NCBI GenBank assembly: GCA_965217865.1
Contig: CBDCJO010000002.1
Span: 4,224,001-4,288,000 of the forward strand
Length of the DNA stretch: 64,000 bases
Direction: 5' to 3'
From: Candidatus Latescibacterota bacterium
GTDB taxonomy: Bacteria; Latescibacterota; UBA2968; SICM01
Each line of letters begins with the position of its first letter. The stretch's first letter is position 1. The position numbers were made by a program, and so were the translations under genes. The notes under the pieces are model-generated. The model worked only from the letters and a program-made list of their open reading frames with translations, ran no database searches and was not told where the DNA came from. Shown one piece after another: positions 1 to 64,000 of this stretch.

Positions 1-30
1 GCTGCAAGTGTGTTTGTCCCATCTCGTCCC

Positions 31-132
31 ATGTCATTTAACGTCTTCGCCACTTGCGAACCCGCCACCGGCGGGTTGCCGGAGGCCAAGGCGCGAATGC
101 GCCGCAGCGCAAGTCGCGCTGTTAGAAGATGT
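31..132 (-). other. attC-like hairpin site 1
   Basis: ATGTCATTTAAC...ACTTGCG / CGCAAGT...GTTAGAAGATGT. Confidence 0.85.
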
Positions 133-192
133 GGTATACCCCCATCTATCCAAACTGTAAATCAAATGAAGACTTTACTACGGTTTATAAGC

Positions 193-672
193 TCACCAAG
201 AGTCAAGAAAATTCTTACTGCGCTCGTGAAGTCTGGCGCCTTTCGGCGGCATAAGGAATCTGAACCCAGACTTCTCGTGTGTCTGCCATTTGTATGGAGT
301 ATCGCATCGTGGACACTTGATAGCATTATTCTCCGGTTCGCATCCCCGCATTGTCGCATGGCAGACTTTACAAAACGTCACACAACCGTAGCTATCTATG
401 TCTCGCGATTGTTTCTCGCCAGAGAAATCGTCATGGACAGTCTTGCAATTCAAGCAGACGAATAGCCCATGTCTATCAGGTTTCCTTCCTTCATATTCAC
501 GGAAATACCGCAGTATGGCCTCCTGTGCTTCGATGCTGATTTGACGAAAGGATTTCACTTTGGCTTCGCAGAACTGACATGGAAAGCTAATCCACTCCAC
601 CAGTTTCTTCAGACCAAAAGCAAACACCACCAGTCCCGCGAGGCCAAATCCAATAAGAAGTGCTGGATGCAT
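193..672 (-). CDS. Cassette protein with N-terminal TM helix and four CxxC motifs (zinc-ribbon-like)
   Basis: 159 aa; hydrophobic N-terminus; CQFC, CLNC, CKVC, CPRC. Confidence 0.7.
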   Translation of the reverse strand: MHPALLIGFGLAGLVVFAFGLKKLVEWISFPCQFCEAKVKSFRQISIEAQEAILRYFREYEGRKPDRHGLFVCLNCKTVHDDFSGEKQSRDIDSYGCVTFCKVCHATMRGCEPENNAIKCPRCDTPYKWQTHEKSGFRFLMPPKGARLHERSKNFLDSW

Positions 673-768
673 GGTTCATCTCCAATTTCGGACCTGCAAT
701 TGAGCAGCGACAACGCAGTATATCCCGATCTATTCCGGAGCTATACTAAACAGGTCTCTATCCCTTCC

Positions 769-934
769 ATTTCTTCTAACGTCCGCGCACTTGCGAACTG
801 CCGGCCTGTCCTCCGGAGCTGCGGCCTGTCCTTCCGAAGCTCCGAAGGAGCGAAGGAGGAAGGAGCGAAGGAGGGAGGAAAGTTGGGTCGAGGGCCGTCA
901 GGCCTGAGCCGCAAGTGCAGTTGTTATGGGAAGT
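769..934 (-). other. attC-like hairpin site 2
   Basis: ATTTCTTCTAAC-GTCCGC-GCACTTGCG ... CGCAAGTGC-AGTT-GTTATGGGAAGT. Confidence 0.9.
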
Positions 935-1017
935 TCCAGCCGGCTTCTTGACTATCTTCCCAAAAAGCATCAACTTCAGAATCGGATATTGGGTCTTAAT
1001 TTCAGAAGAGCGATCCT

Positions 1018-1668
1018 ATGGAAGATCTACAATCACTCATTAGACAGACGCGAGAAGGCAATCTCCGCGCATTTGGCTATGTAGTCCGAAGATTTCACGA
1101 CATGGCGGTCGGATACGCCTTCTCCATCCTGAACGATTTTCATTTGGCGGAAGATGTCGCTCAAGAAGCCTTTGTGCAGGCTTTCTCCAGGCTCAGTCAG
1201 CTTACGGCCCGCAGGAAACTGAAGGACATCATCACCAGCAAATTCGATGAGTTGTTGCCAGAAACTTCGCCAACACACACCTATCAAGGAGCCCAGCATA
1301 TGTTCAAAACGATGTTTCCCGAGCTGCACGTATCCGACGTCGAAAAGGCGGCGACCTTTTTCTCAGAGGCGCTTGGTTTCAAAAGAGGATTTACATACGA
1401 GGAGGAGGGGAATCTGGACTTCGTTGTAATGTCCCACGGAGACAAGACCATATACCTCCACCACATGCTTCCTGATGTTGAGTCCGAGCAACCACGTCGG
1501 ATGAGACTCTACTTCCAGCCGTACGACATTGATCGCCTTCACACAGAGCTGAAGTCAAAGGGGTTCCAGGTTTCGCAGCTTGAAGATGAGAGCTACGGGG
1601 CAAGGACGTTCACTCTGAAAGGACCTGACCAGTACGAGATTTGGTTCCAGCAATGGACATCGAACTAG
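1018..1668 (+). CDS. ECF sigma factor fragment (region 2) fused to a VOC/glyoxalase domain
   Basis: GNLRAFGYVVRRF..AEDVAQEAFVQAF, then LHVSDVEKAATFFSEALGF..YGARTFTLKGPD. Most of sigma region 4 is missing. Confidence 0.75.
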   Translation: MEDLQSLIRQTREGNLRAFGYVVRRFHDMAVGYAFSILNDFHLAEDVAQEAFVQAFSRLSQLTARRKLKDIITSKFDELLPETSPTHTYQGAQHMFKTMFPELHVSDVEKAATFFSEALGFKRGFTYEEEGNLDFVVMSHGDKTIYLHHMLPDVESEQPRRMRLYFQPYDIDRLHTELKSKGFQVSQLEDESYGARTFTLKGPDQYEIWFQQWTSN

Positions 1669-1685
1669 AGTTACCTTGGGCTGGA

Positions 1686-1782
1686 ATTTCCCATAACGTC
1701 TCGCGCATGTCCGCAGCGAGGATTTGGGAGGAAGCCGGTGGTTTTCTCCGGCTGTAGCCGGACATGCGCTGTTATATGAAGT
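1686..1782 (-). other. attC-like hairpin site 3
   Basis: ATTTCCCATAAC-GTCTC-GCGCATGTCCG ... CGGACATGCGC-T-GTTATATGAAGT. Confidence 0.9.
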
Positions 1783-1792
1783 TCGACCCCAT

Positions 1793-2539
1793 TCAATTAT
1801 ACTTTGTAGATATTTCATTGTACGATAAATTTCCCCCATAGATGTCAAGGGCAGAACCAACCGTAAAATTGATTTTGCTATTTCCATGCTTCTCTACTAA
1901 TGATATATCATTATATGATTTTATTCCTCCTGCATATGTTGTAGTAATAGGAGAAAATTCACCAAGCATTTTTATCAAATCTACTTCAACGCCTGACATT
2001 TTCCCTTCAACATCAACAGCATGCACTAAAAATTCATCACAATATTCTGATAAAAACAATAAGCAATCTTTATCAATTTTACAGTTTGTGAACTTGCTCC
2101 ACTTGTCGGTCATAATATAATAATCTGTCTCCTTTTTCCTTGAACTCAGATCTAATACAATATTATCTTTTTCAACAACCTTTCGGAGTTTTTTAAGATT
2201 ATTTAGATCAATTTCACCATTATTAAACACAAATGATGTTACAATTATATGTGATGCTCCTTTTGAAATATAATAGTCAGCATTTTCGTCATTAATCCCA
2301 CCGCCAACTTGAAGCCCTTTTGGGAACACTTCAAGGGCCTTTATTACTTGAGATTCATTTCCAGGGCCTAGCATCATAATATGACCGCCATATAGATTGC
2401 TGTTTTTAAACATTGTAGCATAATAGGTTGCTGGTTGAGTAGAAATAAAATTCTGTTTAATTTCATTGTCTTTTAATGTACTGCCAATAATCTGTTTTAC
2501 TAATCCATTATGAAGGTCAATACATGACCTGAATTTCAT
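1793..2539 (-). CDS. hisA: ProFAR isomerase, His6/eukaryotic-type HisA
   Basis: KFRSCIDLHNGLVKQIIG, LQVGGGI, EFLVHAVDVEG, FTVGSALDIYGG; strongly AT-rich. Confidence 0.9.
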   Translation of the reverse strand: MKFRSCIDLHNGLVKQIIGSTLKDNEIKQNFISTQPATYYATMFKNSNLYGGHIMMLGPGNESQVIKALEVFPKGLQVGGGINDENADYYISKGASHIIVTSFVFNNGEIDLNNLKKLRKVVEKDNIVLDLSSRKKETDYYIMTDKWSKFTNCKIDKDCLLFLSEYCDEFLVHAVDVEGKMSGVEVDLIKMLGEFSPITTTYAGGIKSYNDISLVEKHGNSKINFTVGSALDIYGGNLSYNEISTKYN

Positions 2540-2747
2540 TTATCATTACCTATTAGAAATATTATACAATGGGGTCGAATTTCATATCACGTTTCGGCTG
2601 TCCTGAACCGCGAAGCGGTTGGGTCGGAAGGAGCGAAGCGACTGGAGCCAGGAACAGCCTGATATTAATATAAAGGCCCTCGTTGTCAGGAGAGGTTATA
2701 ATTGAGATCCGGATATCTCAATCACCTTTCTCCCACAGGAGGGCCTT

Positions 2748-3791
2748 ATGCAATACGCAAGGATCGACTCGAACTATTTCTGTGGCATCGATCTCCACGC
2801 CAGAACGATGTTTGTCTGCATCATGGACAAGATGGGAGAGATTGTGTTCCAGCGCAACCTGAAAAACGACTTCAAGCTCCTGCTGCAGGTGCTGGAAACT
2901 CACCTCGGTAGCATCGCCGTCGGGGTGGAGTCAACCTTCAACTGGTACTGGCTGGCTGACGGGTGTCACAAGGCCGGGATTCCATTCTACCTGGGACACG
3001 CCCTGTATATGAAGGCGATCCATGGGGGCAAGAAAAAGAACGACCGTCTCGATTCCAGAATGCTGGCTGAGCTGATGCGCTGCAACCTGTTCCCGATGGC
3101 CTATGCCTATCCGCAAGAGATGCGGGCAACCCGGGACCTGCTCCGGCGAAGACACCGGTTTGTGGCCTTACGGGCTGAGTGTTACACCCACATCCAGAAC
3201 ACCTTCTCTCAGCAAGCTATCCTGGATCCTCTCAGCGACCAGGTCAAAAAGAAGAGCAACAGGAGAAAGCTGTGCGAACGTCTGGCCGACCCAGATCTGA
3301 GTATGTCTGTGGACTGCGATCTGGACCTGGTTGACTCCCTGGACAAAATGATCTACAAAGTCGAGAAGCAAGTCTTGGCACAGGCCAAACATCACGATCG
3401 CAATGTCCTGTCTATCCTGATGACGGTTCCCGGACTTGGGGAGATGTTGGCCATGACCATCCTGTATGAAATCCACACGATTGAACGGTTCAAATCCGCT
3501 TCAGCCTTCTCCTCCTACAGCCGGCTGATCAAAGTCGAGAGAGAGTCCGCTGGAAAGAAGACAAAGGACGGGAATAACAAAATCGGCAACCCACACCTAA
3601 AGTGGGCCTTCTCAGAAATCATCCTCGTCGCCCAGCGATGGTCAGAACCGATCAATAGATACTACGAGAAGCTCAAAAGCAAACAAGGTCCGGGAAAAGC
3701 CAAGAGCGTCATCGCTCACAAATTCGGCGTGGCCGCCTACCAAATGCTCAAAAACGGCCAGGCATTCGACGAGAAACGGTTTGTAGCATAA
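2748..3791 (+). CDS. IS110-family transposase/recombinase
   Basis: GIDLH, VGVEST, KKNDRLDS, VPGLG, RESAGK, GNPHLKWAF motifs. Confidence 0.95.
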   Translation: MQYARIDSNYFCGIDLHARTMFVCIMDKMGEIVFQRNLKNDFKLLLQVLETHLGSIAVGVESTFNWYWLADGCHKAGIPFYLGHALYMKAIHGGKKKNDRLDSRMLAELMRCNLFPMAYAYPQEMRATRDLLRRRHRFVALRAECYTHIQNTFSQQAILDPLSDQVKKKSNRRKLCERLADPDLSMSVDCDLDLVDSLDKMIYKVEKQVLAQAKHHDRNVLSILMTVPGLGEMLAMTILYEIHTIERFKSASAFSSYSRLIKVERESAGKKTKDGNNKIGNPHLKWAFSEIILVAQRWSEPINRYYEKLKSKQGPGKAKSVIAHKFGVAAYQMLKNGQAFDEKRFVA

Positions 3792-3792
3792 T

Positions 3793-4260
3793 GGGTGGGG
3801 CGGTTAACCCGGCGCCTAACTGGCAGGGCAACGTCCGGACAATAGCCCAGCTCATCGGCTTGATTGGGAAGCCGCCTTCACCCCTTATTTAGAACATAGA
3901 TGAGCGGATCTGAGACAGTCAGTCCGTCTGCCCCCGCGATGAACCCGAACCTAACTGGCGTTCCCCCTCATAAAAGGGGAGAACAGCCATCCTTCTTGAT
4001 TGGGACTCAAGGGGTACCGATTATTTTCTGGAGGGAGAGGACAATGCCTCTCCCAGGGCGCTCCACAGTATACCGTGAGAGGCGCTTGATTCCCGATACG
4101 TGTTTGGTGCAGATGGCTCACATCTAGCCCGGTTTGTGAAAATCAAGTCAGACCGACGACTGACAAAGATCCGAACATCGCCAAACCTCTTCGGATCGGC
4201 TCATTGCACGCCCCGAACGTTAGGGTCGCAAAAAAACGGTGAAAATCGTGATGGAGGAGT
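3793..4260 (+). ncRNA. Putative bridge/seek RNA of the IS1111 element
   Basis: Structured non-coding region 3' of the transposase. Two stem-closed internal loops share CCTAACTGGC and TTGATTGGGA. Boundaries inferred. Confidence 0.7.
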
Positions 4261-4366
4261 CTTTTTTTCTTGACCCGGGGCCTTTAATATGTGTTATGTG
4301 TCTGTGGCAGTTTTGCGATGAGTCAAAACAATAAAGGGGACACCATCAACTTCCCTGGTTTTTCTT

Positions 4367-4888
4367 TTAATCTATCACAATTCTCAGTAGGGTTTCAAAA
4401 CGCTTCTCCATATAGTGGACCTCAGGTGCATCTTCTCTTGGCCCCAAATCCTTCCATCCATACTTCAAATAAAATCTCGCCGCAACAGCATTCGACGGAC
4501 TGACATTAAGTCGGGCTCTCTTACATCCAAGCTGTTTAAAAAATAATCCTACATGCTTGTCGAGCAAATAACCCATACCTTTCTCTCGATATTCCGGAAT
4601 CAGATAATAGAGGTTGACATATCCTACAGCGGGGTCAATCCTCCATCTGCCCATCTCGATCTGACCAATGATCTTATCATCCTTCCAGACGTGGATACAG
4701 CTATTAGGAATCTCACCCATGCGCTGTCTGAGCCAGTTAATATATCTTTCGGCTCCTTTTCCATCGACCTCATGGAATCTCTCTGCCGATCCGAAACTGC
4801 AGATGTAAGAATCCTCTCTGAACTTGATGCACAAATCGGCATGTCGCTCCAAATCAATAGGAATGAAATCCAGATGGTCAACCTTCAT
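4367..4888 (-). CDS. GNAT-family N-acetyltransferase
   Basis: YLIPEYREKGMG and NAVAARFYLKYGW motifs. Confidence 0.9.
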   Translation of the reverse strand: MKVDHLDFIPIDLERHADLCIKFREDSYICSFGSAERFHEVDGKGAERYINWLRQRMGEIPNSCIHVWKDDKIIGQIEMGRWRIDPAVGYVNLYYLIPEYREKGMGYLLDKHVGLFFKQLGCKRARLNVSPSNAVAARFYLKYGWKDLGPREDAPEVHYMEKRFETLLRIVID

Positions 4889-5037
4889 ACTTTTGTTCCT
4901 ACGACTATAAAATGGTCTTATTCACTGTCGAACAGGCATATCTGAATATCAAGATCGAATTGTGGCAAACCGGGCAAGGATGATGGGAGAACTGATTTTG
5001 TCCCCCTTGTGTTTTTCAGATCGACCCCAAAACTGCC

Positions 5038-5176
5038 ATTGCACATAACGTCTGAACACTCCCGAAGGGGCCGTGTATCGGAAAAGGAAGCAGTGTTTTT
5101 TGCCATCAGCCAATGAATCAGTCACGGCCCTTTTGACCGAGCGCAGCGAGTCGGGAGTGGGTTGTTAAATGCTGGT
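5038..5176 (-). other. attC-like hairpin site 5
   Basis: ATTGCACATAAC..CACTCCCGA..GGGGCCGTG / CACGGCCCC..TCGGGAGTG..GTTAAATGC. Confidence 0.9.
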
Positions 5177-5256
5177 GGCGCGCCCCCTTCACGGCGAAGC
5201 CCTAAACGGGGCGGAAATACAGCGCACCCCTTCACCTTGTTTTCCCTACTTCGATC

Positions 5257-5856
5257 CTAATCCAACTTCTCCCTCGCAATCTCCACAATCCGGCCTCGCA
5301 CCACCTGTACGTCCTGTTCTCGAACTGTCCCCAGAGATCCTATCTCATCTCGAATCAGGCCTGCCACACGCTCCGTCACATTCTGGAAAATTCGATCCTG
5401 CACGGCCTGGCTAGCCCCATTCAGCGCAACTGCCAAATCTCTCGTATTCAGCTCACGTAGCATCCCTTGTATTTCCCGGTCGCTCAAATTTATAAGATCC
5501 TCAAACGTGTTCACCTCACGTATCCGTTCCGATAACCGACTTACCTGCTCCATCTCTTCGGCCGAAAGCGACCAGTCGAACACATCCATATTCTCTTTCA
5601 GATGCCCCTCTGAACTCGCCTTGGGAATCACCACCATCCCCTGCTGCACCAACCACCGCAGTCCCACCTGCCCGGGGGTCTTACTGTGGCACTGGCCAAT
5701 ATTGATCAGAGCAGGCTCTCCCAGAATGCGACCCCTTCCTAACGGCGTATGTGCTGTCACCACCACGTTGTGTTCTCGACACCATCGCAACACGTCCCGC
5801 TTCTCCTCCCCGGGATGGTACCTGATCTGGTTCACGCTAATGGGTACCTCGCTAAC
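5257..5856 (-). pseudogene. 5'-truncated aldo/keto reductase fused to a FliG C-terminal domain
   Basis: NQIRYHP..TAHTPLGRG..QVGLRWLVQQG..IPKASS..LKENMDVFDW, then TFEDLINLSDREIQGMLRE. The AKR N-terminal half is absent. Confidence 0.8.
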
Positions 5857-6016
5857 GTCCGAAGCTGCGCTTTGCCCACCATAGCTTCCATGGCCACCGA
5901 AGCTTCCCTGGCCACCGAAGCGTCAGCGAAGGTGGCAGAGTAGGTGGGCAGCAGCGGAGGAGGAAGTGGGTTGGTGCGGAGCGTAGCGGAGCCGTGAGCC
6001 ACATGTTAAATGCAGT
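5845..6016 (-). other. attC-like site 6, chimeric or degenerate
   Basis: Right half nearly identical to that of site 10; centre shared with site 8; left arm does not pair with right arm. Confidence 0.65.
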
Positions 6017-6075
6017 GCAGGTTTAGCATGCACATTACCTGACGGGGCAAATCTTTGACTCTGCGTTGAAGAAAA

Positions 6076-7401
6076 CTACCCTTCCTTCGGTTTCTTGAAC
6101 CACCACGTGGCTTCAAGGTGTTTTGGAGGAGGGGGGTGGGGCAGCGGGATCCAGGCCCCGACATCCACATCAGGACCCGTAGTCCCAGAGGGCCGGATAT
6201 CATCAGACGGACTCCCGTCTCCGGAATACTTGATATATAGCTTTAGAAATTTCGTCTTTTGTGTAACAACATCAGTTCCAAGGAAATTGCGGATCGGGAA
6301 GAAAAGCTTTACCCGTGCCTCACGTGGGGAATATGTATAAGCTCCTGTTGATTCCTCAAGGGAATCGGTACCGGGAGATAAGCGCCACCCTTTCCTCCAG
6401 ACGATCTCTCCTGTATGGCGGACCTGCATTGGTTCGTGAGGCCGAACGATACCCATCTCCTCTACTTCAATGGGCTCATAGGCAGTTCCCTCATTGTCCT
6501 CCAAATAAATGGTCCAGTTCTTCAACGAAAGAAAAGAGGGCGCGTAAGGTGTTCTCACCTTAAGGCGGATGAAAATGGCGTTCTCAATCCGGTTTTTCGA
6601 CCAGTAAGCCTCACGGATCGTAGATAAGTTCCGACCCTTTGGATTGTAGTATTTGCAGATATGGTGGACTTCTGCCTCGACCAGGTCGGGCGACATCAGG
6701 GTGGCGGCCACGGTGAGGGGTGAACGAACAAGACGATTCTCCAGCCCTGGCCCATGCTTTCCACGGGTCGGCTGCCATAAATCGTCTGTAATGTGCGACT
6801 CACCTCGCAGGGGATCGTTTAAGGGCGCGTACGTTCTAACTATCCAAGTCTTCAGGAGGTCGGAGTAGGACTTCGACTGATCCTGCTTCTGGGGCTTGGT
6901 AAAACTGACATAGTAAACATCCGTTTGATTTGGTTCGTGCAGCCCAGCCCAGGTGTCAATGTAACAGAAAGGCATCTTTTGGTTAAACCGAAGGTCCAAC
7001 AGGCGATCCTTGCGTTTCGTCATATCATCCAGACGGTCCTGCTGCCGGCTGTCGAGACTTCCTCTGAAGTTGTTCAAGACTCTGTCGACTTCTGCGATTG
7101 CTTTCTTCTTTCTATCCCTTACCTCGTTGAGGTCTCCACTCATCCCTTTCCAGATAGCTGCTTCAGATGTCATCCTCGCATAGTCCCACTCGAAGGCCTT
7201 CAAAGTATTTCGGATCTGGGAAATCTTCCACCTTGCTGAATCCTGTTGCGCTGGGGATAGCTTTAGTTTCTTTGTGAGCTTTCGAAGGTCCAACAGATCT
7301 TCCGGTCCTCGACCATGACCATAGGCAACCAAAGCCGGAAAAATGATACAGAGCGCCACAAAGAACCGAGGCCAATGTGTGGTAGTACTTTTTCTCACCA
7401 T
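6076..7401 (-). CDS. Secreted hypothetical protein (cassette)
   Basis: 441 aa ORF; signal-peptide-like N-terminus; helical LKLSPAQQ segment. Confidence 0.75.
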   Translation of the reverse strand: MVRKSTTTHWPRFFVALCIIFPALVAYGHGRGPEDLLDLRKLTKKLKLSPAQQDSARWKISQIRNTLKAFEWDYARMTSEAAIWKGMSGDLNEVRDRKKKAIAEVDRVLNNFRGSLDSRQQDRLDDMTKRKDRLLDLRFNQKMPFCYIDTWAGLHEPNQTDVYYVSFTKPQKQDQSKSYSDLLKTWIVRTYAPLNDPLRGESHITDDLWQPTRGKHGPGLENRLVRSPLTVAATLMSPDLVEAEVHHICKYYNPKGRNLSTIREAYWSKNRIENAIFIRLKVRTPYAPSFLSLKNWTIYLEDNEGTAYEPIEVEEMGIVRPHEPMQVRHTGEIVWRKGWRLSPGTDSLEESTGAYTYSPREARVKLFFPIRNFLGTDVVTQKTKFLKLYIKYSGDGSPSDDIRPSGTTGPDVDVGAWIPLPHPPPPKHLEATWWFKKPKEG

Positions 7402-7435
7402 TCCCCCCTACCCTTGCTGTAGGTTGAATACCTGC

Positions 7436-7584
7436 ATTGCATTTAATGTTCAGGGTTGCAGAAGTGGCCGTGCATTGGTAAAGATAAAAAAGTTTTACAG
7501 GAAAGTATAAAAGAAAAACCTACGGCCATTTTTGGGGTGGGTGGAAGGTGAGGTGGGGAACTGCAACCCGGTGTTAGACGCCGC
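7436..7584 (-). other. attC-like hairpin site 7
   Basis: ATTGCATTTAAT-GTTCA-GGGTTGCAG ... CTGCAACCC-GGT-GTTAGAC. Confidence 0.85.
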
Positions 7585-7858
7585 GGGCTCCGCTTTTCAC
7601 ATCCTCATGATTTATTTAAGAGAGGCCTCAGTTCCCTTCGCGTTTCCACGGCAGTGCGCTTTGCTCAACGGCTTTTCGGACATTACCGAGCCAAATTGGC
7701 CATAACCAATCCGTCTCGCACCCGAGGGGCAGATACTTCTTGTCAATAATGTGCTTCTGCTCGCGGTCAACTTTGGCTTGGACATAGCGTTCAACCTGAG
7801 AGAAGGGAATCCACGCATAGGGTCCACTCTCAAAGTAGGATCTGTCATTTTTAGGTGT

Positions 7859-8059
7859 TCAAAGGCGACGGTGAGGAGCGCAGAACAGCATTTCGACACC
7901 ATTCCACATCCTCTCGCGGTCGGAGGTCAATCGGACATCAAGCTCGACGGCATCCACGCCAAGGTCAATTGCACGCTGAAAAGCTTGAATAGTATTCTCA
8001 GGTGCTTCACCAGGAGCACCTCTATGAGCTACGATCTCGAATTGATCCACTTTCTCCAA
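7859..8059 (-). pseudogene. Glycerophosphodiester phosphodiesterase N-terminal fragment
   Basis: [35 protein letters not shown], then similarity is lost and the frame stops early. Confidence 0.8.
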
Positions 8060-8128
8060 GGCCGCTGTTTAATAACCGTTTATGAATTGCTCCCCCCCTT
8101 GCCCACTCTCGAATTACCACAAACCCTC

Positions 8129-8306
8129 ATTTCGCCTAACGATTTCGCCGTGCCCGAACCGGCGGCTTGTCCACCGAAGCGGCGTCTTACCCACCGTAGC
8201 TTCCCTGGCCACCGAAGCGTCAGCGAAGGTGGGCAGCCGCGAAGGTGGAAGCCGGTTGGGCGAAGGGCGTAAGCCCGTAGCCGGGCACGGACGTGTTATG
8301 CGGCGT
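8129..8306 (-). other. attC-like hairpin site 8
   Basis: ATTTCGCCTAAC..CCGTGCCCG / CGGGCACGG..GTTATGCGGCGT. Confidence 0.85.
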
Positions 8307-8335
8307 TAGCTTCCTCTCGTTCATCACAAGGGAAA

Positions 8336-8917
8336 TTAAGAATCCAACATTTTCCTCAAGTGCTGCAATACCAGTGTATCTCGTTTAGTCCAAAGCGGCG
8401 GATTCGCGGTCGGCGAATTAAGTAGAGCCGAGTTTTTCTGGATCGCATCATCGATTGTTACCCAGGTAGGAGTAAACTCCAGATCCTCTTCGTATTGATC
8501 CAAGGTTTGCTCTCCGAGCGTCGGCTCTACGTCACAGAGATAATAGTGGGATCTCATCTTAAAAACGTCGTAGTCTGCATCAGAAGCCGGACCGTAGGTT
8601 ACCATCTTTCCATAAGCACCACGAACAGCCGTAACCTTTGTCCCACACTCTTCACGTATTTCTCGAACAAGTGCCTCTTCGTGCGTCTCGCCAGACTCAA
8701 TGCCACCACCTGGAAACTTGAAATCGCCATTCTTGGGAGAGAATACCATCAGCAACTCACATTCACGAAGAATAATGCCCCGTACCGCATCTCTCAGACA
8801 TGTCCGACCACTGAGATCTAGGTCTTCCGGCCGAATCAGTTTTCCAATAACTTGCATATCGTATAACTCTTTAGTGATGTGATCGCGAGTTGATGCTACC
8901 AGAGGTTGATGAGTCAA
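8336..8917 (-). CDS. NUDIX hydrolase
   Basis: Nudix box GGGIESGETHEEALVREIREECG; start may be the downstream ATG. Confidence 0.9.
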   Translation of the reverse strand: MTHQPLVASTRDHITKELYDMQVIGKLIRPEDLDLSGRTCLRDAVRGIILRECELLMVFSPKNGDFKFPGGGIESGETHEEALVREIREECGTKVTAVRGAYGKMVTYGPASDADYDVFKMRSHYYLCDVEPTLGEQTLDQYEEDLEFTPTWVTIDDAIQKNSALLNSPTANPPLWTKRDTLVLQHLRKMLDS

Positions 8918-8932
8918 CTAAGTCTCTAACTA

Positions 8933-9040
8933 ATGCCGCATAACGTTCGTGGATCTCTAAACCCGCCCGTGTTTTTTTGGCGGGTTGCCGAAGGCCGAAC
9001 GACCGAAGGGAGTGAGCAGAGATCCATTGTTATAGGATGT
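8933..9040 (-). other. attC-like hairpin site 9
   Basis: ATGCCGCATAAC-GTTCG-TGGATCTCT ... AGAGATCCA-TT-GTTATAGGATGT. Confidence 0.9.
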
Positions 9041-9219
9041 GCCAGCCCGGGGTGGGGTAGGGGCTTGCCAAGAACGGAAAGCTTCGGAGAATCTTCAAGA
9101 CGCAGATAGCATATCTCCTGGAGCATATGTCTCCACAGGGCCTCCTTCGCTACATCCAGCCCCCCTCATGTCCTGGTTAAACAGCGATCTCAGCCTGGGC
9201 TCTCCGAGGTTGCCTACAG

Positions 9220-9870
9220 TCAATATAGGACATTGAGCTTCTGCTCAACAATATGGGGGTTGTCACCGCTTTGAATCGACTTGATGCCCTCAAGGACTTT
9301 CCGATATTTCACCTTCTGTTCATGTAGCAAAGACTCCATCCAGGTGCTAAGAATTGCCTGAACCAGTTCTGGTTCCGTTCCATCCACGGCTAGCCGAACA
9401 GCCGTAGTCAAAAACTTATCGCCCGGGCTTTGCACCATATTTTCCAACGTCATGATGCCTTCTCTCCGAGCTATCTCGGCAAACCCGACAAACAGCCTGT
9501 TAATCTCATCGGAACCGAGCTCAGAGAGCGGACGCTTGATGGTGGTTCTTATCGCCCGTTTCGTAGCGAGGTATTTCTTCCCAAGCTTGGGCTTTTTAAG
9601 TTGCCTTACAGTTTTCACGATGGACAACTGCACATCCTCCACATCGCGCATTGGAATCGGATCGGAAATTTCCATTTCCTCTCTGACCATCGTCCGCACA
9701 CGCTTCGACATATTGCCAAATATTCGACCTTTCAGCTCCTTTGTCGCACCTTTCAGTGCAACAGCCAGGTCTTTCGTGTCCACCTCCCGTAGCATCAGCT
9801 GGATCTCCCGATCCGTTAGTTTCGAGAGATCGTCAAAGGTGATTTCATGGGTTGCTTGCGTCGCTGACAT
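9220..9870 (-). CDS. FliG C-terminal domain fused to a MotA-like cytoplasmic domain
   Basis: RBS AAGGAGG before ATG 9870; TFDDLSKLTDREIQLMLREVD..LAVALKGA; IARREGIMTLE..FL..AVDGTEPELV; IQSGDNP..KL. Confidence 0.8.
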   Translation of the reverse strand: MSATQATHEITFDDLSKLTDREIQLMLREVDTKDLAVALKGATKELKGRIFGNMSKRVRTMVREEMEISDPIPMRDVEDVQLSIVKTVRQLKKPKLGKKYLATKRAIRTTIKRPLSELGSDEINRLFVGFAEIARREGIMTLENMVQSPGDKFLTTAVRLAVDGTEPELVQAILSTWMESLLHEQKVKYRKVLEGIKSIQSGDNPHIVEQKLNVLY

Positions 9871-9936
9871 GATTATGTCCTCCTTATGAGTCGTTAAGGG
9901 TGGTCTGGGATGGCCGCCTCTTGTTTTTGGGCTGGC

Positions 9937-10025
9937 ATTTCCTATAACGTTCAGTGGCTCACGAACCCGCGCCAGCGGGTTGGTGCGGAGCGCAGCGGAG
10001 CCGTGAGCCACATGTTATGAGAAGT
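9937..10025 (-). other. attC-like hairpin site 10
   Basis: ATTTCCTATAAC-GTTCA-GTGGCTCACG ... CGTGAGCCAC-AT-GTTATGAGAAGT. Confidence 0.9.
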
Positions 10026-10054
10026 GCTGCCCGAAGATACTTCCACAGCATCGC

Positions 10055-11031
10055 TCATCGAGCACCGAGGGACGCATATCCGCTTCGCTCCCAAATCTGC
10101 TCTGGGGGGTACTTGTAGAAGTCCAGCCAGGAGTCCTTCCCGTGCCGATTCGTGTATGCCTCACAGAGTCGGAATCCCAAAAAGTAGGCAAGTCGATCGA
10201 CGGCGCCGTCCCAAGGATAGACGTGCCACTGGTGGAACTTGCTTATCGTCTCCCAATCACATGAGCCGAGATCCGGAACCGCAGCTGACACTACCTCCCG
10301 CTCATGGGCTAGTGCCCATTTCCACGCTTCCTCGCTGAACGATATATGCTTCGGCGAAGAGCCGCGTCCCTCCCAGCATATCCGGTTCAGAAAGCAGCAG
10401 AATCCTTCCTCCACTATCGACCTGACGAGTGTTATCGGAACTGAGGGATGAGCCGTGTTGTAGACTTGATGGTTCAGCTCGTGCGGCAGCATGAACCTGA
10501 AATGCTCTTCCGGCTTTTCCCCAAGATTGGACAGATTTGCCCACATCGTACCTTGGGTCCCTCCAAGATCTCCGCCAGCCAAGTAAACCAGGTACCAGTC
10601 CCCATGGGGCTTGCGTCCCGTGGTCCGAATGAATATCTCAGCAACCTCGCTGAACATATCGGTGAAATTGAGCCGGAAAGGGAGTTGGAAGGCCGGGTTC
10701 CCGACATCAGAGATCTCGGGAATCCCCGTTTCGGCCCACTGGCGGAGGTTTTCCTCCCTGGGGAAGAGAAACTGCCATAGGTGAGGTGAATGGCCGGTAG
10801 GTGTCTACGACGAACTGGTGTGTTCGTCGAGCGAGGTCCTGACCATCAGTTCGCGCCACGGAGAGGATCTGCTCTTTCCAGACGTGGATGAGCCTCAGGC
10901 CGGTATTCGGAATGAATTCCTCAACTGCCGGCGATGCTTCCAGAATCCGGGTAGCTTCCTGCAGGCTCTGTGGAATCTGTGGTGCCAATGCCAGAACCTC
11001 ACTTTGGAGTCAGCAGTATGGGTTTGCTCAT
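10055..11031 (-). pseudogene. Frameshifted putative Zn-dependent protease (DUF2268-like)
   Basis: PHELNHQ..EEG..AYFLGF motifs; split over ORFs 10707-10988 and 10055-10657. Confidence 0.6.
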
Positions 11032-11043
11032 TTCACGGGCAGC

Positions 11044-11073
11044 ATTTCTCATAACTTACGGTATTCCTGAACT
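11044..11073. other. Terminal dif-like simple site of the array
   Basis: ATTTCTCATAA-CTTACGGT-ATTCCTGAACT; left arm 9/11 to the E. coli XerD arm; no hairpin follows. Confidence 0.5.
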
Positions 11074-11576
11074 CCTACGCAGATTCCATCATTTCGGCAC
11101 ATCTCCCGCCCTTCGCAGATACCTCCCCACGAAGAACCAACCCGTATATGTTCGTAGATCCCTTGTTATTAGGAGAAATCGTTTTAGGACGAACCCACCT
11201 TTGACAATTACATTATACTATCCAGAGCACTCTGAATCTTTCCGATATTTCGGGTTGTGACCCTGGGATAGATTTCGGTGGTCTTAGAACTCTTATCCTA
11301 ACAATTCTTGAATATAACGCAAATCCGTTCCACGTTCAAGCAAAGGCGCCTTCGAAACCCTGGCCTTTGGACGCTCCACACAGAATTTGGACACTCAGAA
11401 GCATTCAGGTCTTTATCGCATAAAAATAAACACACTTGCACGAACCCGGTCCATTTCCGTTGCAATTTAAGAGGGGTTTTCGCCAATCTCAATACGGACG
11501 CGAGTTTTGGTGGTAACCCCTCGTTTGTCATTGCTATGGATCGACTTTTGAGTTAGTATCCCTTTGTATAATTTTA

Positions 11577-12473
11577 GGTGATTGAGTAGATATTGGCACC
11601 AGCGTATATTAATAATATGCTGGTAATTAATCCACTTAAGTTAGCAAATGACTGCAAGATAAGTAGGGCCTATTTTCGTGCAGCCCGTTGGGGTGGAAAA
11701 AGGCGATGTCCAAGCTGCGATTATCAGCGCAGGTTGCCCTTATTAAAAGACGATCGGTTCAGGTGTTCACGGTGTGGATATCGGTTTAAAGATTTCACGG
11801 GCACTTATCTTGAAAGGCTTCGAATTTCATTTGACGAGCTTGCCCATTTACTTTATCTGTTTGTATTGGGAGTGCCCTCTTACCGATCCAGGCACTACCT
11901 GTCCGTATCGCTGAAAACGGCTCAGCGGATTTATACCACGTTTCGCCAGGCCATCTACGATCATAGCTTTACGGACCAGGTGCTTTGGGGTGAGATCGAG
12001 TTGGACGAGGCGATGTATGGAGGTCATCATAAGGGTAAGCGTGGATGGGGAGCAGCCGGAAAACACTTGGTTTTCGGGCTTTATCAGAGGAACGGAAAAG
12101 TCCTCACCTTTCCCATTCCGGATCGAAGTCGAAACACCCTTACACCGCTTGTGACCTCACACACCAAAGCAGGCAGTCTATACTACACCGATGACTGGCA
12201 CGCCTACACTTGGCTGTCAGTCAAAGGTGACCACGTGGTTGTTCGAAAAGAAGAAGGGGTGCCCAAAGGCAAAGGCCGACATCACATCAATGGCATCGAA
12301 GGCTTCTGGAGTTTTTCTAAAAATTGGCTATATCAATACAGAGGAATCCCTCGACATCATTTCCATTTATACCTGAAGGAAACAGAGTTCAGATTCAACC
12401 AGGAAGACGAGGATCTCTTCCCAATTATTGCTTCATATCTGGTGAATCTGGTACCAATATCTTCCTAATTACC
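11577..12473 (+). mobile_element. IS1595-family insertion sequence
   Basis: Imperfect terminal IRs GGTGATTGAGTAGATATTGGCACC / GGTACCAATATCTTCCTAATTACC; 8-bp TSD TAATTTTA (11569-11576, 12474-12481). Confidence 0.95.
11617..12468 (+). CDS. IS1595-family transposase
   Basis: CPSC/CSRC zinc ribbon, EIELDE, YTDDW, HINGIEGFWS. Confidence 0.95.
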   Translation: MLVINPLKLANDCKISRAYFRAARWGGKRRCPSCDYQRRLPLLKDDRFRCSRCGYRFKDFTGTYLERLRISFDELAHLLYLFVLGVPSYRSRHYLSVSLKTAQRIYTTFRQAIYDHSFTDQVLWGEIELDEAMYGGHHKGKRGWGAAGKHLVFGLYQRNGKVLTFPIPDRSRNTLTPLVTSHTKAGSLYYTDDWHAYTWLSVKGDHVVVRKEEGVPKGKGRHHINGIEGFWSFSKNWLYQYRGIPRHHFHLYLKETEFRFNQEDEDLFPIIASYLVNLVPISS

Positions 12474-12642
12474 TAATTTTACAAGGTTTGGGAAACCTGC
12501 TACTACAAAATTTGGACATCTTTTGGGTCGTTAACTGTTGGTTTCCTTGAGTCGGTGCTCCACCGATAACCTTAATCTGGGGAAGACAGCAATAGAGCAC
12601 AAGTTTTACATCTATATAGGATTGGGGAAAGGGCTGAAAAAG

Positions 12643-14552
12643 ATGGGTGTCATGTCTGCCAGAGGAGCTTTTAAAGCGTTACTGTTCAATGTTTTTTTTC
12701 TTAATCTGCTATTAAATCCTGCCTTAGCGGACGACGAAAGTTCACAGTTAGTAGATGAGGATGAGTGGATCTTTGATCTCCCCCTGGAGGAGTTAGTAAA
12801 TGTACAAATTGTCTCGGCTGCAAAAACGTCCGAAAAAATTGAAGAAATCCCCGCCAGTGTTGTCCTGATAACGAGGGAAGAGATAGAATATTTCGGGTAT
12901 GCAACTTTGGCCGAATTGCTCGAACACATTCCGGGATTGTACCAGATCGATGACTACCAGGAAGGCTCTAAACTCGGTGTGCGGGGATTCTGGTCCGGTG
13001 TGCCAAAAAAAGTGATGATTTCCATTTTGTTTTCAACACTTCATACTACAAAACAGCCGGCATCGATGAGCCGTACAGTACATTACAAAGCTCACCTTCA
13101 CCTGGTGCTGTGGGTCTAAGCACAGGGAATAGGCTGGAAGACGAAGAAAAGTATCTCAAATTCTCCTGGGGTTATAAGAGCGTTTCAATCAACACCAGTT
13201 ACAGCCAGTCGAAAAAGGAATTCTTCTTTCCCCTACCGGCCGTTGTAGATGGGTCTTTGCGAAAAACTGAGGCCGTTAATATCTCTATCGGCACTCGAAA
13301 TCAGGTTTCTCAGCCGCTCACCCTAGAAGGACGATTTGTCTTTTCCACGAACAACGCCTCTCTAAAATACGACATCAGAAGACCGGGGTGGGTCGGAAAT
13401 CAAAACTGGAAATCCTCAGCTTACGAGTTTGAACTGAATGCTTTCTTTCAGCCAAATGAGCAGGTGAACGCAACTTTCGGTTTAAAAAACAGGTCTGTGT
13501 TCGATCTGTCTGATCGTTTTCACATACCTTCATCAGGTTTTCCAAGCACACAAAACGCGGCAAGACTTCTCGAAGATGGAGAGCAGATCCTTACGCAGGC
13601 GTTTTTCTCTCAGGTGAACGTTAGCCTTTCCAGTAATCTATTGCTGGTGGCTGGCCTCAGAATGGAAAGACAACTTCCGTACGGTTTGAGCGATTCAAAA
13701 GCGAGAGGGTTGCCTCAGTTCACGTTCGTGAGAGGTCGATTCGATAAGGACAAGGTCGCATTCATACCCAGAGCAGCAGCCATTTTCAAACAAAGCAGTA
13801 ACAACATCTTCAAAATGATGTATGGTGAGGCAATCAACCGGCCTTCCTTTTTGCAGAACATAACAAATACGCTTGACCCGGATCGAGATAGCCTGGAACC
13901 GGAGAAGATTCGGACCTTGGAGCTGAACTATATTTCTGTTTTAGCTAAGAAATACCGAGTGAATTTGAGCCTCTTCAGAAATTCCCTTACAAATCTGATA
14001 ACCCGTCAAGCATTGTTTGTCGACGGTGATTATGAGACGTTTTCGGATAACGGGGGCAGATTGGTTACCAAAGGGATTGAAATGACAGTTCGAGCCCGAA
14101 TCGCGGACAGGCTAACGCTTGAGCCTAGCGGCACCTTTCAGGCAACCCACGACGAAGATGCCGGCAACAGAAGTGTAGCTTATTCGCCCAATATACTTGC
14201 CTACCTGAAAGCCATTTACCGTATTTCAGAAAAAGCGAGTTTTTCTTTAACGAGCAATTATGTGGACGGTATGGAGCCATTCTATGACATTACCCTTGTT
14301 GATCCGACTCAGGGACCCGGCAGCGCCCTAAGGGGGAGAATAGGTGATAAGGTGGACGGTTACTTTACGCTGGGTACAAATTTCCGAATAGAAGACCTCT
14401 ACCTGAAAGGTTTATACCTCAACATAAGGGCCACAAACCTTCTGGATAAAACGATAAGGTATCCAAATTTCACAACCAATGCGTGGGCAGATAAAGGCAC
14501 ATTGGGCATAGGGAGATCCTTGTTCACCACTCTCGGTTGGAAATTCTGGTAA
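12643..14552 (+). pseudogene. TonB-dependent receptor, internally deleted and split
   Basis: Plug start DLPLEELVNVQIVSAAK..IPASVVLITREEI; barrel in another frame ending LGWKFW; middle part missing. Confidence 0.8.
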
Positions 14553-14749
14553 GCAATCAACTGCGATGTGTTCCTCTAACATCAGAAAAGCTGTCTAGAA
14601 TCTGTTTGAAACCTACCGGTCAGCGATCTTAGTCCGCGCGGGTGGTGTCCAGCGGCATTCCCAACCGGAGGCGTCAGCCTGTGCGGGCTTGGTTTATGAG
14701 TTTTAGGGACTGGACACAGAGTTTGCGCCCAACACAGACACACGCTTGC

Positions 14750-15613
14750 CTGTTCGACGCCTTCGTCCAGACGGCTTCAGGTCAGAAGAAGCATGAGGGA
14801 ACGGGCCTGGGGCTGCCGATTAGCCAGCAGTTCGTCAGGCTGATGGGGGGGGAGTTGACGGCGAGCAGCGAGGTGGGCAAGGGATCCGTCTTCAGGTTCG
14901 ACATTCGGATGGGCATGGCGGAAGCGTCAGAGGTGCCTGTGGAACAGCCTGCACGGCGTGTGGTCGGTCTCGAGCCGGGCCAGCCGGTCTACCGCATCCT
15001 GGTGGTAGAGGATGTGTTTGAAAATCGAAAGCTGTTGCTGAATCTGCTGATCCCACTGGGGTTTGATGTTCGGGGAGCCGAGAACGGCCAGGAAGGGATT
15101 GAGGTGTGGGAAACGTGGGAGCCGCATCTGATCTGGATGGACATGCGGATGCCCGTGATGGACGGATACGAGGCGACAAGGCGAATTAAGGCGACACCAA
15201 AGGGACAGGACATTGTAATCGTTGCTTTAACGGCGAGTGCGTTTGAGGAGCAACGTCCTGAGGTAATGTCTGCAGGTTGCGATGGGTTTGTTCGGAAACC
15301 GTATCGGGAGCAAGAGATTGTCGAGGTGATGGCGAAACATCTGGGGGTCCGGTTTCTGTATGATCGGGAGGCCGAACCGGAATTGGAACGATCCGCCCAG
15401 AAGGCCCTTACAAGGGAGGCGTTGTCGGGTGTATCCGCTGTTTGGACGGCCGAGGTGCACCGTGCGGCCACGCAGGCGGATGGGGAGATGATTCACAGCC
15501 TGGTCGGAGAGATCGAAGGGGAGCACGAGCCAGTGGCCAGCGCCTTAAGAAATCTGGCCGACACATTCAGGTTTGACGAAATTATGGCTTTGACCGGACC
15601 TGAAGAGGTTTGA
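14750..15613 (+). pseudogene. 5'-truncated hybrid histidine kinase (end of HATPase plus REC)
   Basis: Begins at LFDAFVQ..GTGLGL; closely similar to 61363-62226. Confidence 0.85.
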
Positions 15614-15760
15614 CAAAAGGACTCAGACTGTTCGGCAAATGAAGATTGTGCATCTTGCGATGTCCCTATAACCTAGAGACGGCGCCGGGGGATTTTCTCC
15701 CAAGGACGCTTCCGCTGGCTGAAACTCATTTCGGATCTCCTTGATAATTATGGAGCTTGA

Positions 15761-17365
15761 ATGCAATATCATTCGTGGCCGTTGGTCATCATCGCCATCC
15801 TGATCCTGTCCGATTGTTCGGAGAGAACGAATACTGATCGCGTCCTGGTGATGGGACGCGGGGGGGATTCGGTGGGCCTCGACCCCGCCCTCGAGGATGA
15901 TGGGGAATCCTTCAAAGTGTGCGACAACATCTACGATACCCTCGTCGGCTACAAGCAGGAGACAACCGAGCTGCAACCCGGTCTGGCCGAGTCCTGGGAA
16001 GCCTCCCGGGACGGCCTGACGTGGACCTTCCATCTTCGAAAAGACGTTAAATTCCACGATGGGTCCGACTTCAACGCGGAAGCCGTCGTCTTCTCCATGA
16101 AGCGGCAATATGTGAAGGATCACCCCGCCCACAAAGTGGAAGGGACATTCAAATACTGGAAAGCCATGGGGATGAGCGATATCGTCAAAGACATCCGGGC
16201 CACGGATCCGCACACCCTTGTCATCGAGTTGAAACAGCCGAACGCCCCATTCCTGTCCAACCTGGCCATGAACTTTTGTTCCATCGTCAGCCCCACAGCC
16301 GTCCGGAAATATGGCGTGGACTTTTTTAAAAATCCCGTCGGAACCGGACCTTTTCGCTTCAAGACATGGATCAAAGACGATCGGATCGTCCTGGAGCGTA
16401 ACCCGGGCCACTGGCGGGGGAACCCCAGGCTTGAACGGTTGATATTCCGGAGCATCCCGGACCAGTCTGTCCGGCTGCTTGAACTGAAAAAAGGCACCAT
16501 AGACGGAATGGACAACCTGCACCCCGACTTCCTGTCTGAAATTCAGGGAGACCAAAATTTGAGGTTCGTCTCGCAGCCTGGCATGAACGTGGGATACCTT
16601 GCTATGAACACCGATGTTCCTCCGTTTAACGACGTACGGGTGCGGCGGGCCCTGAACCACGCCATCAACCGCCGTTCACTCGTCGACAATCTCTTTCAAG
16701 GCCTGGCCGAACCGGCAAAAAATCCGATCCCCCCGACCATGTGGAGCTACAACGACGATGTTCAGGATTATGAATATGACCCGGGGAGGGCTAAAAAGCT
16801 TTTGTCGGAAGCCGGATATCAAAACGGGTTTCAGACGGAACTCTGGACCATGTCGGTCCCCCGCCCCTACATGCCCCATCCCCTCAAGATCGCCCAGGCC
16901 ATTCAGGCGGATCTGGACGCAGTAGGAATCCAGGCCAAAATTGTTACTTGGGAATGGGGCACGTACCTGAACAAGGTGGAGAACGGAGAACACCCCATGG
17001 CCCTCCTTGGATGGATAGGCGACAACGGGGACCCGGACAACTTCCTGTACGTCCTCCTCGATAAAAGCGTGGCAACGTCCCGGCCGTCCCAGAACATCGC
17101 TTTCTATCGAAGCGATGAACTGCACGAAGTCCTGATCGAGGCACGCCGCGTGACCGACCAGGACCGCCGTACGGCCCTCTATCGGAAAGCCCAGGAGATC
17201 GTACACCGCGATGCGCCATGGGTCCCCCTCGTCCACACCACGCAGACCGCCGCCCTGCAAGCCGGGGTACGAGGTTTCCACCTCCACCCCACCGGACGCT
17301 TCTGGTTTTTTGAGACCGAAAAAGTGGCGGACATTTCGACATCTATTGCGCCCGCAACGAATTAA
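15761..17365 (+). CDS. dppA: Dipeptide/oligopeptide ABC transporter substrate-binding protein
   Basis: PGLAESWE..FHLRKDVKFHDG, PVGTGPF, DVRVRRALNHAIN. Confidence 0.9.
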   Translation: MQYHSWPLVIIAILILSDCSERTNTDRVLVMGRGGDSVGLDPALEDDGESFKVCDNIYDTLVGYKQETTELQPGLAESWEASRDGLTWTFHLRKDVKFHDGSDFNAEAVVFSMKRQYVKDHPAHKVEGTFKYWKAMGMSDIVKDIRATDPHTLVIELKQPNAPFLSNLAMNFCSIVSPTAVRKYGVDFFKNPVGTGPFRFKTWIKDDRIVLERNPGHWRGNPRLERLIFRSIPDQSVRLLELKKGTIDGMDNLHPDFLSEIQGDQNLRFVSQPGMNVGYLAMNTDVPPFNDVRVRRALNHAINRRSLVDNLFQGLAEPAKNPIPPTMWSYNDDVQDYEYDPGRAKKLLSEAGYQNGFQTELWTMSVPRPYMPHPLKIAQAIQADLDAVGIQAKIVTWEWGTYLNKVENGEHPMALLGWIGDNGDPDNFLYVLLDKSVATSRPSQNIAFYRSDELHEVLIEARRVTDQDRRTALYRKAQEIVHRDAPWVPLVHTTQTAALQAGVRGFHLHPTGRFWFFETEKVADISTSIAPATN

Positions 17366-17827
17366 AGCCGGATAACAGCTTTTTTCATGGCCTTGCCACT
17401 CGGCGTGACTCGGCACTACACGGCGTACCTGAGCGCCATTCTTCGTTCTGATGGTCAATATTTGGTCACCGAAAAGAGGAACCCAGCTTCTCGTTACTGC
17501 CTCACGGGAAACGGGGCGATTTTGGTAGTGTCCTAATTTCCCTTGACCGATTCAGGCTCAGTTGCCGATATTAGGGGGTGGTCAATTGAATCCGGAGAGC
17601 TGTGAATACTATATGAAGTATTCATCTTGGATAGATTGGTAACCTTCTCTGCTCTTTTCTTTCTCGCTTTGGCGTATGGTTTTTTGTCGCTCACAAAAGA
17701 GACTATGGAGTCGGACTGATCGGCATAGCTTGCTTTTTCCTAATTATGGGCGTACTGTTAAGATTGCTGTGTTTGTGGTTTTCTTTCAGGCTGTCTAATT
17801 ATATTGTGAACAAACGGAAAGGTGGCA

Positions 17828-18922
17828 ATGGCAAAGATAAGTTTTCCAAATCGTGGTGAATTTAACAAGACTTTACAGAGTCGAGTCGAGCAGTATTTTA
17901 CAGAGCGAGGTTTATCGAAATATGGAGATTGGCGCATGCTTTCGAAGACGGCCATTATTCTGCCATGGCTGGTGGTCTCCTACGTATTGTTAGTGTTTTT
18001 TTCCACCTCTCTCCTCATGGCCGCCATCACGGCATTTGCAGTATGTCAGGGCTTTGTGCTGATCGGCTTTAATATCATGCACGACGGGAATCACGGCAGC
18101 TATTCAAGAAGCAAACGCATCAATCGAGTTATGGGCTTAACTTTGGATTTAATCGGCGGAAGCAATTTGCTGTGGCGACAAAAGCACAATATTTTACATC
18201 ACACATACACCAACATCGACCAGTTGGATGACGATCTTCATACATCCGGATTGCTGCGCTTGAGCCCCAATCAACGATGGCGTCCGTGGCATCGCTTTCA
18301 ACACTTATATGCGTTTCCGGTCTATAGTTTTTTAACGCTATCGTGGGTCACTTACAACGATTTCAGGAAATTTTTCGGGCGCCGTATCGGAGCGTATGAC
18401 CTTCGCAAGGTATCTGCCTCGGATGCCACCCTGTTTTTTCTGGCCAAGCTTTTCTACTTCGGGTATATGATTGCACTTCCCCTGTTTTTTCATCCGTTTC
18501 TGCATGTGCTTGTCACCTTTGTGTCGATTCATTTAGTGTTAGGCTTTACGCTTTCTATCATCTTTCAATTGGCGCATAGTCTGGAAGGGAACACATTTCC
18601 GAGCCCAGATGCTGATACTGGCCTTATCGATAATGAATGGGCTATTCATCAGGTTGAAACGACCGCAAATTTTGCCCCGAAAAACTGGATATTAACCAGG
18701 TATCTGGGAGGTCTGAATTTTCAAATCGAACACCATCTTTTTCCAAAAATCTGTCATATCCATTATCCGGAGGTTAGCAGAATTGTAGAAGAGAACTGTC
18801 GCTCCTTTTCAGTTTTGTACGTCAGTTTTCCGACAGTCAGATCTGCCATCGCAGCCCATCTTCGATTTCTAAGGACGCTTGGAACACCCCCGACAATCAC
18901 GCCTCGAAATAATCTCCATTAG
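17828..18922 (+). CDS. Membrane fatty acid (acyl-CoA) desaturase
   Basis: His boxes HDGNH, HNILHH, QIEHH. Confidence 0.92.
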   Translation: MAKISFPNRGEFNKTLQSRVEQYFTERGLSKYGDWRMLSKTAIILPWLVVSYVLLVFFSTSLLMAAITAFAVCQGFVLIGFNIMHDGNHGSYSRSKRINRVMGLTLDLIGGSNLLWRQKHNILHHTYTNIDQLDDDLHTSGLLRLSPNQRWRPWHRFQHLYAFPVYSFLTLSWVTYNDFRKFFGRRIGAYDLRKVSASDATLFFLAKLFYFGYMIALPLFFHPFLHVLVTFVSIHLVLGFTLSIIFQLAHSLEGNTFPSPDADTGLIDNEWAIHQVETTANFAPKNWILTRYLGGLNFQIEHHLFPKICHIHYPEVSRIVEENCRSFSVLYVSFPTVRSAIAAHLRFLRTLGTPPTITPRNNLH

Positions 18923-19036
18923 TCGCATATAATTGTCGTTGTTTCCTCTTCGGCTTATTCCTTTTGGGACCGAAAAGGGGACTCCGGGATCATAAGTTTT
19001 TCTTCTGTATTCTGTCTCCTGTATTCTATAATCCCA

Positions 19037-20041
19037 TTGCCTTCTTTCATCCTCCATCGATTCCTCTCGCTCATTCCAACCCTGTTGGGAATCATCGTCG
19101 CAGTCTTCCTCATGGTCCATCTTGTTCCGGGCGATCCTGCACAGGTGATGCTGGGTGAGCGGGCGAGCGCGCAAAGCCTTGCAGAAGTCCGTGCCGAGAT
19201 GGGACTCGACCAGCCCCTCCACGTCCAGCTCGGGCGATTTCTTTCCGGCCTGGCAAAAGGCGATCTTGGACGGTCGATCAAGACGCACGAGCCGATCTGG
19301 GACGAACTGAAAACACGATTTCCGGCCACCGTCGAGCTTGCCCTCGCGAGTATGCTGTTCGCTTCGGTCTTCGGCATTACGGCAGGGGTGTTTTCCGCCA
19401 TACGGCGGGGATCGGCCATCGATTACACAGGAATGACCGCATCGCTGGTCGGTGTCTCCATGCCGATCTTCTGGCTTGGCCTGATCCTCATCCTCATTTT
19501 CTCCGTGAAGCTCGGCCTCTTTCCGATCTCGGGCCGGATCGATCCCCACGCCTTCGTCTCCCCAACAACTGGATTTCTGTTGATCGACAGCCTGCTTACC
19601 GGAAATCTCCGCGTCTTCGGGGATACCCTCCGTCATCTCGTCCTCCCGGCCGTGACCCTCGGGACCGTTCCGATGGCCGTCATCTCCAGGATGACACGAT
19701 CCAGCATGCTCGAAGTCTTGCACGAGGACTATATCAGAACCGCCCAGGCGAAGGGATTATCCGAATGGGCGACCGTCTCAAGGCACGCCATGCGCAACAG
19801 TTTTATCCCGGTGCTTACGGTCATGAGCATGGAGTTCGGCTACCTCCTCGGAGGGGCCGTAATCACCGAGACGATCTTTGCGTGGCCCGGTGTGGGACGT
19901 TGGCTACTCCTGGCCGTGGAAGCAAGGGACTTCCGGGCGGTGCAGGGCGGTGTCCTCCTTCTGTCAACCGTCTTTATCCTGATCAATCTCGTCGCAGATG
20001 TACTGTATGCCTGGCTGGATCCCAGGATCAAGTATCAATAA
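19037..20041 (+). CDS. dppB: Peptide ABC transporter permease
   Basis: LVPGDPA, GDLGRS, DYIRTAQAKGL, DPRI. Confidence 0.9.
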   Translation: MPSFILHRFLSLIPTLLGIIVAVFLMVHLVPGDPAQVMLGERASAQSLAEVRAEMGLDQPLHVQLGRFLSGLAKGDLGRSIKTHEPIWDELKTRFPATVELALASMLFASVFGITAGVFSAIRRGSAIDYTGMTASLVGVSMPIFWLGLILILIFSVKLGLFPISGRIDPHAFVSPTTGFLLIDSLLTGNLRVFGDTLRHLVLPAVTLGTVPMAVISRMTRSSMLEVLHEDYIRTAQAKGLSEWATVSRHAMRNSFIPVLTVMSMEFGYLLGGAVITETIFAWPGVGRWLLLAVEARDFRAVQGGVLLLSTVFILINLVADVLYAWLDPRIKYQ

Positions 20042-20053
20042 CGGGAGATAGAG

Positions 20054-20962
20054 ATGACGCCCAATGATCCGAAAGAGCGGAGGATGGGGGGAACCGGGGA
20101 GGGCGGAAAAGGAGCTCCCTCCCCACGCCCTCACGCTCTCCTACTCCTCTGGCGCAGGATGCGTAGGAATCGCCTTTCCCTGGCCGGGGGGCTCCTGCTC
20201 CTTCTCTTCCTGGGTGTTGCGGCCTTCGCGCCTTGGATCGCCCCGATGGATCCCCATTCACAGGACCTTTATGGCCGGCTTTCTCCGCCATCTCTGAAGA
20301 ACTGGTTCGGAACGGATGATTTTGGCCGGGATATACTGAGCCGGATCATCTACGGATCACGCATCTCCCTCCGGGTTGGAGTGGCAGCCGTGGCCATCGC
20401 CCTTTTAATCGGCACGTTCATCGGCCTGATCGCAGGCTACTGGGGAGGCATTCTCGACAACCTTTTGATGAGGTTCATGGACATGATGCTCGCTTTTCCC
20501 AGCATCCTTTTGGCCATCGTCATCGTGGCCATACTCGGTCCGGGCCTTGCAAACGCGATGCTCGCCATAGGAATCGTCTCTATTCCGAAGTATGCCCGTC
20601 TGGTGCGTGCTTCTGTCCTTTCCATCCGTGAGAAGGACTACGTTGCCGCGGCACGTGCCCTTGGGGCCGGAGATGCACGGATCATCCTGACCGCGATTCT
20701 TCCAAACTGCATCGCCCCGCTCACTGTCCAATCAACTCTCGGCATGGCCAGCGCCATCCTTGATGCGGCCGGACTCAGCTTCCTTGGGTTAGGGGCGCAA
20801 CCCCCAATCCCGGAATGGGGGGCCATGTTGAGCGGAGGGCGGGACTTTATCACGAAGGCCCCCTGGGTACTGACCTTTCCGGGCCTCGCGATCCTGCTCA
20901 CGGTTCTCTCCTTCAATATGCTGGGGGATGGCCTTCGAGACGCCCTGGATCCGAAGGGTTAG
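20054..20962 (+). CDS. dppC: Peptide ABC transporter permease
   Basis: FGTDDFGRD, LSFLGLG..PEWG, GDGLRDALDP. Confidence 0.9.
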   Translation: MTPNDPKERRMGGTGEGGKGAPSPRPHALLLLWRRMRRNRLSLAGGLLLLLFLGVAAFAPWIAPMDPHSQDLYGRLSPPSLKNWFGTDDFGRDILSRIIYGSRISLRVGVAAVAIALLIGTFIGLIAGYWGGILDNLLMRFMDMMLAFPSILLAIVIVAILGPGLANAMLAIGIVSIPKYARLVRASVLSIREKDYVAAARALGAGDARIILTAILPNCIAPLTVQSTLGMASAILDAAGLSFLGLGAQPPIPEWGAMLSGGRDFITKAPWVLTFPGLAILLTVLSFNMLGDGLRDALDPKG

Positions 20963-21405
20963 CAAGAAAAAGGGGGACCTTGGGGGGGGTTAGAAACAAA
21001 CAAAATGACTTTCCAATTAAAGAAGTCAACCTGTACTCTCAGTAACATAAATCATAATATCGGTTTTTGACGCGAAGCGAACTTGGGGGGAGTGGGGACA
21101 AACAAAATGACCCTTCAATTACGGAGTCTACCTGAACCCTCAATACCTCAGTCATATTATCGGTTTCTGGGCGCGACTCTGTCCCTCCTTATTAACGTTC
21201 CACCGGAGTCCGGTTAAGCCACGAGCCCTCTCGGTACAACACAAAATTCTGATTGCCATCTACATTTCGGCTTAGGCGCGCCCAGCCTCCGCGGCGTTTG
21301 AGCGGCATATGAGCAAGAAAAAGGGCGACCTTGGGGGGTGGGGTTGGATGAAAACAAGATGACTCTCGACTCTTGACACCCATCCCAGGCCAGCGATGGT
21401 GCCGC
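20961..21405 (+). repeat. Modular intergenic repeat cluster 1
   Basis: Copies of module A (GCAAGAAAAAGGGCGAC..AAAATGACT..TCATATTATCGGTTTT..GCGCGA) and module B (CTGTCCCTCC..CCTCCGCGGCGTTTGAGC). Confidence 0.85.
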
Positions 21406-21511
21406 ATTAAGGGTTAGGACACCAGCCTAACTTGACAGTCCAAACGGTTTCGCCTATATTCAATTTGAGGTTGAAATTCATAATTAATGGGAATTATTCC
21501 GTAAAATCGGG

Positions 21512-23266
21512 GTGAAATCACACTCAGGAAATTCAACGTTGCCCGCCTTCCGTGCCCTTATCTCCATTCTGATTTTTCTTTCCGGGGGCTGCGCCTCCAC
21601 CCTCCAGACCGTCTCTCCCGAACCCGAAACCGTAGTCCGAGAACCTGCGGATCCTCGCGCCGTGGAATTCCTGATCGCCGCAAAGGTCTATGAGTTTCAG
21701 GGGAAACACGCAAAGGCCGCTGCGGAACTCGAAAAGGCCGTGGCGATCGATTCATCCTCCGTGACACTATCCCGGGCACTCGTGGAAAACTATCTTCGAG
21801 CCAACAACCCCGGGGCGAGTCTTTCCGTTGCAAGGCGGGCGGTCTCTCTCGATTCATCCTCTGTTGAACTCCGATGGCTCTTCGTGACAGCGCTTCGGAA
21901 AACCGGGGATGACTCGACCGCCGCAGAGGAGATGGAATCGATCCTTGCCCTCGACCCCCAACAATTGGAGGCCTATACCCACCTGGCTGATTTCTACCGT
22001 CGAACAGCTCAACCCAATCGGTTGATCGCAGTCCTCGACCGCCTGAGACAACTGCCAAACCTGACGATTAACACCAGACTTCAAATAACCAGACAGTACG
22101 TTGAAGTCGACCTTCTCGACAAGGCGGAAGCCGAATGCAGGGCCATCCTTGAGGAACATCCTGAGACCGAACGGGCATGGCAGGCCCTTGGCCTGATCCA
22201 GATTGCCATGAAGGACTCCCTGGCTGCTGCGAAAACCTGCCGCAGGGCCCTATCCGCAACGCAGCTCAAGATGGACAGTCCTGTCCGCCAGTTCCTCGTT
22301 TCCCTCTATCGTACCAAAAACCTTCTTGACTCGACGCTCGAGGAGGTCCCTCCGGACACGACATTTCTTTCTGACCTGGGTCGCTCTTTCCTTGCTTCAC
22401 GGCTTTTTCCAGAGGCCACCCGGACCTTCGAAAGGATCATCTCTGCACCCCATCCATCCGTCCATCAATGGATCGACGCTGCGTTTGTATACGGGGCGCA
22501 GGGAAATATCGGGCGCTCTGCCGAGATACTCCGAAAAGCATTGGCCATGTTTCCGGACAACGACGGCCTGCTCTACCACTTCGGCCGAACCCTGATGGGG
22601 ATGGGGGAATTAGAGGAGGCGGAAGAGGCATTTCGGAAAGCTTATGCCCTCAACCCCGACCATCACGATTATCAATACGGTATCGGGCTTGTATACCAGC
22701 GACAGAAAAGGTGGTCGAATGCCGTCCAGACCTTTACCGATCTTTCGAGAAAGGTGCCGGAGCGGAGCATTCGGTATATCGATGTTCTCTTCGGCCTGGG
22801 GAGTAGCCTGGAACGATCCGGCCGGTTTGAAGATTCCGTGGAAGCATTCCAGAAGTTGATAAATCTTTCGCCGCGTCACGCGGAAGCCCTCAACTACCTG
22901 GGTTACATGTTTGCTGAAAAGGGAATACGCCTCGATGAGGCCGAAACCCTCGTCAAGCGGGCCCTTGCCGAAGATCCGGATAATGGGGCTTTCCTCGACA
23001 GCCTTGGATGGACGCACTACCAGCGAGGACAGTACAATGAGGCCGAGAAACTCCTGGATAAGGCGATTCACGCGGAGATCAAACGGAACGGAGATGAGGA
23101 CAGCATCTCCATCATATGGGAGCACATCGGGGACAATGCAATGACGCTCGGAAAACAACAAAAGGCCCTGGAGAGCTGGCAGAAGGCCATACAGGCAAAT
23201 CCCTCGAATAAAAAGATCGGGGAAAAGCTCCAGGCGTTGAAAAGGGAAATGCAAAATGGAAAGTGA
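21512..23266 (+). CDS. TPR-repeat lipoprotein
   Basis: Lipobox-like SGGC; multiple TPRs; ALNYLGY, FLDSLGW. Confidence 0.88.
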   Translation: MKSHSGNSTLPAFRALISILIFLSGGCASTLQTVSPEPETVVREPADPRAVEFLIAAKVYEFQGKHAKAAAELEKAVAIDSSSVTLSRALVENYLRANNPGASLSVARRAVSLDSSSVELRWLFVTALRKTGDDSTAAEEMESILALDPQQLEAYTHLADFYRRTAQPNRLIAVLDRLRQLPNLTINTRLQITRQYVEVDLLDKAEAECRAILEEHPETERAWQALGLIQIAMKDSLAAAKTCRRALSATQLKMDSPVRQFLVSLYRTKNLLDSTLEEVPPDTTFLSDLGRSFLASRLFPEATRTFERIISAPHPSVHQWIDAAFVYGAQGNIGRSAEILRKALAMFPDNDGLLYHFGRTLMGMGELEEAEEAFRKAYALNPDHHDYQYGIGLVYQRQKRWSNAVQTFTDLSRKVPERSIRYIDVLFGLGSSLERSGRFEDSVEAFQKLINLSPRHAEALNYLGYMFAEKGIRLDEAETLVKRALAEDPDNGAFLDSLGWTHYQRGQYNEAEKLLDKAIHAEIKRNGDEDSISIIWEHIGDNAMTLGKQQKALESWQKAIQANPSNKKIGEKLQALKREMQNGK

Positions 23267-24056
23267 AAAATGGAGATTGCAAAACAACCCCTTCCATTTT
23301 CCATTTTTCATTTTGCATGTTTCACTTTCCTTCCTCCTCCTCTCCTGCGCAGCTCCCAAGTCCCTCCAGCGGCAAGTCCCTTTCGAATCCGCTGCAGACC
23401 TCCTGCAGATCGTTTCCGACGACATCTCCCGGCTTCAGACCTTCGAGGGTGAAGCCCGGATATCCGTTCGCATCGAAGGGGTGAGACACAAGGCTTCGGC
23501 CATGGTCCTTTTCCGGCGGCCGGATCTGCTTAAGTTCGAGGTCACCGGGACCCTGGGCATGCGCCTCCTGACCGGGGTGGCCACTTCGGAAAGCCTCCGT
23601 ATCTTCCTCCCCCGAGTCGGCGATCTTTATGAGGGACCGGCGGACGGGGACATCCTTGAGCGGATCACAGGAGTGAACCTGAGCGCATGGCCTCCCTGGA
23701 AGGCCATGCTGGGTGTGGCCTCGTGCAATTCCCGCCCGGAAAGGGAAATCGAGAAACAGGGGGATCGACTCTTCGTGTGGACAGTTGGAGAAAAATTCAA
23801 ACGCCGGCTGACATTCGATAGGAAAAGTTTGACACTCGCGGCGGAGGAAATCTACGATGATGCTGGGGAAACGATCGCCAAAAGAACCATGTCGGACTAC
23901 CGATCGGTGAAAGGGGTGGTCCTTCCGCGACGGATCGCATTAATCCAGGGGGAGGACGAGATCAGACTCGATTACAAGACCTGGAAGATCAACGAAGAAA
24001 TGAGGGATGAAAGGCTGCGGCTGCGGTTGCCCAGGGAGGTGAATCGGGTTAAGTGA
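23256..24056 (+). CDS. DUF4292/LolB-like lipoprotein
   Basis: LLSC lipobox; beta-rich LolA/LolB-like sequence; follows the TPR gene. Confidence 0.65.
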   Translation: MESEKWRLQNNPFHFPFFILHVSLSFLLLSCAAPKSLQRQVPFESAADLLQIVSDDISRLQTFEGEARISVRIEGVRHKASAMVLFRRPDLLKFEVTGTLGMRLLTGVATSESLRIFLPRVGDLYEGPADGDILERITGVNLSAWPPWKAMLGVASCNSRPEREIEKQGDRLFVWTVGEKFKRRLTFDRKSLTLAAEEIYDDAGETIAKRTMSDYRSVKGVVLPRRIALIQGEDEIRLDYKTWKINEEMRDERLRLRLPREVNRVK

Positions 24057-24084
24057 GGAGGAGCAGGGGCCGGGTTCCAGGTGC

Positions 24085-25215
24085 TAAGTGGATTGTTTCG
24101 AAAGCCACGTCCTGAGCCCTTCGGCTAGCTCAGGATGAACTCCGTAGCGCGTCAACGTTGCGGAGTCGAAGGAAGGCACTAAATTCTGATTGCATGTAGT
24201 GCCCGGCATGAGCAAGAAATTGGACGAACTTGGGGAAGGGGTTGGATGAAAACAAAATGACTCTCCAATCACGGAAGCCTAACGGTACTCTCATTGCCTG
24301 AATCATACTATTGGTTTTTGGGCGCGACTCTGTCCCTCCTTTGAACGTACCGCCCAGCCTCGGCTTCCGGTTTTGACTTTCCCGGCCTGACCTCTTGCCC
24401 CTGATCCGGCCTTTCCATGGTCCCCGACCTCTGGCCCCTGACTTTTCCAATTTTCTTTTTTCTTTTTTCATTTCCATGGCCTCCGCGGCGCTGCGAACTT
24501 AGGTGTTAGCTAGAAAAAAAGCGACTTGGGAGGAGTGGAGACAAACGAAATGACTCTCCAATCACGGAAGCCTAACGGTACTCTCAGTACCTGAATCATA
24601 TTATCGGTTTTGGGGCGCGACGCTGTCCCTCCTTATTAACCTTCCACCCAAAGCACGGTAAAGGCACAAGCCCTCTCGGGACCACACAAAATCCTGATTG
24701 CCATCTTACACTTCGGCTTCGGCGCGCCCAGCCTCCGCGGCGTTTGAGCAGAGCATGTCCTGAGCGGAGCGGCGGTTTTGCCGCGTAGTCGAAGGATCCT
24801 TCTTTTTCAGCCCTTTTTCTAGGATGAGCAAGAAAAAGGGCGACCTGGGGGAGGGGTTGGAAGCAAACAAAATGACTCTTCAATTACAGAAGTCTACCCG
24901 TACTCTCAGTACCTGAATCATATGCTCGGTTTTTGGGCGCGACTCTGTCCCTCCTTTTTAATGTTCCACTGGGGCCCGGTTAAGTCACGATCCCTCTCGG
25001 AACCACACAAAATTCTGATTGCTATCCTACATTCCGGCTTAGGCGCGCCCAGCCTCCGCGGCGTTTGAGCAGAGCATGTCCTGAGCGGAGCGGCGGTTTT
25101 GCCGCGTAGTCGAAGGATCCTTCTTTTTCAGCCCTTTTTCTAGGATGAGCAAGAAAAAGGGCGACCTGGGGGGAGGGGTTGGAAGCAGGACATCAATCCC
25201 AGGCCAGCGGTGTTG
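24085..25215 (+). repeat. Modular intergenic repeat cluster 2, with REP-like CCTGAGC..AGTCGAAGG palindromes
   Basis: Near-identical ~145 bp at 24721-24864 and 25042-25186; several A and B modules. Confidence 0.9.
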
Positions 25216-25256
25216 TTAAATGAAAGGCTAATTCCGGTACACTCCACTGGTTCCCT

Positions 25257-26093
25257 TCACACCGCCATCTCCGCTTTAATCGCAGGATGATGCCGGTAAT
25301 CGATCAGTTCAAAATCATCAAAACCAAAATCTTCGATCGTTTTCTGTCCCCTCTCGTTGATCTGGAGTGCGGGCAGGGGGAAAGGGATCCGCTTCAACTG
25401 CTCCTTCACGGCATCGATATGGTTCAGGTAAATGTGGGTGTCCCCGAGGGTATGGATGAATTCGTGAGGCTCCAGGTTTGTGATCTTTGCGACCATATGG
25501 AGCAGGAGGGAGTAGGAGGCGATGTTCAAAGGAACGCCCAGGAACATGTCGCACGAGCGCTGGTACATCTGGAGAGACAACCGGTTTCCTTCAACGTAGA
25601 ACTGAAAGAAGGAATGACACGGAGGAAGCGCGACCTCCTTCGGGTCCGCCTCAGCGGCGTTCCAGGCATCCACGATGATCCGCCTCGAGTCCGGATTGTC
25701 CCGGATAGTGTCGATGGCCTCCTGTAGCTGATCGACCGTCCGGTCCACCCCCCGCCATTTCCGCCACTGCACACCGTAGATCCTCCCCATCGACCCGTCC
25801 CCCTCCGACCTCCCGGTTCTTTTCAAATAATCTCTGTAATTTCCGTCCCAGAGCTTGTTATGGGGATAGATCTTTTTGAGATCGTTGATGTTGTCGGATC
25901 CCGAGATGAACCAGAGCAGTTCGGAGACCATCGATTTCCATACCAGCCTTTTGGTCGTCACGGCCGGAAAGCCATCGCTCATAAGAAACCGATCCTGGAA
26001 GCCGAAGCACGAGATGACCCCCACTCCGGTCCGATCCTTCTTCTCAGTCCCGTGATCCAGAATATATCGCAACTGGTCTAAATAGGTCTTCAC
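25257..26093 (-). CDS. thyA: Thymidylate synthase
   Basis: DRTGVG, YGVQWR, ALPPCH, YQRSCDMFLGVPLN, HIYLNH. Confidence 0.97.
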   Translation of the reverse strand: MKTYLDQLRYILDHGTEKKDRTGVGVISCFGFQDRFLMSDGFPAVTTKRLVWKSMVSELLWFISGSDNINDLKKIYPHNKLWDGNYRDYLKRTGRSEGDGSMGRIYGVQWRKWRGVDRTVDQLQEAIDTIRDNPDSRRIIVDAWNAAEADPKEVALPPCHSFFQFYVEGNRLSLQMYQRSCDMFLGVPLNIASYSLLLHMVAKITNLEPHEFIHTLGDTHIYLNHIDAVKEQLKRIPFPLPALQINERGQKTIEDFGFDDFELIDYRHHPAIKAEMAV

Positions 26094-26172
26094 GTTGCCC
26101 CCCCAAACCGCAGTTGCTGTCCGATCTATAGCTGGAACTCTTTTGACATTTCATCATCCCTCACCCTTTTCT

Positions 26173-27315
26173 TCATTTTTCCCTTCCATACCTCCTCCCC
26201 TTCCAAACAAATCCTCCAAAACTCCCAGCTATCCCTGCGAAGACGATATAAGGATATTGAAGAATCGTCCAGATCGGAAAGACCCACAAAAGATCGAAAC
26301 GCTTGAAAAGGGAAGCCCCGCGAACCAGGACGACGAAGTCCGCCAGCGATTTCGTCAGAAAGCAGAGGAGGGAAACGCTTAAAAAATTGCCCTGGTAGAG
26401 TGCATGGACCAGGGCAACCGGAATTAGAAGATGGGTGAGGAAAAGCGATGCGATATAAAGGAAAAAGGGTCTGTTTAATCGGACTTGATAGGCCGCGTTC
26501 GAAGCCCATCGCGACCGCTGCCCGAGGAATCCGGGGAGGGACTCGACCCGATCCGTGGTGTTAAACGACCCGGGGTCCGTGTTAAAAACGATCCGTCCAA
26601 GCCCTGTCCGGCGAAACAGCTGGAGAAGCAGGACGTCGTCCCCCGACGGCCTTTGCGCGATATCCCGGAACCCCCCCGAAGCCTCGAACAGGGACCGCAG
26701 GTATGCCAGGTTCTGGCCCGATGCTGCCCACGGAACACCGAGGTTCGCTGCTCCGGCTGCAGCGGACATGAGCGCCAGAAAATCGACCCCCTGCAATTTC
26801 TGGATCAACGTGTGGCTGTTCGAACGGTTGACTTGGGAGAACCCGATGACCCCTACGACCCCGGGTCCGAAACAGGCTGCGGTGGACGCAACCCAAGTCG
26901 GGGGAACCCGGCAGTCCGCATCGGTCGTCATCACCACCTCGCCCCGACTCCCCCGGATTCCCGCGTTCATCGGCCGCTTTTTGGCCTTCAGCCCCTCATC
27001 CTCAGGTCCGGGGGTCAACACCCGAACTTGAGCGTTCCGTTCGCGGAACCCCTCCACCACCTCCCGGGTACCGTCTTCCGAGTCATCGTCCACCACGATG
27101 ATCTCAAAACGATTCGCCGGATAGGTTTGCCGAACAAGACTCTCGAGACATTCGCCGATAAACGATTCTTCGTTCCGCGCGGCAACCACGACCGAAATAA
27201 ATGGTTGGGCGACCACCCCTCCCTTCCGGTTCCGGAACATTCCGATAACGAAAAACAACGAAGCAACAACAGTTAAACTTGTGACTGAGATCAGAACCTG
27301 ATCCAGAAGGGTCAC
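26173..27315 (-). CDS. Glycosyltransferase family 2
   Basis: ISVVVAARNEE, VDDDSED, TDADC, QRSRW; GTG start overlaps the upstream stop. Confidence 0.9.
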   Translation of the reverse strand: MTLLDQVLISVTSLTVVASLFFVIGMFRNRKGGVVAQPFISVVVAARNEESFIGECLESLVRQTYPANRFEIIVVDDDSEDGTREVVEGFRERNAQVRVLTPGPEDEGLKAKKRPMNAGIRGSRGEVVMTTDADCRVPPTWVASTAACFGPGVVGVIGFSQVNRSNSHTLIQKLQGVDFLALMSAAAGAANLGVPWAASGQNLAYLRSLFEASGGFRDIAQRPSGDDVLLLQLFRRTGLGRIVFNTDPGSFNTTDRVESLPGFLGQRSRWASNAAYQVRLNRPFFLYIASLFLTHLLIPVALVHALYQGNFLSVSLLCFLTKSLADFVVLVRGASLFKRFDLLWVFPIWTILQYPYIVFAGIAGSFGGFVWKGRRYGREK

Positions 27316-28370
27316 TTTCGGATGTCCTCGATGTCGAAGAACTGGTCCTTCAACCCTTCGGAGCAGTTGCTGCACATCGGGATGCTCGCACGATCTGAGA
27401 GGACCCTGTTCCTGAAGTCCCGGTACGCCGTCCCTTCCCAAACCTCTGAAAGGCTCTGTCCCTGAACCGCATTGCCAAGGCTGTGCCTCCCGTCCTTGTC
27501 GAAACAACACGGAGATACAGAGCCGTCCCAGTTGACCACAGTGCTGTACCAGAGATGTTTGCAGCTGTTCACTACGGGTGCCTTGGTCACCAGCCCCTCC
27601 ACGCCATAGCGATAACGGCTGTGCCGCTCTTCCGTCGGGAGATAGAGATCCCGATCGGTTTCGGTATAGACCTGTGCAGTCTTCAGGGAGATCCGATCCG
27701 CCCCCAGCCGGCGGCCAAGGCTTCGCGCCTCGTCGATCTCTCCCTCATTATGCTTCATGATGATGAACTGTAGATGGATGACCGGGTGATCCGCCCTCAT
27801 GTCATGCTTTGCCTGGCACAGGGTGCGAATCCCCTCGACCACCCGATTGAAGTTCCCACCGACCCGGTACTTCGCGTAGGACGCTTCGGTCGTACCGTCC
27901 AGAGACACGATGATCTCGTCGAGCCCGGATGACACGATTTCGCGGGCGTCCTCCTGAGATCGAATGAAGTGGACATTCGTGCTCGTAATCGTCGGGATGC
28001 GTTTTGACTTTGCATACCGGACCATATCCAGAAGATCTTTGTTGATAAACGGCTCCCCCTGGTTCCAGAGCATCAGCAGAAAGATGTAGTCCGAGGCCTC
28101 GTCCAGGATGTGGTAGAAGTGTGTCAACGCCATATTCCCACGGCCTCGCCCCAGTGTATCGTTTCCGGACGGACAGAGGGGACACCGCAGGTTGCAGAAA
28201 CTCGTCGGTTCGATCATCAGCACGCATGGCCGTCCAAAACGAAGGTCCCGCCTGAACATTCGGGAGAGGCTGTATGAAGTCACGACCTTTCCGAAGTTCC
28301 ATGCCCTGCGCCACGTAAGGGAGCTACGGTAACGAAGGACCGCATCGGGAAGTAATTTCCAGGAGAACAT
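27312..28370 (-). CDS. Radical SAM/SPASM domain protein
   Basis: CNLRCPLC; C-terminal C..DG.V.PCC..G..W..CSNC. Confidence 0.92.
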   Translation of the reverse strand: MFSWKLLPDAVLRYRSSLTWRRAWNFGKVVTSYSLSRMFRRDLRFGRPCVLMIEPTSFCNLRCPLCPSGNDTLGRGRGNMALTHFYHILDEASDYIFLLMLWNQGEPFINKDLLDMVRYAKSKRIPTITSTNVHFIRSQEDAREIVSSGLDEIIVSLDGTTEASYAKYRVGGNFNRVVEGIRTLCQAKHDMRADHPVIHLQFIIMKHNEGEIDEARSLGRRLGADRISLKTAQVYTETDRDLYLPTEERHSRYRYGVEGLVTKAPVVNSCKHLWYSTVVNWDGSVSPCCFDKDGRHSLGNAVQGQSLSEVWEGTAYRDFRNRVLSDRASIPMCSNCSEGLKDQFFDIEDIRK

Positions 28371-28486
28371 AAGAAGATTGGTGAGTGGTGTACGGTGAGT
28401 GTTCAGTGGTGACACGTAATTCTTGAGTCATCACCGAATCAAGTTCGACATAAAACGCAGACGGGTCAACCCTATTCTTCTCTCTA

Positions 28487-29250
28487 CTAGTGATTGTTTC
28501 GAAAGCCACGTCCTGAGCGGAGCAGCGCTTCAGCGCTGCGTAGGCGAAGGAGATCTTTCTTTTTGCGTCCTTTTTCTTAGGGATGTGGGTTGCGAGCAAG
28601 CGAGCACGGTGGGTGGTAACAAAAAAAAAGGACGACCTGGGGGAGAGAATGTAAGCAAACAAAAGACTCTCCAATTATGGAAGTCTACCTGTACTCACAG
28701 TACCTGAATCATATTATCGGTTTTTGGGCGCGACGCTGTCCCTCCTTATTAACCTTCCACCCAAAGCACGGTAAAGGCACAAGCCCTCTCGGGACCACAC
28801 AAAATCCTGATTGCCATCTTACACTTCGGCTTCGGCGCGCCCAGCCTCCGCGGCGTTTGAGCGGCATCCTTCTTTTTCAGCCCTTTTTCTAGGATGAGCA
28901 AGAAAAAGGGCGACCTTGGGGGGTGGGGTTGGAAGCAAACAAATTGCTCTCCAATTACGGAAGCCTAACGGCACTTTCAGTACCTGAGTCATATTATCGG
29001 TTTTGGGCGCGACACGGTTTCATTGCATTTTTCATTTTTCATTTTGCATTTCCATGGCCTCCGCGGCGTTTGAGCAGAGCCTGTCCTGAGCGGAGCGGCG
29101 CATCAGCGCCGCGTAGTCGAAGGATCTTTCATTTTGGCACTTTTTCTAACGAGCAAGAAAAAGTGCGAACTTGGAGGTAGGGTGAGATCAAACGAGCAAT
29201 GGTGGGGTGGTAGCAAGAGAAAGGGCGATCTGGGGGAGGGGTGTGGGGGT
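28487..29250 (+). repeat. Modular intergenic repeat cluster 3
   Basis: 28697-28862 is near-identical to ~24585-24749; further A modules and REP-like palindromes. Confidence 0.9.
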
Positions 29251-29284
29251 TAGGTCCGACCCCCGACGCCTGACCCCCGATTTC

Positions 29285-30442
29285 CTACCATTTGAATTTT
29301 TTCAACCCTCCCAGTATGCTGAAGACGACCACATACGGAATATACACGGCTTCCAGGAGGGGAAAATATCTCAACGTGCGGGAGGAACCCATCAGCCGCT
29401 TCGCCCGGAAAAGGAAGGCCAGGTCCACCGTGCACTTGGCCGTCATCCCGATGCCGACCGGGGTCAATATCCCCGATAAGAAAATGGCTGGAGGAATTCC
29501 AGCCAGGAGCAACAGGTGAAACAGGTATATCGCCCCCGCCAGATAAAAGATCGGCCCCCCATAGTGGCGGGCTTTGGAGGCATGTCGAGCCTTCTGATGA
29601 TAAAGATCCGTCGGGGAAATCGAACTGGGCGCGGTTGGCACAATCGTTTCCGATTCCGTGGCATAGCAGATCTTCCAGGGGGTATCCGTGGCGATCATAC
29701 GCATCAGAAGGACATCGTCACCCCCTATGATATGCCCGACTCGATCGAATCCTCCGACCGCTTCGAAGGCCGAGCGCCGATAGGCCAGGTTCCGCCCGGT
29801 GCAGGACAATGGAACACCGACCCCGATGCTCCCCGCGGCCAGTCCAGCCTTGGCCAAGGCCTCAAGCGCCAGGACCCCATAGGTCAATCCCCTCTGCGAT
29901 TCCGGAGGTGAATGACCGGCCACCATTCCGACATCGGGGTTGAAGTGTCTGACCATGCCTGCTAGCCATCCCGGGCCCGGCCTGCAATCTGAATCCGTCG
30001 TGAGTAAGATTTCCCCCCGGCTGCGGGAAATCCCGAGCGCCAGGGCATTTTTTTTCCGGCAGAAATATCCCTGCTCTTTCACCTGCAGGACCTGGACGCA
30101 GGACTGCAGACCTTCGTAGCGTCGCGCAATCTCAAGCGTACGGTCAACGGAACGGTCGTCTACCACGATCACCTCGAAGCGGTCCGCCGGGTAATCCTGT
30201 GCGATCAAGCCCTCCAGACACCAACCGATCCGGTCCTCTTCGTCCCGGGTTGCAACAACCACGGAGACGAAAGGGCCGTGCGAGGCCTTTCCCTGCTTGA
30301 GCCGGGACATCCCGAAGGCCAGTGCCAGCACTGAAAAGCAATATATCCCTCCGGAGATTCCGATCATCCAGGAAATCAACTCCAAGAGGGATATATGAAA
30401 AGGATAGCTCTCTAGAAATTGAAAAATGAAAAGGAATAACAA
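29285..30442 (-). CDS. Glycosyltransferase family 2
   Basis: VSVVVATRDEE, VDDRSVD, TDSDC, GDD; start uncertain. Confidence 0.88.
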   Translation of the reverse strand: MLFLFIFQFLESYPFHISLLELISWMIGISGGIYCFSVLALAFGMSRLKQGKASHGPFVSVVVATRDEEDRIGWCLEGLIAQDYPADRFEVIVVDDRSVDRTLEIARRYEGLQSCVQVLQVKEQGYFCRKKNALALGISRSRGEILLTTDSDCRPGPGWLAGMVRHFNPDVGMVAGHSPPESQRGLTYGVLALEALAKAGLAAGSIGVGVPLSCTGRNLAYRRSAFEAVGGFDRVGHIIGGDDVLLMRMIATDTPWKICYATESETIVPTAPSSISPTDLYHQKARHASKARHYGGPIFYLAGAIYLFHLLLLAGIPPAIFLSGILTPVGIGMTAKCTVDLAFLFRAKRLMGSSRTLRYFPLLEAVYIPYVVVFSILGGLKKFKW

Positions 30443-30526
30443 AGCTCACTCCAATTCATCACACGACCCAAGTTCCAAGTTAAACCCTTCATCCTCAACC
30501 CTTACCGTTCAACGTTTAAACCACTC

Positions 30527-31291
30527 TCATGTCTCCGACCCCTTATCTCCGATCATCTTTAAGATATCGATCGGAAGCGGGAATACGATCGTGGAGGTCT
30601 TGTCCATGGCGATCTCGGTCAGGGTCTGAAGGTATCTGAGCTGGATCGCCGCCGGGGCGCGGCCGATCACCTCCGCCGCCTGGGTCAATCGCTCTGAGGC
30701 CTGGAATTCACCTTCCGCGTGGATCACCTTGGCCCGACGTTCCCGCTCGGCTTCAGCCTGGCGCGCAATGGCACGCCTCATCCCCTCGGGCAGGTCCACA
30801 TCCTTCACCTCCACCGCCGATACCTTGACCCCCCACGGTGCGGTCCGTTCGTCGATGATCCGCTGAAGCTGCTGATTGATCAGCTCCCTGCTTGCCAGCA
30901 GATCGTCAAGTTCGTGTTCCCCCAGTACGCTCCGGAGGGTCGTCTGCGCCATCTGGGACGTCGCAAAGAAGTAGTCCTCCACGTTCACCACCGCGTCCTC
31001 CGCCTTTATCACCCGGAAGTATAACACCGCGTTCACCTTGATCGAGACATTGTCCTTGGTGATCACATCCTGAGGGGGCACATCCATTGCGAGCACCCGC
31101 AGGCTGACCCGGACCATCCGGTCAACGATCGGGATCAGAAGGATCAGACCCGGTCCCTTTTCCCTGAGGAGTCGACCCAGGCGAAAGATGACCCCGCGTT
31201 CGTATTCCCGAAGCACTTTGATCGCATTCGCGAGGATCATCACGGCAATCGTCAGTATGACGATGAATCCTGGAATCCAAGACGGTATCAT
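30527..31291 (-). CDS. SPFH/stomatin (slipin) protein
   Basis: [41 protein letters not shown]. Confidence 0.95.
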
Positions 31292-31360
31292 ATCGAGTTC
31301 CTTTCGGGAAAAAGATAGAAATGGATCGAAATTTATTCGTTTAAATTCAGCAGATCTTTC

Positions 31361-32650
31361 TTAAACCCTTTCCACCGTAAGCGTCGAGCCATCCACAGCC
31401 TTGACTCGGACCTTCGAACCTGACTCCAACATCTCTTCCGAAACGGCATTCCAGTACTCCCCGTGCACGACGACCATGCCCTCCTCGTGGACGGCTGTGC
31501 GGGTTTTGCCGATCTTCCCCACCATGTCGTCCACACCGGTCACGGGTTTGCGTTTCTGGGCCCGGACTCCAAGCCCCAACGCAACCAGAATGAAAACCGC
31601 GGTACCGGCCACAGCAGGGACAATCACCGCCCAGGAGACCCGAAGGAACGGCTCCGGCGACTCAAACAGCATTGCGGATCCCAGGCCCATGGCCACGACC
31701 CCACCGATGGTTAGCGCCCCGTGCGATACGATCTGTACCTCCAGGATCAACATCACAACCCCGACGATAATCAGGATAAGCCCCGCATAGTTGATCGAAA
31801 GGGTCTGAAAAGAGAAGAACGCCAGGATGATACAGATGCTGCCGATCACACCCGGAAAGATCGATCCCGGGCTGTAGATCTCGAACAGGAGTCCGTAGAA
31901 TCCAAGCATCATCAAGACGTAGGCGACATTCGGGTCGGAAAGGGTGGCCAGAAACCGCTGCCGCAAACCCATCCGTCTGGTCACGACTTCCAGCCCGCTC
32001 GTCTTCATCTCCTTCTCGCCGGACGGCAGCTCCACCCGGCGGCCGTTCAGCGAATCGACAAGGGCGTCCACAGACCGGCAGACCAGATCGATCACGTTTT
32101 GCTCCAGGGCTTCCCCCTCTGTGGAGGAAATGCTCTTCCGGACCGCATCTTCTGCCCACGCCACGTTTCGGCCCCGCTTTTCCGCGATGCTCCGGATATA
32201 AGCTGCCGCGTCGTTGGCCACCTTGTCGGCCATCGTGCTGTCCATCTGACCGCCGATCTTGACCGGGTGCGCGGCCCCGATGTTCGTGCCGGGAGCCATC
32301 GCGGCCACGTGAGCCGCGAGCGTGATGAATGCCCCGGCTGAAGCCGCCCGGGATCCCGCCGGCGCGACATAGACCACCACCGGAACATCGGAAGCCAGCA
32401 TCTCCTTCACGATCGTCCGCATAGAGGCATCCAACCCTCCGGGTGTGTCGAGCTGGATGATCAGGCATTCCGATTCGTTTTCATTCGCTTCTTGGAGGGC
32501 CTCGACAAGGTACTCCGCGACGACGGGTCCGATCGCTCCCTCGACCTCTGCAAGCTGAATCTTTTTTTCAGCCGCTACTTGGCCGGGATAGCCCAGAATA
32601 CAGACCGAAATGGCAGCAATAATCCGAAATTTTATATCCATTTGATACAT
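31361..32650 (-). CDS. nfeD: NfeD-family membrane-bound serine protease
   Basis: LDTPGGL, AASAG, GAAHPV; C-terminal OB-fold GEYWNA. Confidence 0.92.
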   Translation of the reverse strand: MYQMDIKFRIIAAISVCILGYPGQVAAEKKIQLAEVEGAIGPVVAEYLVEALQEANENESECLIIQLDTPGGLDASMRTIVKEMLASDVPVVVYVAPAGSRAASAGAFITLAAHVAAMAPGTNIGAAHPVKIGGQMDSTMADKVANDAAAYIRSIAEKRGRNVAWAEDAVRKSISSTEGEALEQNVIDLVCRSVDALVDSLNGRRVELPSGEKEMKTSGLEVVTRRMGLRQRFLATLSDPNVAYVLMMLGFYGLLFEIYSPGSIFPGVIGSICIILAFFSFQTLSINYAGLILIIVGVVMLILEVQIVSHGALTIGGVVAMGLGSAMLFESPEPFLRVSWAVIVPAVAGTAVFILVALGLGVRAQKRKPVTGVDDMVGKIGKTRTAVHEEGMVVVHGEYWNAVSEEMLESGSKVRVKAVDGSTLTVERV

Positions 32651-32846
32651 AGTATGCTATATTCTTGCCCGGATGCAAGAACTATTTTAGCTTTGCCTCG
32701 AGGCGTTTCCAGGTAAGCGATACGCCGTTCCCTTCCGATCGAATTTTTTCGTAGATACGGTTTTTTCTTGACATACCGGGGATTTGAAATGGTCGAGGTT
32801 AACGATCAGCAAGCGCGAGCCTTCAACGAAACCGCGGAGACCTGCG

Positions 32847-33989
32847 ATGTCCGATAAACCCGTACTGATCATCGACGGCCATCTGGATATGGCCTACAAC
32901 GCACTTTTTCATCGACGCGATTTGACTCAACCCGTCCACGTCCTTCGGGAACGGGAAGACGGCGTCACGGGCCCGGCCTCATCACACCCCGATTCCCTGG
33001 AACGGCGCCGGGGTCCGGACCCTCCAGGGAGGGGGACCGTCACGGTTTCTCTTCCCGAAATGCGTCGGGGTCGCGTCGGTATCATGTTATCGACTATTAT
33101 GGCCAGGGTGCAAGCCCCTGGTCCGAAGTCACACAATGCCGTGCGAACCCAGGCCGCCGCCTACGCGAGTGGACAATCGCATCTTGCGTATTACCGGGCC
33201 CTTGAACGCCAGGGGGAGATCACTTGGATCAAGACCCTGGAGGCCCTTGATGCTTGCGTTGAAGCCTGGGAAGTCCCTAACCCCCGGACGCCCGTCGGAC
33301 TGATCCTTTCGATGGAGAGCGCGGATCCCATCCTTGGGCCGGACCAGGTGCAGACATGGTGGGATGCTGGTCTCCGTTCCGTGGGGCTGACTCACTTCGG
33401 TGCGAATACTTGGGGTCACGGGACCGGAACGGTTGGGGGACTTTATGCCCCGGCCTATCCATTGATGGACGCTTTGAGACAAGCCGGCATGGTGCTCGAT
33501 CTGACCCACGCTTCGGACTTGACGTTTTGGCAGATCCTGGACCACTGGGGAGGACCGGTCCACGCGAGCCACTGCAACTGCCGGGCCATGGTCCCGGGGC
33601 AACGGCACCTGAGCGATGACATGATCAAAGCCATCATCGATCGCAACGGCGTCATCGGTTCCGTCTTCGCGGAGCAGATGCTTAATCCCGAGTGGGACTG
33701 GGACAATCCCATGACCCACCGTAAAACCGCCACGCGAACGATGTCTGCGGTGGTGGATCACATCGATCACATCTGTCAGCTCGCGGGCAACTGCGACCAC
33801 GTGGCCTTCGGAACGGATCTGGATGGAGGATTCGGTCGGGAACTCTCCCCGATAGACTACGACACGATCGCGGACTTGCAAAGGTTCCCTGATATCCTGA
33901 GGCGCCGCGGATTCAGCGAAGAGGATGTGGCAAAGATCGCAAACGGCAACCTGCTCCGGTTCTTCAGAAATGCATGGAGGGCGAACTGA
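32847..33989 (+). CDS. Membrane dipeptidase (peptidase M19)
   Basis: IDGHLD, MESAD, SHCNCR, GTDLDGG. Confidence 0.9.
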   Translation: MSDKPVLIIDGHLDMAYNALFHRRDLTQPVHVLREREDGVTGPASSHPDSLERRRGPDPPGRGTVTVSLPEMRRGRVGIMLSTIMARVQAPGPKSHNAVRTQAAAYASGQSHLAYYRALERQGEITWIKTLEALDACVEAWEVPNPRTPVGLILSMESADPILGPDQVQTWWDAGLRSVGLTHFGANTWGHGTGTVGGLYAPAYPLMDALRQAGMVLDLTHASDLTFWQILDHWGGPVHASHCNCRAMVPGQRHLSDDMIKAIIDRNGVIGSVFAEQMLNPEWDWDNPMTHRKTATRTMSAVVDHIDHICQLAGNCDHVAFGTDLDGGFGRELSPIDYDTIADLQRFPDILRRRGFSEEDVAKIANGNLLRFFRNAWRAN

Positions 33990-35083
33990 TGTCCGATAAA
34001 CCGTTCCTTATCGTGGATAGCCACCTGGACCTGGCCTTCAACGCCCTCCAGGTCAACAGGGACCTGACCCAGCCCGCGGCCACCGTCCGGGTGCACGACC
34101 CCGAGCCGGTCATGCGGAGCTACGGCAGCTGTACGGTCACCTTCCCCGCACTGCGACGTGGGAACGTCGGGATCGTGTTCGGCACGGTCATGTCCCGCCT
34201 GGACCCCAACGATCTATGGACCCGGACCGGAATGTATACCCAATCGCAATGCCACGGGATCGGACGCGGCCATCAGGCCTATTACCAGGCCCTTGCCCGT
34301 GAGGGCATCGTCCGGTTGATCAAAAACCGAGCCGATCTGGATGAAGCGGAAAAGGCCTGGGAAGACCCCCACGGGGACAGCCCGATCGGCCTGGTTCTCG
34401 CTATGGAGAGTGCGGATCCGATCATGGGTCCTGACCAGGTCCAGGAATGGTTTGACTTGGGCCTCAGGATGGTCAGCCTCTCCCATTACGGTACCAGTGC
34501 CTACTCGCACGGAACAGGGACCGAGGGAGGACTCCTGCCCACGGCAAAACCGCTCCTAGATGCTCTGGGGTCAGCCGGGATCATCGTGGACATGACGCAC
34601 CTGACGGACCAGGCCTTCTGGGAGCTCCTGGATATCTACAACGGTCCTGTGGTCGCCTCGCACCACAACTGCCGGACCTTGGTGCCCGGACAGCGGCAGT
34701 TGACCGATGAGATGATCAGAGCGATTGTCGAGCGGAATGGCGTGATCGGTGCGGCTTTTGATGTCTGGATGCTGGATCCCGACTGGCAGCGGGAGGTCCG
34801 GGCTTACGAACAGCAGACGCACGCGACACTCGAGACGGTCGCGGACCAGGTGGATTACATCTCTCAGCTGATCGGCAACGCCCGTCATTCGGGAATCGGC
34901 ACGGACCTGGACGGTGGCTTCGGGGCGGAGCAAACCCCGCGGGACCTGAACACGATCGCTGATCTGCAAAGACTCAGAGGGATCTTTGAACGGAGGGGTT
35001 ATCCTGAAAAAGACGTTCGGGGAATCCTTTCAGGAAACTGGATCCGCTTCCTGAAAGAGACCTGGGGCAGGCCAGGGTTATAA
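33989..35083 (+). CDS. Membrane dipeptidase (peptidase M19), paralog
   Basis: VDSHLD, MESAD, SHHNCR, GTDLDGG; TGATG translational coupling. Confidence 0.9.
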   Translation: MSDKPFLIVDSHLDLAFNALQVNRDLTQPAATVRVHDPEPVMRSYGSCTVTFPALRRGNVGIVFGTVMSRLDPNDLWTRTGMYTQSQCHGIGRGHQAYYQALAREGIVRLIKNRADLDEAEKAWEDPHGDSPIGLVLAMESADPIMGPDQVQEWFDLGLRMVSLSHYGTSAYSHGTGTEGGLLPTAKPLLDALGSAGIIVDMTHLTDQAFWELLDIYNGPVVASHHNCRTLVPGQRQLTDEMIRAIVERNGVIGAAFDVWMLDPDWQREVRAYEQQTHATLETVADQVDYISQLIGNARHSGIGTDLDGGFGAEQTPRDLNTIADLQRLRGIFERRGYPEKDVRGILSGNWIRFLKETWGRPGL

Positions 35084-35097
35084 TTGAGGGTTCTTCA

Positions 35098-35466
35098 ATG
35101 AATCTTGATATCTTGATCGATGCGGGAGGCTGGATAGGTGCGATTTTGATTCTCATAGCCTATTTCCTGGTCTCTACAAGAAAACTCACCGGAGACGCCA
35201 CCACCTACCAGTTGATGAACCTCGTCGGCGGATCGTTCTTGGTGATCAATACAATCTACTATGGCGCCTATCCTTCTTCAGGCGTAAATCTGGTCTGGAT
35301 CGGGATCGCCGCTTATACCATGATAAAAACTAAGACCGCCTTAGAGCAGCCATTGGAGTTACCCCGGTTTAGCGGACGGTTTATCAGTTGCGATTCATTC
35401 GGCTTCATGGGCAACAGCGCTGGAGGTCTGCTCAAAGTTCATGGGAGAGAGATATCCGAGTGCTGA
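35098..35466 (+). CDS. Small membrane protein (CBU_0592-like); C-terminus altered by the IS3 insertion
   Basis: GWIGAILILIAY..YQLMNLVG..NLVWIGIA; without the IS the frame would end EQPLR-stop. Confidence 0.7.
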   Translation: MNLDILIDAGGWIGAILILIAYFLVSTRKLTGDATTYQLMNLVGGSFLVINTIYYGAYPSSGVNLVWIGIAAYTMIKTKTALEQPLELPRFSGRFISCDSFGFMGNSAGGLLKVHGREISEC

Positions 35467-36255
35467 GTGTCGCCGATGGGAGTTGTACCAGCCCTCGATG
35501 TATTGAAATACGGACATCCGAGCTTCGGCCTGTGTGCGGTAGTTTCGGCGATCCAGGCGTTCGCATTCGAGCGTGGCGAAGAAGCTCTCGCATAACGCGT
35601 TGTCGTAGCAGTCACCGGTGGAGCCCATAGAGGGCCGGACACCGGCCTTGCGGCACCGTAGACCGAAGGCAATGGAGGTGTACTGACATCCCTGGTCGGA
35701 GTGATGGATGACGGCTTCCGGCTGTCGTTGCCAGAGCGCCATATTCAACGCCTCGGTCACCAGCTCGCCGCGCAGATGGGTCGCCATCGCCCAGCCAACG
35801 ACGCGGCGGCTCCAGGCGTCCACAACGACCGCGAGATACAGGAAGCCGGCCCACGTACTGATGTAAGTGATGTCGGCTACCCAGAGCTGGTCTGGCCCGT
35901 TAGCCGTGAAATCTCGATTGACCAGGTCAGCAGCGACGCGCCCATCGCGATCACGGTAGGTGGTTCGATGCCGTTTGCGACGACTTACGCCCTCCAGGCC
36001 TGCAGCACGCATCAACCGCGCAACGCGCTTGCGACCGATCCGCTCCCCCTCGGCTACAAGCTCCTCGTATATGCGCGGGACACCGTAGGTGCCATCAGAA
36101 CACTTGTGAATCTTCACGATCCGTTCCGTCAGAGCCACATCGGCCTGCGCTCGTGCCGACAGCGGCCGCTTGAGCCACGCGTAGTACCCACTGGTGGAGA
36201 CTTCCAGGACCCGGCACATCGTGGCTACTTTATAGAAGGCCTGATTGGCTTTCAC
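35395..36255 (-). CDS. IS3 transposase OrfB (DDE)
   Basis: WVADITY, HHSDQG, DNALCESFF. Confidence 0.95.
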   Translation of the reverse strand: MKANQAFYKVATMCRVLEVSTSGYYAWLKRPLSARAQADVALTERIVKIHKCSDGTYGVPRIYEELVAEGERIGRKRVARLMRAAGLEGVSRRKRHRTTYRDRDGRVAADLVNRDFTANGPDQLWVADITYISTWAGFLYLAVVVDAWSRRVVGWAMATHLRGELVTEALNMALWQRQPEAVIHHSDQGCQYTSIAFGLRCRKAGVRPSMGSTGDCYDNALCESFFATLECERLDRRNYRTQAEARMSVFQYIEGWYNSHRRHSALGYLSPMNFEQTSSAVAHEAE

Positions 36256-36566
36256 GAACTCGTAGACTCCCCTGGCACCGAGTTGGTCTCCCGAGCGAAC
36301 CAGGCCGCGGCTTTTGCAAGGATCTCCCGCTCCTGTCGCAACTGCCTATTCTCGCGGCGCAGTCGTCTGATCTCCTCCCGCTCCTCGGTGATCAGACCGT
36401 CACTGCGGAGGCCCTCATCCAGATCGGCCTGCCGCATCCAGATCCGGATCGCCTGGGCCGACGGCTCGAACTCACGGGACAACTCATGGGGCGTGCGACC
36501 CGCTCGCACCAGTTCTACAATCTGCCGCTTGAACTCCGGTGGATACGGCGAATGTGACCTCGGCAT
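36252..36566 (-). CDS. IS3 transposase OrfA (HTH)
   Basis: YPPEFKRQIVEL..EIRRLRRENRQLRQEREILAKAAAWF; GTGA overlap with OrfB. Confidence 0.9.
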   Translation of the reverse strand: MPRSHSPYPPEFKRQIVELVRAGRTPHELSREFEPSAQAIRIWMRQADLDEGLRSDGLITEEREEIRRLRRENRQLRQEREILAKAAAWFARETNSVPGESTSS

Positions 36567-36657
36567 CGTAGCATCCTCCTTTCTGCCAAGTAATAAGGTA
36601 TCCACGAAACCGGGTCAAGTCCACCATTGAGATAAAGGTTCCTCCCTTCTCCGTGTC

Positions 36658-36804
36658 TGTCTTTGCTTTCCTGCCACTGCCACTGCTACTTGCTTTTCTT
36701 TCCTGCCACTGCCACTTGCTTTTCTTTCCTGCCACTGCTACTTGCTTTGCTTTCCTGCCACTGCTACTTGCTTTGCTTTCCTGCCACCGCTACTGCCACC
36801 TGCC
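36658..36804. repeat. Degenerate tandem repeat of TTTCCTGCCACTGC(T/C)ACTTGC units
   Basis: About five units of ~24-30 bp. Confidence 0.85.
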
Positions 36805-36898
36805 TGACTCACGCATCGGCCGATCCATAACCTGTTCCCGAGGTGTCGATATTTTCGCTTGGGGAGGCGTGCCTTCGGCCATCTACATTCACCCCGAC

Positions 36899-37192
36899 TC
36901 AGGGGAGGGAACCGATAATTTTTCGATATTCGTCTTCCGTGAACGCTCTGAGCGTCTCAGTGCGAACCGCGCCGCGTCCGCCGATCTCCAGGGCGAGTCG
37001 TGCGACCGTCTCGTCATCCGGAGCCTCTGCAATTCCTACCATGTCACAACGACCCATCGTCATGTAGAAATCCTTGAGCTCCCCTCCCGCTTCTCGAAAG
37101 TCCTGTCTTGCCGAATCGAGCCGGTTGGGACTCTCTTTTGCCTTTCGGATGCCTTCCTGGGTCCAGTTTAACAGCATGATGTAAGTGGGCAT
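36899..37192 (-). CDS. GYD domain protein
   Basis: MPTYIMLLNWTQEG..YMTMGRCD..EAPDD..VRTETLRAF. Confidence 0.88.
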   Translation of the reverse strand: MPTYIMLLNWTQEGIRKAKESPNRLDSARQDFREAGGELKDFYMTMGRCDMVGIAEAPDDETVARLALEIGGRGAVRTETLRAFTEDEYRKIIGSLP

Positions 37193-37414
37193 TCTCCATC
37201 CCTCCTTTCCTTTATTCTGCACGCCTCCCACAAGCGCAAAATGCGGAGTACCACGACGGATGTCAATTGAGAAAATGGACTTGCGATCGTTTTGACCTCC
37301 TCAAAACCATTGACATCCCTACCCCCATCCGGTATTATAAAAAGGGAACGAAAAAATAATGGAGAAACGCCAATCCCGGAATCAGGATTCACGACTCACA
37401 CCAGACGAGATGCC

Positions 37415-38242
37415 ATGCCGAAACGAAAACACCCGACAAAGGCCTATAAAAATTTCGACTTTCTGATGGGTCACGATGCCCGCCCCGTCCGGATCCTCTC
37501 CGAACTTTTCGAGCCACTCAGCAGATTTAGTCAGCACCGGGTTAGGGACACGGTCGTCTTCTTTGGCTCTGCACGCATGAAGTCGATGTCCGATGCCCGT
37601 AAGAGGGTTCGAGCGATCACCCGAAAAATCAAAGAGCACAAGAGGACATCCACTTCCATGCAGTCGGAGATGGAGGCTGCAGAACGTTCCGTCGAACTCG
37701 CCCGTTATTACGAAGATGCGGTAGAACTGGCACGGATGATCACCGAGTGGTCGAATACCCTCGGGGGGGAAAAGCGATTCATCGTCTGTTCAGGCGGGGG
37801 AGGAGGCATTATGGAGGCTGCCAATCGTGGGGCCGCACTCGCGAATGGTCCTTCCATAGGCCTGAACATAAGTTTGCCTTCTGAGCAGGACTCAAACCCG
37901 TATATCTCCGATGAACTCAACTTCGAATTCCACTACTTTTTCATGCGGAAATTCTGGTTTTCCTACCTCGCCAAGGGGATGATCGTCTTCCCAGGGGGCT
38001 ACGGAACGATGGACGAACTCTTTGAACTGCTGACCCTCATTCAGACCCGTAAAATCCTCAAACCCCTCCCCATCATCGTCTATGGGAGGGCATATTGGGA
38101 GGAGGTCGTCAATTTTGACGCCCTCGTTCGGTGGGAGACCATATCCGGGGATGATCTGAATCTTTTCAAGTTCGCCGATACGCCAGAAGAGGCGTTTACA
38201 TACCTTCGTGAGGAACTTGAGAGATCTTATCTTAAAAAATAG
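37415..38242 (+). CDS. LOG-family (lysine decarboxylase-like) nucleotide-binding protein
   Basis: FFGSAR, GGGGGIMEAANRGA, FHYFFMRKFWF, PGGYGTMDE. Confidence 0.92.
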   Translation: MPKRKHPTKAYKNFDFLMGHDARPVRILSELFEPLSRFSQHRVRDTVVFFGSARMKSMSDARKRVRAITRKIKEHKRTSTSMQSEMEAAERSVELARYYEDAVELARMITEWSNTLGGEKRFIVCSGGGGGIMEAANRGAALANGPSIGLNISLPSEQDSNPYISDELNFEFHYFFMRKFWFSYLAKGMIVFPGGYGTMDELFELLTLIQTRKILKPLPIIVYGRAYWEEVVNFDALVRWETISGDDLNLFKFADTPEEAFTYLREELERSYLKK

Positions 38243-38392
38243 GGGGCGAAAACGAAAATAAAAAATATCTGTGCACGGAGGTGCGGAAGTGGAAGGCCCG
38301 TATTTCCATACTTCTACACCGCCAAACTCTTTTGTCCGTTTCCCCCCTCCTTTGGATCTCCCCTCAAACACTTTTCCGTATAAAGGCTTCCC

Positions 38393-40516
38393 GTGGACCA
38401 TGAAGAAGGCATCCTATCCGTCGGCCTGACCGGGGGCAATCGGTTCTGCATCCACACTGCATCGAGTTCCCGCGAAGAGCCGTTCGAGCCGTGGTTGCTG
38501 GTTGAGTCCCCCGACGAATGTGAGCGCGGGGACATGGGAGGCGTGGTTTCGATAACCGGCCTGAAAGGCGGCGGAGAATTTCGTCACCTGGTCAGGTTTC
38601 GGTCCTGGTCCGACTTTCTAACCGCCCGCGATCGGCTGGCGGGTGGTCGGATCGCTCATTTCCGATTCAACAACCCCGTCCAACAATTCCTAATCGCTAC
38701 CGGAAAGACCCTGTTTCGGGGAATGCGCTATCCCGACCTCCATCGGTTACAGCTCGACATCGAGACGATGTCCCTGAACCCGACGGATCCTGAGGGACGG
38801 ATCATCCTGATCTCCCTCTCCGACAACCGGGGTTTTGAGGAGGTGATCGACGGCCGGGAATTAACCGAGTCAGAAATGCTGATTCGGTTGAACAGGATCA
38901 TCGCAGAGCGGGACCCCACGGTCATCGAGGGACATAACCTGTTCGACTTCGATCTCGCCTACATCAGTGCCCGCGCAACCGCCTGCAACCTTCGCCTCTC
39001 GTGGGGGCGTGACGGGTCCGAAGTACGTTTTCTTCAGGGAGGCCGCCGGTACAGGGCGGGCGCAAAAAATCCCTCCTATAAATCGGCCTACATCTTCGGC
39101 CGGCATCTCATAGATACCTACCAGCAGGTACAGCGATTCGATATCGAAGGCCGTTTGGAAAGTTACGGTTTAAAAAAAGTCGTTCGGTCCCTCGGTTTGG
39201 AACGAAAAGGAAGGACATTCGTCCCCGGAAAAGATATCGGACGGATCTGGCGAACCGATCCTCAAAGGTTGATCGCTTACGCCCTCGACGATGTTCGGGA
39301 TGTAAGGGTCCTCTCCGAGGCGATTGTGCCGACCGAATTCTATCAGACCCAGATTCTCCCCTACTCCTTCCAGGATGCCGCCCTCTCCGGGCCCGGTGAG
39401 AAGATCAACACACTTCTTATCGGCATCTACCTCCGCCGCGGATTAGCCATCCCCCGTCCCCGACCAAGCCAGGACTACCCTGGCGGATACACCGAACTCA
39501 GGGAAGTTGGCCTGTTTCAGAAAATCGTAAAGGCCGACGTAGAGAGCCTCTATCCCTCGATCATGTTGACCTTCAAAATCCGTCCTGCTTCCGACACGGA
39601 GGATGTCTTTCTCCCGATGCTCGAAAAGCTGACGAAAAGCAGGTTGGAGGCCAAAGCCCGGATGAAGACAGCTGCGAATGTGGAAAGGGCATACTGGGAC
39701 GGGATCCAGGGGAGTTACAAGATCCTGATCAATTCGTTCTATGGTTATTTGGGATACGCACACGCCAACTTCAACGACTACAACGCTGCAAGGCTGGTCA
39801 CAGAAAAGGGACAGGAGATCATTCTGAAGGCCGTCCACCTCCTGGAAGATCTACACGCGAAGATCCTGGAAGTGGACACGGATGGGGCCTATTTCGTCGT
39901 TCCGCCGGGGGTGGACGGCGTGGAAGAAGAGATACGATTGGTGGAACGTGTCTCATCCGCCCTCCCGGAAGGAATCAACCTTTCTCACGATGGCCGTTTT
40001 CTCGGAATGATCAGCCTCAAGGCGAAGAACTACGTTCTTCTCGATCATGGCGGCAGGCTGATCGTCAAAGGGAGCAGCTTGAGAAGCCGTCGGGATGAGC
40101 GCGTGTTCAGAGATCTGATCCCTCAGATGGCGGGACTGCTCATCCGGGGAAACTACGAAGAAGCCAGCCGGATCTACTTAGACCTGGCCGAACGCATCCA
40201 GGCAGGAAGCATCGAGGTCGAGGATTTCTGTCGGTCCGAGAGCATCACGGAGAAAACCTTCACAAATCCCAATCTCAAGCGGCTGGCCCACGCCGCTGAA
40301 GGAAAAGCCATCGGTCAGCGCGTGGCCGTTTATCAGCGAAGTGACGGAAGCCTTGCGCCTGTGGACAACTATGACCACGATGAGGATAGGGCTTACCTTT
40401 TGAGACGCCTTCACGACACTGCGTCTCGATTTCGGGATCTGTTCACTGAAGAGGAATTCAGGCGGTTCTTCCCGGCGGTACGCGCACAGCCGAAAGAGCA
40501 ATTGAGCCTATTCTGA
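38393..40516 (+). CDS. polB: Family B DNA polymerase with 3'-5' exonuclease
   Basis: LDIET, GHNLFDFD, YALDDV; DVESLYPSIM, KILINSFYG, VDTDG. Confidence 0.9.
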   Translation: MDHEEGILSVGLTGGNRFCIHTASSSREEPFEPWLLVESPDECERGDMGGVVSITGLKGGGEFRHLVRFRSWSDFLTARDRLAGGRIAHFRFNNPVQQFLIATGKTLFRGMRYPDLHRLQLDIETMSLNPTDPEGRIILISLSDNRGFEEVIDGRELTESEMLIRLNRIIAERDPTVIEGHNLFDFDLAYISARATACNLRLSWGRDGSEVRFLQGGRRYRAGAKNPSYKSAYIFGRHLIDTYQQVQRFDIEGRLESYGLKKVVRSLGLERKGRTFVPGKDIGRIWRTDPQRLIAYALDDVRDVRVLSEAIVPTEFYQTQILPYSFQDAALSGPGEKINTLLIGIYLRRGLAIPRPRPSQDYPGGYTELREVGLFQKIVKADVESLYPSIMLTFKIRPASDTEDVFLPMLEKLTKSRLEAKARMKTAANVERAYWDGIQGSYKILINSFYGYLGYAHANFNDYNAARLVTEKGQEIILKAVHLLEDLHAKILEVDTDGAYFVVPPGVDGVEEEIRLVERVSSALPEGINLSHDGRFLGMISLKAKNYVLLDHGGRLIVKGSSLRSRRDERVFRDLIPQMAGLLIRGNYEEASRIYLDLAERIQAGSIEVEDFCRSESITEKTFTNPNLKRLAHAAEGKAIGQRVAVYQRSDGSLAPVDNYDHDEDRAYLLRRLHDTASRFRDLFTEEEFRRFFPAVRAQPKEQLSLF

Positions 40517-40595
40517 AGATTGACAAATTTCGGGGATGGTCTTATATTACATATAGATATCCTTTTCCCCGCCTCCTATTTCCCATCCTCCCCTG

Positions 40596-41468
40596 ATGAT
40601 ACCGGAATGGACTAAAGTGACCCTGAACGTGCCGGGGGACCTTTCGGACTTGGTGTCCTGTCTCCTGTTCGAAGCGGGGACGAACGGCATTCAGGTTGAA
40701 GACGGCGAAGATCGGACGTGGGTTCGAATGGCGGCCTACTTCGAAAAAAAAGAGGGAAGCATTGCCGCAATCTCCCACCTTCGCCGGAAATTGGGGGCTC
40801 TCGGAGAAAACGGGAAAAGAATTGGACCTCTGACCACGACCGATGAGAGCGATGATGGGTGGGGAGAAAAATGGAAGGAATTTTTTAGACCCGAAAGAGT
40901 CACCGACCGTATTCTCGTCGGCCCTCCGTGGGAGGACCTGGAGGTTGGGGATGAAGGGATCGCAATCGTCATCGAACCGAAAATGGCCTTCGGCACCGGA
41001 CATCACGAAAGCACCCGGATCGTCTTAAAGGCTTTGGAACGGTTTGTTCGTCCCGGAGACCTCGTCTTGGATCTGGGAACGGGCTCAGGAATCCTCAGTA
41101 TTGCTGCAGCAAAGCTTGGAGCAGAATGTGTGGCTCTGGATATCGATCCCGTAGCCATCGAGAACGCTCGTGAAAATACCCGGGCAAATGATGTCTCCGA
41201 TCGGGTTCGTCTGATCTGCGGTACCATCGATGCAGTAGCCGGGGTGCGTTTCGACGCGGTCGCTTCAAACATCCAGAGGAATGTCCTGATTCCCTTACTC
41301 GATGATCTCCAGGTGCGTCTGAATCCGGGCGGGAGGCTCATCCTCTCGGGTATCCTGGACCGGGAAGAGGAGGAGATGGGGAAGGCGCTGGGCGGAAATT
41401 CTTGGGCATCGTTTGAAGTTTTAAGGGAGGGGCAGTGGATCGGGATGGTCGTCGAAAAGGCCGGGTAA
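40596..41468 (+). CDS. prmA: Ribosomal protein L11 methyltransferase
   Basis: EPKMAFGTGHHEST, LDLGTGSGILSI. Confidence 0.95.
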   Translation: MIPEWTKVTLNVPGDLSDLVSCLLFEAGTNGIQVEDGEDRTWVRMAAYFEKKEGSIAAISHLRRKLGALGENGKRIGPLTTTDESDDGWGEKWKEFFRPERVTDRILVGPPWEDLEVGDEGIAIVIEPKMAFGTGHHESTRIVLKALERFVRPGDLVLDLGTGSGILSIAAAKLGAECVALDIDPVAIENARENTRANDVSDRVRLICGTIDAVAGVRFDAVASNIQRNVLIPLLDDLQVRLNPGGRLILSGILDREEEEMGKALGGNSWASFEVLREGQWIGMVVEKAG

Positions 41469-42220
41469 CATCCGCTGGATTTTTCGTCCTCCCCAACGAC
41501 GTCTCGGGCGATCGAATCACCCTGCGTGAAGAAGAGGCGCATCACGCCAGTCGCGTCTGTCGTTGCCGTATCGGGGATCGCATCGACGCAACCGATGGGA
41601 TCGGAGCCTTCTATCGCTGCCGGGTATCGAAAATCTCCCCGGATCTCCTCCAGGCCGAGATCCTTGAGCGGTTTCCCGAACACGGAGAACCCCGGATCCT
41701 GCTCGTCCTCGCCATCCCTCCCCTGAAAGGGGAGCGTTTTGACTGGCTCGTGGAGAAGGCGGTGGAGGTGGGCGCGGCGAAGATCATCCCGATCTCCACG
41801 GAGCGCACGGTCGTAGAGGCCGGCCATCGGCGCGATCGCTGGATGCGGGTGGCTTTATCCGCGACAAAGCAAGCCCGGCGGTCCCGATTGACAGAAATTT
41901 CGGAAGTTCGACCTTATCCGGAAGCCCTGAGTGAATTGGCAGGCCAGGTGGATCTGGTCCTCCTGGCCTGTGAAGATCCGGAGGATTCTGACGATCTGAG
42001 GAAGGGGGTTTCTTCCGCTGCAGTTTCCTCATTGGGAATCCTGGTCGGTCCGGAAGGGGGGTTTACCCGAAAAGAGATAGATGCCGCCCGATCCATCGGT
42101 GCCCGTCCCTTCTCCCTGGGACCACAGCGACTCCGGACTGAAACCGCTGGTGTCGTGGCCGTTGCATTGGCCCTTAGCGAATTCAGCAAAATCGACTCCC
42201 GTGAGGGCCCTACTTCTTGA
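41435..42220 (+). CDS. rsmE: 16S rRNA m3U1498 methyltransferase
   Basis: HHASRVCR, EKAVEVG, VGPEGGF, LRTETA; start uncertain. Confidence 0.93.
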   Translation: MDRDGRRKGRVTSAGFFVLPNDVSGDRITLREEEAHHASRVCRCRIGDRIDATDGIGAFYRCRVSKISPDLLQAEILERFPEHGEPRILLVLAIPPLKGERFDWLVEKAVEVGAAKIIPISTERTVVEAGHRRDRWMRVALSATKQARRSRLTEISEVRPYPEALSELAGQVDLVLLACEDPEDSDDLRKGVSSAAVSSLGILVGPEGGFTRKEIDAARSIGARPFSLGPQRLRTETAGVVAVALALSEFSKIDSREGPTS

Positions 42221-42248
42221 AGGCCCCTGTTTATTGCTCAACAATCCT

Positions 42249-42593
42249 ATGTCTGATTGTATTTTCTGTAAAATCGCAAATCATCAGATTCCTTCTAAAA
42301 TCGTTCTCGAAGACGATAACATCCTGGCCTTCGAGGATTTGAATCCTCAGGCCCCCGTTCACATCCTCCTGATACCTAAACGACATATCGCTCGGCTCAC
42401 GGACCTTAAGGAAGAAAACGGTCTGCTGATCGGAGGCATCGTCACCGCGGCCAACCAGGTCGCCGTCGACCGGGGAATTGCGCAGAGCGGTTACCGTCTG
42501 GTCGCCAATTGCAATGCCGACGGGGGCCAGACGGTAGATCACATCCATTTCCACCTGATGGGCGGACGCCGAATGAATTGGCCCCCGGGCTAA
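42249..42593 (+). CDS. hinT: Histidine triad nucleotide-binding protein
   Basis: DCIFCKI, HIHFH, WPPG. Confidence 0.93.
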   Translation: MSDCIFCKIANHQIPSKIVLEDDNILAFEDLNPQAPVHILLIPKRHIARLTDLKEENGLLIGGIVTAANQVAVDRGIAQSGYRLVANCNADGGQTVDHIHFHLMGGRRMNWPPG

Positions 42594-42623
42594 ACCGCGT
42601 TCTGCTGTTCGGAATCCACAACC

Positions 42624-43073
42624 ATGAGAATCCTTGTTATCCACGGACCCAACCTGAATCTTTTGGGGATCCGGGAGCCAGAAATTTACGGGGCAGATAC
42701 GCTGGATACGATCAACACGTCTATCCGAGATTTGGCCGGGGAGCTCGGAGTGGAAATCGAAATCGTTCAGTCCAACCACGAAGGTGAAATCATCGAGGCC
42801 ATCCAGAAAGCCCGTACCGTTTCACACGGAATACTGATCAACCCCGCCGCATTCACGCATTACAGCATCGCTGTGCGGGACGCCCTTGCCGCCGTCGGAC
42901 TCCCTGCGGTAGAGGTCCATCTCTCCAATATCCACGCCAGGGAGGCCTACCGTAATCATTCGATCACCGCCCACGTCTGCATCGGTGTCGCTGCCGGCTT
43001 CGGTGGATTCAGCTATCTCTTAGGTTTGAGAGGGCTCGTCAACTATCTGGGGGGAAAAAAGAACCGGAATTGA
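42624..43073 (+). CDS. aroQ: Type II 3-dehydroquinate dehydratase
   Basis: HGPNLNLLGIREPEIYG, SNHEG, EVHLSN. Confidence 0.97.
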   Translation: MRILVIHGPNLNLLGIREPEIYGADTLDTINTSIRDLAGELGVEIEIVQSNHEGEIIEAIQKARTVSHGILINPAAFTHYSIAVRDALAAVGLPAVEVHLSNIHAREAYRNHSITAHVCIGVAAGFGGFSYLLGLRGLVNYLGGKKNRN

Positions 43074-44480
43074 GTTCCCCCACTTTCGAATTTGCTTATG
43101 AACTTATCCTATCCTATCTTATCTTTATCACATTGCTGATCCAGACCGCCTCGCCCTCTCATGGCCTTAAACATGGCGATCAGATCGTGGAGATCATCGG
43201 GGCGGATCAGGTCAATATTCGGGAGTGGTTGGGAACCGAATGGGAGATCTTGGCCAAGGTCCCCCGGGGTGACCGATTAAAAAGACTTGGGACCGAGCGG
43301 GGCTGGTATAATATTCTCTTGCCGGATGGGCGTGAGGGGTGGGTGCACGGTCGGTATGCCCGACCCGATCAATATATCGAAGTCTCGGCCCCCAAAGAGA
43401 TCCTGCTCGTCACCGCGGAGACCATCAACCTTCGTCAAAACCCTGCCACGGGTGCACCCGAGGTGACCCGGGCGAATAAGGGGGATGAACTCGGTTTTCT
43501 CTCGGAACGGAACAACTGGTATTTCATCCTAACTTCCGATGGCCGAAAGGCGTGGGTCCACAAGAACGATGTCGCCTTCCGATCGAAGGACCCGGAGGAT
43601 AAGCCGGGTGAACTTGAGCCTGTCGATGCTTCCCTGAAGGAGGACTCAAAAAAACCTGATCGATTTCAAGAGGGCATGGACCGCTTGAAGGCGGGAGACC
43701 ATCTGGGCGCTCTCCTCACGTTCCGGACACTCCTGAAGGATTTCCCGAATCACAGCGGGGCTCACTATCAAATTAGGAAGGATCCTGAAGCAAACCGGCC
43801 TGTTAGAAGAGGCCTTAGGCCACTTCGAACAGGCCTTGTCCGGAGACCCTGAAAAACCTGAAGCCCAGTTCCAGATCGACGAGCTTCGGCTGAGTCTGAA
43901 AACCGCTCCTGCAAAGCCCCCACCACCGAAGAGGCGTAAGGACTCTATCCTTCCGGGAGAGGAGTTCAAGCTCCTCCTCATGGGCGGCGGGCTGGCTTCG
44001 CTCATCTTTCTGACGATTCTTCTATGGGTTTATCTCCGGCGACGCAGGGCTCTGTTTGGGGGAAATGTTTTTGGATCTCCCCGTCGGGATAAAAACTTTC
44101 AGAAGACCCTGAAGGGAGTCGCCGAGAAGCGGCCATTGCTCCGAATTATTGAAGAGGCGGAAAAGAAGCAGGAGGCTGCGGAGGATCAAATTCGAAAAAA
44201 AGTCGAGGCTTTTGGGGGAGTCTCCGTAGAGGCGGGGGCTTCGCTGGGGTTGCCTGAGGCTGAACCGGTTCAGCCTTTGTTAAACAGAGTTGAGGAGATC
44301 CGGCAGGTGGTGGGTGAACAGGAGGACCGTGCCAGGATGTATTCGGATTTGATAAAACTGCAGAATGAAAAGATTGAGGCGCTGAACGATGAGATTGAGG
44401 CCTTGAAGAGGCTCGTCCAATTGAAATCGGAGCGGACCGAATCAAAGCCTAAAGGATCTCCCGAAACGCAGAAGGCCTAA
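43070..44480 (+). CDS. Two SH3b domains + TPR + TM + coiled coil protein, frameshifted near 43770
   Basis: Two NxR..W..GWV/AWV SH3 repeats; the TPR continues in the 43836-44480 frame. Confidence 0.7.
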
Positions 44481-44515
44481 TATCCGTTCTTAGTCGGAAT
44501 TGAGGTAGGATTGCT

Positions 44516-44821
44516 ATGATCTGGCTTGGACTCACATTCCTCATGGTGCTCGCGGCGAAGTATTATTCCGCTGTTGCAGTCAAGCACCTGGAAACCCGAT
44601 TGAATGAGGCCAAGGACGGAATCGAAGAGGCCAAAGGACGCTTGAAGAAGGCCAGAGAACGTCAGGATTCTGCCAAAGATCAGGAAAAGAACCTGAGATT
44701 TCGAGCTGAACGATTGCAAGCCCTTATTCAGGACATGGAGGCCGACGTGCGCGCCCCCCGTCGGGTTGAGGAGGAATACGAAGAGGTCTCGAGGGTAAAG
44801 CCGCAAATCCGGGCCTCATGA
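44516..44821 (+). CDS. Small TM-anchored coiled-coil protein
   Basis: RBS-like GAGG; hydrophobic N-terminus; heptad pattern. Confidence 0.7.
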   Translation: MIWLGLTFLMVLAAKYYSAVAVKHLETRLNEAKDGIEEAKGRLKKARERQDSAKDQEKNLRFRAERLQALIQDMEADVRAPRRVEEEYEEVSRVKPQIRAS

Positions 44822-45836
44822 GAACAACCCGCGTAGTCCCTTTTTCTTCTTCGGCTGCTGCTTTTTCGCCGGTGGAGCAGTCTTCCCCCCCCCCCGTTCA
44901 CGGTAAACTTTCATCAATGCCCCGCCTCGTGTGCCGATCCGATCCAGCATTTTGCGGGCCCGATTTTTGTTCGCCGGATCCATTTCCTTGTCATTGACCA
45001 CGACCATGGCCTGCTTCATCCCCGCGTTGAAATAATATTTCGCCAGCTCATAGACCGGCTCCTCGTTGCCGATCACGTAGGCGCGGAAATTGACCTCACC
45101 GATCAACGCGAGAAGCTTTAGTTCCCCCTCCACCCCGATCTCCCGAACAAGCTTGTGTGCGGTTGCGTAGTATTTCCCGGCGGTCTTAAGGGCCTGAGCC
45201 TCGGAGAATACGATCGGGGGCTGCTCCGGCAGCGCGGGTTGAGCCGGGATCAGCTGGATATAGCTATCCTGGATGATTTTTAAGAGGGATTCGTGGTCGC
45301 TCCGCGGTATTTCTGACTTGAAGCGCTCCCGGTCGCGATATATCCAGGCGAGCCGGAGGTAGTACCGCGCGAGATCCCTGATCGAAGGGTTTCTCTTAAG
45401 GCACTCCGAATAGATGCCCAGGTAGAATTTGTTAATCGTGGATTCGTAAGGATAATCTGGGTCCAGGTCGTGACCCAGAGAGATCAGGGCCCCTTCGGAA
45501 TTCTTCAGCTCATCAATGTGGGTTTCAAGAACCCCTTCTAAAAAACCGTTGCGGAATTTCTCCTCGTTCTTCTCCCAGATTCGAAAGTCCTTATCGTCTA
45601 TCTCGGCTGTATAAAAGCAGGTTTCACAAACCGCCCAGAAAAACTGGAGCGGGTTGGTGTTCGAAAACGATTTGTTCTTCCAGATAATTTCCGTGGGATG
45701 TTCGTCCTCCTCCGTGGCGTTAATCCGGAAGGCGTCCCACGATAAACGTTCGTGGGTGTTTTGGTTGCCGCACCCCGGACACGAAATCTCGTATCCGCGG
45801 TATGGCAGATCATCACTGGGCCCCCCGCGAATCCAC
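44816..45836 (-). CDS. DUF2225-like Zn-binding protein (mostly missed by the ORF track)
   Basis: Continuous open frame ..YEISCPGCG..WAVCETCFYT..ARYYLRLAWIYRD..; the nearest GTG is out of frame across a G6 run. Confidence 0.75.
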
Positions 45837-45856
45837 AGGACTTTCCCGCCTGTCTA

Positions 45857-45885
45857 TTATTAACTCTCCCAATCCGCGTTGTCAA
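45857..45885 (-). promoter_or_regulatory. Putative sigma70 promoter
   Basis: TTGACA-N17-TAATAA upstream of the DUF2225-like frame. Confidence 0.45.
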
Positions 45886-45891
45886 GTCTAA

Positions 45892-47302
45892 ATGGATAAT
45901 TTAAACGATCGAATCAAGGCCTATTTAACTGGCCGGCCGAGCGGGGCGTCCTCCGGGGAGATTATCGCAGAAGTCATGAAACTTCGCGGCGGGAACCCGG
46001 CGATTTTCGAACGGATCGTCCGGACTGCGCTTGACGGGGACATTCGATTCATCAAGGCCCCTGATGGTCGATGGCAGACCGTCCAAAAGCCATCGCCCAA
46101 TCAGATGATCTTCTCCGTCATCTCCCTGAGGGCCGACTCGGATCGGAACCGTTTGATTGAGATCGGGGCAGTCAGATTGTCGGAGGGTCGGGAATTTTTT
46201 CCGATCCGTAACCGATCTTCCGGAGGGGGATGGATCTGGGGCCCCGGAGGATGTTGTGTCCCCCCGCCAGGCGTTGGTGGAATTGGCGGAGTTTACTGCC
46301 AATTCCACGTGGGTCGCTGACGATCTTCGAGGCATGCTTTCCCTTCTGGACTGGGAGGCCCGTCGAACAGGGGCTCCCCGACCCCCTTCTGCAGGCCTTT
46401 CCCTCAGACGCCTCGGCCGGAGAATGTTCCCCCATATCCGGGTCCGTTCCGCGTGGGGGATGACCTCAACCCTGGGCGTCTCACACCGCGAACAGGGCCG
46501 TGCAGACCGGGAGGCAGAGGGGCTCTCTTCGATTCTATCCGCCCTCCTGGAGAAGTGTCGAAGCCGGGGAAAATCCCGTTTGGAGGAGATCCTCTCCATC
46601 CAGGAACCCGACCTGGAGGGCATCGATTTCAGTCGCTACGGGTTTGACCGGCCTTTTCTAAAGGGCCTACCTGAGAGCCCTGGAGTTTATAAGATGTTAG
46701 ACAAGGCAGGGGATGTTATCTATGTGGGAAAAGCGAACAGCCTGAGGGATCGGGTGGGGTGCTATTTTGGAAGAGCCTCGAAACGGTCTGAAAAGATGAC
46801 CAGGTTCCTTGATCGGCTCTACGATCTCCGGGTTGACGTGGTGGGTTCGGAACTGGAAGCCCTCCTCTTGGAAGGGCGGTTGATCCGTCGATACCAACCT
46901 GAATTTAACACCCAGCTGCAGGTACACGAAAGGCCTTCCTCCCTTTCGGTGAGGAACCAGGTGTTTGTACTGTCCTCAAAAATCGAGGGATGCGTAGAAC
47001 TATTTATGGTGCGGGAAGGGAAGGGACTGAGACAAATCAGGGCCCGCCAGGATCTTTCAGATATCGAAGGCGTGAGGGTGAGGTTTGAGGATCATTTTTG
47101 GGGCCGACCGGATAAGGCCGGCCTATCCGAAGAGGAGAAGGCGGATTCCGAAATCGGGGAATCCTGGCTAGCCTCCCGGGGGGAGGGGATCAACCGGTTG
47201 GATGTAAGCGGGGTCAAAGACTTTGAAGACGGGCTTCGTCTCTTGAAGGACTATATCGCAGGATGTGGTCCACCCGGGTCAGACCGGGTGATCTATGTAT
47301 GA
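45892..47302 (+). CDS. Degenerate DEDDh exonuclease + UvrC-like GIY-YIG nuclease, frameshifted at the T6 run near 46200
   Basis: LIEIGAVR; LPESPGVYKM..IYVGKANSLRDRV..YF..EALLLE..PEFN. Confidence 0.75.
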
Positions 47303-47332
47303 TACCAGGGGCGGGCGCCGGAGCCTGACCCG

Positions 47333-48283
47333 TTATAACTCCAGTTCCATCCCTTCACACGCCAGCTCGACTTCGAAATCCCGTCCGGAGGAAACACGCT
47401 GCATGTAATCTCGGGCGTTGTGATACAGGTGCCACAGGCTTTCGTCGTCCATCACCGGGTTGTGATGGAAAAGGATAAGTTTTTTGACCTCGGATTGTAT
47501 CGCGATGTCGACTCCGATAAACGGGGTGCTGTGACCCCAATCGGCCTTCTCGAAAGACTCCTTCAGACCAAAATATGCATCGAAGACCAGGGCGTCGCAC
47601 CCGTGGAACTGGGAATAGTAGGGTTTCATATGATCGTCATCGAAGCGATTGTATGAGGAGTCGGATGCATAGATGAAGGTCTTTCCGCCGTGTTCGATCT
47701 TGTATCCAAAAGCGCGGCCTGGATGGTTAAGCTCAAACGGTTTTATCCGAACCTCGCCGAAACGCCGCTGTCGTCCATCCGTCAACTTTACAAACCGAAT
47801 ATCAGAGGCCATGATGTCCATCGGAACCGGGAAGTTGTAGGGATGATGCTGATTCTCGAATCGTTTTTTCAGGTCTTCGTGCACCCCATGAATGTTGATT
47901 CGATTACCCGGTATGAAGGCGGGAATGAAAAATGGGAATCCGCAAATATGGTCCCAGTGTGTGTGTGTCATGAAGACCTGAGCCAATCCCTTCCCTTGCC
48001 CGAATTCCTCAGACATCATGCGCATACCCAGACCCCGGATCCCCGACCCGCAATCCAATATGAAATGCTGGCCGTCGGCCTGCACCTCGATGCAGGAGGT
48101 GTTTCCGCCGATAGTCCCCCGTTTATGGAGGGGAAGCTTCGATACGTACCGGCGGACAGCCTTCGGCGTGTTGAGCTTTTTCCCCCTTGCCTCCAGAAGG
48201 GCACCCACGATCTTTTCTTCAACTTGGGCGGGGGTGATTGGGGCTGCGATCGATCCTCTTGCGCCCCAGAATTTGATCTTCAT
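47333..48283 (-). CDS. MBL-fold metallo-hydrolase
   Basis: FWGARGS, GGNTSC, THTHWDH, WGHS, LFHHNP. Confidence 0.92.
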   Translation of the reverse strand: MKIKFWGARGSIAAPITPAQVEEKIVGALLEARGKKLNTPKAVRRYVSKLPLHKRGTIGGNTSCIEVQADGQHFILDCGSGIRGLGMRMMSEEFGQGKGLAQVFMTHTHWDHICGFPFFIPAFIPGNRINIHGVHEDLKKRFENQHHPYNFPVPMDIMASDIRFVKLTDGRQRRFGEVRIKPFELNHPGRAFGYKIEHGGKTFIYASDSSYNRFDDDHMKPYYSQFHGCDALVFDAYFGLKESFEKADWGHSTPFIGVDIAIQSEVKKLILFHHNPVMDDESLWHLYHNARDYMQRVSSGRDFEVELACEGMELEL

Positions 48284-48538
48284 GTGGTTGATCCTAATGA
48301 ATTAAAGGGGGATTGGATCCCCAATCCCCTCGAAAAAAAGTTCAGAAAGCTCTCCATAATATAGTGAAAATTGTAGGCCAGGATAAAGATTTTGTCAAGT
48401 TTTTAGAAATAGCGCCTTGTTGATAGATCAGGACAGGTTTCTCCATCAGATTCGTTCTTCCGTATTCAAGATACCCCTTGCCATTCCCATAGAAAGTGAT
48501 CTGGCTCACATCACCAGATGCCCGGTCCTCGCGGAAAT

Positions 48539-50398
48539 TCATTCGGACCCAATCCGGTTCGTTGCGATTTTTAGGAACTCGTCCCGTACGGATCGCGCCA
48601 GTTCATCCGTTTTTCGCTTTGCCTTTTCCCGTACCTCCGCGTCCAGATTCCCGATGTCTGAATTTAACGAAATGTATAATTTGCACTTAGGCTCAGTTCC
48701 CGATGGACGGATCGCGATCTTCCCCCCCTTCGTATCGCCGTGGGGTCCCAGATGGAAAATCATCAGGTTGTCTCGTGCGAACCGCAATTGTTCAATGGCT
48801 TTTTCTGTCTTAGGATCTTTAATAGGGCCGAAGGGAAAAACGGATCCACGCTCGAGATCGTGTACCTTTTCGGTCCATCGATCTACGATTCGAGTGACCT
48901 CGAACCCTCCGATCCTCGAAGGCGGGTTCTCCCGCAGCACGCGCATCATTGTCCCGATCTCCTCCCCCCCGGACCTCCCCGGGCGAACGTAGCTTTCGAG
49001 GAGATCGGAAAAATAACCAAATCGGCGGTGGACTTGATCAAGCTGCCACCAGATATCTCTTCCCTCCGCTTTCAATCGGGCAGCCATTTCCGCCATCAGT
49101 AACGCAGCGTTTGCACCATCTTTATCCCGGATGTAAGGTCTGCTGAGATATCCGTGACTCTCTTCCGCTCCAAACAGAAACCGATCGGGATCATCAAGGT
49201 GCTTGATGACGCAGCCGATGTATTTGAACCCCACAAGGAGTTCACTCACCCGGCCCACCCCGAAATGAGCCGCGATTCGATCGATCAGGTCCGTTGTCAC
49301 AACCGTCTTTACAACAAGCCCATCACGTTCCAAACGGCCTTGCCTTTGGAGTTCATCAAGCACAAAATAACACAGGAGGGCCCCGATCTGATTGCCGTTC
49401 AGAATGGTCCATTCCCGACCGCCGTCCCCGCCTCGTGGGGCGGCACATCCCAATCGATCCGCGTCCGGGTCCGTCGCAATCGCAAGATCGGCATCCAGGG
49501 ACTCTGCCAGTTCCATGGGCTTTTTCATGGCCGAAGGGACTTCCGGGTTGGGAATTTGATTTTCAACCTCCGGAAAGTCGCCGTTTGGAGATCTCTGCTC
49601 TTCGACGACGTGGACATCCAGGAATCCCGCCATTTCCAGACCTGGCAAAACCGAACTCGCCCCGACCCCGTGGAGTGGGGAGTAAACTAACCGGACCTGG
49701 CGGGAGTGGGTCAGGGTCACACCCGATAGGGCCTTCAGATAAGCCCGGTCGACCTCCTTCCCTATGGTCTTGACGATCCCGCGACGCATTCCTTCTTCGA
49801 ATTCCATCATCGCAATCGGACCAGCACCTGCCTTTTGGACCTCCTCCATGACGACCGCATCGTCCGGCGGAAGGATCTGTTCCCCGTCTTCGGCATAGGC
49901 CTTGAACCCATTGTCCGATGGGGGGTTGTGGGATGCGGATATGACAATCCCCGCTTTGGCTTTAAGGTGCCTGACCGCAAAGGACAGCTCGGGGGTTGCG
50001 CGATGACCTTCAAACAGGAAGACTTGAACCCCCCTGGCCGCTATGGCCTGCGCACTGACCTTCGAAAACTCGGTTGAACCGTGCCTCGTATCGAATGCGA
50101 TAACGATCCCGCTACGCCTTGCCTCCTCCCCCTGATGAGCCACCCAGTTTGCAAGCCCTACCGCGGATTCCGCGATCGTACGATGGTTGATCCGGTTCGG
50201 GCCCAAACCCCGAGGCCCCCGTCTTCCCCCGGTGCCGAACGGGATCGTGGTATAAAACTCATCCTCCAATTCCTTCCAGGCGCTTTGATTGATCCTGGCC
50301 AGGATGTCGGATTTGAATTCGGAAAAAGCCCCGTCTGTCAACCAACGTCGCAAATACCCCATCGCCTCGGGGCTGAGATGCCCCTCCACCTTTAGCAT
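48539..50398 (-). CDS. Phosphoglucomutase/phosphomannomutase
   Basis: FGTGGRRG, SASHNP, DPDADR, EESHG, RPSGTEPK. Confidence 0.93.
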   Translation of the reverse strand: MLKVEGHLSPEAMGYLRRWLTDGAFSEFKSDILARINQSAWKELEDEFYTTIPFGTGGRRGPRGLGPNRINHRTIAESAVGLANWVAHQGEEARRSGIVIAFDTRHGSTEFSKVSAQAIAARGVQVFLFEGHRATPELSFAVRHLKAKAGIVISASHNPPSDNGFKAYAEDGEQILPPDDAVVMEEVQKAGAGPIAMMEFEEGMRRGIVKTIGKEVDRAYLKALSGVTLTHSRQVRLVYSPLHGVGASSVLPGLEMAGFLDVHVVEEQRSPNGDFPEVENQIPNPEVPSAMKKPMELAESLDADLAIATDPDADRLGCAAPRGGDGGREWTILNGNQIGALLCYFVLDELQRQGRLERDGLVVKTVVTTDLIDRIAAHFGVGRVSELLVGFKYIGCVIKHLDDPDRFLFGAEESHGYLSRPYIRDKDGANAALLMAEMAARLKAEGRDIWWQLDQVHRRFGYFSDLLESYVRPGRSGGEEIGTMMRVLRENPPSRIGGFEVTRIVDRWTEKVHDLERGSVFPFGPIKDPKTEKAIEQLRFARDNLMIFHLGPHGDTKGGKIAIRPSGTEPKCKLYISLNSDIGNLDAEVREKAKRKTDELARSVRDEFLKIATNRIGSE

Positions 50399-50408
50399 GG
50401 CTGAAGCC

Positions 50409-51788
50409 TCAGGTTTCACGAGGATCTTCCTCCAAAAGCTTTTCGACCTGGTCGCAGATGGACTTTGCCTCATGTTCGGCCGAAGCCTCTGCAACGATCC
50501 GAATAACCGGCTCTGTGTTGGATGCCCGTACGTGAACCCACGGGCAAGAACGGTACTCTCCCAGGTATAACTTGACGCCGTCTTCCACCGGCTCGACTGG
50601 TTGTCCCGAATACACCATCCGAACCTTTTCCACGAGATGATCGATAACGTCCGCCCGGGCGACGGCAACCTTTCGCTTTTCCATCACATATTTAGGATGG
50701 TCCTCTACGAGGGTCGATATGGCCCCTCCCTGTTCTGCCATCGCCATCAATACCAGGGCCATCCCGACAAGGGCGTCACGCCCCGGGTCGATTTCCTTGA
50801 CGATGACCCCCCCGTTGCCCTCACCGCCCACCACAGCATCCAGCTTGAGCATTTCCTCGACAACATGGACCTCCCCCACCTTTGTGGCCACAAACTTACA
50901 ATTGTATCTTGCGGCAGCGTCCGCGACGATCTGCGATGTCGAAAGCGTTGAAACCACGATTCCCTGTCGTGAGCGCAGGACCTGATCCACGGCGATGGCA
51001 AGGGTATAGTCCTCCCCCGGAGGGATCCCCGCCTCGGTAACGAGGGCCACCCGGTCCCCATCCGGATCGATTGCGAACCCTAAATCAGCGCCACCGCGCA
51101 CTACGGTGCTGCACAAATCTGTCAGGTTCTGGGGTAGGGGTTCGGGATTGTGGGGAAAGGCGCCATCGGGCAGGCAGTGAATCGGAAAGACTTCGCAGTT
51201 CAGTTGTTCCAGAAAGCGAACCCCCGCGATGGATCCGACACCGTTGCACGCGTCGAGCGCGACTCGAAACCTGCGGCGCCTAATCGGGGAGGTATCGAGC
51301 ACCTGAGAAAGCCGCTCGATGTGGAGTTCCAGACCCCTGCGATCGATCTCGATCGTTGTGGTCGCAGTTTGGTCCCGGAAGGTTCCTTTTTGATAAAGAC
51401 CTGAAACCTTCTCGCCTTGTGCCGCGTTCAGGAACACCCCATCGGAGCGAATCATCTTGAGACCGTTCCATTCGATAGGGTTGTGGGAAGCCGTGATCGC
51501 GATACCGCCGCCCGCCTTCAGGGTCGTCACCATGAATTTGATCGTGGGTGTGGGACATAAGCCGAGGTCGATCACGTTGCAACCCGTTGAGCACAGTCCT
51601 GCGAACACCGCGTCACGCATCATATCCCGAGAAGTGCGCGAATCGTTTCCCACCACCACCGTGGCGCCCGGAGGCAGCCATGTCCCGAAGGCCTGGGCAA
51701 ACCGGGTCACGACATCCGGCGTGAGAGACCTTCCCGCGATCCCGCGGATCCCGGAAATTCCGACCATCAAGGTGCTGTCTGCATCCAT
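50409..51788 (-). CDS. glmM: Phosphoglucosamine mutase-family protein
   Basis: ISGIRG, TASHNP, DPDGDR, GGEGNGG, RASNTEP. Confidence 0.8.
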   Translation of the reverse strand: MDADSTLMVGISGIRGIAGRSLTPDVVTRFAQAFGTWLPPGATVVVGNDSRTSRDMMRDAVFAGLCSTGCNVIDLGLCPTPTIKFMVTTLKAGGGIAITASHNPIEWNGLKMIRSDGVFLNAAQGEKVSGLYQKGTFRDQTATTTIEIDRRGLELHIERLSQVLDTSPIRRRRFRVALDACNGVGSIAGVRFLEQLNCEVFPIHCLPDGAFPHNPEPLPQNLTDLCSTVVRGGADLGFAIDPDGDRVALVTEAGIPPGEDYTLAIAVDQVLRSRQGIVVSTLSTSQIVADAAARYNCKFVATKVGEVHVVEEMLKLDAVVGGEGNGGVIVKEIDPGRDALVGMALVLMAMAEQGGAISTLVEDHPKYVMEKRKVAVARADVIDHLVEKVRMVYSGQPVEPVEDGVKLYLGEYRSCPWVHVRASNTEPVIRIVAEASAEHEAKSICDQVEKLLEEDPRET

Positions 51789-51832
51789 GGTGCAAGTCCC
51801 GTGGTCACCTAACAATCTTCACACGCCAATAT

Positions 51833-52627
51833 TCAATCTTCAATCTTCAATATCCTCACCGGATCCCCCCTCCGAATTCCGGAGGATTTGGCCATATCAC
51901 CACGATTAACCGAGATCTCCAGTTCACCCCCGCTCCCGATAATCGCCAGCGGCGAGTCGATTGGGACAGCGTCATAGCTTTCGGAGAGAGCGTTGATCTT
52001 GACGGGTCCGCTCGTGATCTCAACTCCACCGTCCCCCACGAATGAACGATAATCAGGTTCCAACACATTTGTGATCGCGTTTCCGAACCGGTCGATGTGG
52101 ATGATTCGCCCGGTCATGAGTTCTCCTTCTACCGCGGGCTTGAGTCCCGGGAGTTGGACCCACTCGGAGATGGCGGGCCCCAACGCCGAGAGCGATACCC
52201 CTTTCGCCATATGGCCTGCCGCGGGCGCAAACACGTCCCGGCCGTGAAACGTGCGGCTGATCTCCGGGAGGGCATATCCCCTTTCCGAGATCTCCACCAC
52301 CTCCAAAACTCGCTCTCGGACACACGATCGACTGAGAAGGCCATTGTCCGGCCCGACGAATATATGATTATCCGTTCGCACCGCGATGGGAATTCGGCGT
52401 CCGCCTACACCCGGATCCACGACCGCGATGTGAATCGAATCCTTCGGGAACCACCAGAATGCCCGGCTCAGTACAAAGGCACCCTCTTCGACATCCTGAG
52501 GACATATTTCGTGGGTGATGTCAATAATCGTCACCGCCGGTTGAAGGCTCAGGAGGACCCCCTTCATTTCGGCCACATATGCGTCCCGGGTCCCAAAATC
52601 CGTGGTCAACGTAATGACTCGGTTCAC
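51833..52627 (-). CDS. SAM hydroxide adenosyltransferase (DUF62; chlorinase/fluorinase family)
   Basis: ITLTTDFG, VVDPGVG, GPDNG, TFHGRD, DRFGN. Confidence 0.93.
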   Translation of the reverse strand: MNRVITLTTDFGTRDAYVAEMKGVLLSLQPAVTIIDITHEICPQDVEEGAFVLSRAFWWFPKDSIHIAVVDPGVGGRRIPIAVRTDNHIFVGPDNGLLSRSCVRERVLEVVEISERGYALPEISRTFHGRDVFAPAAGHMAKGVSLSALGPAISEWVQLPGLKPAVEGELMTGRIIHIDRFGNAITNVLEPDYRSFVGDGGVEITSGPVKINALSESYDAVPIDSPLAIIGSGGELEISVNRGDMAKSSGIRRGDPVRILKIED

Positions 52628-52697
52628 TTCAAATATCCCTCGCTCTTTGGGTCTCAATAAGCCTCGGTTCCCCGATCCTGATGGAATCTGGTTCCCC

Positions 52698-53396
52698 TCA
52701 GGGGCCATCCAACCGGAAAATTGCTTCGGAATAACCCTTTTGACTTCCGGCTCGGCGAAAGTAAATCATCTCATCGCCGAACAGTTCTTGAAAATCCCTG
52801 AGATTAAGGTCTCCGATCGGATCGGTAATATTGGGCTCCGACCCGCCTGCGAAGCAAGCAATCAAGTATCCCCCTCGTCGCGTAATACGCTTCCATTCTT
52901 TGGCTGTCTTCTGGGGACATTGGGAGTGATCAAAAGAATTCGAGTATACGACCCCGAATTTTTTATCCCACTTTTTAGGCATTTCATCAAAAGAACCCGT
53001 CCAGATATCTGATCTTGCCGCTTTTGGATTAATTTCAACACCGATCACGCTTTTTCGAAAAATGTTATTTGCTTCCGACCTACTCATAGTTTCGAGTTTG
53101 GGCACAACGGACCTGAAAGATTCCTCTCGTATTTCGTTCACCTTTGGAATAAAATGCCAGAATCGCGAACCAAAAAATCCCATCCTGAAGAGATCCACTT
53201 CTCTTCCATTCCTGGTCCCCAGGCACAGAATGGGACCCAAGCCATCCCCCCTGGAACTCATATCCTGATGGATAATTTTTTTATACTTCAGGATGTCGTG
53301 AAAGGATATGCCTGAGTACTCAAATTTGACACTGGAGCGTTTGATCTGTGTCTCAATATATTCTTGTCGGGATTGATTGGCCGGATAAATTTTCAT
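52698..53396 (-). CDS. Class I SAM-dependent methyltransferase-like protein
   Basis: LCLGTRNGRE, GVEIN, YSNSFDH..EWKRITRRGG. Confidence 0.65.
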   Translation of the reverse strand: MKIYPANQSRQEYIETQIKRSSVKFEYSGISFHDILKYKKIIHQDMSSRGDGLGPILCLGTRNGREVDLFRMGFFGSRFWHFIPKVNEIREESFRSVVPKLETMSRSEANNIFRKSVIGVEINPKAARSDIWTGSFDEMPKKWDKKFGVVYSNSFDHSQCPQKTAKEWKRITRRGGYLIACFAGGSEPNITDPIGDLNLRDFQELFGDEMIYFRRAGSQKGYSEAIFRLDGP

Positions 53397-53465
53397 AGAT
53401 AAAATGGGATCTTCCTAGTTTTTGGTGGAAAGCGACGTTCTGCGAGGCGACGCATCCGCGGGAAA

Positions 53466-53574
53466 CGGCCCGTGATTCTTTGGCCCAGCCCAACGGGCTG
53501 GGGTTGAATATGGGCGAATCGAGCGGGCCAACGGTCCGCGATCCGGATCAATCCCACACATACCGTTCATCGTA
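53466..53574 (-). mobile_element. IS200/RAYT-like remnant with REP-like palindromes
   Basis: Minus strand encodes YDERYVWD-stop, typical of a TnpA C-terminus; adjacent CCCAGCCCAACGGGCTGGG. Confidence 0.6.
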
Positions 53575-53585
53575 GGCCACTCCCC

Positions 53586-54311
53586 TCAAAATAGGCCCCG
53601 CTCCTTCAGACTTAAAAAATTCTGCTTCCCGATAATCAGATGGTCCAACACTTCGATGCCCATGATCTTCCCCGCTTTCACCATTCGGTCTGTCAATTCC
53701 AGGTCCTCACGTGAGGGGGTCACGTCTCCGGACGGGTGGTTGTGGACCAGAACCATTGCGGCCGCGACGCTTTCCACCGCCGGCGTGAAAACCTCCCGCG
53801 GATGGACCAGACTGGCGTTCAGGCTCCCCACGGACACATCCTCTCGTTTGAGGACCTGATTCCGGGCGTTGAGCAACAGGACGACAAAATGTTCCTTACG
53901 CCGGTCCCGTAAATCGGCTACCAGCGGGAAGACATCTGCGGGTTTGGATATCGCAGGAAGAACCCCGATCCCCCTGTTAAGAGCCCTTTTTGCCAGTTCG
54001 AACCCGGCGACCAGGACCGAGGCCTTCGCCTTTCCGATGCCCTTGATCTCGGTCAACGATCGTAACGGGCGACTGAGCAGTTGATCGATCGGGGATTTCT
54101 TCAGGATCGTCCGGGCCATCCGAAGCACTTTCCGCCCCTTATATCCAGTCCCAAGCAGAATGGCAAGCAGTTCCTCGTCTTTCAGCCCCTCCGGCCCACG
54201 GACGGACAGCTTCTCCCGGGGAAGGTCGACCTTCGCCAACTCTTGGCATGCATCTCCGCATCTGGCCATAGTGCCCATCGATTCAAATCCCAATTTATGC
54301 ACGATACGCAT
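53586..54311 (-). CDS. radC: RadC/JAB domain protein
   Basis: LPREKL, ELLAILLGTG, VHPREVF, HNHPSGD, LDHLIIG; start uncertain. Confidence 0.95.
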   Translation of the reverse strand: MRIVHKLGFESMGTMARCGDACQELAKVDLPREKLSVRGPEGLKDEELLAILLGTGYKGRKVLRMARTILKKSPIDQLLSRPLRSLTEIKGIGKAKASVLVAGFELAKRALNRGIGVLPAISKPADVFPLVADLRDRRKEHFVVLLLNARNQVLKREDVSVGSLNASLVHPREVFTPAVESVAAAMVLVHNHPSGDVTPSREDLELTDRMVKAGKIMGIEVLDHLIIGKQNFLSLKERGLF

Positions 54312-54550
54312 TCAACGCAAAGTTTTTTGCTGCAAACAGCGTTCCAACCCCAAACCTCGCCCTGAACATTCAGAAACCGAATAACTACAAAGGAAAACTT
54401 TGGTCTCTCTTTGTCCAGCACCTTGGTGCGCCAATAAAATGTATCTAAACTGCCTTTATTTCATGGCACTTCCTGCCTTCGACTGACGGCATCCACGATT
54501 CTCATTCTGTCGGAAGAGATTATCCCGACTTAACCTGAATGAGTCACCAA

Positions 54551-54850
54551 AATCCCCTCCCTGGAGGGGTGCCCCGGCGTGACTTAAGCCGGGGCGGGGT
54601 GGGTCATATCCCATTCTTATCCCCAATTCCGGACGCCATGATGCGCGCCTTCGAGCTTAACATCACCGTCAATAAATCGTAGCCAGAGTCATGTTCTTTC
54701 TCAACCCTCTGGCAAGCTCCTTTAGCCTCCGATTGTATCTGAAGATTTCTCTCCTCACCCCTGAATCCCCTCCAAGGAGTGGACTCCACCAATCCCCTCC
54801 CTGGAGGGGTGCCCCGACGTGACTTAAGCCCAGGCGGGGTGGGTCATATC
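54551..54850. repeat. 60-bp direct repeats flanking a DUF559 gene remnant
   Basis: 54551-54610 vs 54791-54850 (57/60). Between them the minus strand reads YNRRLKELARGLRKNMTLA. Confidence 0.8.
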
Positions 54851-55176
54851 GCGAATTCAGGGGTGCTTTTTGGCCGTAACTCTCAATAAAATAGTGCATT
54901 TTTTTAATTTGGACCGTTTCACGATTCACCACCTGCGATCCCCGTTGGCCTTTTGGCGTTTCACGGGAACAAAAAAATGGCTTGCAGAACTCCACGCAAG
55001 CCAATGTCTTTCGATCGTGGTCGGATTTGAACGCGGCCTATCTCAACTCCCGTTTCTGTTTTTTCCTTCCGGAAACGGCCAACTGTTACTGCTAGTCGTT
55101 TTCTGCAATTCTTTCTCCACCAACTCTTTGCTTTTATGCCACCTGCTCTTCCTGTACCTGCTCCTTGGTGCCCATA

Positions 55177-55983
55177 TTACTTTAGATATTCGTCGATAAT
55201 CCGCTTTAACTCACCACTCCTTCTCATCTCATAAATAACGGCATCCAATTTTTTCACGAAATCAGCCTTGTAAAGGAACTTGTGGTTATCTCTGTCAGTA
55301 TATCCCAGGAATCCTTGTTCTATGGAGATCGTAGCGCCTTCGATAAGTTTTGGAGCCCCGTGGAATTTTCCGCTTTCTTTCAACCGCTTTAATTCCCACA
55401 AAATGGATAGGCGATCATTCATATGGCAATCAATACGTTTTCTGAACAGGTTTCTCAGGTTTTCTACATTTCCCCTGGCCTCCCGCACTTTGATTTTCCC
55501 TTCTCGAACTGCCCTCCAGAATTTATCACCACCGATCTCGAACCCCGAATTGTTGCCGATAGTCAATCCATAATAGTCTTCCGGCCATCTTGGCCTGGGA
55601 TTCTCCAGTATCTCTTTGGTGCAAAACACGACAACTTTCTCATCTAGAATGGGTAACGAGTAAGGCCACATATAGGGTCTTTCTTTCGTGTGGTGATAGG
55701 GCGGGTATAAAGCAAATCCCTCCCCACGTTCCAAATAATTCAAACCCCGTTTCCAGGGAACGGCCTTGATATTTACTTTATAACCGTCCATCCTGGAGAA
55801 CGCTGTTTTAAGGATCTCTGAATAGATTCCCTTTACCGCCCCCCCTTCCTCGTATGAATAAGGTGGAAAATTATTATCGGCATAAACGATAACATCGATA
55901 TCCGCTGCGAAAGTGTTAACGGAAGAAGCTAAAAGAAAAACAAAAATGGCCGAGAATATATTGCACATATAATACTCTGGCAA
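55177..55983 (-). CDS. Periplasmic substrate-binding protein (family 3-like)
   Basis: Signal peptide, FPPYSY, VPWKRGL, SGELKRIIDEYL. Confidence 0.85.
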   Translation of the reverse strand: MPEYYMCNIFSAIFVFLLASSVNTFAADIDVIVYADNNFPPYSYEEGGAVKGIYSEILKTAFSRMDGYKVNIKAVPWKRGLNYLERGEGFALYPPYHHTKERPYMWPYSLPILDEKVVVFCTKEILENPRPRWPEDYYGLTIGNNSGFEIGGDKFWRAVREGKIKVREARGNVENLRNLFRKRIDCHMNDRLSILWELKRLKESGKFHGAPKLIEGATISIEQGFLGYTDRDNHKFLYKADFVKKLDAVIYEMRRSGELKRIIDEYLK

Positions 55984-56017
55984 CCGTTCCGTTTAACAGA
56001 CATGGAACCGATTGTAA

Positions 56018-57368
56018 TTAGAGATCCCCAGGTGATCCCAACTCTCCGACACCGGACCAGTCGGTGGAGACACCCTGGACCATATAATGAGCGGCTCGTC
56101 GAAGGTAAAGCTTGGCGGCCTTGTCTTCAGGGCTATGCTCAATGACGCTGTTGAACTTGACGCTGGCTTCTGCGAACTTCCTTTCGTGATACAGAAATAA
56201 CCCCTCTTCAAAGTCGGGTTTGGTCTTTAGTTTTAACTCCACGATGTTTACCGAATCCCCGTCAAACACTTCATAAACCGACACCGGAACCGTTTTTCCT
56301 TTGACATGGACCTTATCGAGAAATCGATACTTGAATTTATCGGGATCTTCCAAATGCTTCAATGTCTGTTCGCTGATAATTATCGATACCCCATATTCCC
56401 TGGTCAAGGATTCCATCCTGGATGCCAGGTTTACGGCATCGGCGATGACCGTCCCCTGCATCCGCTCTTCTTCTCCTATTATTCCGAGCATCAGGCTGCC
56501 GGTATGCAGGCTGATCCCCACCCCAATCTGTTGAGCATTCGTCCCTTGAAGGCGGCCGCTGTGAGCGGCTACCTCTCGAAGCATATCGATGGCGGCCTGG
56601 AGGGCATATTCGGCTTTCTTAGGAAACAGCGCCATAATCGCATCGCCCATATAGTTGTCTACAAAACCGTGACATTGACGGATGATCGGGCCTACGCGAC
56701 TGAGAAAGGAGTTGAGGAAATTGAAATTCTCCTGCGGGCTCATACGTTCCGATAGGGGAGTAAAATCCCGGATATCCGAAAACATAACGGTCATGGTTTG
56801 CTCGACCTGATCACCCAAACTGACCCCGGTAATGCTCTCTTTTTTGAGGATACTCAGGAATTCCCGTGGAACAAAACGCTCCATAGCCCGGCTTAGTTCA
56901 ACGAACTCGGACGTTCTTTCATCAACCCGCCTTTCCAGCTCAATATTGGCTAACTGTAGCTGACTCTGCAAGCCTGCGTAGAACCAGATGGGTTTCAACG
57001 CGGGCAAGCACCTCTTCAAACTGAAAGGGCTTGGTGACATAGTCCACCCCCCCGGCCATAAACGCTTGAATTTTGTCCGATACCTCGTCCAGTGCGCTGA
57101 TAAAAATGATTGGGATTTCACGCGTTTTCTGCTCCTCCTTCAAATGCCGGCAAACCTCGTAACCGTCCATATCCGGCATATTGATGTCAAGCAGGATCAG
57201 GTCGGGGGTTGCGGACCGTGCCACCGTAAGGGCCATAGGCCCGTTCGACACCCCCCGCACTTTGTATCTCTGCTCGGTCAACATGCTCGATAAAACTCGA
57301 AGATTTGCAAGCGTGTCGTCTACGATCAAAATGTCTCCTTTGGATGCACCTTGTTCTTGGTCACCCAT
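56018..57368 (-). CDS. Response regulator-adenylate/guanylate cyclase, frameshifted near 56972
   Basis: REC (ILIVDD, LLDINMP, TKPF), then RFVP..FSDIRDFT..GDAIMALF..TVIADAVNLASRME in another frame. Confidence 0.85.
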
Positions 57369-57424
57369 AAACGAACTCCTGTTTGAAGGACTCGAACTTC
57401 CTATCTTTCCCACGAATTTTGGAT

Positions 57425-60164
57425 CTATAGCGACTCCTGAACCACCTGCGTGTGTTCAGGATTCATACGGAAGGAAACACCCCAAATATCTTCGTCGAGG
57501 ATCTTATAGATATTGCCGATCTGCACGATCGCGTTCTTAAAGGCCATCCCGCGAACCCTGACCAACGCCCTCTCGAGGTTTTTGGCGCGGTTCTCTCCCA
57601 TCTTTTCCACGTGATACTCCAGGCTGCCTTTGAGTTTTTTCATCTTATCGATCTCTTTGAGCTGGTTGATCAAAAACTTCCGACGCCCCGGAGCCACCCG
57701 GCGGATGGCCGCCATTGGATCTCGCTTCCAGCCCGACCTTCCGATTAATTCCTCCAGGGCGCGCATAGCCCGGCGACTTCGCAGGTCGGAAAAAGCCAGA
57801 CCTTTCCGATACTTCACCAGAGACGCTTCCATCTCTATGTCCACACCGACCACCACCTTTGTCTTCCGCCGGTATCCAGAGCCGATCGAAACGGCGTCGA
57901 TCTCCCACCCCGCCACCATCGACCCCCCCAGCAAGCACAACTGCCGCTTTCCCCCTTCGTTCCCCTGCACCGTCGCCCTCTTCTTAACCTCCACCGTTGA
58001 ATCCTGAACGTTGTTGCGCACGACAAGGTCTCCCCCGACTTTTACCTCCGAGTCCTGGATAAACCGGACGTACAGGTCCCCGCCCGCTTTCACCTTCGCC
58101 CCGATGATACCCCCCTGCACCACCACAGTTCCCTCGGCAGTTACCTGCCCGCCCCGTTCGACGGCTCCCCCCAAATGGACATCCCCCGTCGCTTCCACAC
58201 GGAACCTGCTCTTTACCGTCCCCTTGATCTCTGCGTCCCCTTCTAAATGGAGGTTGCCCGTCTGGTAGCCCACATCCCCCCGGTGCCGGTAGAGGTTCAT
58301 CACTGAGAGGGTGTCTTTCATGACCCGCGGCCAACCTGGGCTCGTGGCGTAGAAAAGCTGGTCGCCGGTTTCTTCCTTGGCGACGACGTTCGGGCCGGGG
58401 GAAAGCCGTTGTGGTTCCTGTTTTGGGGGCTGCACCACACGTCCCCGTACATCCTTGCCGACCTTTCCCGGTATAGGGAGTGTACGCCGTGCAAGCAGCT
58501 CTCCAACCTTCACCTGAGGAACCGCATCCCGCTCCCGAAAATCGATCGATCCGGCTTCCAAGAGTTTTCCGGGATCGGGCCTCTGCTTGAAGAGCAGCTC
58601 TACCCGACCGCTCTGTTCCGGTTCGGGAGGCGTTCCCCGTGACAGCAGCACCGTCTGCGTCCCCAGGACCTCGTCTGTCGGAGGCATTTCAGAAAGTCCC
58701 GCAACGGCCTCCGAGTCCACCCCGTGGCGCACGCGCGCATTCTCCAGGAACCTCTCAATCTCCGCGGTTGTCGGCAACACAGGCTTCTGCCCTTGCGGCA
58801 GTTCGACAAAATGGACCTCCATCTTATCCGGAGATATATGGATCGGTGGAACCACCAGAATATGATCGTCCAACACCCCTGCATATCCAAAAATCTCCGA
58901 TACGAAACGCAAAAGCCCCCCTCGACTTCCCGTCGTACATTGATTCCCGCCTTGTACAATTTCTGCTCCTGTAGATCCTCCGGAAGGGCGACCGACTCTC
59001 CGAAAAAAGGTCCTTACCCGGACCCCTTTCGGCCCCCTCCCCGGCCTGCTCGGCCAGCACCTCCCCCTCGTGCACGGCCTGCACCACAATTTCACAGGCT
59101 GCCACCTTTTCGAATTCCCTCGCCTTCAGCGTCTCCTTGACCTCTTCGAATCGGGCTGGCGGAAGTGGATCGAACCCGAAGATAATCTGCCCCTTCGATA
59201 GCATCGGGGGCTGTCCCCTGGCGATCCGCACGCACGACTCCCGCAGATCGCCCTGTTTCAGATCCGAACACATCTGAGCGATGGCCTCCCGGTCGATCCC
59301 CACGCCGATCTTCAACGCCTTGAGCATTTCCAGGATCTCTTCCGGATCGGGTACCTTACGCTCCCCCAGATGGGGGGGGTTTATAAAATAGGCTTCCAAC
59401 CGGTCCTGAGAGATCCAGATGGGGGAGACCACCGACAAAGAACCTCCGATAACGGAGATATAGCCGAAGGTTTTCGAGGTTATAGATCCAGCCTCGTTCT
59501 CAATGACCCCGACACCGGCCTTCAAGGAACTCGGCTCTTCACCCACAACGGTTCGGACCGGCTTTCCGAAGACATCTCTACCGGGTTCAATCACATCCTC
59601 TCCCTGGACCTCCATCAGCAGGGATCGGGCCGTCACAGCCACTATCGGATGACCGTACCTTCGGATCTGCCCGATATTGATGTAACCCATCACTTCATCG
59701 ATCTCACGTAACACGGAGGAGGCAATGTGCACCGGTTCCCCGGTACCAAGCTGTCGAAGCCCTTCCAGAAAGGGGTATTCCACCTGCTTCCGCTTCAGGT
59801 AGACCGCAGGCTTCCCTTTTGCCGCGGGAATATCCCGCTGATGCCGTCCAGAACTGTCGGCCTGCCCAACCTCCTTTTTCAGGGTTTCCTTCTGAACACC
59901 CCAGATGACCCGCTCCCTTTTAAGTGCCTCCTGCACCTCCGCGAGTTTCGTATCCGGAAAGACCCCCTCCAATTGGGCCTCCATCCGATCCTCGGAGACG
60001 ATCACGCGCAGCCGGCGATGTTGAGGCTCTCCCACCGGAGCTTTCAGATCCGTGGGATCACCTCCATCATCCATGGCCTCTGAGGCCTGATCCAGAAACT
60101 CCTTCAGCCCCTCGTCTCGATCCTTTTCTTCTAGGGAATCGTCCGTGTTTTTCTTTTCAGCCAT
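57425..60164 (-). CDS. FapA/DUF342-family protein with duplicated N-terminal module; two homopolymer frameshifts near 59005 and 58918
   Basis: VSEDRMEA, GSIDFRER..VKVGELLAR..GKDVRG, GDVGYQTGNL..G.V..F.VEA.GDV. Confidence 0.8.
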
Positions 60165-60242
60165 TTGTCTAAGCTCAAGAAACCGAAGAAAAAAGTGATA
60201 CGGATGTCTAATGATGTACGGTACCGTCTTCGATCCACCCGC

Positions 60243-61277
60243 CTACTCCATCCACTTTTCCGTTGCGCTCAACACCTGTTCCACCCCATCCTGCCAACCG
60301 GGAATCTCCTCCTGCAGTTTACATTCCGTTACCGCCATAGCCACGTAGGGCAAAAACCCATTGAGGGACTTGATATCCGCTTCCCCAACCAGAACATCTT
60401 TTTTCATCCGATCCACTTCCAGGAGCGCGAGGACATCCTCACCCCTGTATACAGGCAGGAACCCGAGGCTGTTAATGGCAAAACCCCGACGAACCTCATC
60501 CGGATCTTTCACCCAGACACGGGTCCCCTTCTTCACGGCCTCCCGAAAGGCCTGCGTTACCGCTTCAGTCTGCCCTAAACCGATATTTTGCAATTCCTCT
60601 TTCGGTACCCTCGACCCGGCTTCCAGGAATCCCACTGCGGCCATCAATTTTATCCCATCGTCGCCATCCGGCGCGTAGAGGGCCCCGGCGTCACAGTTGC
60701 ACAGATCCATCGCGAGCCTTATCGCCAGGCTCAGCGACTCTTCGGGATCCTGAAGGGAGAGCAGGTGTCTGAGCAGCTCATCCCGGGCTTCCAGTTCTTG
60801 AAGCCGGAGGTGAAGTTCCCGGGTTCGCTCCTCCACACGCCTTTCCAGGTGCTCGTTCGCTTCCTGAAGCTCCTTTTGAAGGTTGCGGATGGACAAATGG
60901 GTCTCGATGCGCGCCAGCACCTCCTCAATCTGAAAGGGCTTGGTGATGTAATCGACCCCGCCAACTCCGAATGCCTTTACCTTGTCAAGCGGCTCGTCCA
61001 ATGCACTGATAAAGATAACAGGGATCTCTCGCGATTCGGGTTCGGCCTTCAAACGACGGCAGACTTCATACCCGTCCATTTTGGGCATGTTGATGTCAAG
61101 CAGGATCAGGTCGGGTGGGGCCGATCGCACCGCAGTGAGGGCCATCGAACCGTTTGGCACACCGCGCACTTTATACGATTGATCGGACAGCATCTGGAAC
61201 AAAACGCGGAGGTTGGCCAAAATATCATCAACGACCAGGATATTGCCTTTGGTGACATCGTCTTCTGGGTTGTCCAT
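60243..61277 (-). CDS. Response regulator with C-terminal GAF-like domain
   Basis: REC + coiled coil LERRVEERT + CDAGALY..FLPVY..LLEVD. Confidence 0.85.
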   Translation of the reverse strand: MDNPEDDVTKGNILVVDDILANLRVLFQMLSDQSYKVRGVPNGSMALTAVRSAPPDLILLDINMPKMDGYEVCRRLKAEPESREIPVIFISALDEPLDKVKAFGVGGVDYITKPFQIEEVLARIETHLSIRNLQKELQEANEHLERRVEERTRELHLRLQELEARDELLRHLLSLQDPEESLSLAIRLAMDLCNCDAGALYAPDGDDGIKLMAAVGFLEAGSRVPKEELQNIGLGQTEAVTQAFREAVKKGTRVWVKDPDEVRRGFAINSLGFLPVYRGEDVLALLEVDRMKKDVLVGEADIKSLNGFLPYVAMAVTECKLQEEIPGWQDGVEQVLSATEKWME

Positions 61278-61362
61278 AGTGAATTCTCCTGTTTTCTAGC
61301 TTCTACCAGATCTCACGACTCGTAAGTCCCAAGGGACGAGGAAGCGGCACAATCTAGCCACT

Positions 61363-63606
61363 TTACTTTTCCTGTTCCGTCAAGCCCATAATCTGTTCGA
61401 ACTGAAACCCCACAACGAGTGCACGTAGCCCTTCCGCCACATCGCCGTCTTCGCCTTTGATCCTTTCGATCAATCTGAGTATCATCTCTGCGTCCGCCAT
61501 GGTTGCCGCCTCGTGTACCTCTGCAACCCATTCCGGGGACAATACGGACAGGGTTTCTTGTGTCAGCCCCTGGCGAGAAGTGGATTCTGCCGGAGGAGGC
61601 TCGGCTTTATCTTCGTACACAAACCGCACCCCCAGATGATTCGCCATGGCCTCGAAGATCTCCTCCGCCCGAAACGGTTTCCGAATGAAACCTTCGCAGC
61701 CCGCAGAAAGAACGATCGACCGCTGCTCCTCAAACGCACTCGCCGTTATAGCAATGATCACGGTGTCCTGTCCCTTTGGCATCGCCTTGATCCGCTTTGT
61801 CGCCTCGTATCCGTCCATCACGGGCATCTGCATGTCCATCCAGATCAGATGCGGCTCCCACCCGTCCCACACCTCAATCCCTTCCTGCCCGTTTTCAGCC
61901 CCCCGCACATCAAACCCCAGCGGGGCCAGCAGATCCAGCAACAGCTTTCGGCTTTCAAACACATCCTCTACCACCAGGATGCGGTAGACCGGCTGGCCCG
62001 GCTCGAGCCCAATCACACCCCGCGCCGGCTGTTCCACCGGCGCCTCTATTGCTTCGGCCATCCCCATCCGCACGTCGAACCGGAAGACGGATCCCTTGCC
62101 TTCCTCGCTGCTCGCCGTCAACTCCCCCCCCATCAGCATGACGAACTGCTGGCTGATCGGCAGCCCCAGGCCTGTGCCCTCCTGCTTCTTCTGACCCGAA
62201 GCCGTCTGAACGAAGGCGTCGAACAGGACCGTCATCTCTTCTGCGGCAATTCCCGGACCCGAATCTTCAACCTCAAATATCAGACGGGTGTCCGAGTCCG
62301 CTTCCCGATAGCCCACACGCAGGGTCACGCCTCCCTCTTCGGTGAACTTGATCGCATTCCCAACAAGGTTGATCAGAACCTGCCGAAGCTTGTTCTCATC
62401 CGTTCGTATTAATTGAGGCACGCTCGGGTCCAGGTCCAGGATCAACCGAAGGCCTTTATCCTTCGCACGGAGACCGAGCATCTCTTCCAGGTTATTCAGA
62501 AGACGATACAGGTTGAAGTCCTCCTCGTTCAGCACGATCTGCCCTGCTTCGATCTTTGACATATCGAGCACGTCGTTGATCAGGGTCAAAAGGTGTTCAC
62601 CGCTTTGGCCGATCACCCTCAAGTTCTCCTGTTGTTCAGCCGTGAGCCCTTTATTCCGGGTCATCAACTGAGAAAAACCCAGGATGGCGTTGAGGGGAGT
62701 GCGAAGTTCATGGCTCATGTTCGCAAGAAACACGCTCTTCGCCCGGTTGGCCGCCTCCGCGGCGACACGGGCTTCCTGGGCTTCTCCCCCTGCTTTTGCT
62801 AACTCTTTGGTACGCTCATTCACCTTCTGTTCCAAATTTCGGTTGGAATCCTCCAATTCCCTGTTGCTCCGCTTCAGTGCCTCAAACAGCCCCTTTATCG
62901 AACCGCTCATCACCTCGAAATTCTTCGCGAGGTTTCCTATCTCATCGTGGCTGCTTGTATCGATGGAGGCTTCTAAATCCCCATTTGCAATCCGTGTCGC
63001 GGAATCCTGGAGCCCCAATAAAGGACGAGAGATATACCGGCGTGTGATAACGATGGACGTCAGAAAAATAGATATGATGATCAGAATAGTTAAAGTGATT
63101 GTGCCCGAAATATTATAAAGGAGCGCCTTCCTGCTTCTCTCATTCGACATCGCGAGATGAATTGTGGCGATTTTATCCCCTTCATGAAGAATATTCTTAG
63201 CTTTGACGATAAATTGGGAAGACTGTTCAAAATAGGCATAATCCATTTGCTGAAATTCCGGATGCGCCTTCTCTGCTACTACGTTTGGACCCTCAAATAT
63301 TTTCACGTAAACCACGGACTCATCCGAAAATAGAGCCCCCACAAAACTGTTCACAGTCTCCTGGTCAAAGTTCCAGAGCGGTTCGACCAGGCTGATCCCC
63401 GCGATTTCCATCGTATTGTCCAGATGGGACTCAAGCTCGGTGTTGATTCTGGATACACTCACGAATATAACGATCCCGGCAAAAACGAGAAGAAGCAGCG
63501 TCACGACGCCGATAAGATTATAACTCAAACGGCGGCTAAGGCTGTAGAACCGGGGAGAATGTTTGGATGCTTTTTCCACGAATATTCCCGGAGCAAAAAC
63601 TAACAC
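61363..63606 (-). CDS. Hybrid sensor histidine kinase (TM-HAMP-HisKA-HATPase-REC)
   Basis: FLANMSHELRTPLN, NLVGNAIKFT, DSGPG, GTGLGL, WMDMQMP. Confidence 0.93.
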   Translation of the reverse strand: MLVFAPGIFVEKASKHSPRFYSLSRRLSYNLIGVVTLLLLVFAGIVIFVSVSRINTELESHLDNTMEIAGISLVEPLWNFDQETVNSFVGALFSDESVVYVKIFEGPNVVAEKAHPEFQQMDYAYFEQSSQFIVKAKNILHEGDKIATIHLAMSNERSRKALLYNISGTITLTILIIISIFLTSIVITRRYISRPLLGLQDSATRIANGDLEASIDTSSHDEIGNLAKNFEVMSGSIKGLFEALKRSNRELEDSNRNLEQKVNERTKELAKAGGEAQEARVAAEAANRAKSVFLANMSHELRTPLNAILGFSQLMTRNKGLTAEQQENLRVIGQSGEHLLTLINDVLDMSKIEAGQIVLNEEDFNLYRLLNNLEEMLGLRAKDKGLRLILDLDPSVPQLIRTDENKLRQVLINLVGNAIKFTEEGGVTLRVGYREADSDTRLIFEVEDSGPGIAAEEMTVLFDAFVQTASGQKKQEGTGLGLPISQQFVMLMGGELTASSEEGKGSVFRFDVRMGMAEAIEAPVEQPARGVIGLEPGQPVYRILVVEDVFESRKLLLDLLAPLGFDVRGAENGQEGIEVWDGWEPHLIWMDMQMPVMDGYEATKRIKAMPKGQDTVIIAITASAFEEQRSIVLSAGCEGFIRKPFRAEEIFEAMANHLGVRFVYEDKAEPPPAESTSRQGLTQETLSVLSPEWVAEVHEAATMADAEMILRLIERIKGEDGDVAEGLRALVVGFQFEQIMGLTEQEK

Positions 63607-63611
63607 ACGCT

Positions 63612-63935
63612 TCAGGGGCTGTATTTTTTTACGATTTTCTCAAGTTCTCCATTGGCTTTCAATTTGTCCAATGCATCCTGAAGCTCCGCCACGACCCGGT
63701 CATCCGTGTCTTTATGAATGGCGTAATAATAATGGGTCCTCTTCAGGCTGTAAATCACCTCGTAATCACGAGGATTTTCACCTATGGACTTGAGCGTCCA
63801 GAATACTACAGTTACGCCGTACGCCCACATATCGATCCGGTCTTTTTTTAAGTTTTTCGCCGTGCTGATCCCTGAATTCGTCTGGCGAAGGTTCTCTTTC
63901 TTCACCCCGAATTCTAAAAGAAGCTGTTCGCCCAC
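63612..63935 (-). CDS. Substrate-binding protein, C-terminal part only
   Basis: RIDMWAY..YYAIHK..LQDALDKLKANGELEKIVKKY; 5' part not in frame or not in the window. Confidence 0.7.
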   Translation of the reverse strand: MGEQLLLEFGVKKENLRQTNSGISTAKNLKKDRIDMWAYGVTVVFWTLKSIGENPRDYEVIYSLKRTHYYYAIHKDTDDRVVAELQDALDKLKANGELEKIVKKYSP

Positions 63936-64000
63936 ATCGTCGCTAAAGCGTCGGTCGAAACCGTTACCTCCGCATTAACGCGATTTGTCGCCCGGTCTTT

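Follow-up and report, generated by a model that had tools for sequence, protein, structure and literature searches.

A probable integron-type cassette array adjoining the remnant of an I2-less tyrosine recombinase gene in a Latescibacterota genome

The window analyzed here, a 64,000-nucleotide stretch of the genome of a "Candidatus Latescibacterota bacterium" (contig CBDCJO010000002.1, positions 4,224,001 to 4,288,000), opens with a row of single-gene units separated by hairpin sites, which raises the question of what kind of recombination, if any, has put these units together. The first-pass annotation reported the absence of intI, viewed the sites as folded dif sites, and suggested stacking of the cassettes by host XerCD or by an unlinked non-IntI tyrosine recombinase. 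Indeed, no canonical intI was found in the window or elsewhere in the genome, and none of the 12 matches to the TIGR02249 profile reached its cut-off. The current analysis indicates that positions 36 to 11343 probably represent an integron-type array, in which ten minus-strand cassettes are bounded by attC-like hairpins and followed by an attI-like junction and the stump of a co-oriented recombinase gene of an I2-less family; members of that family are predicted to insert and excise the cassettes.

Hairpin sites and the cassettes between them

Ten full hairpin sites of 79 to 168 nt and one half-site delimit ten units with one gene each, 9 of the 10 genes being carried by the minus strand. The sites are oriented so that their bottom strand is the plus strand of the window. 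Site S1 (36 to 127; boxes ATTTAAC and GTTAGAA) is followed by cassette a, whose gene (193 to 672) encodes a 159-aa protein that matched no Pfam family, and S2 (774 to 929; TTCTAAC and GTTATGG) by cassette b, which holds the sole plus-strand gene (1018 to 1668), combining a glyoxalase/bleomycin-resistance fold with a fragment of sigma-70 region 2. S3 (1691 to 1777; CCATAAC and GTTATAT) belongs to the mobile unit of cassette c (1697 to 2589, minus strand), together with a HisF-like gene (1793 to 2539) with a GC content of 0.317. S4 is split: its left part (2584 to 2659) carries the box ATATCAC, a point-mutated form of TAAC (the second copy reads ATATAAC), and its right box, GTTATGT, lies at 4293 to 4299, beyond an insertion sequence. 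The next minus-strand genes encode a GNAT acetyltransferase (cassette d, 4367 to 4888) and, past S5 (5043 to 5170; ACATAAC and GTTAAAT), a chimera of a C-terminal fragment of aldo/keto reductase with a FliG_C domain (cassette e, 5257 to 5835). S6 (5850 to 6011) is a hybrid, with an S8-like left part and a right half that is 95 to 98% identical to the right half of S10. It is followed by cassette f (6076 to 7401, minus strand; 441 aa, no Pfam family matched), S7 (7441 to 7579; ATTTAAT, in which the core AAC has become AAT, and GTTAGAC), and cassette g (7612 to 8059, minus strand), a glycerophosphodiester phosphodiesterase gene in two overlapping frames that looks frameshifted. Then come S8 (8134 to 8301; GCCTAAC and GTTATGC), a gene for a NUDIX hydrolase (cassette h, 8336 to 8917, minus strand), S9 (8938 to 9035; GCATAAC and GTTATAG), and a gene for a FliG_C-domain protein (cassette i, 9220 to 9870, minus strand). 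The last unit, cassette j (9948 to 11054, minus strand), consists of S10 (9942 to 10020; CTATAAC and GTTATGA) and a DUF2268-like gene in two frames (10055 to 10988). The division into ten single-gene units made in the first-pass annotation thus stands, but the units are not all unrelated, given the FliG_C domain shared by cassettes e and i and the hybrid nature of S6. The GC content of the cassette genes ranges from 0.317 to 0.562, versus 0.55 for the genome, and the array extends leftward past the edge of the window, at least to C2:4223258.

All ten sites are imperfect palindromes with RYYYAAC/GTTRRRY boxes around a variable center, as is characteristic of attC. The GTTA motif is found in every one of them and TAAC in eight, the exceptions being S4 (TCAC) and S7 (TAAT). 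A strict detector, which required TAAC...GTTA to close a stem in which at least 9 of the 10 pairs are formed, accepted seven sites in the window and one just to the left of it, i.e., eight in 11.8 kb; locally shuffled sequence gave ∼20 such matches per 5.77 Mb, so that ∼0.04 would be expected in 11 kb. The stem sequences vary from site to site, yet at least 9 of 10 pairs are retained in each. These hairpin sites are genuine and far more frequent than chance would allow.

The boxes exceed the classical 7 bp, as had been noted in the first pass: ATTTC-NNN-TAAC pairs with GTTA-NNN-GAAGT, giving a box of ∼11 to 13 bp. In the eight sites that were folded, an uninterrupted stem of 9 to 11 bp is accompanied by a one-sided bulge of 3 to 4 nt beside the AAC predicted to be cleaved, with 0 to 2 nt opposite. 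Extrahelical bases near L'' and a 5- to 6-nt spacer in each arm, which are features of classical attC sites (PMC5027507, in part), are absent from these eight sites, and the stems mimic plain duplex DNA like that of the CTX-phage site, in agreement with the earlier suggestion. The summed folding energy of the eight sites is −222.5 kcal/mol for the plus strand versus −204.2 kcal/mol for the minus strand, the plus strand being more stable in seven of them and having 20 G-T pairs versus 8. Better folding and more G-T pairs are the signature of the attC bottom strand (PMC5027507, in part); in these sites, the "bottom" strand, the one that folds, is the plus strand.

Other parts of the dif comparison did not survive. 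The ten 11-mers that had been listed are present at positions 31, 769, 1687, 2580, 5038, 7436, 8129, 8933, 9937, and 11044, and, taking the XerD arm as it was quoted, three of them do match it at 9 of 11 positions. However, each 11-mer consists of the box predicted to be cleaved and four conserved bases next to it and is not a XerD-type arm, and the sites are attC-type hairpins (NNNTAAC...GTTANNN, with AAC/GTT cores), not 28-bp dif-like sequences. The second 11-mer, ending in GAAC or GAAG, is real in that GAA[C/G] occurs 21 to 23 nt from the start of the box in 7 of the 10 sites. Rather than a XerC-like arm, it comprises the end of the stem and the start of the variable loop; the motif repeats the AAC box ∼17 nt away in direct rather than inverted orientation and is lineage specific, other arrays having it in only 5 of 32 sites.

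Cassette d includes the insertion sequence located in S4. This 1.6-kb IS110-family element (2660 to 4292, plus strand; transposase gene at 2748 to 3791), with the DEDD_Tnp_IS110 (PF01548) and Transposase_20 (PF02371) domains, is inserted immediately 5' of the GTTA box of S4. The genome contains at least 12 copies of the element, and all nine full copies inspected lie against a GTTA box and hence at the same end of their hairpin; for one insertion site, the occupied and the empty form were compared. The element thereby resembles the IS1111 family members that target attC sites, including ISKpn4 and ISPst6 (the "IS1111-attC group"), and some members of the IS1111 family target REP sequences (PMC11187229, in part, whose references include Tetu and Holmes [2008] and Post and Hall [2009]). 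In contrast to the IS1111-attC group, the element described here, of the IS110/IS1111 type, targets sites free of extrahelical bases that belong to a noncanonical system.

Cassette mobility, the array head, and the recombinase family

The cassettes are shown to be discrete mobile units that break exactly at the AAC boxes. Cassette c has a second, 98% identical copy at C2:370.6 to 373.2 kb; the homology begins at ATAAC of S3 and ends at ATA[A/C]AC of S4, with unrelated neighbors on both sides. A contig from another study (run X9, depth 20) joins position 9943 to position 11051, with 5 shared letters and a gap of 1107 nt, so that precisely cassette j, the cassette nearest to the attI-like junction, is absent. 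The attI-like part of this contig differs from the window at 16 of 119 letters, and the contig may therefore derive from a paralogous platform. At S8, many contigs in four runs diverge at both boxes.

The array is not headless. It is adjoined by a conserved attI-like segment (11055 to 11210, minus strand; core GTTCAGGAATACCGTAAGTTA), which lies between the junction box TCATAAC (11049 to 11055, plus strand) and the stop codon of a recombinase gene, and by the 3' remnant of that gene (11211 to 11343, minus strand), ∼45 codons in two frames that belong to an I2-less tyrosine recombinase co-oriented with the cassettes. Just past the truncated gene is a transposase gene of the IS1595 family (11593 to 12468, plus strand). 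The stretch from 11050 to 11345 is repeated at least nine more times in the genome with 83 to 89% identity, one of these repeats immediately following the only long copy of the recombinase gene. In all ten module copies conservation begins at TAAC, from which we infer a crossover between A11054 and C11055; the joint in the X9 contig falls at the same junction box. In all ten copies, the distance from the I2-less stop codon to the junction is ∼160 nt, as it also is in another genus, that of the class-level relative G028, where the attI-like core is retained after the recombinase gene. An attI beside the integrase gene, with the crossover in GTT after the G, is a mark of integrons that is present here, with the attI function putative, as judged from the sequence. 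A bona fide intI/attI next to the array had been named in the first pass as an observation that would count against it; an attI-like site and a recombinase remnant do adjoin the array, but the recombinase is not a bona fide IntI. A scan of the platform for Pc with a promoter consensus yielded one promoter-like site versus 0.7 expected. The genome carries at least ten attI-like heads.

Intact I2-less relatives are the closest kin of the integron integrases. The tree unites IntI with the I2-less family in a single group (100/100), with host Xer outside it. All five intact members compared with TIGR02249 score 212 to 232 bits, below the cut-off of 265, and align in two stretches that skip profile positions 181 to 234; relative to VchIntIA (2a3v), there are 21 query residues where IntI has 63. 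The IntI-specific insertion (the I2 region) is missing from this family. The catalytic residues R224, K249, H314, R317, H340, and Y349 are invariant among the 10 intact members in alignment A1, the Phage_integrase domain was recognized in 55 of 55 members, and the fold matches XerA with a Z score of 21 and IntI with a Z score of 19. An extra N-terminal domain of ∼90 aa is UvsW/HARP-like, albeit with a modest match (Z score of 7.8); Pfam HARP was seen in 16 of the 55 members, each time under the curated cut-off. No intact recombinase copy was found in this genome, where every copy is a stump or frameshifted and the sole long copy combines a frameshift with a change at a near-invariant residue. 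Accordingly, activity here is either historical or supplied from elsewhere, and the platform in this genome is likely dead.

In other phyla, co-oriented arrays with the same type of site follow immediately after intact I2-less genes. Association was counted at 61 of 80 fetched loci (19 were left out) with a detector that sees only sites with uninterrupted stems. The 23 loci that encode the N-terminal domain have 25 downstream sites (110.9 kb) with the expected polarity, the same as in the window, versus 2 upstream (198.5 kb); two or more downstream sites occur at only 5 of these loci, the downstream DNA being short in many. Clear arrays are seen in Gemmatimonadaceae, Ignavibacteriota, Flavobacterium, Algibacter, and G028. 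Among the class-level relatives, an array was lacking at 5 of the 7 homologue loci examined, whose homologues matched residues 94 to 368 only, and the relative G036 shows mixed site polarities.

Proposed mechanism and alternative explanations

In the proposed mechanism, the recombinase would bind the folded plus ("bottom") strand of a site, cleave the 5' box NNNTAAC between A and C, and exchange it with the attI-like site, so that new cassettes would enter beside the recombinase gene; as happens in integrons, replication would then resolve the product. In strand choice, the one-sided bulge of 3 to 5 nt might replace the extrahelical bases and the I2 helix of classical integrons, and the UvsW/HARP-like N-terminal domain might aid in recognizing branched or folded DNA. 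A bolder version, which we regard as tentative, is that the arrays constitute an integron of a second kind, which is functional, that their enzyme is an I2-less sister or even the ancestor of IntI, and that its fork-binding N-terminal domain reads plain hairpins with one-sided bulges. If an I2-less enzyme does read plain hairpins, single-strand cassette capture would not depend on the I2 helix and the extrahelical bases, which would have been added later as refinements; if the family moves cassettes, a second kind of integron has been overlooked. A literature search found no description of a system combining an I2-less recombinase with a cassette array.

The alternatives differ in which recombinase, if any, they invoke. 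The array could be an ordinary CALIN, i.e., a classical array whose IntI is gone or is supplied in trans or by incoming DNA, with the I2-less recombinase a bystander. Such clusters are common (PMC9668308, in part), the site cores have the classical AAC/GTT sequence, IntI1 can do without extrahelical bases at some attC sites (PMC5027507, in part), and 17 of the 168 genomes from the phylum, among them that of the same-family relative G001, encode canonical IntI. We nevertheless consider this unlikely: IntI is missing from a genome that is 96% complete, the junction keeps its distance from the I2-less stop codon in ten copies and another genus, and same-polarity arrays follow intact I2-less genes in several phyla. 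Furthermore, two sites near canonical IntI genes in the same class have the classical extrahelical bases and symmetric spacer that are missing here, a weak comparison with n = 2.

Stacking by host XerC/XerD, with the folded sites acting as dif mimics, appears less probable still. The genome does encode XerD (366.8 bits versus the curated cut-off of 329.6) and a XerC-like protein, the box is ∼11 to 13 bp long, and stems without extrahelical bases also characterize the CTX-phage site used by XerCD (PMC4792948, in part). However, the dif architecture of two inverted 11-bp arms with a 6- to 8-bp spacer was not found in the sites, the second "arm" is lineage specific, and the array lies ∼1.2 Mb from the cumulative GC-skew maximum (the skew is weak). 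Both host genes are unlinked to the array, their group stands apart in the tree from the array-linked family, and the arrays are physically linked to a dedicated recombinase gene and its own attI-like site. A non-IntI tyrosine recombinase remains the best candidate, as proposed in the first pass, but one of a dedicated family with its gene directly upstream, neither host XerCD nor unlinked. It is harder still to believe that the hairpins are intergenic palindromes of the terminator or REP type between ordinary genes, with no site-specific recombination involved. Long G+C-rich hairpins 3' of genes can serve as terminators, and the hairpins are targets of the IS110-family element, just as REP sequences are of some IS1111 members (PMC11187229, in part); against this stand the conserved AAC/GTT boxes, the sharp breaks in the duplicated cassette, the ten module copies, and the population variant, the spread of cassette GC content relative to the genome, and the same layout behind the recombinase gene in other phyla.

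Comparison with known systems

As a probable integron-type array, the locus most resembles the sedentary chromosomal integrons, above all those whose integrase is co-oriented with the cassettes, which likewise consist of a tyrosine recombinase gene, an attI-type junction, and mostly single-gene co-oriented cassettes, and share RYYYAAC/GTTRRRY-type palindrome ends, the AAC crossover, and a bottom strand that folds better and has more G-T pairs. It differs from them in a recombinase that lacks the I2 region and has the extra ∼90-aa N-terminal domain, in sites with a one-sided bulge instead of extrahelical bases and a 5- to 6-nt spacer per arm, in boxes extending to ∼12 nt, and in the presence of at least ten attI-like heads in one genome. 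Co-orientation of the integrase with its cassettes is known from the "reverse orientation" IntI of Spirochaetota and from archaeal integrons with attI immediately 3' of intI (PMC9668308, in part). In the categories of IntegronFinder, this stretch would probably be classed as a CALIN, having two or more attC-type sites spaced by less than 4 kb and lacking an adjacent IntI; a CALIN is, however, presumed to be a relic without a head on which IntI acts in trans, whereas here a head exists and its recombinase belongs to a non-IntI family. CTX-phage-type integration (IMEX) by host XerCD also employs a single-strand hairpin with a duplex-mimicking stem that lacks extrahelical bases and a recombinase devoid of an I2-like element (PMC4792948, in part). 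Unlike the elements integrated in this way, the arrays described here have no dif-like 28-bp core, possess a linked dedicated recombinase, and carry gene cassettes instead of a phage genome. The pdif modules of Acinetobacter plasmids are placed between Xer-related sites without IntI; these are short duplex sites for XerC/XerD whose orientation alternates. The two systems have in common gene modules bounded by recombinase sites in the absence of IntI, but the sites of this array are 79- to 168-nt hairpins in a single orientation, with a recombinase gene linked to them.

Hairpin sites and their polarity

The cassette array is a genuine and decayed representative of an integron-like system, distinct from classical integrons in both its enzyme and its site geometry; we infer that a predicted recombinase devoid of the IntI-specific (I2) insertion would act on these sites. 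The genome comprises 6.43 Mb in two contigs, and the window corresponds to positions 4224001-4288000 of the contig designated C2. Ten imperfect palindromes (S1 to S10; 79 to 168 nt each) are located within 36-10020. On the plus strand, the 5' side of each reads [ATTTC]-NNN-TAAC and is followed by 3 to 5 unpaired nucleotides (consensus GTYYC), a stem of 9 to 11 bp with perfect or near-perfect pairing around a variable center, the returning stem half, 0 to 3 nucleotides, and GTTA-NNN-[GAAGT]. A strict detector (a TAAC...GTTA closing stem with at least 9 of 10 pairs) accepts seven of these sites, as well as one directly left of the window; for this detector, local shuffles give a chance expectation of ∼20 matches per 5.77 Mb, or ∼0.04 per 11 kb. 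With a loose detector, the genome-wide census yielded 41 matches on C2 versus ∼20 expected by chance, so scattered single sites were left uncounted. In S7, TAAC is replaced by TAAT, whereas the right half of S6, a hybrid, shares 95 to 98% identity with that of S10. S4 carries TCAC instead of TAAC and harbors an insertion sequence (IS); the hexamer TGATAT, considered as a compensating right box of S4, was rejected, as it represents the left end of the IS.

The 11-mers that the first-pass annotation took for dif-like arms are present. However, the site layout identifies them as a 7-nt AAC box of the attC type plus four conserved flanking bases. The second motif noted there, GAA[C/G], recurs in 7 of the 10 sites at 21 to 23 nt from where the box begins, marking the point at which the stem ends and the variable part begins. 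It is lineage-specific, being found at the corresponding offset in only 5 of 32 sites from arrays in other organisms, so that its interpretation as a family-wide second arm was rejected; it could still be a candidate second binding site confined to this lineage. A fixed distance of ∼17 nt separates the motif from the AAC box, and the inner hairpin GAACCCGC...GCGGGTTG begins with it. The same spacing is seen in the attI-like core at 11055-11075 (TAAC-N13-GAAC).

Nine of the ten cassette genes are encoded on the minus strand. When the eight clean sites were folded as DNA, the summed energy was -222.5 kcal/mol for the plus strand and -204.2 kcal/mol for the minus strand, with 20 and 8 G-T pairs, respectively; the plus strand was more stable in 7 of the 8 sites and G-rich in 7 of the 8. 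The same asymmetry has been described by Nivina et al. for the attC bottom strand, the one that is recombined and that bears 5'-RYYYAAC at its cleaved R' box (PMC5027507). Because of this match, the plus strand is assigned as the bottom strand, with cassettes running from right to left and each site owned by the gene to its right. The GC skew, which is weak (minimum near 2.93 Mb, maximum near 5.43 Mb), would make the plus strand the lagging-strand template; the polarity assignment does not lean on it.

The array head and its recombinase family

The half-site at 11049-11055 does not represent a broken hairpin. The segment 11050-11345 has at least nine further copies in the genome (83 to 89% identity), and in the ten-copy alignment, conservation starts exactly at TAAC, with unrelated sequences to its left, the pattern that would be expected of an insertion site taking different cassettes. 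The conserved attI-like segment extends for ∼160 nt from TAAC to a stop codon, that of a 3' remnant of a tyrosine recombinase gene (11211-11343, minus strand; ∼45 codons in two frames) that is directed into the array. Beyond this stump lie unrelated DNA and a gene for an IS1595-family transposase. The sole long recombinase copy in the genome (C2:1657175-1658351), directly followed by the attI-like segment, carries a frameshift of a single base and is altered at one near-invariant residue. The junction-side core GTTCAGGAATACCGTAAGTTA is also found, at an equal distance, after the homologous gene in a relative from another genus (G028). Scanning the module of stump and attI-like segment for promoter consensus sequences revealed one promoter-like site versus 0.7 expected.

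Counting the window copy (11050-11345), the genome contains at least ten attI-like segments. The others are found near C2 positions 1657014, 1789436, 1982760, 1990081, 2034701, 3496379, 3803306, 4801585, and 4999635, and the recombinase stumps of the copies differ in length. Most of these platform heads have 0 to 3 cassettes on the array side. A single platform per genome is the usual state of sedentary integrons. To the right of the window, three detector matches of opposite polarity within 22 kb (C2:4294570-4316538) possibly represent another small array facing the opposite way, at a high chance rate of the detector.

Intact relatives of this recombinase are 365 to 390 amino acids (aa) long, and 771 proteins were retrieved at an E value of ≤0.001; one of them, P0001, is near-identical to the copy in the window genome. 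The SAM-like and catalytic domains are present in all 55 aligned members, with invariant catalytic residues. Among NCBIfam models, "integron integrase" (TIGR02249) gives the best match; five intact members score 212 to 232 bits against it (cutoff, 265), the match being divided into two stretches with profile positions 181 to 234 skipped in between. In the alignment with VchIntIA (2a3v), query residues 266 to 286 fall where that chain has residues 177 to 239, so the family does not have the IntI-specific insertion. The core of the confidently predicted structure (mean pLDDT, 86) matches XerA (Z scores, 21.2 and 20.5) and VchIntIA (Z score, 19.1). Residues 11 to 81 of the model resemble the N-terminal domain of T4 UvsW (Z score, 7.8; root mean square deviation, 1.8 Å over 62 residues), and Pfam HARP matches, all of them below the threshold, were seen in 16 of the 55 members; the UvsW N-terminal and HARP domains are related fork-binding modules. 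In a tree built from a small sample of 27 sequences (10 IntI from the phylum, 14 I2-less, and 3 host Xer-like proteins), IntI and the I2-less family form one group (100/100) separate from the Xer-like proteins. IntI is monophyletic and stands either beside or within the I2-less grade, both placements fitting the 27 rows.

The association of gene and array was followed in 80 loci from species genomes, of which 61 were scanned; the remaining 19, mostly short contigs, were excluded irrespective of outcome. The detector used is sensitive only to sites with uninterrupted stems. Of the scanned loci, 23 match the N-terminal domain; in these, 25 sites of the expected polarity were found downstream of the gene (110.9 kb) and 2 upstream (198.5 kb), with 1 site of opposite polarity on each side. 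The other 38 loci had 13 sites of the expected polarity downstream (304.1 kb), mainly from one Ignavibacteriota locus, and 3 upstream (277.6 kb), with 4 of opposite polarity on each side. Clear arrays follow the gene in metagenome-assembled genomes (MAGs) of Gemmatimonadaceae (7 sites) and Ignavibacteriota (∼10 sites), in two Flavobacterium genomes, and in Algibacter; in G028, which belongs to the same class as the host, the array has 3 sites. No downstream array was found at five homologous loci from the class (G029, G027, G011, and two in G007), and site polarities are mixed in G036, another class-level relative.

In the eight flanks of four canonical intI genes, the strict detector had no matches, and a fold-based scan revealed only two convincing classical sites, which makes this control thin. 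Both have spacers on both arms (4/4 and 3/2 nt) and a one-base bulge, so the contrast in geometry with the I2-less sites, at n = 2, fits the claim. These classical-looking attC sites, near canonical IntI genes of the same class, are located at 10117-10213 of locus L133 (genome G078) and 13663-13723 of locus L134 (genome G039). G011 and G039 each encode both canonical IntI and the I2-less enzyme. Both types of sites and both types of recombinases thus coexist in this lineage.

Cassette movement and decay

Cassette c (1697-2589) carries a HisF-like gene with a GC content of 0.317 (versus 0.55 for the genome) and has a 98% identical copy at C2:370.6-373.2 kb. The homology extends from ATAAC of S3 to ATA[A/C]AC of S4, the outer DNA being unrelated on both sides; from the second copy, the S4 box can also be recognized as a mutated TAAC. 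Parts of the region 4293-11400 were found in 18 public runs from 9 studies, none of them listed as RNA; only 6 of the runs covered half or more of it. In run X9, a contig of 985 nt (depth, 20) joins 9943 to 11051 with 5 shared letters, and the 1,107 skipped nucleotides are exactly cassette j, from ATAAC of S10 to ATAAC of the junction. Its attI-like part differs from the window in 16 of 119 letters, so the contig may come from a paralogous platform; the joint is at the boxes either way. Position 8128/8129 had loose contig ends with several differing continuations in 4/4 runs, and such ends were also seen at 8298-8307 and 9945 (2 to 3 runs). Other contigs join 7401 to 8294 (with AACA between) and 5043 to 11052 (with GG between), and several go back; these odd joints could, at least in part, reflect similarity between sites. 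The gaps in coverage within 4293-5003 and 10218-10928 in runs X8 and X9 are not evidence of absence.

The IS in S4 (2660-4292) has IS110-family domains and at least 12 copies in the genome. In all nine full copies, the right end adjoins a GTTA box and the left end follows the 3' half of the stem; one copy is located in a site identical to the empty S3 of the window. IS1111-family members that target one end of attC are known (PMC11187229).

Several cassettes have unusual contents. FliG_C domains are encoded in two of them (5257-5835 and 9220-9870) with no flagellar context. In cassette e (5257-5835), this domain is fused to an aldo/keto reductase fragment beside the hybrid site S6, which suggests illegitimate site-by-site deletion. 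No Pfam family matches the proteins encoded at 193-672 (159 aa) and 6076-7401 (441 aa); for the latter gene, a partial copy of the 5' part (92% identity) is located at C2:3151796-3152203. The GDPD (7612-8059) and DUF2268-like (10055-10988) genes each extend over two frames; together with the frameshifted recombinase, they suggest that either the array has decayed or the assembly contains indel errors. Left of the window, an ANT/AadA-like nucleotidyltransferase gene with NTP_transf_2 and AadA_C parts (locus L010 10207-12528; C2:4216207-4218528) is interrupted by a gene for a 466-aa DUF772/DDE transposase, and an identical transposase gene, inverted, occupies the far end of the array (L010 15025-16425).

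Comparison with integrons and Xer systems

The array may be served by a canonical IntI that acts in trans or was lost in the past; among 168 genomes of the phylum, 17 encode such an enzyme, one of them being a relative from the same family. However, the absence of intI noted in the first-pass annotation holds genome-wide, as none of 12 matches was above the cutoff. Recombination of the folded sites by host XerCD was proposed by analogy with CTX phage. XerD is encoded in this genome (366.8 bits), but its gene is unlinked to the array and the sites have no dif-like core.

In the literature, folded single-stranded attC recombination is held to have arisen when the I2 helix, by which extrahelical bases are gripped, was gained (PMC4792948, PMC7790495). 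IntegronFinder-based surveys define IntI through this insertion (PMC9668308) and report few complete integrons in Bacteroidetes (PMC9024848). In the openly accessible full texts that were searched, no insertion-less recombinase was described at the head of attC arrays. Here, a family without the I2 insertion heads cassette arrays in several phyla, with matching sites that have no extrahelical bases. If this family is active, many "CALINs" would not be orphans, integron-type capture would be wider than surveyed (e.g., in Bacteroidota, Gemmatimonadota, and Ignavibacteriota), and the order of steps from Xer-like enzymes to IntI could be tested directly with natural proteins. The window contributes evidence from nature that cassettes moved at precise box boundaries (a duplicated cassette and an attI-proximal population variant), a site-targeting IS, at least ten platform heads in one genome, and ready substrates (S3, S10, and the attI-like segment). 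A parallel is the CTX-phage/XerCD system, in which, as described by Escudero et al., XerCD has no I2-like elements and the phage stem has no extrahelical bases (PMC4792948). The analogy drawn in the first-pass annotation thus retains some merit; the system described here combines both traits and is a dedicated, array-linked one.
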